A stretch of 21,607 bases of DNA, from positions 1-21,607 of IMG/VR virus record IMGVR_UViG_3300029622_000040, one strand, 5' to 3'. The translations under genes were made by a program, and so were the position numbers. Source of the stretch: a virus. Position 1 is the first letter of the stretch; each line of letters opens with the position of its first letter. Below the pieces are notes generated by a model. That model ran no database searches. It was not told where the DNA came from and saw only the letters and a list, made by a program, of their open reading frames with translations. This document shows positions 1 through 21,607 of this stretch, one piece after another.

Positions 1-99
1 GGAAAGAGCAAAGTAAACATTGATGATTTGTTTGTGGTTGAATGAAAAAAAGCTTTTTTATTGACACCATGCGTAAAAAAAACAATAATAAGAAATATT
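1..99. repeat. Terminal redundancy: 99 bp identical to 21509-21607 (genome closure overlap)
   Basis: Exact match read directly from both ends of the window. It includes the last 13 nt of the final CDS, its stop codon and the structural promoter. Confidence 0.95.
61..89 (+). promoter_or_regulatory. Sigma70-like promoter for the packaging/structural operon (TTGACA-17-AATAAT)
   Basis: TTGACA at 61-66, 17-bp spacer, AATAAT at 84-89. It is preceded by the palindrome AAAAAAGCTTTTTT at 46-59 (an UP-element-like A/T tract). It lies inside the terminal repeat, so it is duplicated at 21569-21597. Confidence 0.45.
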
Positions 100-137
100 A
101 AAAAGTTTAACAAAAAAAACGCTGTAAGTGTTTGAAA

Positions 138-536
138 ATGCAAAAAAGAACAGAGAAAAATTTAAACAAGGTTCGCGCGCTTATAAAACAAGGGATAACC
201 AACCAGCGCACGATTGCGGCCTTGTTAAAAATTTCCCTGCCGTGTGTCAATAAATTATGCAAACAAATCGCAGATGAACAGAGCCGCTCAAAGCCAAGCC
301 AGAATTTAAAGACAAACCAAGCGAAAAAAGACAAGAAAAGGCAGGAGGTTGCCGGCCGGATGGTTGCGGAGATTATAAACGAGACAGATGAGGATTTGCG
401 CGCAATCGACACCAAGCTGCTCTTTGAGCGTCTATTTAAAGACGCGCTAATCGAACTGGATAGCCGGCTTGGGGAAATGGAGGTTTTTGAATTAAAAGAA
501 ATGGTTCAGGGATTTGCGGAGCTGTTTAAAAGGTAA
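138..536 (+). CDS. Small terminase subunit-like protein with an N-terminal helix-turn-helix
   Basis: It sits immediately upstream of the large terminase. The N-terminal HTH-like stretch is KVRALIKQGITNQRTIAALLKISLPCVNKL. The ORF track starts at TTG 132, but the first ATG is at 138. Confidence 0.5.
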   Translation: MQKRTEKNLNKVRALIKQGITNQRTIAALLKISLPCVNKLCKQIADEQSRSKPSQNLKTNQAKKDKKRQEVAGRMVAEIINETDEDLRAIDTKLLFERLFKDALIELDSRLGEMEVFELKEMVQGFAELFKR

Positions 537-621
537 TTTTGTCGACATTTAACGAAAATTTTGTATAGTATCCCGAGAAAAGTCGAAACAAAAGATTATT
601 AATAATCGGATTTTAGACAAA

Positions 622-1860
622 ATGAATTTTGATTTTAATTTTGATTTAAGTTTTGATTTTGGCGAGAAGTTGCAAAAGGTGCTAAATTTCTATGATTTGT
701 GCAATTTGGCCGGCTATCCGCGGCCATATCCGGCACAAGTCGAAATGAAAGATTATCTAATAAAAACGCCGGGTGTGCATTTACTGCTTGGTTCTCGCGG
801 TTACGGAAAAACCGACTACGCTGTGATTATGGGGTGTGCCGAAGCGATTTTGAATAATCCAAATTTTAAAGTTCTGTTGATTGCAAAGGAACTGTCCCGC
901 GCACAGGCTATCATTAAGGAAGTGCGAGAAGTATTACTGCGCGCTGGAGTAAAATTCAAAAACAAAAGCGAAGTTATTCTACGGACGAAGGGGTGTGTCG
1001 GAAAAGACTCAAATCTTGAGGGGTTGGGCGTAAAATGTACAGGTTTACGCGGCCGTCATCCAGATTTAGTTATAATGGAAGACCCGATTACGCCTAAGGA
1101 TGACAGTGAGGCCGAACGGCTTACGGTCAAAAAAACTTACGAAGAAGTATGCAAATTAACGATGAATGTTGGAATTGTCGGGCAGCCTGTCCACAAACTA
1201 GACCTTTATCAGAGTTTGCGGGAAATCGTAAACACTCGGCTTATGCCGTATGGGACTATTCCAGAATTAGACCCCGACTTAGACGCGCAGCGGCTGGCCG
1301 GTGTTGATGAATTTTCTATACAGGCGTCTTATTTCCTAAACATCATGGACAGCTTAAAAATGCCATTTAGTCTAGTTAAGGAAGTGGATTTTGCTGCAAA
1401 AGAAACAATATGTTGGATTGACCCCTCACATAAGGGACGAGATTTTACGGCGGTTGTGTGCGGTGGGCGCAATTTGAGTGATTTCGTTTTAACAGGATTT
1501 TGTTTCGAAAAAGCATGGTATGATTGTACGGCCGAATTGTTGGAAATTAACAAAATTCTCAATATTTCGCACACTGTCATCGAAACTAACGGCCTTGGCG
1601 AGCTGCCAGTAAATGAATTTCGCAAGCTCGGCATGCCGTGCGTCGGCTTTAACACGACCATGAATAAGCACACTAAGATATTAAACTCTGCGGCATTTTC
1701 TCCTGATTTGAAACTGTCAAGATTGTCCGGGCTTCCGCCCGCATTAATGCAGGCACAGAAAATTTTTGTTGAACAAACAAAAAATTACGAATACAATTCA
1801 AAGCATGATGACGCGCCGGATAGTGTGGCAAGTTTAATTTGTTATGTGAGAGGCCTTTAA
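622..1860 (+). CDS. terL: Terminase large subunit (ATPase + nuclease)
   Basis: Walker A LLLGSRGYGKT. Walker B with catalytic glutamate, DLVIMED. C-terminal RNaseH-like nuclease acidic residues (WIDPSHKGRD and DDAPDSVA). Size is 412 aa. Confidence 0.9.
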   Translation: MNFDFNFDLSFDFGEKLQKVLNFYDLCNLAGYPRPYPAQVEMKDYLIKTPGVHLLLGSRGYGKTDYAVIMGCAEAILNNPNFKVLLIAKELSRAQAIIKEVREVLLRAGVKFKNKSEVILRTKGCVGKDSNLEGLGVKCTGLRGRHPDLVIMEDPITPKDDSEAERLTVKKTYEEVCKLTMNVGIVGQPVHKLDLYQSLREIVNTRLMPYGTIPELDPDLDAQRLAGVDEFSIQASYFLNIMDSLKMPFSLVKEVDFAAKETICWIDPSHKGRDFTAVVCGGRNLSDFVLTGFCFEKAWYDCTAELLEINKILNISHTVIETNGLGELPVNEFRKLGMPCVGFNTTMNKHTKILNSAAFSPDLKLSRLSGLPPALMQAQKIFVEQTKNYEYNSKHDDAPDSVASLICYVRGL

Positions 1861-2849
1861 TGTCTGGAGTTTTTAGTTTCTGGGGAAATCGTAAGCAGAC
1901 GATGAATGACGTTATTCGGTTGCCGGAAGTTTTCCCGTTTGGCTTATGTCGTAGAGATTTCATAATTTTTAAGCTAATCAGTATTTATGAAAATCTACTT
2001 ACGCAGTGTTACAACCGCAGCCGCGGCTTTCCTGAGGATATGGCGAAGACGCTTTGGAATAATTACGAAGCCTTAGACCCGCTAAACACGCGCGGAGTTA
2101 TCCGTCTTTTGTCTGTTGCTATGGCGGAACGCCGGACGATGGCGATTTCGTATGACCGCACGACTAACGTCGCAAAAGAGGCGCTGGGCGAGGCTTTCAA
2201 TGAGATTTATGAAGATTACAAAGAGAAAACCAAATCGGATAAAGGAATTTATGTCAACTTCGAACTTTATTACAAATCAAAGATAATTGCTGAATATCTG
2301 AATTTGCTTTACTCGGCTTTACTTTCAGCGTATGCGCAGCTCGGATTATCCCGAGCCATCCAATTTAAGGCCGACAAACTCCGCGAAACACAAGCGAATA
2401 ATTCCAACACTGAATGGAGAGACCAAGCCAAGGAAGTTGTTGACAGCGTTCTCGCTGGCCGTGCTGTTCTGATTTCGAAAGACGATGATTTAAAACTTCC
2501 CGAAGTTGACGCCGACCCAATCAAAAACGCGATTGAATTTTACGGTCAGCTTATTGCTGGCGAGCTTGGCGTATCTACCAGCTTTATTACCGGAATTATT
2601 CGAAACGGCATGAACTCGACGGGCGAAGCCGAATTAGTGGCCGACGAAAACGGTATCAAAGTATTTTTCTATTCGATTTTTAAGCCGTGCTGTGATGGGC
2701 TTTATAAAATCAACCTTGAATTTGTAACCGAAAACTACCGGAAAACGGCGGAGTTGGCTAAAGTAATTCCGTATTTGGAAAGCTCGGAAGCTGTCTCAAA
2801 CGAGCAGCTGGAAAGATTTGTTAATTATGTACTAGGCGAAAATGATTGA
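1860..2849 (+). CDS. Putative portal protein (small, about 329 aa)
   Basis: Position directly after terL; its ATG overlaps the terL stop (TAATG). It precedes the MuF-like and scaffold genes. No motif was recognised. Confidence 0.35.
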   Translation: MSGVFSFWGNRKQTMNDVIRLPEVFPFGLCRRDFIIFKLISIYENLLTQCYNRSRGFPEDMAKTLWNNYEALDPLNTRGVIRLLSVAMAERRTMAISYDRTTNVAKEALGEAFNEIYEDYKEKTKSDKGIYVNFELYYKSKIIAEYLNLLYSALLSAYAQLGLSRAIQFKADKLRETQANNSNTEWRDQAKEVVDSVLAGRAVLISKDDDLKLPEVDADPIKNAIEFYGQLIAGELGVSTSFITGIIRNGMNSTGEAELVADENGIKVFFYSIFKPCCDGLYKINLEFVTENYRKTAELAKVIPYLESSEAVSNEQLERFVNYVLGEND

Positions 2850-3459
2850 AAATCTGTGGTTACCGGCAGCATATCTGAAAAGGGTTTTGCCCGCAGGATT
2901 TTTTAAAGAAAGGCTGTTGGGAAAAAAATTCTCAATTAAGCGGACTTTTCTGCGTGCGCTGGTAACTGCTGCCGAACTTGATGAACAGGAGCTAAAAGAT
3001 AGCTACGCCAGAACAATTAAGTTTTATCGCGAAAAAGAAAAAAAACTTGAGGATGAAGAGGTCAAAAACCCCGAAAAGAAAGCCGTCAATAATGAAAAAC
3101 TTTTAAAATCGCGTGTCGAAAATCTTGTTGTTTATTCCGAAAGCCAGCGATTAAAGGATGAACACAAAGGCGAGTATTATATATGGTTGCCGTCTTCTTC
3201 AAAAGAGCCGCGGCCGCAGCACCAGCTTTTATATGGCGAAATTCGAAAAGTTGGAGATGGCGAGTTTCCAAATGAAGATTATGGCTGTAAATGTGGCACT
3301 TATTTCCTTGGCGCAAATCCGCTTGAAAATGACTTTTTAACAGACGAACAAAAAAATAAGCTTGAAAAATTGATAAAAAAAGATAAGACTAAAGAAGTAA
3401 ATAGTAGTTTAACCAAAATTTTAAAAGAGAAGAAGCATGGAAGACGAAAAGGAAGATAA
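2842..3459 (+). CDS. Head morphogenesis protein, divergent Phage_Mu_F / SPP1 gp7-like
   Basis: ATGA overlap with the upstream gene. The stretch YIWLPSSSKEPRPQHQLLYGEI resembles the W..D.RVR..H..L.G core of the Mu F family. The C-terminus is lysine-rich. Confidence 0.35.
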   Translation: MIENLWLPAAYLKRVLPAGFFKERLLGKKFSIKRTFLRALVTAAELDEQELKDSYARTIKFYREKEKKLEDEEVKNPEKKAVNNEKLLKSRVENLVVYSESQRLKDEHKGEYYIWLPSSSKEPRPQHQLLYGEIRKVGDGEFPNEDYGCKCGTYFLGANPLENDFLTDEQKNKLEKLIKKDKTKEVNSSLTKILKEKKHGRRKGR

Positions 3460-4027
3460 GCAGGAAACGCCGGCAACGGTGACGCTGACAAAAGAACAGT
3501 TTGAGGCTCTTGTTGGTAAAAAAGAAGAAAAAAAGGAAAGCATAGCGGACGAAGCCATCAAGCGTCTTGAAAATGAAAAAAAAGAAAAAGAGGAAACTGC
3601 GGAAATCGAAGACGCTATTAAATTCAATCTTTCGATTTCCGAATTTGTTTCCAAAAACAAAAACATTCTGCCGGATGAGACCGAAAATATTATCAAGACG
3701 GCCGAAGAAAGAAACTTTAAAAATTCCAGTGAAAAGGCTAATGCCATTAGAAAAGGTATTATTGAGGCTTTTGTTAAATATAAGGAAAATGTTGAAAAAC
3801 TCCCGCAGAGCATTCAGGCGGAAGTTGCGCGCTTCAACAGTTTTACTGAACGTGAAAAAGAAGCGCAATCGAAAAGATTTTGGAGTATTGTTGAGGTTGG
3901 CGCCGAATATAAAATTTTATCGCGCAAAGCTGAGCAGCTTCAAAATAACGGCGGACATGGCGCGGCCGAGAATAGCGCCTTTGAACAAAGGTTCCTTGAA
4001 CAGGGGAAAATTTTCAGAAAAGGTTAA
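3437..4027 (+). CDS. Scaffolding protein (E/K-rich coiled coil)
   Basis: Highly charged, helical, low-complexity sequence (EEKKE repeats). It lies between the portal/MuF genes and the capsid gene. Confidence 0.5.
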   Translation: MEDEKEDKQETPATVTLTKEQFEALVGKKEEKKESIADEAIKRLENEKKEKEETAEIEDAIKFNLSISEFVSKNKNILPDETENIIKTAEERNFKNSSEKANAIRKGIIEAFVKYKENVEKLPQSIQAEVARFNSFTEREKEAQSKRFWSIVEVGAEYKILSRKAEQLQNNGGHGAAENSAFEQRFLEQGKIFRKG

Positions 4028-4030
4028 AAA

Positions 4031-4477
4031 ATGACGAAAATTCTTGCTACGCCCTATGAGAGGGGAAACGCCGACCAGATTGTCTCAAGAAAATACGCCG
4101 AAAAAGTCCTTGAGGGCTTGGCTGTTTACGAGACAAACGACGGCATGAAACTCTTGACTAGTGGACATAACCCCACCGGCATTGCTGGCCGGCAGGGTTT
4201 GGCAGCTGGCGATGTCGTGGCTAGTGGACGTAAAATTTACGTTCAGTGTCCGGAAGACGCAGCGCCGACCGCTTTTGCTCCGGTATATGTCGACCCCAAC
4301 ACAGGGTTGTTTACCGAAAAAAACACGCAGAACTTCTTAAAAATTAACGCTACATTTGCAAAAGATGTGGCTGTTGTTAAATGTATGGCTTCCGATGGAA
4401 CTCTTTACAACGCAGTTTGTATTGATATGCCTGCCCCGATGGGCGTTTTGGAAGTTGTAGCGGCTCCGGGAGAATAA
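4031..4477 (+). CDS. Head protein, possibly a decoration or minor capsid protein
   Basis: Shine-Dalgarno AAAAGG upstream. It is located between the scaffold and major capsid candidates. No motif was recognised. Confidence 0.3.
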   Translation: MTKILATPYERGNADQIVSRKYAEKVLEGLAVYETNDGMKLLTSGHNPTGIAGRQGLAAGDVVASGRKIYVQCPEDAAPTAFAPVYVDPNTGLFTEKNTQNFLKINATFAKDVAVVKCMASDGTLYNAVCIDMPAPMGVLEVVAAPGE

Positions 4478-4480
4478 TCA

Positions 4481-5374
4481 ATGGCTACTGATGTAATTAC
4501 GTCGCTTAAAACGACCGAGGAATATTTGAGAGCTGTGCAGCTTTCCTATTCTCCAATTTCTCTGGCGATTGCCCGCCAGGTTAAGCACGATATGACGAAT
4601 GACGTTAAAGTCATCTTTAAACGTCTTGACGTCGAACGTGACAACATCGTCGCGCAAAATTTGACGATGGGACAGACAGAAGTTTCCGCAATTAAAGCCA
4701 ACGAAACGCAGAAAGTTTTTAACAAGTATGTAAAAGGCGCGAAAATTACGCAGTCTGTTTATAACTTTAATTTCAACCGCATACCCGAACTGGTGTCCAA
4801 AATTATTCGTGGTTACTCCATGATTTTTGACACCATTACCCTTTATGGAGACGGGCTGAACAACGGTATCCTGACGACTGATGACGTCAATAACGTTGTC
4901 AATGACAGTGTTGAGCTTGACGCTACGGCCGACATCATGGCACTGGCTAATCAGGTGGTTGATGTAATTTCTGGCCTGAAGCAGCAGGTTCGCGAATACA
5001 CGGCTTCGACAAACGTACTTGTTTACGTCTACGGCGGTCAGCTGGTTCGTCTGCTTGACAAAATTACTTATAACGGCGCGACCATCCGCGAAATCATTGA
5101 AAAGGAATGGCCGGAAGCTACGTTTGTAGTAATTCCCGAAATCGTTTTGACCGGAAACTCAATGGGCTTTAAGGTCTTTTCACAGGATTTGGTAACCCTG
5201 AACTATACCCGCCTGCCGATTATGTCGGAGAACGGTTATAATCCGGAAGACAAGTATTTCTGGGGTAACTTTGAACTCGGCTCTACCATGGTGGATATTG
5301 AGGAAAAAGGCGCAGGCATTGAACAGCCGATTACTATCAAATCCGCTGCCGGTACCCGCTCGAAATCGAAGTAG
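4481..5374 (+). CDS. Major capsid protein candidate
   Basis: Strong ribosome binding site (GGGAGAATAATCAATG). Size 297 aa. Sits at the canonical position after the scaffold in the head module. Confidence 0.45.
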   Translation: MATDVITSLKTTEEYLRAVQLSYSPISLAIARQVKHDMTNDVKVIFKRLDVERDNIVAQNLTMGQTEVSAIKANETQKVFNKYVKGAKITQSVYNFNFNRIPELVSKIIRGYSMIFDTITLYGDGLNNGILTTDDVNNVVNDSVELDATADIMALANQVVDVISGLKQQVREYTASTNVLVYVYGGQLVRLLDKITYNGATIREIIEKEWPEATFVVIPEIVLTGNSMGFKVFSQDLVTLNYTRLPIMSENGYNPEDKYFWGNFELGSTMVDIEEKGAGIEQPITIKSAAGTRSKSK

Positions 5375-5384
5375 GAGTTTTAAG

Positions 5385-5654
5385 ATGACGGAAAGCGAGC
5401 TTATTGATTGGGCAAATTCAATTTTAGCAGAATTAAATCTTTCTTTGCTCACGCCGACCGAAGAGCGTATTTTGTGGTGTAAGCCGCATGACACCGAGGT
5501 TGACGCATATAACTCGCTTTCTGAAATCTTGAATAAACGGGGCGCTGCGGGAAATGATGTTGAACGCCTGAATTATTATGCGAAATTTCACGGGGTAGAT
5601 GTGGATTTAAAGAAAAAAATTCCCAACAACGTTTTTCTGGGGTGTGGGTTATGA
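5385..5654 (+). CDS. Head-tail connector or head completion protein (hypothetical)
   Basis: AGGAG ribosome binding site 8 nt upstream of the ATG at 5385. The ORF track's 5' extension from 5271 has no ribosome binding site. Confidence 0.35.
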   Translation: MTESELIDWANSILAELNLSLLTPTEERILWCKPHDTEVDAYNSLSEILNKRGAAGNDVERLNYYAKFHGVDVDLKKKIPNNVFLGCGL

Positions 5655-6175
5655 GAGCCGGCCGGAAAATAATTGAGGGTAAAGGATTAGACAAGTTTAT
5701 TAGCGGCGAAATCAGCAAGTTTAAATTCGATGTTGGTATTTTGCAGAATAAGCCGCATTTTGAGGTTCTCAAGAGAAAAATCGGTACAAAAAACGGAAAG
5801 CCAGTTTATGCAAAGTCGTGGTACCAATACGCCGGCCTAAATCTTTTGAGACATGGCAGCAAGCCAGATGGGACTTTAAATAAGGTGGCTGCGGAGATGG
5901 ACGAGTTGTTTAAATGGTTACGCCGTCCTTTTCTTTTAAAGAGAAACAAAGATTTAATTTGGGTAATTAACTTCATGGTTGACATCATGAACGGAAAAGA
6001 CAACCGGCGTCGTATCGAAAACGCCATGCAAGCCGTGGTAAGAAACCCAATTCTTCGCGGAGATTATGGCCGCAACTCGCAGAAGACGGCCAAAGAAAAG
6101 GGATTTAACAAACTTCTTATGCGAACTGGACAGTTGTTTAAAAATGTAAAAGCGAGGTTAACCGGCCGTGTATAA
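5651..6175 (+). CDS. Head-tail joining or neck protein (hypothetical)
   Basis: ATGA overlap with the previous gene (ATG 5651, stop 5652-5654). The track's start at GTG 5642 is less likely. Confidence 0.35.
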   Translation: MRAGRKIIEGKGLDKFISGEISKFKFDVGILQNKPHFEVLKRKIGTKNGKPVYAKSWYQYAGLNLLRHGSKPDGTLNKVAAEMDELFKWLRRPFLLKRNKDLIWVINFMVDIMNGKDNRRRIENAMQAVVRNPILRGDYGRNSQKTAKEKGFNKLLMRTGQLFKNVKARLTGRV

Positions 6176-6605
6176 AAAACAGTTAGAAGCTGATTTACGC
6201 AAAATTTATGGCGTTAAAAAAGTTCTTTTTGCCAGCGTTGAAAGCGGCTGGGAGCAAGGGGCTTTGTATGTTGACGTTTCTAACGTTTGGCAAAATATCC
6301 GTCACGGCCAACAGCATTTCAGAGTTCGCGGCACCCTCGGAATGTGGGGAGTAAGCCCCGCCTACAAAACGGGATTTCTAAAAGACAAATTATGGGAAGC
6401 TTCGCGGACATCCACACTAAAAGAAATTGCAGACCGCATTTTGCTGTTTGACAAAGAGGAAAATGTAAAATATCCTGACATGGAAAGTTATTTTAATCAA
6501 ACAGAGATAGGTTTTATTTATCGGGTAAATATGGATTATGACCCGTCTAAGAAAACAAAGGGATTTTCGATTAAAACTTTTTTTACAAAATTATTGAAAG
6601 GCTAA
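6168..6605 (+). CDS. Tail completion or neck protein (hypothetical)
   Basis: GTG start overlapping the upstream gene. Co-linear with the structural module. Confidence 0.3.
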   Translation: MYKKQLEADLRKIYGVKKVLFASVESGWEQGALYVDVSNVWQNIRHGQQHFRVRGTLGMWGVSPAYKTGFLKDKLWEASRTSTLKEIADRILLFDKEENVKYPDMESYFNQTEIGFIYRVNMDYDPSKKTKGFSIKTFFTKLLKG

Positions 6606-6608
6606 CCA

Positions 6609-7568
6609 ATGGATGACGTTTTGTTAAATTATGTAATGAGAGTAACGAAAGTTGCTCCAATACCGGAGCCGAGCACAGAATATCTGCATAATGTGCTTGT
6701 TGTGGTACCGCAGAAATCGGCGGAAATTCCAAAAACTGTCGTAAAGATTAACACGGAGAGTGATTTGGCCGCAATTACTGATGTTACTGCGCCGATGATG
6801 TTAAAAACTGGCGGTTTGACGTCATTCTACGCGCTGCCTATGGCTGACTTAAACTTGTCGGCCGCAGACATTACCGGGCTTGAAGATTTGGAAGTTTTCA
6901 CAATTTTAATTGACCCGAATTTTGAAGACGCTGCGCTTGAGAATTTGAAACTGCCCAAGGGTTATCGCGGCGTTGTCGGTGGCGCTTCGAATAACGACGC
7001 GTTAGTTGAAGCGCAGAACAAAATAGAAAATCATTCGTTTTTCTATCAGAAAGCCGCCGGCCAAGGCGAAAACATGTATCAAGCATTCGGTTCACTCCTC
7101 AATAGCGCCAATACCATTTGGAGCAGCCAGCAGTATATCAGTATGGAAAATTCTGATGATATTACTTCCTACGAAACTGCCGACGCTCTTTTCACGTTGC
7201 GCGCAAACTTTGTTCTTACTTCAAAAGAATTTGGCAATAGACTGGCGTTCTTCTGTGTCGGCGGTCAGAACAATAAAGCCGTTGCTATCCATGCGCCCTA
7301 CGTATCAGAAGAAATTGTCGTAAAATTGCAGGGTGCGGCGCTTACCTGGCTTAACCTGAATAAACCAGACTACACCACCGCCGAAGCGACACTATTGCAG
7401 GATTATTTACAGGGTATTGCCGATGAGTATACCGAAACTGGACAGATTGGCGAAATCACTGTTACAGTATCGGTTGGCAGCAGCGATTTTGTAATGAACG
7501 CTGATATTACCGCGCCGTTGCCAAAAGCAACTTGGCGCCTGAACGCGGTTTTGACACAGGGAGCTTAA
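6609..7568 (+). CDS. Major tail protein, possibly a small tail sheath
   Basis: A 319-aa protein immediately upstream of the tube-sized and chaperone-sized genes and the tape-measure candidate. A P2-like baseplate downstream suggests a contractile tail. Confidence 0.35.
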   Translation: MDDVLLNYVMRVTKVAPIPEPSTEYLHNVLVVVPQKSAEIPKTVVKINTESDLAAITDVTAPMMLKTGGLTSFYALPMADLNLSAADITGLEDLEVFTILIDPNFEDAALENLKLPKGYRGVVGGASNNDALVEAQNKIENHSFFYQKAAGQGENMYQAFGSLLNSANTIWSSQQYISMENSDDITSYETADALFTLRANFVLTSKEFGNRLAFFCVGGQNNKAVAIHAPYVSEEIVVKLQGAALTWLNLNKPDYTTAEATLLQDYLQGIADEYTETGQIGEITVTVSVGSSDFVMNADITAPLPKATWRLNAVLTQGA

Positions 7569-7571
7569 AAA

Positions 7572-7985
7572 ATGATACAGTTATGGCATTCTGAAAATGG
7601 CGTTATTATCAACAATGTCAAATATGATTTTGAAGATGTTGACAGTGTAACCGTAACCAAAAACGGCCGGAAACACAAAACCAGAGGCGCCAACTCCAAA
7701 AACAAAGTCGGCTTTGTTTATATGGAAAACTCCAAACAGGCCGACGAAATCGCTATTAACACGGTAGGGTTAAGCGGCGCAATGCTTACCATTCTTCAAA
7801 ACGCATACGAAGACGAAGTGCCGATGACCGTCTATTGTATCGATAGCGCGACCGGCGAGAGCTACATCGGAAACGACTGTATTTTGCAGGAGTTCCCGCG
7901 CCAGCAGGACATTGTTGAGGGAGAAGAAACCTACAACGTGACCTTGACGTTCGAAACGTTTAATCTTAAACTGAATTTGAAATAA
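7572..7985 (+). CDS. Tail tube or tail-chaperone-sized protein (137 aa)
   Basis: Ribosome binding site GGGAG. Position between the sheath/major tail gene and the chaperone and tape-measure genes. Confidence 0.35.
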   Translation: MIQLWHSENGVIINNVKYDFEDVDSVTVTKNGRKHKTRGANSKNKVGFVYMENSKQADEIAINTVGLSGAMLTILQNAYEDEVPMTVYCIDSATGESYIGNDCILQEFPRQQDIVEGEETYNVTLTFETFNLKLNLK

Positions 7986-8341
7986 TGGTTGATGTGTCGG
8001 AAATAAAAGGTGTAAAGGGTTTGTACGCATTTAAAGCGTTACAGACCCTCTTGTTCTCGTACTTTATGCTGCCTGAATTTCGGCAGCCAAAGGAAACTTA
8101 CACGGAATTTCTGAAAAGATTTTCTGCGATGGGAGAAAAAGAACAGCGCGAAACGTTAAAAACGGCTCTCTATTTTGCGGGGATTGACGAAAACGAAATA
8201 CTGGCCTTGTGCTTGTTCGCAAAAGACCCAAACGGTGTCCCCTACGGAAAATCAAATCTTGCAAATCTTGAAATTGAAGAGCTTTTTGCAATTATTATTG
8301 ATGTGTGCATGGCTATCGTTAAAATCAAAGTTTTTTTTTAA
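7985..8341 (+). CDS. Tail assembly chaperone candidate (second ORF of a G/GT-like pair)
   Basis: It starts on the last base of the previous stop codon. It lies in the -1 frame relative to 7572-7985. It ends in a T9 run. Confidence 0.3.
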   Translation: MVDVSEIKGVKGLYAFKALQTLLFSYFMLPEFRQPKETYTEFLKRFSAMGEKEQRETLKTALYFAGIDENEILALCLFAKDPNGVPYGKSNLANLEIEELFAIIIDVCMAIVKIKVFF

Positions 8342-8471
8342 CAGACGCACAGCTGAAAAAAATAAAAAACTACTCTATTGACTTACCTGCGGCTTTCAGT
8401 GATATAATAAAATCAAGAAGCGATTTTACGTTAGAGGAAGTTTTAAACAAAGCGTTTTTGGACGGGGCAAC

Positions 8472-9443
8472 ATGGCAGGCGAATATCTCATAAAAGTCAA
8501 AGCGACGCTAGACCAGCAAGACGCAAAGCAAATGGAAGCTGAATTAAACGGCCGCTTTACTCGTGTTGCAAACAAATTCGGCAGCGCCTTAAAAAAAGGC
8601 CTAAAAAGGCTGTCGATTTCTGGACTTGTCGCCGGCGCCGTTTATTCGGTACTAAACGACATCGACAAAATGAACACTGCCATTGATGAAACTCTGGAAA
8701 AATACAAAGACATTCAATCGCAGGCGGCCGCGCAAAATCTACTTCCCTCGGAATATTGGCGGCTATCCAGATTGTCACAAATTGCTGGCGTAAAAGATTT
8801 CGACAGTCTTTTCTCTGCATTCAGGAAAACTTTGAATAAGACCAATCGGGGATTTAACACATCCCTAAACCAGTTCCGTGGGCAGGCCGCAGACGCACAG
8901 ACGTTTCTGCAAGTGCTTTCTTCTCTTCAAGCTGCCGACCCACGGACGCGACAACTCGTAGCTGAATCCGTATTCGGGCAGGCCGGCGCGCAAGACGTCA
9001 ATAAACTTCTTGCTGTTGACTTGACCGATTTAGGCCAAAAGGCTTTTGCCGGAATTGACAATAATAAATTTAATGAGGCTATCACACGAGGAATTGCGGC
9101 CAGCCGCGAGCAGATGATTGAAGAGGTAAAAAGGGAATATACAAACCTGCAAACACGCGGCCAGATTTTGCGTGGCGGAGCTGTCGCGGAACAAGCGCGG
9201 TATAGAATGGCTGAAGACGCTTACACGAATGAGCTTTTGCAAAATTACAAAACAACCGCCGAGGTCAACAAAGCTATGCTAACTGTTCAGCAGAATGTCG
9301 CAAACGGCGTGAATAAGTCTGTGAGCTGGCTGCAAAAGATATTCGGCCAGCTGCAATCGCAGGCGGCTGCTGATAGGCAGCTTCGGGCAGGCAAGATAAC
9401 GGAAGAAGAATATAATAGGATAACCCGGAGTATTTACGAATGA
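8472..9443 (+). CDS. Possible tape measure protein (short, 323 aa, alpha-helical with glutamine/alanine-rich repeats)
   Basis: Coiled-coil-like composition, repeated QAAA/QSQAAA motifs, and position after the chaperone pair. No tape-measure motif was recognised, so this is a positional call only. Confidence 0.15.
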   Translation: MAGEYLIKVKATLDQQDAKQMEAELNGRFTRVANKFGSALKKGLKRLSISGLVAGAVYSVLNDIDKMNTAIDETLEKYKDIQSQAAAQNLLPSEYWRLSRLSQIAGVKDFDSLFSAFRKTLNKTNRGFNTSLNQFRGQAADAQTFLQVLSSLQAADPRTRQLVAESVFGQAGAQDVNKLLAVDLTDLGQKAFAGIDNNKFNEAITRGIAASREQMIEEVKREYTNLQTRGQILRGGAVAEQARYRMAEDAYTNELLQNYKTTAEVNKAMLTVQQNVANGVNKSVSWLQKIFGQLQSQAAADRQLRAGKITEEEYNRITRSIYE

Positions 9444-9937
9444 TTGGCGGAGAAAGTCCAGTAATTATCTTTACATTTCCCTCGGTTGTGTCGGTTGGCG
9501 ATATTGGTGTGCCTCTTCCGGTGCCAATTTATCTGGACGAAGCGACTACTGGCGTAATGTCTGATAACACTACAGATAATGTAAAAATCGAATTGCAGAC
9601 AATTGGCGGCTTAACTTTCCAGCGGCAAGTAATCCAGAGCTTGGATATTTCATTTAGAGTTTTGAAGGATAACGCCGTTGCGACCACCCTTTTGAGTATG
9701 GCCGGCAAAGCCTACGAATTAATTGACGGGAAAGACCCGACAAGTATGCCATATTACATAACTGTTTATTACGATAGCAGTTTCATGCTTAAGGGTTATC
9801 TGGGAAACTTCAAAAAAACAACGGTTGATAACACAAATATGTATCAAGTTGAAATGTCGTTTTGTTCCGTGCCGTCAAAGCAGCTGGCCGGAGAAATTCT
9901 CGATAAAGTCGACAACGTGATTGATGTGCTGGGGTAG
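9440..9937 (+). CDS. Tail or baseplate assembly protein (hypothetical)
   Basis: ATGA overlap with the preceding gene. Sits in the tail morphogenesis block. Confidence 0.3.
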   Translation: MIGGESPVIIFTFPSVVSVGDIGVPLPVPIYLDEATTGVMSDNTTDNVKIELQTIGGLTFQRQVIQSLDISFRVLKDNAVATTLLSMAGKAYELIDGKDPTSMPYYITVYYDSSFMLKGYLGNFKKTTVDNTNMYQVEMSFCSVPSKQLAGEILDKVDNVIDVLG

Positions 9938-9940
9938 AAA

Positions 9941-10204
9941 ATGAAGATTGACGGTTACAAAGTAGCAAACTTAAACGACTTCGACGCTCTCGGCGTACCT
10001 CAAGCGTACTACGAGCTTAATTTCCAGTATCTCGGCAAAATGTCGATGATGATTTGCAAGTGGATAGATTACGGCGTTTTAATAAACGGCGAATTAATTT
10101 TCCCGGGAATAAACGGCGTAAATCCATATGTTGCCAAAAAGAATGCCGTTTGGATAGATGATGACCGCAATGTGTGGTGGGGAGAACTGCCCGATGAAGA
10201 TTGA
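9941..10204 (+). CDS. Small tail protein (hypothetical)
   Basis: Ribosome binding site GGGGTAG. Co-linear with the tail block. Confidence 0.3.
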   Translation: MKIDGYKVANLNDFDALGVPQAYYELNFQYLGKMSMMICKWIDYGVLINGELIFPGINGVNPYVAKKNAVWIDDDRNVWWGELPDED

Positions 10205-10652
10205 ATGTCTAAACGGTTTTTATTATTTTTACCCGGAAAGTGTCGGCGAGCTTTTCAACTGGCAGGAATTAAATGAAGAACTGACATCAATCGGCGACGC
10301 CTATACTTTTCCGAAGCTCGCTAGTTTCCCTGAATATGTTTGGGCTGGACACATTGTTAGCGGCTTGCCGATGATTATGAATTATGCGGGAAAACGCGAA
10401 GAGATATTTAGGCGGAACAACTTAACCTATAACATTGCGTTGGGAACGGTTACGTCATCGCTTGGAGTTTGGGGATTGCTTGATTATGGCGAGGGACTTT
10501 TTATAAGCTCGGATGAACTACCGCAAGCGTATTATTTGGATAAAAACCAGCGCCGAATTAGTGGATTTCTGGCTTTTTGGGATATGGTTCATAACATGTA
10601 TAAGATTGAACAGTTTTACTATAGTAGCGGAGTGTTAGGAGGTTTATTTTGA
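10194..10652 (+). CDS. Tail or baseplate protein (hypothetical)
   Basis: ATG at 10194 with GGGGAGA 9 nt upstream. The track's longer version from 10158 lacks a ribosome binding site. Confidence 0.3.
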   Translation: MKIECLNGFYYFYPESVGELFNWQELNEELTSIGDAYTFPKLASFPEYVWAGHIVSGLPMIMNYAGKREEIFRRNNLTYNIALGTVTSSLGVWGLLDYGEGLFISSDELPQAYYLDKNQRRISGFLAFWDMVHNMYKIEQFYYSSGVLGGLF

Positions 10653-11008
10653 CGGAAGTTTTAGACGCGCAGTGTTTGGCCGGAGCTGTCACGGTTGATA
10701 AGTTGCCAGTGACAAATGTAGAAGTGATTGGCGAGGGTGGCGCAAGTACCGGCGTCGTTATTTTTGACAAAGAAAACGCGGTATATATTCCCAACACATC
10801 GCCAGATATGAAAGAACTAGCTGGGTATGTTAGTGATACACTCATGAAAATTACCAGCCTTTTAACAACGTTAACAACCGGTATCTTGCCGTCTAATGGC
10901 GGCGGCGAAATCGTTTCAGAAACATATTATGCCAGTATCGCAGCAACGCTGGCAGAGGTTCAGGTAGTTCAGGCACAACTTGCTGTTTTTAGGACAATGA
11001 TAAAATGA
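10649..11008 (+). CDS. Baseplate or tail protein (hypothetical), TTG start
   Basis: Perfect AGGAGG 9 nt upstream of TTG 10649. Confidence 0.35.
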   Translation: MTEVLDAQCLAGAVTVDKLPVTNVEVIGEGGASTGVVIFDKENAVYIPNTSPDMKELAGYVSDTLMKITSLLTTLTTGILPSNGGGEIVSETYYASIAATLAEVQVVQAQLAVFRTMIK

Positions 11009-11313
11009 TTGATGTTGAATTTGACGACGACGGCATGCCGTATTTTAATGATACGATAGTTTACAAAGGCTCAAATCTCTTGACTACGCAAGAGGGTACG
11101 CTATACTACAATCAAACGTTCGGGATTGATTTAAAAAGATTTATCGACCCCGACGTCATAATCCAAACGGAGACGTTTAAGGCTTATTCTATTCAGAAAA
11201 TGACTGACAATGGGATAACAGTCACAAATCTGCAAGAACAGGCGGAAACTTTTGAAAGTATTTTTAATTATGTGATTTCAGAAGAAAAAATTGAGGGGTT
11301 GGTTGCACAATGA
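11005..11313 (+). CDS. Baseplate wedge protein, gp25/GpW-like
   Basis: The stretch NLLTTQEGTLYYNQTFGIDLKRFI fits the iLtT..GE....P.FG core of the GPW_gp25 family. Size is 102 aa. ATGA overlaps on both sides. Confidence 0.45.
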   Translation: MIDVEFDDDGMPYFNDTIVYKGSNLLTTQEGTLYYNQTFGIDLKRFIDPDVIIQTETFKAYSIQKMTDNGITVTNLQEQAETFESIFNYVISEEKIEGLVAQ

Positions 11314-12122
11314 ATTTTGACATCGAAAATGGCTACAGCCCGCGCACCAATGAAGATATTTTGTCTGATTTGGTTGACGCGGTTAACACGAATTACAAAA
11401 CCAACTACACGCCCGAAACTTTCGTCGGTACTAATTTACATAAACTTTATTATCCGGGCGTTCAGCTCATTTTGGGCGTTGAAAACGGTATTAGCTCCAT
11501 CGCCGCCAAAATACAAGATTATATTGCTTATATCAACAAAACCATCCAATACCCCAAAAGCTCACCCAACGGAATTATGAATGAGCTAGCTAACAAGCTC
11601 AACGTCATCGCCTCGGTCATGCCGATTAAACAAATCGATGACCGCGGAAAGTGCTATATTGCTTGTGATGTCGATAAAAGCGCAGCGGATTACGCCACCC
11701 TCAAACAAAAAATTATTGACGTTATAGGCACCTGCGCAACGGCTGGATTGGCATACAATGGCACCGAAACGGGCGTCTTTGTCGGAGTAAACGGGCAAGA
11801 GTTCGATATTGCTTTTGAAATCCCGGAAACTGTGACCGTAAATGTGAAAATCGTCGCAACAGTGTCCAGAAACTCCCGCGACTTTATCCCCACGGAGAAT
11901 GTCGTAAGTAACTTATTCACAGAAAAGTTTAATGCCGCCTATCGGCTGGGATTTGACTTTGAGCCAAACGCGTATTTGTGTAAAGATGATTTGACATGGG
12001 CAGCCGACCTATCAGTAACCTATCAAGTCGGCGAGGGTAGCTACACCGACGACGTCTATAAAAGTTTGTACAATCAAAAAATCGTTTTAGGCAACGTTTC
12101 AACCGAGATAGTCGATGAGTAA
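11310..12122 (+). CDS. Baseplate J-like wedge protein
   Basis: A 270-aa protein directly after the gp25-like gene and before a gpI-sized gene, matching the P2 W-J-I order. Confidence 0.35.
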   Translation: MNFDIENGYSPRTNEDILSDLVDAVNTNYKTNYTPETFVGTNLHKLYYPGVQLILGVENGISSIAAKIQDYIAYINKTIQYPKSSPNGIMNELANKLNVIASVMPIKQIDDRGKCYIACDVDKSAADYATLKQKIIDVIGTCATAGLAYNGTETGVFVGVNGQEFDIAFEIPETVTVNVKIVATVSRNSRDFIPTENVVSNLFTEKFNAAYRLGFDFEPNAYLCKDDLTWAADLSVTYQVGEGSYTDDVYKSLYNQKIVLGNVSTEIVDE

Positions 12123-12675
12123 TCCAGTTTATCCATATCAGAAATTCACAGAAAACGACAAAAACGCCAATAGATTTTTGACGACATTTTTGCAGGTGCT
12201 TCAGCCGACGATGGATGATTTGTTTGCTTACTACGAAAACGCCTACAAAACTAAATATCTTGGCACGGTTTTATACGAAAAGCAAATCGTGCCAATTTAC
12301 AACATTCTGGAAAAATCATTATTTGTCGCGACATTTTACAAAATACTTGAGGCCGAGCAAACAATTGGTTCGGTCAATGCTTATTGCGAGATTTTGTATA
12401 GTATATTTGGCTCAAACGCAACAATTACCATTGACAAAATCAACCCATTGCACATAAAAATTGACATCATCGCGAGATATGTTGAATACTTTGTTTGGGT
12501 AGATGAACAAAAACAATTTTATATTACGACCGAGGCCGGCGAGTATCTGGGTTTTACTGCGCTGGTAGCTCAAATTTCAAACCGGCAACTGGCTAATATT
12601 CTGCAAGAAATGACGAATGCCGGAACATTTCTTGAATTTACCTATAAACAAGAAAACCCGACGCAGGAGAGTTAA
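12115..12675 (+). CDS. Baseplate protein, P2 gpI-like by position
   Basis: ATGA overlap. Synteny with the P2-type baseplate order. Confidence 0.3.
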   Translation: MSNPVYPYQKFTENDKNANRFLTTFLQVLQPTMDDLFAYYENAYKTKYLGTVLYEKQIVPIYNILEKSLFVATFYKILEAEQTIGSVNAYCEILYSIFGSNATITIDKINPLHIKIDIIARYVEYFVWVDEQKQFYITTEAGEYLGFTALVAQISNRQLANILQEMTNAGTFLEFTYKQENPTQES

Positions 12676-12679
12676 AAAA

Positions 12680-13204
12680 ATGGCAATAGACCAGATAAAA
12701 ACAATCAATGAATTGGAACGTCTTCCGCAGGTAGAGGACAGCAACGCTTTTGCGGCGTCCACTGGCGGCGCGACCGGCAGCGTAACTGCCAATCAAATAA
12801 TGGAATATATGAAACAATACCTTGAGAGTTTGAGTAATAAGTCAACCACACTCACGGAAAGCGACAGCCAATATCCGACGTGTAACGCGGTGTCAAAGGA
12901 AACAACTCGCATAATAAATATTATGCAGGACAAAGCTTCGGGCTATCCAAATTGGGCGGGTATTTCAAAGCCGGTAAACGCGGTTTTTACTGTAGACGCG
13001 CCGGGGTTGCTTTTCATAGAAAGCACGAATAATAACGCAACTGGTTATGTGACAATTAATGGCTTTCAGATGATTTATGGGTCAGGCAACGGTTACGCTA
13101 GAGACTATTATTGTGTGACTTATTTAGTTGACAGCGGCGATGTCGTGCAAACCACAGACGCCACCGGCAGAGTAATTTTATTTGTGTTTAAGACAAAGGT
13201 GTAA
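12680..13204 (+). CDS. Tail fibre / receptor-binding protein (short, 174 aa)
   Basis: ATG with GGAGAG ribosome binding site. The sequence is rich in S/T/G/N. It is the last structural gene before the assembly protein. Confidence 0.35.
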   Translation: MAIDQIKTINELERLPQVEDSNAFAASTGGATGSVTANQIMEYMKQYLESLSNKSTTLTESDSQYPTCNAVSKETTRIINIMQDKASGYPNWAGISKPVNAVFTVDAPGLLFIESTNNNATGYVTINGFQMIYGSGNGYARDYYCVTYLVDSGDVVQTTDATGRVILFVFKTKV

Positions 13205-13207
13205 AAA

Positions 13208-13552
13208 ATGTTGAGAATAGCTAAAATCGAAGACGAAAACTATAGGCTTTCTGTGGTTGAGACCGAAACGGAATTAACGCCGATGTGGGAAAACCTCGGG
13301 TACTCGCTGATGAAATGTGAAAAAGCTTGGGATGGGAACTATTACCCGATTGGCCGCGCGCCGGTTGAGCCGGCCGCGCACAAAGCGCAACAGCGAATTA
13401 TTGAGCTTAAAACTTATTTGTCGCAGACAGATTATATTTGCATGAAGTTAGCGGAGGGAGCCGCCTCGCCCGAAGAATACGCGGACGTAATCAAGCAACG
13501 CGAGGCCGCCCGGGAAGAAATCAGAGAATTAGAGCCGCTTGTTGGCAATTAA
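13208..13552 (+). CDS. Tail fibre assembly / chaperone-like protein (hypothetical)
   Basis: Position after the fibre gene. Ribosome binding site AAGGTG. Confidence 0.25.
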   Translation: MLRIAKIEDENYRLSVVETETELTPMWENLGYSLMKCEKAWDGNYYPIGRAPVEPAAHKAQQRIIELKTYLSQTDYICMKLAEGAASPEEYADVIKQREAAREEIRELEPLVGN

Positions 13553-13902
13553 GTGGCTCTAAATTTTAAGCCGTAAATGCCATAAATTGCCGTATTTTCT
13601 TTTGATTTTTTTAAGAATGTTGTCGTTGTGCCCTTTGCGTATGGTTCGATGTACCAGTATTTGTAGGTGTCGGCTATACCAATTGGAACGGCGGAAGCTC
13701 TCAACAAATAATCAAGATTTTTTGTTGAAAAAAACCTCGGTATAAGTACACTACCTGAATCAGGTGCGTAGGTTATAATTATAAAAGGAAAATTTGTAAA
13801 TGGTTGATTAAGCGTTATATCCCCACCGGGGTAGAAACCCTCAAATAAAACTTCCTGCTGATAGCTATTATAATTATTTAAATCGCTGATAAAACTATTC
13901 AT
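13549..13902 (-). CDS. Hypothetical protein; a convergent minus-strand gene that looks like a moron
   Basis: ATG at 13902 (MNSFISDL...). Its 3' end overlaps the fibre-assembly gene by 4 nt. It is the only minus-strand gene in the structural half. Confidence 0.35.
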   Translation of the reverse strand: MNSFISDLNNYNSYQQEVLFEGFYPGGDITLNQPFTNFPFIIITYAPDSGSVLIPRFFSTKNLDYLLRASAVPIGIADTYKYWYIEPYAKGTTTTFLKKSKENTAIYGIYGLKFRAT

Positions 13903-13933
13903 AATATTTATTATGAGATAAAAAAATAAGCGG

Positions 13934-13961
13934 TTGACAACCAAACTTAATTGACTATATG
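13934..13961 (+). promoter_or_regulatory. Candidate promoter TTGACA-N16-TATATG for the 14001-15431 operon
   Basis: TTGACA at 13934-13939 and TATATG at 13956-13961, inside a 98-bp divergent intergenic region. Confidence 0.3.
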
Positions 13962-14000
13962 ATTTTAGCAGGAAGTGTCTTTTTGAAAGGAAGATAAAAA

Positions 14001-14390
14001 ATGAGTTTGGAAGATGTAAAAAATGCCAAAAAATCGGAAGTAACTTCACAATTGGTTAGGATGATTGGCGGCGGCTTTCCCATCGACGACACCCACCGCG
14101 TGTTATCAGCGGTAGACCCCGTTTATACTTACATTCTTAACTACTGGCTGACGGCCAGTGTAGACAGCTACGACGTCCCCGTCTACGACAATTTTGGAGA
14201 TGTCACATCTCTGGAGTTTCCCGACAAGATGTCTGCCGAAATGTTCGTGAACAAAATCCATGACTATATTTGTTACTCTGCTATTCGTTCGGCCAGCCTG
14301 AACAAACTAATCGACGCCGCCGAGACCGAAGAAGAAGTCGAAGCGATGAATATTTCACTGGTAAGTTTTGCTGATTTTGTAAATGACTAA
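14001..14390 (+). CDS. Acidic hypothetical protein
   Basis: Ribosome binding site AAAGGAAG. It is the first gene of the post-fibre operon. Confidence 0.4.
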   Translation: MSLEDVKNAKKSEVTSQLVRMIGGGFPIDDTHRVLSAVDPVYTYILNYWLTASVDSYDVPVYDNFGDVTSLEFPDKMSAEMFVNKIHDYICYSAIRSASLNKLIDAAETEEEVEAMNISLVSFADFVND

Positions 14391-14685
14391 AGAAATCGAA
14401 CAGCTCGCGAGAAAAGTGTCGCATAATTACCGCTTGATAATAATTGGCGGCGCTTTTCTTTACAGCTGTTTTCTTTTTTATAACCAGCAGCTCGTAAACA
14501 CTTCGGACATTCACGACCTGAAAAGTAGAATTGATAAATGTGAGCTTAACCAAGCTCGCATTGAAAGCGAAACCGCGCAAACTCTTGCGGACATTAATCG
14601 GCAGCTGATTGGAATTTCAACCGATTTGCAGTTGATAAAAACCAACCTCATTTCCGAGGGTTTAAAGCATGGAGCCAAGAATTGA
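14383..14685 (+). CDS. Single-pass membrane protein with a C-terminal coiled coil (holin or spanin-like candidate)
   Basis: Transmembrane segment LIIIGGAFLYSCFLFY followed by a heptad-like helix. Confidence 0.35.
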   Translation: MTKEIEQLARKVSHNYRLIIIGGAFLYSCFLFYNQQLVNTSDIHDLKSRIDKCELNQARIESETAQTLADINRQLIGISTDLQLIKTNLISEGLKHGAKN

Positions 14686-14876
14686 ACATTTTCATTTACC
14701 GTCCAGACAAAGCCCCAAACCCAAATGTTACGCCTGCCTTGTGCTATACGCCGAGCGGGCAAAATTTTATCGACTGGCAGCGCGAGCAGCAGGAAGTGTT
14801 GACCTATAAAATTGAGCTTGCGAAATCGAAGCAAAACGCCATTCCTGAACACAAAATTTTTGATTATTGGAGGTAA
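14682..14876 (+). CDS. Small hypothetical protein (TTG start)
   Basis: GGAG 7 nt upstream of TTG 14682. Confidence 0.25.
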   Translation: MNIFIYRPDKAPNPNVTPALCYTPSGQNFIDWQREQQEVLTYKIELAKSKQNAIPEHKIFDYWR

Positions 14877-14879
14877 ACA

Positions 14880-15431
14880 ATGTTATCGGCTTTTTTATGG
14901 CGGGTGCGCGGTGGCCTTTTGAAAAAATACATACCAGCAAACAAAATTTGGTATGCGCTGTTTTTCGGTGTTTGTGGTTATTTCCATTTTGGAAACAGCC
15001 TTGAAAAAGCTGTCGTTGGGTTTATTTGCTGCTATGCAAGTTATCAGCTGTATGGCTGGGGATTGTATATCGGCCGGCTGCTGGATGGTGGCAAGCTTAA
15101 CCCTAACCTTGTCCAGTATCGTGAATGTGAATTGATTGATGACTTACTTTATCCGCTGCACGTTACGATAAAAGGGAAAAAAATCTATTTGTACAATTAC
15201 CCGAAATGGTTCGGATTTTGCGGGGTAACGCTGACCGGCCTGATTATTACTTTTTTATGGGGGTTATATTTTGGCAGCTTGTCAATGATGATTGCAGGGC
15301 TTGCTATGGGCGTTTGTTATTGGATTGGGGGCTTGCTTGAAAAACTCTATCCCTTGGGAAAAGCCGGCTGGAATTGGGGCGAGTGGATTTTTGGAGAATA
15401 TTTAGGGGTTTGGCTGGCGTGCATAGTTTAA
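14880..15431 (+). CDS. Polytopic membrane protein (about 4 transmembrane segments). Candidate holin, superinfection exclusion protein or envelope-modifying protein
   Basis: GGAGGT ribosome binding site 5 nt upstream. Four hydrophobic segments rich in W/Y/G. It sits immediately upstream of the lysis promoter. Confidence 0.4.
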   Translation: MLSAFLWRVRGGLLKKYIPANKIWYALFFGVCGYFHFGNSLEKAVVGFICCYASYQLYGWGLYIGRLLDGGKLNPNLVQYRECELIDDLLYPLHVTIKGKKIYLYNYPKWFGFCGVTLTGLIITFLWGLYFGSLSMMIAGLAMGVCYWIGGLLEKLYPLGKAGWNWGEWIFGEYLGVWLACIV

Positions 15432-15451
15432 AAATCGCAATCATCTTTTTA

Positions 15452-15480
15452 TTGATTTTCATTTTGGAAATTTTTATAAT
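15452..15480 (+). promoter_or_regulatory. Promoter TTGATT-17-TATAAT upstream of the endolysin
   Basis: Perfect -10 TATAAT at 15475-15480 with a 17-bp spacer from TTGATT at 15452-15457. Confidence 0.45.
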
Positions 15481-15509
15481 ATTTGTAGAAATTTCAGAAA
15501 GGGTATGAC

Positions 15510-15935
15510 ATGTATCGGTCAAAAGATGTTGATATTCTTGCACGGACGATTTACGGCGAGGCGCGAGGCGAAGCGGAAATCGGCAAGCGAGCAGTGGCGT
15601 CCGTAATTCTAAATCGTTACAAGTCAGGAAAATGGTTCGCAGGCAACACCATCGCCGAAACCTGCCAGTTTTGTGTGAAAGGTTCGAAATACCACCAATT
15701 TTCATGCTGGAACGAAGACGACCCCAATTTTGACTTAATTAACAGAATTTCAGAAAGTGACAAAGTTTTTTGCGAATGTATAGACGTCGCGGAAAAGTAT
15801 GTCGCTGGTGTTTACAAAGATATTGTCTGCGGCGCCTGTCATTATTGTGTCGACGGCACTCATCCGGCTTGGGCAAAAGGGCGAAATCCTGATTTGCAAA
15901 TCGGCCGGCACCTTTTCTATTGCGGTGTAGAATGA
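15510..15935 (+). CDS. Endolysin, SleB/CwlJ-type cell wall hydrolase (Hydrolase_2 family)
   Basis: Family signature motifs ARTIYGEARGE and AVASVILNR. No signal peptide or signal-arrest-release (SAR) domain, so export would be holin-dependent. Confidence 0.8.
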   Translation: MYRSKDVDILARTIYGEARGEAEIGKRAVASVILNRYKSGKWFAGNTIAETCQFCVKGSKYHQFSCWNEDDPNFDLINRISESDKVFCECIDVAEKYVAGVYKDIVCGACHYCVDGTHPAWAKGRNPDLQIGRHLFYCGVE

Positions 15936-16060
15936 AAATCAGTAAAAAAAGAGCGTGGCAAATTGTACTGTTTATTTTGGCTGTGGCTGGAATTTTAGTC
16001 GCAAATGGACAATATGACGCTGCTGTTAAATTGTTTATCGGAGTTCTGGGATGGCTTTAA
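15932..16060 (+). CDS. 42-aa membrane protein (MKISKKRAWQIVLFILAVAGILVANGQYDAAVKLFIGVLGWL). Possible holin/antiholin-like or lysis accessory protein
   Basis: Not in the ORF track because it is under 60 aa. Its ATG overlaps the endolysin stop (ATGA at 15932-15935). It has one clear transmembrane segment and ends inside the i-spanin start. Confidence 0.35.
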   Translation: MKISKKRAWQIVLFILAVAGILVANGQYDAAVKLFIGVLGWL

Positions 16061-16317
16061 AATGGGCGTTAGGCATACTTGCCGCCGGCAATATCGTTTT
16101 TTTTAATCTGTGGATGAATGAAAAAGAAAAAAGAATTGCACAGGAGGTACATTTTTCGACCGTAGAAAGCGAAAGGAAGATAAAGGATGATAAATCTGTT
16201 ATTACTCAAAAAAAAATCGCTGTGCGCCGGGAAAAATGCGCAGAGCCGCAGCCGCAAGATTGCGATTGTCTTAATTATGCTATTTCTGCTGATGTGGTTG
16301 AATGGCTGCGCAGCTAA
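16051..16317 (+). CDS. i-spanin candidate (N-terminal transmembrane segment, periplasmic helix)
   Basis: Transmembrane segment ALKWALGILAAGNIVFFNLW followed by a charged helical domain with C-terminal cysteines. Location immediately after the endolysin. Confidence 0.5.
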   Translation: MALKWALGILAAGNIVFFNLWMNEKEKRIAQEVHFSTVESERKIKDDKSVITQKKIAVRREKCAEPQPQDCDCLNYAISADVVEWLRS

Positions 16318-16408
16318 ACAGGTAAAAACAAAAAACAACTGTATTTATTCGGTTGTGACTTACGGTCAAGCGCTGGACTGCTTAAAAGAACTTCATGAAG
16401 CTCAATAA
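16187..16408 (+). CDS. o-spanin candidate (lipoprotein) in the +1 frame, overlapping the i-spanin
   Basis: Hydrophobic core IAIVLIMLFLLMWL then lipobox-like LNGC. It starts inside the i-spanin gene and extends past it (overlapped spanin architecture). AAGGAAG ribosome binding site. Caveats: the mature part is short and proline-poor, and the N-terminal region is long. Confidence 0.4.
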   Translation: MINLLLLKKKSLCAGKNAQSRSRKIAIVLIMLFLLMWLNGCAAKQVKTKNNCIYSVVTYGQALDCLKELHEAQ

Positions 16409-16436
16409 ACAAAACCCCCACCTTAAAAAAAGTGGG
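16402..16436. terminator. Bidirectional rho-independent terminator
   Basis: An 11-bp stem (AAAACCCCCAC/GTGGGGGTTTT) around a 9-nt loop, with T-runs on both strands. It lies between the convergent lysis operon and the minus-strand RHH gene. Confidence 0.75.
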
Positions 16437-16458
16437 GGTTTTGCCTGGTTAACATACT

Positions 16459-16650
16459 TTAGGAGTGACCTATATTATCGAATTTTTCAGACAAAAAGTC
16501 AAGTGTATATTTTTCACGATAAAATTGAATAAATTCAAGTAGGATAAATTCAATCAAATTGCTTCGCGTCCGATTTTCAAGCATAGCGATTGAATTTAAA
16601 GCTTCCATAGTTTGAGGTTCAACCCGTATGCAATATTGTTGTTTTGCCAT
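16459..16650 (-). CDS. Ribbon-helix-helix (Arc/CopG/MetJ-like) DNA-binding protein
   Basis: N-terminal beta-strand QYCIRVEP followed by two helices. AGGAGA 8 nt upstream of the ATG at 16650. Confidence 0.55.
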   Translation of the reverse strand: MAKQQYCIRVEPQTMEALNSIAMLENRTRSNLIEFILLEFIQFYREKYTLDFLSEKFDNIGHS

Positions 16651-16660
16651 GATATTTCTC

Positions 16661-17320
16661 CTATTTAACAACTGGGGTTAATTTTTCAACAATTTCCAAT
16701 CCCGGAATTTCCCGAACGCCGTTTCGGATGGCCGTGTTTACGGCCTTGGTATCAACCGACAGAAATTCGGCCGGAACTTTCTGAATGTCAACAATTTTGA
16801 AAGTGATATATTTGCGAAATGACGCGGCAGAATTACCAAGAGTGTTATCAATCTTGATTTCAGAATTATCAATAACAGCGTTTACTTTGCTGTCGATAGA
16901 TGAAATAATTGCGGCTTGCGTAACCTCATCATATTGCCCGGCACTTTCGCGCAAAGCCTGCAATTCATCAAGTTTGCGCAACGCTTCTTCTTCGGCCGTC
17001 TTTTGCGCGGCAGAAGCTATCAAATTGAGCTTTTCAAGCTTGAGTTCGGCATAATCGGCAATCTTCGACCGTAAAATCTTTTCAGCTTCGGTTAGAAAAT
17101 CCAGCGCATTTTTGTACTTATCAGAAATTTCTTTTAAGGACGACTTAATCGGTTTTTCTTCTTCGGCTTTCAAAGATTTTACAGTTTTGACATAGCTGTT
17201 AATATTTTTTAACATTTCGCAAGCTTTTAGGTTGTCGCCCTCGTTTGCAATTTCCGAAGCTCGGATTTTCAACAGAAATTCACGCGCTTTTATTTCAACG
17301 GGATTAATTAAATTTGACAT
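16661..17320 (-). CDS. Sipho_Gp157-like coiled-coil protein
   Basis: Long N-terminal coiled coil. The C-terminal segment FRKYITFKIVDIQKVPAEFLSVDTKAVNTAIRNGVREIPGLEI resembles the Gp157 family C-terminus (F..I.K.P...ID...iP.E......D...l..A.k.G.eIPG.el). GGAG ribosome binding site. Start at 17320 (MSNLIN). Confidence 0.45.
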   Translation of the reverse strand: MSNLINPVEIKAREFLLKIRASEIANEGDNLKACEMLKNINSYVKTVKSLKAEEEKPIKSSLKEISDKYKNALDFLTEAEKILRSKIADYAELKLEKLNLIASAAQKTAEEEALRKLDELQALRESAGQYDEVTQAAIISSIDSKVNAVIDNSEIKIDNTLGNSAASFRKYITFKIVDIQKVPAEFLSVDTKAVNTAIRNGVREIPGLEIVEKLTPVVK

Positions 17321-17355
17321 TTTTTTACTCCATAAATTGTTAATGACAAAACACA

Positions 17356-17395
17356 TATAGCACATAAATATACAATGTCAATACAATAAATATAA
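17356..17395 (-). promoter_or_regulatory. Candidate leftward promoter (TTGACA-N16-TATATG on the minus strand) for the Gp157-like/RHH operon
   Basis: The reverse complement contains TTGACATTGTATATTTATGTGCTATATG. It sits in the divergent intergenic region 17321-17466. Confidence 0.3.
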
Positions 17396-17404
17396 ATTTA
17401 GGTG

Positions 17405-17433
17405 TTGACTTTAATGAAAAAATGATTATTAAT
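17405..17433 (+). promoter_or_regulatory. Rightward early promoter (TTGACT-16/17-TATTAA) plus the conserved leader GTTAACAACAACAGGAGTA at 17440-17458
   Basis: A -35 TTGACT at 17405-17410. The leader is 19/19 identical to the one at 20174-20192. Confidence 0.4.
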
Positions 17434-17466
17434 AATCTTGTTAACAACAACAGGAGTAAAAAAATA

Positions 17467-18405
17467 ATGGAAAATGGAATTTATTTTAATCTGCCCGAAG
17501 ACGTCTATTTTGCCGAGCAGCGTTTAGATTTTACGGGAATTTCGGCATTGCTGAAAAGCCCGACGGAATATTGGTTCAGCAGCCGGCTCAATCCGCTTTT
17601 TGAAGAAAAGAAAACGCCAGCTTTTTTTGAGGGAAAAATCTACCACACTTTAATTTTAGAGCCGGATGAGTTCGCAAATAGGTATGTTGTCGAGCCTGAT
17701 AGCGTTGCTAAAATGAGCCGGAAAAGCTCGGCATATTGGGCATGGGCGCAAGGTCAAAAAAAACAAATCATCAAAGCCGACTTAGCAGAAAAAATAACAA
17801 ATTCGCTTTTGTATCTGGGGAAACCGGGACAGGTTCTTGACAGTGAAATTTTTAAGCAGGGACAGTCAGAGGTAAGCATATTATTCGAGTATCGCGGCGT
17901 CGCCTGCAAAGCCAGAATTGACTATTTGAAATCTATCCAGATGTGGGATTTAAAAACAGTCTGTGCGCAGGGTCAAAATTTTTCCGACTGGTGCAAAAAG
18001 TACTTTTTTAAATACAAAACTTTCATTCAACTCTGTTTTTATCGGGAAGCCGCGAGAGCTGCCAAGGGTTTTACAGAAAAACAGGTTTTTGGCACCCCGC
18101 CGCAGCTGGAGTTTTGGAAAGACTGGCGGGAAATCGAAGATATTTTGCCCGGTGTGGTTTTCATCAATAAAAATTGTCCGCAGGCCGAAGTAAAGTTATT
18201 CGATGATGAACATTGTCCCGATATGTACCGCCTAGCGCGCGGCCAAATCGAAAAAGGGATTGAGATATTTAAGAATTATTTAAATGAATATGGCTACAAT
18301 AAAGCTTGGTTGGAAAAAGTGGACGTCCGAAATCTGTTTTTTAAAGATGAAGATTTTCCACAGTCTTTTGCTGAATTGTTAACTATTTTAGGGGAAAATG
18401 AATGA
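17467..18405 (+). CDS. PD-(D/E)XK nuclease, RecE/exonuclease VIII-like (DUF3799-type)
   Basis: GKIYHTLILEPDEF fits the G...H....E motif. ARIDYLKSIQMWDLKT provides the D...(D/E)-x-K residues. ATG at 17467 with a CAGGAGT ribosome binding site. The track's longer N-terminus from 17422 is rejected. Confidence 0.6.
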   Translation: MENGIYFNLPEDVYFAEQRLDFTGISALLKSPTEYWFSSRLNPLFEEKKTPAFFEGKIYHTLILEPDEFANRYVVEPDSVAKMSRKSSAYWAWAQGQKKQIIKADLAEKITNSLLYLGKPGQVLDSEIFKQGQSEVSILFEYRGVACKARIDYLKSIQMWDLKTVCAQGQNFSDWCKKYFFKYKTFIQLCFYREAARAAKGFTEKQVFGTPPQLEFWKDWREIEDILPGVVFINKNCPQAEVKLFDDEHCPDMYRLARGQIEKGIEIFKNYLNEYGYNKAWLEKVDVRNLFFKDEDFPQSFAELLTILGENE

Positions 18406-18770
18406 AATCACATTTGAAGTTTATCGACAGTCTCATTTGCTTACGCTGTGGCTGCCAAAATCCAACACATCATCATCTTTTGCGCGTCCGCCCGGAATAT
18501 CTACCAAAAAAAGTGGGCGAGGAAGATTTTTTAATTCCCAAAATCAAGAGCAAAGGAATGGGAACCAAAAGCGATGACCGTTTTACCCTACCGCTTTGCT
18601 CAAAATGCCATCAGATGTTGCACATTTGCGGAAATGAACGGTATTTCTTGCGGTGTATTGGCGTTTCAGAACCTGAAGAAGTAGCCTTGTACCTTTGGAA
18701 AAACACGGGAAATCTTGAAAAATGCTTAAAAGAATTGACGGAAATAAGGATTTTGGGCGGTGGATTTTAG
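18402..18770 (+). CDS. HNH / endonuclease VII-like zinc-binding nuclease candidate
   Basis: CLRCGC...THHH then DDRFTLPLCSKCHQMLH gives the pattern Cx2C...HH...Cx2CHx3H. It overlaps the exonuclease gene stop. Confidence 0.4.
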   Translation: MKSHLKFIDSLICLRCGCQNPTHHHLLRVRPEYLPKKVGEEDFLIPKIKSKGMGTKSDDRFTLPLCSKCHQMLHICGNERYFLRCIGVSEPEEVALYLWKNTGNLEKCLKELTEIRILGGGF

Positions 18771-19158
18771 GGTTGCACGATTTGAGAGAAAAGGAGGCCG
18801 TCAAGTTTTTGTTGGCTTCCCGTCTGGCGGGTATTTTTTAGGCCAAAATGGGATACTTTACCGGGGAGACATTATTAGTAATACTACCGACAGAAGAAAA
18901 AAAGACTTTCATATAGTAGATTTTTTTTCTGGACGGTGTGACGAGGATAAACAAAAGATATATGCGCACGATGTAGTTTATTCATCTACGTTAAAAACCT
19001 CGGGAATTGTTTTATTTCGGCCGGAAAAAGGAGCTTTTATTTTTTGTGTCCAGCGCGGAAAAATTACAATACCGTATAGATTTTTAGACATGTATGAAGT
19101 TTCTTTGAAAAAAAAATACTCAATTTTTGAAAAAAATGTATTGACAAGTAATCCATAA
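18760..19158 (+). CDS. Hypothetical protein, possibly YopX-like
   Basis: GTG start with an AAGGA ribosome binding site. KQKIYAHDVVY resembles the GkeIYEGDIv core of YopX. Its 3' end runs into the promoter repeat. Confidence 0.3.
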   Translation: MDFRVARFERKGGRQVFVGFPSGGYFLGQNGILYRGDIISNTTDRRKKDFHIVDFFSGRCDEDKQKIYAHDVVYSSTLKTSGIVLFRPEKGAFIFCVQRGKITIPYRFLDMYEVSLKKKYSIFEKNVLTSNP

Positions 19159-19169
19159 TAGATTACTAT
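19141..19169 (+). promoter_or_regulatory. Early promoter with an embedded palindromic operator, copy 1. The repeat unit spans about 19113-19200
   Basis: TTGACA at 19141-19146. AGTAATC at 19147-19153, then N7, then GATTACT at 19161-19167, a perfect inverted repeat filling the spacer. Candidate -10 TACTAT(AAC). A T/A tract lies upstream. Confidence 0.5.
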
Positions 19170-19204
19170 AACATCATAAGTTAACAAACAACAGGAGTGA
19201 GAAA

Positions 19205-19456
19205 ATGACGGATGAGATTAAAAATGGGATTGCGTTAGAAATTTACGACAGGCAACTTGAAATTCTTAAAGTTAGCAGTCATAAATATTATAACCGAGAA
19301 AGTCTCGATTATGATGTCGAAGATTATCTTTTCCAAGACCAGGAAGACGCCTTGAACGAAGCCAAGCAGGACTTCATTGAGGAAATCCGCTTAGTTTTTG
19401 GGAATGATAAAAACCCGGCATTGCTTGAGCTTGAAAGGATTGCAAACAATGTGTGA
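19205..19456 (+). CDS. Small acidic protein (83 aa, D/E-rich)
   Basis: Perfect leader plus GGAGTGA ribosome binding site. High net negative charge. Confidence 0.45.
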   Translation: MTDEIKNGIALEIYDRQLEILKVSSHKYYNRESLDYDVEDYLFQDQEDALNEAKQDFIEEIRLVFGNDKNPALLELERIANNV

Positions 19457-19610
19457 GAAAAAAAGAACACGTCAGGAAATTACGCGAGAGGCTCAGCGAA
19501 AATATCGCGAGCGTCTGAAAAAAAAAGGAAAACGCGGCCGCCTCATTTATTTGACAAATGAGGAGTACGAGGAAGTCAAAAGATTTATCAAGGATTTGAG
19601 AAATGATTGA
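19449..19610 (+). CDS. Small basic protein, possibly DNA-binding (TREAQRKYRERLKKKGKRGR)
   Basis: Its ATG at 19449 overlaps the upstream stop. Basic region followed by a helical tail. The TTG 19398 start given in the track is less parsimonious. Confidence 0.35.
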   Translation: MCEKKRTRQEITREAQRKYRERLKKKGKRGRLIYLTNEEYEEVKRFIKDLRND

Positions 19611-19701
19611 GAATTTTTTTTATTGGTTTTGCGGATTTTTCGCAACATTCGCACCCCTTTATTTTTTAATTCAATATCTTAGATGAAAAGGAAAAAAAAC
19701 A

Positions 19702-20124
19702 ATGATTGAGAACAAAGAACAATTTAAAGAGTTTCGCGTAAACAACGGTTATACTCAAAAGGAGTTTGCCGCAGCGCTGGGCTTTAGCGAGGATTATATT
19801 TCAGCAATTGAGCGCGGCACTCGGCCATTAACCGAATGTATTTGCGCAAAAGTAGAAAATCTAAGACGGCCGACGGCAACTCTGAAAGTTGTCATCGATG
19901 AGGCTGATGAAAAAAACAAAAGGGTTGCGGCCGAAGAATTGAAAACTTATGGCGATGAATATATTGATTGCATGGAAAAAATCGAAGAAGCACGACTGAC
20001 GATGAAAGATATTATCGACAGCGCCAAGGAAAAAGGAATCTCAAAAGACATGATAATCGCCTATTGCACCACAAAAACTTTGACCGAGTTCAATAAAAAA
20101 ATTATAAAAAGTGCAATTTTTTGA
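19702..20124 (+). CDS. XRE-family helix-turn-helix transcriptional regulator
   Basis: HTH YTQKEFAAALGFSEDYISAIERGTRPLT. AAAAGGA ribosome binding site. It is flanked by the two promoter-operator repeats. Confidence 0.7.
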   Translation: MIENKEQFKEFRVNNGYTQKEFAAALGFSEDYISAIERGTRPLTECICAKVENLRRPTATLKVVIDEADEKNKRVAAEELKTYGDEYIDCMEKIEEARLTMKDIIDSAKEKGISKDMIIAYCTTKTLTEFNKKIIKSAIF

Positions 20125-20134
20125 AAAAAATGAG

Positions 20135-20166
20135 TTGACAAGTAATCCATAATAGATTACTATAAT
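20135..20166 (+). promoter_or_regulatory. Early promoter with an embedded palindromic operator, copy 2. The repeat unit spans about 20113-20195
   Basis: TTGACA at 20135-20140. AGTAATC at 20141-20147, N7, GATTACT at 20155-20161. TACTATAAT at 20158-20166. About 93% identical to copy 1 across roughly 85 bp. Confidence 0.5.
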
Positions 20167-20198
20167 ATCATAAGTTAACAACAACAGGAGTAAGTAAG

Positions 20199-20390
20199 AT
20201 GAAAAACATTGACGCAATCGATTTCGAAATCATGGTTGAGAAAGCTTTGAATACAGGTAAAAGCTCATTGAGTTTCCAAATTTATGGATACGATAACGAA
20301 TGGGTTCGCAATATGGTTGACGGCTTGCCGGAATGCCTGCGCGAAGCTATTGATGATGTCGACGGCGCTGAAATTAATTTTAAGGATTAA
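20199..20390 (+). CDS. Small acidic hypothetical protein (63 aa)
   Basis: Conserved leader plus GGAGTAAG ribosome binding site. Confidence 0.4.
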   Translation: MKNIDAIDFEIMVEKALNTGKSSLSFQIYGYDNEWVRNMVDGLPECLREAIDDVDGAEINFKD

Positions 20391-20394
20391 CTAG

Positions 20395-20760
20395 ATGACT
20401 TTCAGGGTTATGGTTGTTAAAAAGGACGGACGCCCAATCGGCGTCCGCGCCGCCCAAATAAACGGCCGGGTTGTTTATTTAGCTTTGCGGGATGAGCCGG
20501 AGCCTATGAATTGGTATGACGCCGTAAAAGTAGGCATTCCGAGCAAGGAAGAATGGATGGAGATTGCTGAAAATTTTGACGCCGTAAACAAAGCCCTCAT
20601 CAAAGCAGGCGGCGAGCCGTTGAAAAAAAACTGGTACTGGTCTTCGTCGGAGTATAGCAGCTACTACGCGTGGCGGTCGTACCTTAACTACAGTTTCGGT
20701 TTGACCAACTACTACGGTAAAGACAAGCATATCTACGTTCGCCCGGTGCTAGCTTTATGA
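20395..20760 (+). CDS. DUF1566 (Lcl C-terminal-like) domain protein
   Basis: NWYDAVK...IPSKEEWMEIAEN and KNWYWSSSEYSSYYAWRSYLNYSFG...KHIYVRPV fit the tW..A / LPt.eEL / YWSSt..AW...F..G....VRxVR pattern. Confidence 0.5.
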   Translation: MTFRVMVVKKDGRPIGVRAAQINGRVVYLALRDEPEPMNWYDAVKVGIPSKEEWMEIAENFDAVNKALIKAGGEPLKKNWYWSSSEYSSYYAWRSYLNYSFGLTNYYGKDKHIYVRPVLAL

Positions 20761-20796
20761 TTTTTTAACTCTTTAACTATTTTAGGATGAAAAAAA

Positions 20797-21216
20797 ATGA
20801 AAATTAAGGATATGAGCTTAACGGATGACTGGAAAGCTGGAAAATTAAAAGCAGGGACGTATTATGTCAAGCTATCAAACGGGCGTGTAGATGTCGCCAA
20901 GCTAAGTAAATTTAATAGGTTTTATGCGATATGTTACACGTTTGAAGTTGTCGAAGTTATAGCGCCGTGCAGTTACGACCATTTTGTTGAACTTACCGAA
21001 AAGGTCAAAGGACTTGAAAACAAACAGCTCCGCCAGTTGCTGAAAGAGTGCAAAGAATATTTATCAGACGTTGATACATATTTCACTAAAATAGAAGAAC
21101 AGCAATTCGAAATTAAACAACTAAAACAAAGAATCGAATTTGCGAAACAAGCCGTTGATTTGTTTTTCAAAACAGAAGATGAGAGTAAACTTTTGGAGAT
21201 TGCAGAATGGGAATGA
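20797..21216 (+). CDS. Hypothetical protein with a C-terminal coiled coil (KIEEQQFEIKQLKQRIEFAKQA)
   Basis: Ribosome binding site TAGGATGA. It shares a motif with the next gene. Confidence 0.4.
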   Translation: MKIKDMSLTDDWKAGKLKAGTYYVKLSNGRVDVAKLSKFNRFYAICYTFEVVEVIAPCSYDHFVELTEKVKGLENKQLRQLLKECKEYLSDVDTYFTKIEEQQFEIKQLKQRIEFAKQAVDLFFKTEDESKLLEIAEWE

Positions 21217-21524
21217 AAAGTTTGATGTGTGAAATCTTATGTGATGAACAGAAAGAAATTATAAAAAGTCTTGAAATCCTGATAAAAAGTAAGAATAAAA
21301 CTATTTTAGAAAAAAGTAAAAGAGCTAATGAAATGTTTAAGCTTTCTTATAACAGAAAATTAAAGATAGAAGAACAGCAAGCAGAGATTGATCGGCTTAG
21401 AGAAGCTATTCGGTTAGCCCGAGATACAGCATATCAATCGACGCAAGATTGCCCTCGGTGTGGTTTTATTGATGATTTGTTAACCAAGACCTTAAACGAA
21501 GAAAGTGAGGAAAGAGCAAAGTAA
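21207..21524 (+). CDS. Hypothetical coiled-coil protein with a C-terminal CPRCG motif. Its last 16 nt lie in the terminal redundancy
   Basis: KIEEQQAEIDRLREAIRLARD is paralogous to the motif in the upstream gene. The stop codon is at 21522-21524. Confidence 0.4.
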   Translation: MGMKSLMCEILCDEQKEIIKSLEILIKSKNKTILEKSKRANEMFKLSYNRKLKIEEQQAEIDRLREAIRLARDTAYQSTQDCPRCGFIDDLLTKTLNEESEERAK

Positions 21525-21607
21525 ACATTGATGATTTGTTTGTGGTTGAATGAAAAAAAGCTTTTTTATTGACACCATGCGTAAAAAAAACAATAATAAG
21601 AAATATT
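21509..21607. repeat. Second copy of the 99-bp terminal redundancy
   Basis: Identical to 1-99. Confidence 0.95.

Follow-up and report, generated by a model that had tools for sequence, protein, structure and literature searches.

Organization of the lysis module

The window, that is, the whole 21,607-nucleotide stretch of DNA that we analyzed (IMG/VR virus record IMGVR_UViG_3300029622_000040), belongs to a tailed phage of about 22 kb of uncultured human-gut Alphaproteobacteria. Positions 14383–16443 of the window are one lysis module, which comprises the following features:

14383–14685, + strand: 100-aa single-pass membrane protein, denoted TM-CC (transmembrane (TM) segment plus long helix); hydropathy, AF2 model
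14682–14876, + strand: 64-aa soluble open reading frame (ORF) starting at TTG, with GGAG upstream
14880–15431, + strand: 183-aa multi-pass membrane protein of an orphan family; homologue survey, AF2 model
15452–15480, + strand: promoter-like TTGATT-17 nt-TATAAT, within the 78-nt gap before the endolysin gene; 10/12 in a consensus scan
15510–15935, + strand: soluble 141-aa endolysin of the SleB/CwlJ (Hydrolase_2) type; Pfam, PHROG, structure alignment, hydropathy
15932–16060, + strand: 42-aa single-pass membrane peptide; hydropathy, alleles, gene calls
16051–16317, + strand: 88-aa i-spanin with an N-terminal TM segment at about residues 5–21, a charged domain predicted to be periplasmic, and, C-terminally, a C-D-C motif
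16187–16408, + strand: 73-aa o-spanin precursor in the +1 frame, with the lipobox LNGC and its Cys at residue 41
16410–16443, no strand assigned: hairpin with a 12-bp G+C-rich stem (AAAACCCCCAC...GTGGGGGTTTT); folding

All these ORFs were found at their coordinates when the sequence was rechecked. An earlier note on this DNA had assigned the genes upstream of the endolysin to a separate operon; they are part of the same lysis module, and the start of the cassette has been moved upstream to 14383. The endolysin-to-spanin block, 15510–16408, contains the soluble SleB-type endolysin, the 42-aa single-pass ORF, and the overlapped i-/o-spanin pair. As the note had stated, the cassette has no obvious canonical holin: none of its membrane ORFs matches a holin or antiholin family in Pfam, PHROGs, or NCBIfam. 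A nucleotide search of GenBank phages yielded only a 133-bp match, to the ‘cell wall hydrolase’ gene of Dulem virus 29.

The 64-aa ORF has been kept as two divergent alleles (55% amino acid identity; pN/pS 0.39; differences by codon position 16/17/35). No hydrophobic segment was found in it by a hydropathy scan, and it has no Pfam, PHROG, or NCBIfam match. In the promoter-like site before the endolysin gene, the hexamers and their spacing are retained in two alleles that differ in the spacer, and the gap as a whole is 98.7% identical to that of the related contig L001, whereas the flanking genes are 80–86% identical. Positions 15419–15508 are also an open, hydrophobic ORF of 29 codons that covers the promoter-like site; this stretch may be a promoter, a gene, or both. 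At the other end of the module, the hairpin folds with −20.2 kcal/mol (z −3.2 versus shuffles) and was missed by a consensus scan because its loop exceeds 8 nt. The genes beyond it are on the opposite strand, and it is likely to be the terminator that closes the module.

A SleB-type endolysin and an overlapped spanin pair

The assignment of the endolysin to the SleB/Hydrolase_2 family, already proposed in the earlier note, was supported. The protein matches Pfam Hydrolase_2 (PF07486) with an E-value of 3.9e-15 and 56.7 bits (cut-off 27) across profile positions 1–100, as well as PHROG 938 (8.2e-15) and PHROG 15649, both labeled ‘endolysin’, and its residues 2–42, including YGE(A/S)RGE and AVA.VILNR, align with 4F55 and 4FET, structures of the SleB catalytic domain. 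With the SleB/CwlJ spore-cortex lytic enzymes, the protein shares its catalytic-domain family and, N-terminally, the motif YGEARGE...VILNR. Unlike these, it is a single 141-aa domain without a peptidoglycan-binding domain or a signal peptide and, judging by the match to PHROG 938, would be used as a phage endolysin. It contains nine cysteines and has a pN/pS of 0.13. The claim that it carries neither a signal peptide nor a SAR helix also stood: the N-terminus reads MYRSKDVD, and the highest 19-residue Kyte-Doolittle mean in a hydropathy scan is 0.76. Having no export signal, the endolysin therefore needs a hole in the inner membrane.

The spanin genes overlap out of frame, as previously noted, with the o-spanin starting at 0.51 of the i-spanin length in the +1 frame and sharing 131 nt with it; both frames are open at 30% nucleotide divergence. 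The i-spanin is predicted to cross the membrane once, by its N-terminal TM segment (KD15 1.85, residues 6–20), with the remainder periplasmic. It has homologues in L001 and two other related loci, L039 and L082 (phmmer E-values down to 2.5e-8), among which the C-terminal CxC...[PS]A[DR] is conserved. The mature o-spanin is predicted to be a 33-aa lipoprotein with two further cysteines, preceded by an h-region with KD19 2.44; the +2 residue is Ala, not Asp. Seven homologues share invariant Cys41 (the lipobox cysteine), C52, G60, and C65. Their lipoboxes (LNGC, LSGC, LSSC, LGSC, LTSC, LTAC, and LLSC) have L at −3, G/S/A at −1, and a constant Cys. The 3' part of the o-spanin gene outside the overlap has a pN/pS of 0.16. 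The o-spanin matches PHROG 456, ‘Rz-like spanin’ (7.7e-4), in the signal region only; pattern scans of IMG/VR retrieved no match for the i-spanin and only the L001 contig for the o-spanin.

The o-spanin had been considered atypical on account of its short, cysteine-rich, proline-free mature part. This judgment did not survive comparison with described spanins. LNGC is among the o-spanin lipoboxes already catalogued (PMC6139136), two periplasmic cysteines are the commonest state in SpaninDB (240/526, with at least one cysteine in 507/528 pairs), T4-type o-spanins also lack a proline-rich region, and overlapped spanins of 69 aa and 73 aa are found in Brucella phages. In two of the latter, Bk and F1, which likewise have alphaproteobacterial hosts, genes of 210 nt and 222 nt overlap by 83 nt, compared with 267 nt, 222 nt, and 131 nt in the window. 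The pair differs from most SpaninDB entries in its total of five periplasmic cysteines, three in the C-terminal third of the i-spanin and two, invariant, in the mature o-spanin (a rare state, 8/526 pairs), and in the unusually long o-spanin n-region of 24 aa; it matches no described spanin family beyond the weak signal-peptide match. A type II membrane i-spanin, a +1-frame lipoprotein o-spanin, the overlapped arrangement, and periplasmic cysteines are all shared with the SpaninDB two-component pairs, and by these sequence hallmarks, the window proteins are ordinary two-component spanins.

A 42-codon membrane gene between the endolysin and the spanins

The 42-aa ORF, which a 60-aa cut-off had excluded from the ORF list, starts with MKISKKR, followed by a fully apolar TM segment (residues 9–25) and a 17-aa hydrophobic/amphipathic tail; residues 10–24 form its one strongly hydrophobic stretch (KD15 2.79). 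Its start shares the ATGA with the endolysin stop, and its final 10 nt overlap the i-spanin start, so that the gene is positioned for translational coupling to both neighbors. On 11 related contigs, it occurs as four alleles that diverge by up to 24% in nucleotide sequence, all of them intact and free of indels and stops. The 28 nucleotide differences from the most divergent allele, that of L001, fall on codon positions as 10/1/17 (chi-square p ~0.001 against an even spread), the pN/pS is 0.18, close to that of the endolysin, and gene callers of other assemblies have predicted the product on at least 25 public contigs. The ORF singled out in the earlier note is a real gene, under purifying selection, rather than a chance ORF. 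An incidental open frame or a spacer that merely couples translation would fit a short sequence that lacks homologues beyond the lineage and is embedded in A+T-rich DNA, in which hydrophobic ORFs readily arise, but the codon pattern, a pN/pS like that of the neighboring genes, and the alleles free of indels and stops make a non-functional ORF highly improbable.

Among 5.8 billion proteins, a word-indexed search retrieved just two clusters, 95–98% identical to the 42-aa peptide; phmmer against 1.84 billion representatives returned its own cluster and spurious matches in large repetitive proteins; and no Pfam, PHROG, or NCBIfam match fell below an E-value of 0.05. As judged by these searches, the gene is a lineage-specific orphan without detectable relatives outside the lineage. 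A frameshift fusion of the 42-aa ORF with the i-spanin was considered and rejected: the sole slippery-looking run, T TTA AAA at 16056–16062, is in the i-spanin frame, and by sequence inspection, a −1 slip there enters the third frame.

Membrane proteins encoded upstream of the endolysin

The gene that opens the module encodes the 100-aa TM-CC protein, which consists of a basic N-terminal segment, a TM segment at about residues 18–33 (KD15 2.31, residues 18–32), and a 57-residue helix. The AF2 model has helices at 2–37 and 42–98, with pLDDT 86–91 in the long helix. With a pN/pS of 0.04–0.05, this is the most constrained gene of the module. It has no Pfam, PHROG, or NCBIfam match, and the search of 5.8 billion proteins yielded only one cluster at 90% identity. 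In the window, two genes and the promoter-like gap separate it from the endolysin gene, whereas its homologue in locus L080 (phmmer E-value 8.7e-18) is encoded directly upstream of the endolysin, overlaps the endolysin start, and thus occupies the classic holin slot. On these sequence features, the 100-aa protein is the best candidate for the holin of the module. A second i-spanin was rejected: there is no partner lipoprotein, and the relatives carry a separate spanin pair.

The 183-aa multi-pass protein was previously described as having four TM segments; its AF2 model (pLDDT 79.8, pTM 0.75) shows about five long hydrophobic helices. A fold search of BFVD and the PDB found no match, and none of the 226 homologues that we detected has a Pfam domain or an informative name. 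Residues invariant in the family include R8, R10, G11-G12, G59-W60-G61, E82, D87, K161, and E168. Family members are also found as solitary copies in host chromosomes, beside genes for bactofilin, Peptidase_M23, FtsB/DivIC, and MscS, a poor fit to a lethal holin.

Variable and constant parts of related cassettes

Some 180 related loci from the human gut have a recurring cassette layout, in which the first membrane gene varies and is accompanied by an endolysin from one of six groups (four enzyme families), the multi-pass protein, and spanins. The first slot may be occupied by a 3-TM protein matching PHROG 6384, ‘holin’ (4.6e-5), a Pfam Phage_holin_4_1 protein (5.9e-11), a coiled-coil protein with a C-terminal TM segment, or a TM-CC protein; for the latter two kinds in the relatives, Pfam scans returned nothing beyond unspecific coiled-coil matches. 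Whichever of these fills the first slot, the multi-pass protein is retained. It adjoins all six endolysin groups, always together with another holin-like gene, and in no cassette is it the sole membrane protein besides the spanins.

This constancy raises the possibility that the multi-pass protein is the actual holin of the whole phage group, and the first-slot proteins and small peptides are regulators or antiholins. It is the sole membrane protein common to nearly all cassettes and is always encoded no more than two genes away from the endolysin, for all six endolysin groups. Where the first gene encodes a coiled-coil protein with a C-terminal TM segment, it is the only other membrane protein and so could be a holin component; this layout recalls XhlA and the holin XhlB of PBSX, and there is a weak match to PHROG 937, ‘hemolysin’. 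Nevertheless, the multi-pass protein co-occurs with bona fide holin families (Phage_holin_4_1 and PHROG 6384), has many invariant charged and glycine residues, and is 55–88% identical across phages with swapped holin-slot genes, endolysins, and spanins, whereas holins are usually far more variable. Besides the solitary copies near cell-division genes, those in loci L028 and L029 lie inside a baseplate module. All considered, we regard it as unlikely that this protein is the holin.

Small membrane ORFs such as the 42-aa one follow a rule of co-occurrence, for which we counted the approximately 130 of about 180 loci that have enough flanking sequence. All 66 loci whose first gene encodes a TM-CC protein (seven clusters at ≥40% identity) have an otherwise unassigned small TM ORF in the cassette; such an ORF is present in none of the 24 loci with multi-TM holins or the 21 with C-terminal-TM proteins (0/45 together), counts that are not phylogenetically independent, as seven TM-CC clusters are compared with about four other holin clusters. 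The TM-CC family of the window pairs with the 42-aa ORF in 18 loci and, in 8, with a ‘KPEY’ peptide that is unrelated to this ORF but occupies its slot. Smith-Waterman comparisons of the 42-aa ORF with the small peptides of other cassettes gave p-values of 0.016–0.48 (2000 shuffles), and a hidden Markov model of the KPEY family failed to find it even at an E-value of 50. We therefore treat these peptides as analogues only, and the link of the 42-aa ORF to TM-CC proteins is by analogy of size, architecture, position, and context.

The same comparison bears on the suggestion of the earlier note that the 42-aa peptide could itself be the holin, which would then be the smallest known. The peptide has some holin traits, being a small, genuine membrane protein with at least one TM segment whose gene adjoins the endolysin, is suitably placed for translational coupling to it, and lies inside the endolysin-spanin unit after the promoter-like site. 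However, it lacks a hydrophilic, charged C-terminal tail (its final 13 residues, ending in ...VKLFIGVLGWL, carry one charge), and its only TM segment is completely apolar. Nor is it an indispensable partner of the endolysin: it is missing in L002–L005, which have the same endolysin at 83–84% identity, and in many other phages with the same cassette plan. No cassette that opens with a multi-TM or C-terminal-TM gene contains it, and ORFs of its kind were never found without a TM-CC partner. A role as the sole holin thus appears quite improbable. The fallback offered in the same note, holin function in the upstream genes, is the one favored by the comparative data.

We assign a similarly low probability to the peptide working with the spanins rather than with the holin, for example, by restraining the i-spanin or aiding its membrane insertion. 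The overlap of its stop with the i-spanin start is suggestive in this respect, the more so as the unrelated KPEY peptide of L022, L049, and L080, encoded just upstream of the i-spanin as in the window, shows the same coupling; in the recombinant L040, moreover, the C-terminal allele of the 42-aa ORF travels with the TM allele of the i-spanin, although this linkage is due to physical adjacency. Against such a role, the small ORF adjoins the TM-CC gene, away from the spanins, in L082–L086, L016, and L021, and in L046 and L047, the peptide is present with no spanin nearby. Because spanins are found in nearly all cassettes, with or without a small ORF, and the peptides only with a TM-CC gene, we link the small ORF to the latter.

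Comparison with known lysis systems

A close parallel in layout is the Y-K-lysA-lysB-lysC cassette of phage P2. Both cassettes open with a holin gene (in the window, a candidate), encode a soluble endolysin along with an additional multi-pass membrane protein, and have an o-spanin gene that overlaps the i-spanin gene in the +1 frame. LysA of P2 is reportedly a timing factor of about 140 aa with four TM segments. The multi-pass protein has no sequence or fold homology to LysA or to any annotated lysis family, but by analogy of position, it is probably an accessory lysis component. The window differs from P2 in that its multi-pass gene comes before the endolysin gene, two small genes (64 aa and 42 aa) are added, and the endolysin belongs to a different family; the membrane proteins and spanins resemble those of P2 by layout, without a sequence match to PHROG or Pfam lysis families. 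The P2 spanins serve as the example of the ‘overlapped’ class (PMC6139136), and the P2 holin and antiholin are encoded by separate genes (PMC6116005).

Class III holins have one TM segment and a periplasmic domain, with an N-in/C-out topology (PMC9636201), and in T4, the antiholin RI binds the periplasmic domain of the holin T (PMC6116005). The window would resemble T/RI in having a one-TM holin candidate, for which positive-inside counts suggest an N-in/C-out orientation that would make its long helix a sizeable periplasmic domain, along with a second small protein with an N-terminal TM segment and a C-terminus predicted to face the same compartment. It differs in that T is a 218-aa protein with a globular domain, compared with 100 aa and a single long helix; the peptide extends only 17 residues past its TM segment; no homology was found; and the genes are clustered with the endolysin, which is not the case in T4.

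Pairs of membrane proteins of this kind may form the functional holin unit (PMC6116005). The mycobacteriophage proteins LysF1a and LysF1b are such a pair of holin-like proteins, one of them with a single N-terminal TM segment and a long tail (PMC13056207); as in PBSX with XhlA/XhlB, efficient lysis requires both of the small membrane proteins that the cassette encodes. These systems operate in Gram-positive or mycolate-containing hosts, unlike the Gram-negative host of the window phage, and have no sequence similarity to the window proteins; furthermore, LysF1b is predicted to be N-out/C-in, and its partner has two TM segments and 88 aa, compared with one and 42 aa here.

A proposed mechanism and its implications

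In the explanation that fits these observations best, which we consider an even call, the 100-aa protein and the 42-aa peptide make up the holin system, with the multi-pass protein as an accessory. The soluble SleB-type endolysin would build up in the cytoplasm until the holin system of the TM-CC protein and the single-pass peptide opened the inner membrane. The peptide, most likely a partner of the upstream single-pass protein and probably not a hole-former alone, would serve as a co-holin or as an antiholin/timer. Both proteins are predicted to be N-in, for the 100-aa protein by positive-inside counts in four family members and for the peptide by the same kind of counting, and the 17-residue tail of the peptide and the helical domain of its partner would thus meet on the periplasmic side. 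The identity of the hole-former and the interaction of the two single-pass proteins are parts of the model that we infer. The multi-pass protein would act as a third, accessory membrane component, placed as LysA is in P2. Once the wall was cut, the i-spanin/o-spanin pair would disrupt the outer membrane.

A more specific version of this model, tentative and further from our expectation, is a previously undescribed two-part holin, in which a TM-CC protein obligatorily works with a single-pass peptide of 40–50 residues, beside a third, multi-pass protein. The 42-aa ORF may then be one of several unrelated versions of the peptide.

When a phage lyses its host is determined by holins and their regulators, which, to our knowledge, are not recognizable by homology in most uncultured phages. 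For this phage group, the comparison yields a directly testable rule, namely, that a TM-CC protein is always accompanied by a tiny membrane peptide. It also brings to light an orphan family of multi-pass proteins, with more than 226 members, that is found in lysis cassettes regardless of the endolysin type. In addition, gut Alphaproteobacteria yield a well-supported family of spanins of very small size, and the analysis shows that selective constraint in lysis modules can extend to ORFs shorter than the customary 60-aa cut-off. If the two-part holin is real, the theme of two holin-like proteins would extend from phages of Gram-positive bacteria and mycobacteria to a Gram-negative system, and the multi-pass family, which also has host-chromosomal members, could represent a new step in envelope disruption.

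Organization of the lysis module

This is a lysis module of known kind. Its endolysin and its spanin pair add new members to known classes, and the holin side consists of three unannotated membrane proteins. The following layout was established from the ORF list and the sequence.

14383-14685, + strand, 100-aa product, single N-terminal transmembrane (TM) segment and long helix (TM-CC)
14682-14876, + strand, 64-aa product, TTG start
14880-15431, + strand, 183-aa product, multi-pass membrane protein
15432-15509, + strand, 78-nt gap
15510-15935, + strand, 141-aa product, endolysin
15932-16060, + strand, 42-aa product, small membrane ORF
16051-16317, + strand, 88-aa product, i-spanin
16187-16408, + strand, 73-aa product, o-spanin, +1 frame

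The 42-aa ORF shares the ATGA of its start with the endolysin stop, and its 3' end overlaps the i-spanin gene by 10 nt. A 12-bp G+C-rich hairpin (16410-16443; -20.2 kcal/mol, z -3.2) follows the o-spanin gene, and the genes beyond it lie on the opposite strand. The cassette coordinates and overlaps reported in the earlier note agree with the ORF list and sequence; overall, its observations stand, and its interpretation is right only in part.

Among nine aligned contigs, the module is a recombination mosaic, with different nearest relatives for the multi-pass gene, the gap, the endolysin and the spanins. The i-spanin of the related locus L040 is a hybrid, its TM segment coming from one allele and its periplasmic domain from another.

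Phage and probable host

A nucleotide search found no close GenBank phage. Contigs with the same lysis module originate from human-gut metagenomes and measure 20-22.8 kb; the multi-pass gene has homologues in prophages within MAGs of uncultured gut Alphaproteobacteria, of which some bear the label 'Azospirillum sp.'. The window encodes a large terminase subunit and recombination genes; its structural proteins are mostly unrecognisable. Since the contigs of the related loci L001, L031-L036 and L104-L106 all span 20-22.8 kb, near the window's 21.6 kb, the complete genome may have a size of just 22 kb or so, little for a tailed phage that carries a terminase, tail fibres and a lysis module of seven genes. 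The tail-fibre region contains an invertible segment (12907-13918) flanked by 19-nt inverted repeats (12907-12925 and 13900-13918, 95% complementary); in L031, L035 and L037 the intervening sequence has the opposite orientation, with breakpoints exactly at the repeats, resembling the Mu G and P1 C host-range switches.

Endolysin and spanins

The endolysin matches Pfam Hydrolase_2 (56.7 bits, threshold 27) and PHROGs 938 and 15649, both endolysin, and its YGEARGE...VILNR motif aligns to the SleB catalytic-domain structures 4F55 and 4FET. Its hydropathy peaks at only 0.76 (19-residue window), which bears out the description of an enzyme lacking a signal or SAR sequence; such an endolysin should require a hole-forming holin. 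Nine of the 141 residues are cysteines, spaced as CxxC, CxC and CxxCxxC, a richness that is unusual in a cytoplasmic enzyme and may point to metal binding or redox control.

The spanins are overlapped and out of frame, as previously described. The i-spanin has an N-terminal TM segment and a charged remainder; the o-spanin begins with a basic n-region, followed by a strong h-region (KD19 2.44) and L-N-G-C. The only database match of the pair, to PHROG 456 (7.7e-4), is weak and confined to the signal peptide. A set of 7,514 ORFs yielded o-spanin homologues in L082, L093, L094, L089 and L097 and an i-spanin homologue in L082 (E 1e-5 to 1e-9 range). The seven-sequence o-spanin alignment has as invariant residues the lipobox Cys, L at -3, two further Cys and one Gly, with a small residue always at -1 and a mature length of 33-34 aa throughout; a C-[DN]-C...[PS]-A-[DR] pattern is common to the i-spanin C-termini. 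The 3' part of the o-spanin gene outside the overlap has pN/pS 0.16. The earlier view of this o-spanin as atypical (short, cysteine-rich, without proline) does not survive comparison with a spanin survey (PMC6139136), in which LNGC is among the observed lipoboxes, two periplasmic Cys are the commonest state (240/526), T4-type o-spanins lack a proline-rich region, and the Brucella phages Bk and F1 have overlapped +1-frame pairs down to 210 and 222 nt (Table S4). Given these precedents, the pair reads as a normal, if small, overlapped spanin pair from a so far uncatalogued family.

The gap preceding the endolysin

Identity to L001 is 98.7% over the gap, against 80-86% in the flanks. A TTGATT-17-TATAAT match begins at 15452, the start coordinate of the earlier finding, and the two gap alleles differ in the spacer and upstream, yet both hexamers, the distance between them and the following 21 nt are retained. 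Between the multi-pass gene and the endolysin also runs a 29-codon open hydrophobic frame (15419-15508, GTG start, VHSLKIAIIFLLIFILEIFIIFVEISERV), open in the divergent allele too, with its own ATG (MRWAVFFLLIFLLEIFIIFVEISERLQNV, deposited as DAI21710.1); the shared part shows seven differences, at codon positions 2/0/5. Because this frame coincides with the conserved promoter-like hexamers, the cause of conservation is ambiguous: it may be a promoter or a tiny gene, and both may be true.

The multi-pass protein family

None of the 226 homologues of the 183-aa protein has a Pfam domain or a meaningful name, and the protein itself matches nothing in PHROG, Pfam or NCBIfam. Invariant motifs are WR.RGG, GWG.Y.G, EC.LIDD and K.GW..GE. 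The confident AF2 model (pLDDT 79.8, pTM 0.75), for which a fold search returned zero matches, shows roughly five long hydrophobic helices plus a conserved loop bearing a beta-hairpin; the earlier note counted four TM segments.

Among about 180 related loci, the gene almost always lies within a lysis cassette, before or after the endolysin, adjoining six endolysin groups of four families (two Hydrolase_2 subtypes, two GH24-like groups, a PHROG 873 type and Peptidase_M15_3). In a few cases (L028/L029) it is located in a baseplate module, and four alphaproteobacterial MAGs carry it as a solitary chromosomal gene (L051, L053-L055; 3977-4555), with FtsB/DivIC, Peptidase_M23 and bactofilin genes at one flank and a gene for an MscS-type channel at the other flank. 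That this protein is itself the holin seems unlikely: it is never the sole non-spanin membrane protein of a cassette, and in several it adjoins a bona fide holin, Phage_holin_4_1 (5.9e-11) or PHROG 6384 (4.6e-5). Judged from these associations, it is probably an accessory component rather than the main holin; its cassette position is that of P2 LysA.

The 42-aa ORF and the TM-CC proteins

In the 42-aa peptide, MKISKKR is followed by one very hydrophobic helix (KD15 2.79) and an apolar/amphipathic tail of 17 residues. A word-indexed search, covering 5.8 billion proteins, retrieved two clusters, each exactly 42 aa and 95-98% identical, and exhaustive phmmer searching of 1.84 billion representatives yielded no relatives outside the peptide's own cluster. 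The nine aligned module versions contain four alleles with zero stops or indels; the most divergent (L001) has 28 differences, at codon positions 10/1/17, giving pN/pS 0.18; the endolysin has 0.13 and the multi-pass gene 0.19. The product is called on at least 25 contigs. The ORF noted earlier is thus a real gene, yet an orphan, and a lack of function is highly improbable.

The first membrane gene of related cassettes is variable, being of four types: 3-TM holin-like, Phage_holin_4_1, coiled-coil with C-terminal TM, and TM-CC. The window's TM-CC protein has one TM segment (AF2 helices 2-37 and 42-98), the strongest constraint in the module (pN/pS 0.04) and a single cluster in the indexed search. 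Its homologue in L080 (E 8.7e-18) overlaps the start of the endolysin gene, where holins classically lie; L083/L084 and L082 have weaker homologues. In a second TM-CC family, genes upstream of the endolysin (L007/L008, L022/L076) have two in-frame starts, of which the upstream one would add a strongly basic 22-25-residue N-terminal extension ahead of the TM segment; this recalls dual-start holin/antiholin motifs.

We scanned gaps between assigned genes for small TM ORFs, then automated the scan over all loci with enough flanking sequence. Such ORFs accompany a TM-CC first gene (seven clusters, at least 40% identity) in 66 of 66 loci, a multi-TM holin in 0 of 24, a C-terminal-TM protein in 0 of 21 and an unclassified first gene in 1 of 19, the loci being phylogenetically non-independent. 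Where unclassified loci have an endolysin, a canonical or C-terminal-TM holin sits elsewhere in the locus. The small ORFs adjoin the TM-CC gene or lie directly 5' of the i-spanin, and are of several types with unrelated sequences (the 42-aa ORF, a 'KPEY' family, an 'APE.LP' type and others), so that equivalence of the 42-aa ORF to the rest is by analogy only. The window's TM-CC family is partnered by the 42-aa ORF in 18 loci; in 8 loci the partner is a KPEY peptide at that position.

A role for the 42-aa peptide linked to the spanins, whose gene it overlaps, is improbable: spanins occur in nearly all cassettes, small ORF present or absent, so the association is with the TM-CC protein. That the peptide alone is the holin, the candidate of the earlier note, we consider equally doubtful. 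We give about an even chance to a model in which the endolysin would build up in the cytoplasm and the TM-CC protein and 42-aa peptide would together produce the membrane lesion or control it. Both have a predicted N-in topology, which would place the peptide's tail and the long TM-CC helix on the periplasmic side; the multi-pass protein would modulate the process, and the spanin pair would act last. The cassette plan and overlapped spanins resemble those of P2, the one-TM holin with a small membrane-anchored partner recalls T4 T/RI, and two holin-like proteins are found in F1-cluster mycobacteriophages. The comparative data support a testable pairing rule, in which a TM-CC protein goes with a small membrane peptide.

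What the first reader, a model, noticed from the sequence alone, without database searches (positions are those of the whole stretch)
16459..17395. Divergent minus-strand Gp157-like + RHH pair in the position usually taken by an immunity module, with no integrase
These two genes, together with the moron at 13549-13902, are the only leftward genes in the genome. They are transcribed away from the early rightward promoter and end at a bidirectional terminator. One encodes a Sipho_Gp157-family coiled-coil protein. That family is best known from Streptococcus thermophilus phages, where Gp157 variation is linked to phage resistance and replication. The other encodes a ribbon-helix-helix repressor-type protein. 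The pair could be a repressor/exclusion or anti-phage module, a replication-associated module, or a toxin-antitoxin-like pair. The genome has no integrase, so if it lysogenises it would do so as an episome.
Basis: partly seen in the sequence, partly recalled or inferred. Interest (0 to 1): 0.55.

Follow-up and report, generated by a model that had tools for sequence, protein, structure and literature searches.

The report
Phage recombination helper plus small regulator
The two leftward genes of this small gut phage are most likely a helper protein for its DNA-recombination nuclease plus a tiny DNA-binding regulator, not a lysogeny or immunity switch; the helper belongs to a large, unstudied phage protein family distantly related to the "Gp157 / Gam-like" proteins.

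Summary
The two minus-strand genes are real and form one operon. A is 16661-17320 (219 aa) and B is 16459-16650 (63 aa). The operon starts at a sigma-70-type promoter set back-to-back with the rightward early promoter, and it ends at a strong bidirectional terminator (16410-16443). B is a ribbon-helix-helix (RHH) protein. A is not a Pfam Sipho_Gp157 member: there was no hit at E<=1, and none among 80 relatives. Its C-terminal ~65 residues are nevertheless homologous to the Gp157 C-terminal domain (hhalign 96.8%, E 3e-10; reversed controls <=0.4%). A belongs to a large uncharacterised family (phrog_10477) with 1,682 clusters at 50% identity. That family is almost absent from cultured phages. 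In five related small-phage loci at 32-43% identity, the layout "RecE-like exonuclease <- -> A -> RHH" is conserved. More distant members sit beside a YqaJ exonuclease, a RecT-like annealase, SSB or other exonucleases. I found no integrase, no prophage copy and no toxin. Best reading: A is an accessory protein of the recombination module, filling the Gp157/Gam slot, and B is its small regulator. The immunity, exclusion and toxin-antitoxin readings are not supported. The biochemical role of A is inferred, not shown.

The parts
16661..17320 (-). Gene A, 219 aa. It has a long helical (coiled-coil-like) N-terminal region of about 150 aa and a basic C-terminal beta-alpha-alpha-beta domain (residues ~154-219). 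It belongs to phrog_10477. The C-terminal domain is homologous to the Sipho_Gp157 C-terminal domain.
   Evidence: Translation. PHROG 1.9e-15. No Pfam hit. AF2 pLDDT 93.9. hhalign against 15 Gp157 proteins gave 96.8% and E 2.9e-10, with reversed controls at 0.2-0.4%. pI is 9.5 for the C-terminal part and 5.1 for the N-terminal part.
16459..16650 (-). Gene B, 63 aa. It is a ribbon-helix-helix DNA-binding protein in the same operon as A, separated by a 10-nt gap that holds its RBS.
   Evidence: The exact sequence is in NCBI nr as DAI21714.1, 'bifunctional protein PutA' (that is, the PutA RHH domain). A small RHH gene follows A in all five related loci.
16410..16443 (.). Bidirectional intrinsic terminator. 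It is shared by the leftward A-B operon and by the end of the rightward late/lysis operon.
   Evidence: Inverted repeat I5. Folding energies and z-scores on both strands.
17354..17381 (-). Candidate leftward promoter of the A-B operon. The -35 is TTGACA (17381-17376), followed by a 16-nt spacer and an extended -10, TGcTATATG (17362-17354).
   Evidence: Read from the sequence. TTGACA plus a -10 at the same place is seen in five relatives. Population variants change mainly the spacer and keep the -35. No transcription data are available.
17405..17436 (+). Candidate rightward early promoter. The -35 is TTGACT (TTGACA in variant genomes), and there is an A/T-rich -10 region, TATTAA/TAATAAT.
17337..17349 (.). 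Near-palindrome TTGTTAATGACAA in the 5' leader of the A transcript. It is a candidate operator.
   Evidence: invariant in 11 related contigs. Weak evidence: not enriched genome-wide.
17438..17447 (.). Perfect 10-bp palindrome TTGTTAACAA in the 5' leader of the exonuclease transcript. It mirrors the site on the A side and is a candidate operator.
   Evidence: It is the single perfect copy in the genome. With <=1 mismatch there are 6 sites against 2.0 expected, which is not significant.
17467..18405 (+). Divergent neighbour: a RecE/exonuclease VIII-like PDDEXK nuclease (DUF3799), 312 aa. It is the proposed functional partner of A.
   Evidence: Pfam 3.1e-11. phrog_412 2.5e-30. NCBIfam exoVIII 1.4e-13. 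The divergent pairing with A is conserved in Dulem virus 29, L032, L033, L034 and L035.

Best explanation
The pair is a small early operon of the phage's recombination/replication region. It is not a lysogeny or immunity module.

Gene A encodes a helical protein with a basic C-terminal domain of the Gp157 type. I infer that it is the accessory component that works with the divergently transcribed RecE-like exonuclease on the ends of phage DNA. This is the slot filled in other phages by Gp157, Mu-Gam-like, DUF1351 or DUF2483 proteins next to recombinases. The likely roles are binding or protecting DNA ends, or handing them to the nuclease or recombination machinery.

Gene B is a ribbon-helix-helix DNA-binding protein. 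I infer that it autoregulates the leftward promoter, and perhaps the back-to-back rightward promoter, through the palindromic sites in the two leaders.

Shown:
- gene structure, promoter-like elements and the terminator;
- the RHH identity of B;
- the domain-level homology of A to Gp157;
- the conserved synteny with exonucleases, an annealase and SSB.

Inferred:
- DNA-end binding by A, and cooperation with the exonuclease;
- the operators of B.
For: 1. A1 (80 family members) against 15 bona fide Gp157 proteins gave hhalign 96.8%, E 2.9e-10 over the C-terminal 65 columns. Reversed-sequence controls gave 0.2-0.4%.
2. Bona fide Gp157 genes that I fetched are mostly (10 of 12) adjacent to Erf, Sak4/NTP-binding or RecT-type recombinase genes. 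Literature reports that Gam, Gp157, DUF1351 and DUF2483 occupy the same slot next to SSAP genes (PMC8093625).
3. The arrangement 'DUF3799 exonuclease <- -> A -> RHH' is conserved at 32-43% A identity in five independent loci.
4. More distant family members have recombination neighbours:
   - YqaJ exonuclease - x - A - x - SSB (L036);
   - a RecT-like gene overlapping the start of A (L037);
   - exonuclease-like - A - RNase_T (L038);
   - A followed by an SSB-like gene (L007).
5. The C-terminal domain is basic, pI 9.5.
6. B is RHH.
7. The A-B operon and the divergent sigma-70 promoters are conserved.
8. Negative evidence against lysogeny: no integrase; close relatives occur only on 20-23 kb contigs; none was found in 185,579 species genomes.
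9. The Gp157 homologue Orf33 of phage 2972 is non-essential, but its loss lowers plaque size and titre. This fits an accessory replication/recombination role (PMC13376191).
Against: - No biochemical function is established even for Gp157 itself. 'Mu Gam-like end protection' is an annotation by homology.
- My direct tests of A against Mu Gam are negative: hhalign 6.9% and 2%.
- Foldseek of the confident A model found no solved relative.
- The N-terminal two-thirds of A does not align with Gp157.
- The window clade has an exonuclease but no recognisable annealase, unlike the usual Gp157 setting.
- A and the exonuclease are on opposite strands, so they are co-located but not co-transcribed.
- Two distant contexts (L011/12, L013) show no clear recombination neighbour.
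- The operator sites are not statistically supported and are not obviously conserved in the 32-43% relatives.
Confidence: 0.6

Rival explanations
1. A is itself the missing partner of the exonuclease. It would be a new kind of single-strand annealing or synapsis protein that replaces RecT/Erf/Sak-type annealases in these small phages, with B as its regulator.
For: - The window clade has an exonuclease next to A but no recognisable annealase: 6 loci, counting the window itself.
- The same is true of L036 (YqaJ ... A ... SSB) and L038.
- Exonuclease-annealase pairs are the rule in phages (established knowledge; PMC8093625).
- No other early protein of the window matches an annealase.
Against: - In L037 a RecT-like annealase is present immediately upstream of an A-family gene. 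So A does not generally replace an annealase.
- The predicted fold, a long helical bundle plus a small beta-alpha-alpha-beta domain, resembles no known annealase fold.
- Several small unknown proteins nearby could be unrecognised annealases.
- Host RecA could do the job.
Confidence: 0.12
2. This is an immunity-type switch. B, the RHH protein, would be the maintenance repressor of a non-integrating (episomal or carrier-state) lysogen, like Arc/Mnt of P22. A would be a co-expressed exclusion or anti-defence factor.
For: - The position, between the lysis genes and the early genes, is where Sfi21-type temperate phages carry integrase and cI.
- There are divergent back-to-back promoters with palindromes in both leaders.
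- RHH repressors exist in phage immunity regions (established knowledge).
- An XRE-type HTH protein in the rightward operon (19702-20124) could be the opposing regulator.
Against: - There are no integrase, partition or plasmid-replication genes.
- No prophage or larger-replicon copy of close relatives was found in 185,579 species genomes.
- Contigs are uniformly 20-23 kb.
- The RHH gene is the second, promoter-distal gene.
- In distant relatives A occurs without an RHH gene and inside unidirectional recombination modules.
- There are no defence-family hits apart from weak coiled-coil matches.
Confidence: 0.15
3. This is a toxin-antitoxin-like or abortive-infection pair, with B as an RHH antitoxin and A as the toxin or effector.
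For: - Many type II antitoxins are RHH proteins. Orthologues of B also hit the CopG_antitoxin, BrnA and ParD-like models weakly.
- PADLOC PDC-S26 matches A at E 6e-4.
Against: - A matches no toxin family and is a helical, coiled-coil-type protein.
- The gene order, with the RHH gene second, is atypical.
- The PADLOC match is 17 bits over the helical region.
- A-family genes commonly occur without any RHH neighbour.
- The RHH hits are generic to the fold.
Confidence: 0.04

Closest known systems
Sipho_Gp157 (PF05565), e.g. Sfi21 orf157 and phage 2972 Orf33. These are often annotated 'Mu Gam-like end protection'.
   Same: - The C-terminal ~65-aa domain is homologous (hhalign 96.8%).
- The overall plan is the same: a helical N-terminal part followed by that domain.
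- Both are located in phage recombination/replication regions.
   Different: - A fails the Pfam model.
- A is about 60 aa longer, and its N-terminal 150 aa cannot be aligned.
- In the window, A is paired with a divergent RecE-like exonuclease and followed by an RHH gene. It is not placed next to an Erf/Sak4/RecT gene.
- A's family is essentially absent from GenBank phages: only Dulem virus 29 was found.
Phage Mu Gam / Ku-like host-nuclease inhibitor (PF07352; PDB 2P2U)
   Same: - Gp157 proteins are reported to match Gam by HHpred (99.4%, PMC10530707). My shallow profiles give 67%, E 5e-5 in the equivalent C-terminal region.
- The proposed role, acting at DNA ends beside a recombination nuclease, is analogous.
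   Different: - Direct A-versus-Gam comparisons are not significant.
- The A model has no Foldseek match to any solved structure.
- The link is therefore only transitive.
Lambda Red (Gam-Bet-Exo) and RecET recombination modules
   Same: A 5'-3' exonuclease-type gene (RecE-like PDDEXK) sits with an adjacent small accessory gene in the early region.
   Different: No annealase (Bet/RecT) is recognisable in the window. The accessory gene is divergent rather than co-transcribed. A is unrelated in sequence to lambda Gam.
CopG/Arc/Mnt-type ribbon-helix-helix repressors
   Same: B has the beta-strand / helix / helix pattern and matches solved RHH proteins. It is a small, probably dimeric operator binder encoded beside divergent promoters.
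   Different: B has a ~20-aa C-terminal tail that is absent in its orthologues. There is no evidence that it controls lysogeny. Its operators are not identified.

Membership tests
Sipho_Gp157 (Pfam PF05565) | Match to the family HMM at or above the gathering score | tested here: not met
   A gave no hit at E<=1. None of 80 relatives hit at E<=0.01. The positive control, Sfi21 orf157, scored 141.5 bits.
Sipho_Gp157 (Pfam PF05565) | Homology of the C-terminal domain (strand ... P-x-E-[YF] ... D-K ... G ... I-x-G ... [IV]-[KR] at the C-terminus) | tested here: met
   hhalign of A1 against A3 gave 96.8%, E 2.9e-10 over 65 columns. Reversed controls gave 0.2-0.4%.
Sipho_Gp157 (Pfam PF05565) | Alignable N-terminal helical region and a length of about 150-185 aa | tested here: not met
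   A is 219 aa. The global hhalign confidence over the N-terminal part is about 0.
Sipho_Gp157 (Pfam PF05565) | Gene adjacent to a single-strand annealing protein gene (Erf/Sak4/RecT) | tested here: not met
   The window neighbour is a RecE-like exonuclease, and no annealase was found. The feature is met in one distant A-family locus, L037. Most true Gp157 genes I sampled (10 of 12) had such a neighbour.
phrog_10477 (PHROGs; labelled 'exonuclease') | Match to the family profile over its full length | tested here: met
   E 1.9e-15, covering residues 8-213 of A and positions 23-239 of the 243-position profile. Relatives score 5e-22 to 5e-14. A has no nuclease domain, so the label is probably transferred from neighbouring genes.
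Mu Gam / Ku-like end-binding proteins (PF07352) | Sequence-profile or fold similarity to Gam | tested here: not met
   A1 against the Gam profile gave 6.9%. The C-terminal profile against Gam gave 2%. Foldseek against the PDB gave no hit at E<0.1. The only indirect link is Gp157 against Gam at 67%, plus the literature.
Mu Gam / Ku-like end-binding proteins (PF07352) | Binds double-strand DNA ends and blocks exonucleases | not testable with these tools
   This needs biochemistry.
Ribbon-helix-helix (CopG/Arc/MetJ) superfamily | N-terminal beta-strand followed by two helices, with a sequence-profile match to known RHH proteins | tested here: met
   The profile of B plus 5 orthologues hit AvtR at 2.2e-5, PutA RHH at 8.5e-4, and CopG at 0.006, with a weak match to Arc at 0.48. 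Of the six sequences, 6/6 hit RHH_1 and 5/6 hit RHH_5. B alone is below the Pfam cut-off: 15 bits against 20.5.
Temperate-phage immunity module (repressor/Cro switch with integrase or plasmid maintenance) | Integrase, or partition/plasmid-replication genes | tested here: not met
   None were found in Pfam or PHROGs scans of the ORFs. None is annotated in Dulem virus 29.
Temperate-phage immunity module (repressor/Cro switch with integrase or plasmid maintenance) | Occurrence as a prophage in bacterial genomes | tested here: not met
   There was no close relative of A in 185,579 species-representative genomes. Metagenome copies are on 21-23 kb contigs. The search reaches close relatives only.
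Temperate-phage immunity module (repressor/Cro switch with integrase or plasmid maintenance) | Divergent promoters with shared operators | tested here: inconclusive
   The back-to-back promoters are present and conserved. The palindromes in both leaders are not statistically supported.
Type II toxin-antitoxin pair | A recognisable toxin partner next to the RHH antitoxin | tested here: not met
   A hits no toxin family. The A family usually occurs without an RHH gene.
Two-component phage recombinase (exonuclease + annealase) | Both an exonuclease and an annealase gene are present | tested here: not met
   The exonuclease is present. No annealase is recognisable in the window.

The most novel reading that the evidence does not exclude
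Proteins of the A family (phrog_10477) may be a new class of exonuclease partner. They would be either a previously unrecognised single-strand annealing/synapsis protein or a new DNA-end-binding factor. That would let minimal (~21 kb) phages run recombination-dependent replication with only a RecE-like nuclease, with no classical annealase and no replication initiator.
Probability: 0.12. Interest if true: 0.7.

Novelty: new variant of a known kind. Interest (0 to 1): 0.36.

Why it matters
- It gives a functional context (recombination module, Gp157-type C-terminal domain) to a large dark-matter phage family. The family has 1,682 clusters at 50% identity, no Pfam model, and a probably wrong PHROG label.
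- It corrects the tempting reading that any leftward gene pair next to the early promoter is an immunity module.
- It flags a set of very small gut phages that carry a RecE-like exonuclease without a recognisable annealase or replication initiator. If the helper protein turns out to be the nuclease's partner, it could be useful for recombineering and would add a new component to phage recombination systems.
- Gp157-type proteins are also known triggers of phage satellites (PMC13376191). Divergent relatives such as A are therefore candidate targets of host or satellite sensing.

Tried and rejected
- **Direct Pfam/NCBIfam membership of A.** There was no meaningful hit; only coiled-coil noise.
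- **PADLOC.** PDC-S26 matched at 17 bits over the helical region. I judged this compositional.
- **PDB by sequence.** Neither A alone nor the profile gave anything but coiled coils.
- **Foldseek of the pLDDT-94 model.** There was no significant match in the PDB. BFVD gave one unnamed hit at E 9e-5 with TM 0.40.
- **AF2 model of Sfi21-type Gp157, for a fold comparison.** It failed (pLDDT 43, shallow alignment), so no structure-level Gp157/Gam comparison was possible.
- **Mu Gam link for A.** Not significant, either directly or with a merged C-terminal profile.
- **The search for homologous proteins.** It returned only near-identical sequences for A, for Gp157 and for the A1 profile.
- **The search for related loci.** With the single protein it found nothing in IMG/VR or in GTDB genomes.
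- **The 23-nt direct repeat in the intergenic region (D2).** I rejected it as an operator because one copy varies among population variants.
- **The 25-nt mirror repeat (I1).** It is largely explained by the similar RBS plus A-rich spacers of the two divergent genes.
- **The TTGTTAACAA motif.** It is not enriched in the genome.

Full report
**What is there**

The window is a complete circular phage genome. Its first ~99 nt are repeated at 21509-21607, and GC content is 41%. Its only relatives in GenBank phages are two records of Dulem virus 29 (23.5 kb, lemur faeces), which have the same gene order. Near-identical copies occur on more than 100 metagenomic contigs of 20-23 kb.

Almost all genes run rightward. 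Three run leftward:
- A, at 16661-17320, 219 aa;
- B, at 16459-16650, 63 aa;
- a 117-aa ORF at 13549-13902.

Independent gene calls on related contigs agree with this.

A starts at the ATG at 17320, behind a GGAG. B starts 10 nt after the stop codon of A, behind AGGAGA, so the two form one operon. The operon ends at a GC-rich hairpin (16410-16443) flanked by U-runs on both strands. Its dG is -20.2 and -27.3 kcal/mol, and no shuffle out of 200 folds as well. This hairpin also ends the rightward late/lysis transcript.

Upstream of A, the 146-nt intergenic region holds two back-to-back sigma-70-type promoters:
- leftward: TTGACA, 16 nt, TGcTATATG (17381-17354);
- rightward: TTGACT (TTGACA in variants) plus an A/T-rich -10 (17405-17436).

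The same TGTCAA...TTGACA layout is present in five relatives whose A proteins are only 32-43% identical.

**Gene B**

On its own, B is a sub-threshold RHH match:
- RHH_1, E 0.025;
- Arc-like PHROG, 0.006;
- LexA-regulated CopG-family model, 0.005.

In all five related loci a small gene follows A, and all of these carry the same strand-helix-helix pattern. A profile of the six proteins hits solved RHH proteins: AvtR at 2e-5, the PutA RHH domain, HP0222, CopG and Arc. All six sequences hit Pfam RHH_1, and five of them hit RHH_5. The exact sequence is in NCBI nr, labelled with the PutA RHH domain. B is an RHH DNA-binding protein.

**Gene A: the Gp157 question**

PF05565 does not match A at E<=1, and it does not match any of 80 diverse relatives at E<=0.01. 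As a positive control, Sfi21 orf157 scores 141 bits.

A exhaustive HMMER search of 1.84 billion cluster representatives shows that A belongs to a large family of ~200-240-aa proteins. It found 1,682 clusters at E<=1e-3 and 89 at E<=1e-10. The family corresponds to phrog_10477 and is nearly absent from cultured phages.

The AlphaFold model is confident (pLDDT 93.9, pTM 0.83). It has four helices, including one of 68 residues, followed by a small strand-helix-helix-strand domain. No solved structure matches it.

I then built a profile from 15 bona fide Gp157 proteins taken from Streptococcus, Staphylococcus, Bacillus, Clostridium, Lactobacillus, Lactococcus, Geobacillus, Vibrio, Escherichia, Aeromonas and Synechococcus phages. 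Against this profile, the A family matches at 96.8% probability and E 2.9e-10. The match is restricted to the C-terminal 65 columns (A residues 154-219, Gp157 residues 90-157). Reversed-sequence controls give 0.2-0.4%. The N-terminal helical parts do not align.

A is therefore a distant, domain-level relative of Gp157 and not a member of the Pfam family. One of the 80 relatives also touches DUF1351.

The further link to Mu Gam is only transitive:
- Gp157 against Gam gives 67%, E 5e-5 with my shallow profiles, and is reported at 99.4% by HHpred (PMC10530707);
- A against Gam is not significant.

**Context**

Most (10 of 12) of the true Gp157 genes I fetched lie beside an Erf, Sak4/NTP-binding or RecT-type recombinase gene. 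This fits the published observation that Gam-like, Gp157, DUF1351 and DUF2483 genes occupy one slot next to annealase genes (PMC8093625).

For the A family:
- The window, Dulem virus 29 and four metagenomic relatives (L032-L035) all show a RecE/exoVIII-like PDDEXK nuclease (DUF3799, phrog_412) transcribed divergently from A, with an RHH gene after A.
- More distant members lie in unidirectional modules:
  - YqaJ exonuclease - 140 aa - A - 99 aa - SSB (L036);
  - a RecT-like annealase overlapping the start of A (L037);
  - exonuclease-like - A - RNase_T (L038);
  - A followed by an SSB-like gene (L007).
- Two contexts are uninformative (L011/12, L013).

The recurring partners are recombination proteins, and in particular exonucleases of three different folds.

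**Against an immunity, exclusion or TA reading**

- No integrase, recombinase, partition or plasmid-replication gene is detectable (Dulem annotation).
- Close relatives of A were not found in 185,579 species-representative genomes, nor in IMG/VR.
- The promoter-proximal gene is not a DNA-binding repressor.
- A matches no toxin or defence family beyond a 17-bit coiled-coil hit.
- The A family usually occurs without an RHH gene.

The positional analogy is real: Sfi21 carries integrase and cI at the equivalent place. The gene content does not match, however.

The 'phage resistance' association of Gp157 comes from an old database comment. The experimental data I found concern phage 2972 Orf33, a 157-aa Gp157 homologue. 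It is non-essential, and its loss reduces plaque size and titre. It binds the Stl repressor of a satellite and thereby induces that satellite (PMC13376191).

**Regulation**

Both divergent transcripts carry a palindrome in their leaders:
- TTGTTAATGACAA at 17337-17349;
- the perfect TTGTTAACAA at 17438-17447.

Both are invariant in 11 related contigs. In those contigs, variation clusters in the spacer of the leftward promoter: 7 of the 11 variable positions fall within 21 nt.

These palindromes are reasonable candidate operators for B, or for the XRE-type protein encoded at 19702-20124. The motif is not enriched in the genome, though, and I could not find it in the 32-43% relatives. Autoregulation by B is therefore an inference of moderate confidence.

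**Verdict**

The family assignment is half right. The most eye-catching interpretation (immunity module, episomal lysogeny, TA) is not supported.

The best-supported explanation is a recombination-module accessory protein of the Gp157 type, working with the adjacent RecE-like exonuclease, plus a small RHH regulator (confidence about 0.6).

The main open point, and the only part with real novelty potential, is that these ~21-kb phages have an exonuclease and A but no recognisable annealase or replication initiator. A could therefore be a new kind of nuclease partner (about 0.12). Overall this is a new variant of a known kind, of moderate interest.

Noticed in passing
whole window (early region 17467-21524 and 132-536): The genome encodes a RecE-like exonuclease and a DUF968/HNH-like protein. 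It has no recognisable single-strand annealing protein, SSB, primase, helicase or replication initiator. How this 21.5-kb phage replicates is unclear.
   Followed up: partly
L002 (ENA ERZ28660942 scaffold_256, 76,486 bp), locus coordinates 1-4549: One 76-kb contig carries the same A-B / exonuclease / structural region. Where the terminase should follow, however, it continues into Tad2-like genes, an IS1595 DDE transposase and a RepB_primase/DUF5906 protein. It could be a larger recombinant phage, an insertion or a chimeric assembly.
   Followed up: no
window 1-99 and 21509-21607: The first ~99 nt are repeated exactly at the end of the window. This is an assembly overlap that indicates a circular or terminally redundant genome of about 21,508 bp.
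   Followed up: yes
phrog_10477 (family of gene A, window 16661-17320): PHROGs labels this family 'exonuclease'. The protein is a helical bundle with a small C-terminal domain and has no nuclease motif. The label is probably transferred from the neighbouring exonuclease genes.
   Followed up: partly
P0153: A 715-aa representative matches the A query in 6 separate stretches. This suggests a protein with repeated copies of the A-type domain.
   Followed up: no
window 13549-13902 (-): This is the third leftward gene (117 aa), sitting between the tail-fibre region and the lysis genes. It has no hit in Pfam, PHROGs or PADLOC and is conserved in near-identical contigs. It looks like a moron of unknown function.
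   Followed up: partly
window 17354-17375: Among 11 near-identical population variants, 7 of the 11 variable positions in the 190-nt promoter region fall in the spacer and -10 flank of the leftward promoter. Both leaders and both -35 boxes are invariant or improve towards consensus (TTGACT to TTGACA at 17410).
   Followed up: partly
window 19702-20124 (+): A 140-aa XRE-type HTH protein (HTH_3, 4.5e-9) with a C-terminal extension lies in the rightward early operon. It is an alternative or additional regulator of the divergent promoters.
   Followed up: no
window 18760-19158 (+), compared with L035 1691-2056: The 132-aa ORF after the DUF968 gene has no family hit. In relative L035, a comparable (not strictly equivalent) position after the DUF968 gene is held by a YopX-like protein (weak Pfam hit).
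   Followed up: no
GenBank annotations of Gp157 homologues: The same family is variously annotated 'resistance protein', 'Mu Gam-like end protection', 'host-nuclease inhibitor' and 'hypothetical'. The 'resistance' label appears to propagate from the Pfam comment rather than from an experiment on the protein.
   Followed up: partly
window 20395-20760 (+): A 121-aa protein has a DUF1566/Lcl C-terminal-like domain (Pfam E 2e-4, below the cut-off; phrog_4245 7e-8). Dulem virus 29 carries a DUF1566 protein elsewhere in its genome.
   Followed up: no

Follow-up and report, generated by a model that had tools for sequence, protein, structure and literature searches.

A small uncultured phage of the human gut, with a genome of ~21.5 kb, carries a near-identical promoter and leader cassette on either side of a group of regulator genes. 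According to our best explanation, to which we assign a probability of roughly 0.65, this is an early host-type promoter with its leader that has been duplicated, has undergone gene conversion, marks junctions in gene content and, in the clade to which the phage belongs, contains a dyad that is a candidate operator. Overall, we regard the arrangement as an ordinary but tidy regulatory duplication. The whole stretch of DNA that was analysed, hereafter the window, is 21,607 nucleotides long and all coordinates refer to it. Clade A denotes the clade of the window and clade B its sister clade; the third clade is represented by Dulem virus 29, an unclassified caudovirus that is the closest annotated relative.

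Two copies of a promoter and leader cassette enclose a block of regulator genes

The original prediction described two ~93% identical cassettes around the block containing the XRE gene, and both are present, at 19121–19204 (P1) and 20114–20198 (P2) on the plus strand. A repeat search identified an ungapped core of 64 nt (19124–19187 against 20118–20181) with 95% identity, and in a gapped local alignment of the copies (19121–19208 against 20114–20202) 82 of the 87 aligned bases are identical, with three 1-nt indels. This duplication is far beyond chance, and the alignment identifies P1 and P2 as paralogues of a single promoter-leader unit. Each copy of ~85 bp contains, in the order that had been proposed, an A/T tract, TTGACA, the dyad, TACTAT, a leader running from GTTAACAA to AGGAGT, and an ATG, which belongs to p83 in the case of P1 and to p63 in the case of P2. 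The cassettes overlap the genes that precede them: the 3′ end of the p132 open reading frame extends into P1, placing its stop codon (TAA, 19156–19158) in the loop of the dyad, and the stop codon of the XRE gene (TGA, 20122–20124) sits in the A/T tract of P2.

The bracketed block comprises p83, p53, a micro-ORF of 27 codons and the XRE gene. The first gene of the P1 operon, p83 (19205–19456, plus strand), encodes an acidic protein without a family match. It is followed by p53 (19449–19610, plus strand), which encodes a small basic protein and candidate DNA binder whose match to NF041430, ‘plasmid repression protein F’, is weak (E 1.1e-6, under the curated cut-off); a literature search on this protein name found nothing. 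The first gene of the P2 operon, p63 (20199–20390, plus strand), is an ORFan specific to clade A, and clade B has p60b in its place. No PHROG matches were obtained for ten further ORFs.

Promoter and leader elements are conserved across three clades

The -35 element TTGACA is located at 19141–19146 in P1 and at 20135–20140 in P2 and is followed, at a spacing of 17 bp, by the -10 element TACTAT (19164–19169 and 20158–20163, respectively). Both copies score 10/12 in the σ70 scan and have the form of a σ70/σA promoter, with a -35 hexamer near TTGACA and TAnnnT 17 ± 1 bp downstream. The hexamers that had originally been taken as the -10, TATAAC in P1 (19167–19172) and the consensus TATAAT in P2 (20161–20166), are present and overlap TACTAT, but they lie 20 bp past the -35, whereas the conserved -10 is TACTAT at 17 bp.

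For phylogenetic footprinting, 13 promoter copies drawn from the three clades (A, B and Dulem virus 29) were aligned without gaps. The invariant elements are TTGACA, AGTnAT, the TA...T of the -10, TAAGTTAA and AGGAGT, with TTGACA kept in 12/13 copies; in variant L011 the -35 of P1 reads TTGGCA. The elements of the cassette that are conserved in the family also include AGTnATC and TAAGTTAAC. At the 17-bp spacing the -10 reads TACTAT, TATATT or TATTAT depending on the clade, the T, the A and the final T being invariant. A search of related phages for the cassette, suggested at the outset as a check, recovered promoter homologues in clade B and Dulem virus 29, and homologous promoters occupy equivalent positions in two related phage clades. 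Since homologous promoters are found at the same places and the invariant bases are exactly those of the -35, the TA...T of the -10, the +1 region and the Shine-Dalgarno sequence, the interpretation of the cassette as a duplicated σ70/σA-type promoter with its leader is well supported.

The P1 leader, GTTAACAAACAACAGGAGT (19180–19198, plus strand), contains the Shine-Dalgarno sequence AGGAG at 19193–19197, and in the P2 leader, GTTAACAACAACAGGAGTAA (20174–20193, plus strand), this sequence is at 20186–20190. A third copy of the leader had been noticed before the exonuclease gene, at 17440–17458; it is real and slightly longer, as 17440–17459 is identical to 20174–20193 at 20/20 positions. This copy forms part of an exonuclease promoter and leader region (17405–17466, plus strand), in which TTGACT (17405–17410) precedes a palindrome, GATTATTAATAATC, that lies over the -10 (17424–17437). 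An inverted copy of the leader at 17319–17343, which is 80% identical, serves the minus-strand operon, and one and the same promoter design recurs at the starts of the exonuclease, minus-strand and terS-like operons. The 21.5-kb genome holds two full cassettes and two or three leader-only copies, and the leader is not peculiar to the duplication but is a general early-operon leader, found at four or five operon starts.

An exact search of IMG/VR with the clade A promoter-plus-dyad pattern returned nothing and a search of IMG/VR with the XRE protein found no relatives; a looser promoter pattern identified one clade B genome in IMG/VR (L024). A scan of JGI metagenomes yielded one extra clade B genome only, together with distant relatives of the C-terminal domain that are not accompanied by the promoter. 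Searches of 185,579 reference genomes with an XRE profile and TerL were empty, and hence gave no evidence of a prophage, a host assignment or lysogeny.

Gene conversion between the copies and homology breakpoints at their 3′ ends

Variant patterns indicate that P1 and P2 undergo gene conversion in both clades. In clade A, the P1-type variants TGTA, TATAAC and CAAAC are found in P2 of L035, L041 and L040, the P2-type AACAAC is found in P1 of L040, and TGTA is found in P2 of L011. In clade B, the paralogues differ over a 213-nt core at 0 (L014), 4 (L012) or 7 (L022) positions, the median for orthologues being 10–15 differences, and some variants are private to a single genome yet occur in both its copies. 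When the whole clade B unit of ~269 nt was subjected to a global test of concerted evolution, the nearest sequences were the orthologues. As conversion is displayed only by the 213-nt core and the private shared variants, we infer that the duplication is old and that conversion is patchy, rather than recent in each genome.

Homology between the window and clade B extends from 14886 to 19198, resumes at 19242 and stops at 20206, after which p63 is skipped. In this alignment the inter-clade homology breaks at the 3′ ends of the two cassettes, 19198 and 20206. The cargo downstream of P2 varies by strain and includes a methylase and a glycosyltransferase. It had been proposed that recombination between the direct repeats could delete or duplicate the enclosed block. 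Recombination is borne out by the conversion tracts in L011, L035, L040, L041 and clade B, but neither a deletion nor a duplication variant arising from P1 and P2 was found among the p63 contexts read, which came from the 24 longest p63-carrying contigs.

A perfect dyad spans the promoter spacer and part of the -10 element in clade A

The perfect palindrome reported in the -35/-10 spacer of both copies is exact. The dyad, AGTAATCCATAATAGATTACT, consists of the 7-bp arms AGTAATC and GATTACT around the loop CATAATA and occurs at 19147–19167 in P1 and identically at 20141–20161 in P2, and nowhere else in the window. Because TACTAT is located 17 bp past the -35, the dyad takes up the whole spacer and extends over the first four bases of the -10. 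It also abuts the -35, so that its symmetry overlaps core promoter elements in the manner of an operator. Given that P1 and P2 are paralogous, their dyads represent a single event and not two.

Perfect inverted repeats with 7-bp arms and loops of 0–15 nt number 47 in the genome, compared with 35 ± 8 in random genomes, and the dyad alone is unremarkable genome-wide. Within its 49-nt promoter context, the DNA fold has a z of -2.84 and 3/200 shuffles fold as well. Comparison with clade B reveals four substitutions, at spacer positions 4, 15, 20 and 21, each of which makes a Watson–Crick pair, so that pairing rises from 3/7 in clade B to 7/7 in clade A; one of these pair-creating substitutions drops the match of the -10 to the consensus from 5/6 to 4/6. 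The dyad is without variants in about 40 copies from about 21 clade A genomes, although the background diversity of clade A is only ~5%, and zero variants in 42 dyad positions has a P of ~0.12.

The dyad is confined to clade A; clade B and Dulem virus 29 keep the promoter but have no dyad. In clade B, spacer positions 8–17 are hypervariable, being the most variable part of the cassette; four spacer haplotypes are present, which are uncorrelated with variants of the XRE HTH, and the L024 genome holds two different haplotypes. The original prediction viewed the palindrome as an operator and held that its absence from relatives that keep the promoter would argue against this role. The proposal is supported in part: the overlap with the spacer and -10 and the locally unusual symmetry favour it, but precisely such an absence was found in clade B and Dulem virus 29, the only available relatives of this kind.

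Candidate binding proteins

The XRE-family protein (19702–20124, plus strand) has an N-terminal HTH_3 domain (E 4.5e-9) resembling those of C-proteins, SinR and ImmR. In its AF2 model (pLDDT 80) the HTH is followed by long helices at residues 43–110, and a fold search of the PDB with the full-length model gave no informative match. A further candidate is an Arc/CopG-like ribbon-helix-helix (RHH) protein of 63 aa, starting at MAKQQY and encoded on the minus strand at 16459–16650, which matches phrog_3431 weakly (E 9e-4) and has a homologue in Dulem virus 29 annotated as CopG-like. Between clades A and B, both the recognition helix of XRE (SEDYIS[A/K]IER) and the β-strand of the RHH protein (QYCIR[VL]) are nearly unchanged; residues A35, G39 and T40 of clade A, in or adjoining the recognition helix, correspond to K, N and E in clade B. 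In variant L011, residues 1–70 of XRE, containing the HTH, are deleted and both dyads are retained; XRE is therefore not clearly the binder. The XRE gene of clade B L012 has a 1-nt frameshift, in which a sequencing error is possible. The genes for the XRE and RHH proteins originally put forward as binders are both present, but the evidence from L011 weakens the case for XRE, and the DNA-reading residues are conserved where the dyad is not.

Alternative explanations for the dyad

The dyad could be neutral, a chance haplotype of a freely varying spacer that was copied by duplication or conversion and appears conserved since clade A is young; the cassette would then be no more than a promoter and leader in duplicate. 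We place this a little below even odds. It is consistent with the hypervariable clade B spacer, whose haplotypes do not follow the XRE HTH variants, with the chance level of 7-bp-arm inverted repeats genome-wide, with the lack of significance of the clade A invariance, with the conservation of the regulators' DNA-reading residues across clades that do not share the dyad, and with the retention of the dyads in L011 after loss of the XRE HTH. However, a neutral origin accounts less readily for four lineage-specific substitutions that all create pairs, the chance of which is ~(1/3)^4, or ~0.01 given the changed sites, for the cost of one of them to the -10, or for the local fold (z = -2.84). Moreover, two independent perfect palindromes of 14 bp, located at other regulatory sites, share the half-site, and the heptad is overrepresented.

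If the dyad is instead functional, XRE itself might be the repressor, binding as a dimer to the 21-bp dyad at both promoters and thereby autoregulating P1 and repressing P2. The gene is encoded between the dyads, the HTH_3 domain is clear and its nearest solved relatives, the C-proteins, SinR and ImmR, are dimeric operator binders; the long helices after the HTH in the AF2 model could serve oligomerisation, and the clade-specific residues A35, G39 and T40 lie at or near the recognition helix. We nevertheless consider this rather unlikely, given that the recognition helix is mostly invariant across clades that do not share the dyad and that L011 keeps both dyads without the domain; the frameshift in L012, if genuine, and the uninformative fold search also count against it. 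A dyad within a 19–20-bp spacer between consensus hexamers is the classic geometry of MerR-type promoters. P2, with TTGACA-N20-TATAAT, has two consensus hexamers and the dyad in its spacer, and the true -10 might accordingly be TATAAT/TATAAC at 20 bp, in an overlong spacer requiring an activator that twists the DNA. This we find scarcely credible, as there is no MerR-family protein among the scanned ORFs, P1 has TATAAC, and clade B has ATTACT at 20 bp, whereas TA...T at 17 bp is invariant in all clades.

Comparison with PeSL cassettes

In its anatomy and evolutionary behaviour the cassette resembles the promoter-early stem-loop (PeSL) cassettes known from T4-type phages (Arbiol et al. 2010, PMC2839356; Comeau et al. 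2014, PMC4122927). PeSLs comprise an AT-rich tract in which the preceding gene stops, a σ70 promoter, a stem-loop, a Shine-Dalgarno sequence and ATG; in most cases the stem-loop lies in the -35/-10 spacer or covers the -10, and the copies recombine (PMC2839356). The order of elements is the same here, the stop codons of p132 and XRE falling inside the cassettes, and so is the size of the conserved stretch (~85–100 bp); a 7-bp stem with a 7-nt loop extends across the spacer and -10, and the genes flanked by the copies are non-core or ORFans. Recombination between PeSL copies is associated with indels or gene replacements at their borders, and the counterparts in this phage are the conversion tracts and the breakpoints at 19198 and 20206. 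There are also differences. Two full copies are present in a 21.5-kb non-T4 phage, compared with about 50 per genome in the hyperplastic regions of T4-type phages, and they bracket regulator genes rather than ORFans alone. PeSL stems are stable and in many cases rich in G/C, and they function as terminators or attenuators, whereas the stem of this phage is A/T-rich, weak and not a terminator. The mini-circles described for PeSLs would here be hypothetical.

By analogy, an RNA or DNA hairpin formed by the dyad might terminate or attenuate read-through from upstream and so insulate each operon. The geometry is that of the most frequent PeSL subclass, in which the stem occupies the -35/-10 interval or overlies the -10, and the upstream genes enter the cassette without another terminator. 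However, the predicted RNA hairpin has a free energy of -5.5 kcal/mol (z -0.6 to -0.7 against shuffles), is A/U-rich, lacks a U-run and was not called in a terminator scan; Rfam gave nothing in 19100–20200, its sub-threshold matches falling only on the terminator at 16404–16535. As folding of the clade B and Dulem virus 29 promoters does not surpass that of shuffles (z -1.2 to +0.4), a stem over the -10 common to the whole family was rejected, and a riboregulator or terminator was likewise rejected because RNA folding of the cassettes and leaders is no better than that of shuffles. A hairpin of the PeSL type is thus very unlikely. The mini-circles of PeSLs (PMC2839356, PMC4122927) are also a precedent for viewing the repeats as the ends of a mobile or excisable unit, either a 994-bp regulator mini-circle or the target of a site-specific recombinase. 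The direct repeats do enclose a self-contained module of promoter and regulator, and many Logan contigs of ~1.0 kb (for example L010) start and end inside them. Nevertheless, a de Bruijn assembler yields 1-kb contigs at any repeat longer than k, the block is at one location in all genomes and no deletion variant occurs among the contexts read. Because neither a recombinase nor a transposase is present in or near the block, a mobile element was rejected, and we consider an excisable unit highly improbable.

A model for early transcription

In the model that we favour, P1 and P2 represent one early host σ70/σA promoter with a short unstructured 5′ leader and a strong Shine-Dalgarno sequence, from which host RNA polymerase would start a few bases upstream of GTTAAC. 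The P1 transcript would contain p83, p53, the micro-ORF and XRE, and the P2 transcript p63 and p121 together with accessory genes whose set varies; as the copies are identical, both operons would be expected to have the same strength and be under the same control. The promoter is probably ancestral to the phage family, and the duplication around the regulator block is also found in the sister clade, whose unit adds a 60-codon gene. Recurrent gene conversion would keep the copies alike, the phage encoding its own exonuclease and presumably a recombination module, and the 3′ edge of the cassette would act as a junction for gene insertion or replacement between lineages. The dyad would be a clade-specific addition over the spacer and -10, for which we put at even odds a role as an operator at which a small phage-encoded dimeric repressor blocks RNA polymerase. 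The binder may be XRE or a protein of the RHH type, either p53 or the Arc-like protein; with two putative DNA-binding proteins under the control of P1, negative feedback would result.

Well-studied phage operators show comparable arrangements: OR and OL of lambda, 434 and P22 overlap core promoter elements, and the P22 Arc operator is situated between the -35 and -10 of Pant. The candidate dyad is similar in being ~21 bp long and covering the spacer and -10 of an early promoter, in its presence at two promoters and in the small HTH and RHH proteins encoded adjacent to it. It differs in that conservation does not extend to relatives with the promoter and regulators, and in that the two dyads are paralogous and not independently maintained.

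Our analysis provides a concrete, conservation-backed transcription map for a widespread uncultured gut phage of ~21.5 kb, in which four or more early promoters share one design. It also shows that the PeSL principle is at work far beyond the T4-type phages, promoter cassettes being both regulatory units and homology patches that serve gene conversion and the exchange of modules. In practical terms the gain is modest: defined candidates for promoters and operators, three candidates for the regulator, and the caution that the repeats cause assemblies of this phage to break or collapse.

A heptad shared with palindromes elsewhere in the genome

The 14-bp perfect palindrome GATTATTAATAATC over the exonuclease -10 (17424–17437) occurs a second time at 594–607, 14 nt upstream of the ATG of the terminase large subunit, with unrelated flanks. 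The P1 and P2 dyads share only a 7-bp half-site with these independent palindromes. The heptad GATTAYT/ARTAATC has 17 occurrences against an expectation of 7.6 ± 3.0, a modest enrichment, and 8/17 fall within the four regulatory palindromes, arranged either head-to-head (GATTATT|AATAATC), as in the two copies of the 14-bp palindrome, or tail-to-tail with a 7-bp gap (AGTAATC-N7-GATTACT), as in P1 and P2. The binder of the dyad may read GATTAYT, the unit from which the exonuclease-promoter palindrome and the one before terL are also built. A bolder version, which is speculative and in our estimation unlikely, is that one small repressor, possibly RHH-like, reads GATTAYT in two geometries and times the whole early programme, that clade A recently recruited P1 and P2 through the four point changes in a promoter that already existed, and that the identical cassettes make the regulator block (p83, p53 and XRE) excisable as a 994-bp circle and portable between phages. 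RHH repressors such as omega of pSM19035 read 7-bp repeats in direct or inverted order. The omega heptad is unrelated in sequence to GATTAYT; the likeness lies in a 7-bp unit used in two arrangements and in the presence of two RHH-like proteins in the phage genome.

Anatomy of the duplicated promoter cassette

The region around the XRE regulator carries two true copies of an early promoter and its leader, which undergo gene conversion and lie at module junctions; the palindrome in their spacer is a plausible candidate operator specific to one clade. Gapped alignment of 19121-19208 with 20114-20202 (82/87 identical, three 1-nt indels) agrees with the ~85-bp duplication of the original prediction, and the ungapped core of 64 nt (19124-19187 versus 20118-20181) is 95% identical. 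The first copy, P1, precedes the open reading frame p83 and the second, P2, precedes p63. In each copy the upstream gene ends within the A/T tract; the XRE stop (TGA, 20122-20124) lies in the A/T tract of P2, and the stop of p132 (TAA, 19156-19158) falls within the loop of the P1 dyad. The perfect dyad AGTAATC-CATAATA-GATTACT was found in both copies, as predicted, where it begins directly after the -35 element TTGACA, and TACTAT follows at exactly 17-bp spacing from TTGACA in P1 and P2. Each copy then continues with the leader GTTAACAA(A)CAACAGGAGT and an ATG, and a third leader had correctly been noted at the exonuclease gene, where 17440-17459 matches the P2 leader at 20/20 positions. An A/T palindrome, ATTTTTTGAAAAAAAT, lies just 5′ of the P2 -35 element, where an UP element would be placed (20116-20131), and is imperfect at P1 (19123-19137); it has what we take to be a loose resemblance to a CodY box.

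The same promoter is present at the same places in the sister clade (clade B) and in Dulem virus 29, and can be aligned gap-free between the -35 and the +1 region. It reads TTGACA-agttatccgacttatat-TATATT-actagta-TAAGTTAAC in clade B and TTGACA-agttatttagttgggga-TATTAT-actagta-TAGTTAAA in Dulem virus 29. In a 13-copy alignment the columns without variation are TTGACA, AGTnAT, the T, A and last T of the -10 (17-bp spacing), TAAGTTAA and AGGAGT. A sigma-70-type promoter, its start region and its Shine-Dalgarno (SD) sequence would leave this pattern, and the promoter reading is therefore well supported. A second hexamer, TATAAC in P1 and TATAAT in P2, overlaps TACTAT at 20-bp spacing, and TTGACA-N20-TATAAT enclosing a dyad could be read as a MerR-type promoter. 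This alternative is unlikely, however, as the conserved -10 element is the one at 17-bp spacing and the scanned ORFs include no MerR-like protein.

Genome, relatives and host

The window is a complete, circularly permuted or closed phage assembly, in which an exact 99-bp terminal direct repeat (1-99 = 21509-21607) gives a unit genome of 21,508 bp with a G+C content of ~41%. Many human-gut metagenomes hold near-identical ~21.5-kb contigs, and the cassette is documented here in a widespread gut phage. Among annotated records the closest is Dulem virus 29 (PP511380.1), a caudovirus from lemur faeces with a circular genome of 23.5 kb; it is syntenic with the window, yet only ~65% identical. Searches of 185,579 reference bacterial and archaeal genomes with the XRE profile or with TerL recovered no relatives. 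Because the promoters are of the TTGACA/TAnnnT type and the ribosome-binding sites are strong AGGAG sequences, the host probably uses classical sigma-A promoters and is likely to belong to the Bacillota.

Clade B was recovered as loci L012-L025, with XRE proteins ~60% identical to that of the window. Two of these, the 60,419-bp ENA contigs L017 and L018, carry a clade-B genome fused to a second phage-like region with integrase, lysozyme and baseplate genes, which could be explained by chimeric assembly or by a composite element. In the tail-fibre region of Dulem virus 29, an 84-nt inverted repeat with 100% complementary arms (13475-13558 and 14052-14135, separated by 493 nt) could mark an invertible segment.

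The spacer palindrome as a candidate operator

Compared with the clade-B sequence, the dyad has four substitutions (spacer positions 4, 15, 20 and 21), every one of which adds a Watson-Crick pair, and one of which shifts the -10 element off consensus, from TATATT to TACTAT. Its arms, GATTACT/AGTAATC, are one base off the halves of a 14-bp perfect palindrome, GATTATTAATAATC (GATTATT|AATAATC), that is present twice, with flanks that are unrelated: one copy overlies the -10 region of the exonuclease promoter (17424-17437), and the other is 14 nt upstream of the terL ATG (594-607). In clade B the exonuclease promoter has GATTATTAATTATC, and terL is preceded by nothing comparable. For the heptad GATTAYT, 17 occurrences were counted where 7.6 ± 3.0 would be expected, and the four palindromes (the two dyads and two copies of GATTATTAATAATC) account for 8 of them. 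Given the pair-creating substitutions, the nearly shared half-site and the heptad excess, we put the probability that the dyad is an operator at roughly one half, with the XRE protein, p53 and the RHH protein as candidate binders.

Against this, the 7-N7-7 dyad is absent from clade B and Dulem virus 29, which keep the promoter and pair at only 3/7 and 2/7 positions, respectively. The dyad is specific to the window's own clade (clade A), where it is a plausible candidate operator. In clade B no part of the cassette varies more than spacer positions 8-17, whose four haplotypes show no correspondence with XRE HTH variants. Both the XRE recognition helix (SEDYIS[A/K]IER) and the RHH strand (QYCIR[V/L]) are almost the same between clades. 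As DNA, the 49-nt promoter of the window folds with z = -2.84 (3/200 shuffles fold as well). The clade-B haplotypes and Dulem virus 29 give z values of -1.2 to +0.4, so a stem common to the whole family is absent. As an RNA hairpin the dyad reaches only -5.5 kcal/mol (z ~-0.7) and lacks a U-run, and an Rfam scan of the cassette region returned nothing. Across the genome, the number of perfect inverted repeats with 7-bp arms is close to that expected by chance (47 observed, 35 ± 8 expected). The dyad is invariant across ~40 copies from ~21 clade-A genomes, for which P is ~0.12 because the background diversity of the clade is only ~5%. A natural variant, L011 (Logan ERR14024053), has lost XRE residues 1-70, comprising the HTH (window 19699-19908), by a deletion flanked by GAAAAAAACAA microhomologies; it retains both dyads, and its P1 -35 element is TTGGCA.

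Gene conversion and module junctions

Recombination between the direct repeats, anticipated in the original prediction, is seen as gene conversion between P1 and P2 in both clades. Within clade A, P2 carries the P1-type variants TGTA, TATAAC and CAAAC in two genomes (L035 and L041) and TGTA only in L011, and in L040 the exchange is reciprocal, with P1-type variants in P2 and the P2-type AACAAC in P1. The clade-B duplicated unit spans ~265 bp and comprises the promoter and a 60-codon gene. Over its 213-nt core, paralogues differ at 0 (L014), 4 (L012), 6 (L017, L020), 7 (L022), 11 (L019) or 19 (L024) positions and orthologues at a median of 10-15. Across the whole unit the nearest neighbours are still orthologues, and some variants are private to a single genome but present in both its copies; the duplication is therefore older than clade-B diversification and has been homogenised patchily by gene conversion. 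The predicted deletion of the intervening block by P1 × P2 recombination was not encountered among the p63 contexts read. Many Logan contigs of ~1 kb begin and end within the repeats; these are the expected assembler product at such a repeat and hence are not evidence for circles.

The cassette also sits where modules meet. The window is collinear with clade B over 14886-19198, with homology ending at the P1 SD, after which clade B has an extra gene, p60; homology resumes at 19242, spans XRE and P2, and ends at 20206. Clade B has no counterpart of p63, and p60b and p144 occupy its place. A hyperplastic region lies 3′ of P2, p63 and p121 (window 20797-21524 and its equivalents in L033-L042), where strain-specific cargo includes varied small ORFs, a DNA methylase (L037) and a 485-aa glycosyltransferase (L040).

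In anatomy and evolutionary behaviour the cassette resembles PeSL elements, in which an upstream stop codon in an AT-rich tract is followed by a sigma-70 promoter, a stem-loop, an SD and a start codon (PMC2839356; PMC4122927). Their stem-loop is most often between -35 and -10 or over the -10 (PMC2839356), ~100 bp are conserved, and the neighbouring genes are reshuffled when copies recombine (PMC2839356; PMC4122927). However, the stem described here is not a stable terminator, and the cassette is not one of many copies in a T4-type genome. As these two defining features differ, we suggest that the cassette works like a PeSL without classing it as one.

Genes and other regulatory elements around the cassettes

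P1 is followed by p83 (acidic, without a family match), p53 and the XRE gene. The basic p53 weakly matches NF041430, 'plasmid repression protein F' (E 1.1e-6, under the cut-off). The XRE protein has an HTH_3 domain (E 4.5e-9) similar to those of R-M controller proteins, SinR and ImmR; in its AF2 model (pLDDT 80) long helices (residues 43-110) come after the HTH, and a fold search of this model against the PDB gave no informative match. In one clade-B genome (L012/L013) XRE is frameshifted by a 1-nt deletion in an A-run at codon ~8, which could be true regulator loss or a homopolymer sequencing error. Between p53 and XRE lies an unannotated, hydrophobic 27-codon micro-ORF, MIENFFYWFCGFFATFAPLYFLIQYLR (19603-19686), which probably encodes a real small membrane peptide because clade B retains it as MLENFFYWFCGF[VA]C[TA]FMPLYFIIQFLR. 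P2 is followed by the ORFan p63 and by p121 (DUF1566/Lcl_C-like).

The gene for the Arc/CopG-like RHH protein lies on the minus strand (16459-16650). Between its operon and the convergent plus-strand lysis genes is a G/C-rich hairpin, AACCCCCAC..GTGGGGGTT (16413-16440), probably a bidirectional terminator, for which Rfam gave sub-threshold matches only. The leaders of the minus-strand operon (17319-17343) and of the divergent exonuclease operon (17441-17465) are inverted copies over 25 nt (80% complementary), both reading TTAACAA...GGAGTAAAAAAAT and then ATG. The whole window has 20 occurrences of TTAACAA/TTGTTAA, where 7.4 ± 2.6 would be expected, and these include sites near five operon starts (107, 17337, 17441, 19181 and 20175). 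The terS-like gene has a promoter, TTGACA-17-AATAAT, at 61-89, with the palindrome AAAAAAGCTTTTTT upstream (window 38-97). At the same position in clade B (L014, ~6760-6843) a G/C-rich hairpin and a T-run directly precede TTGACA, and this element is a true terminator-promoter composite.
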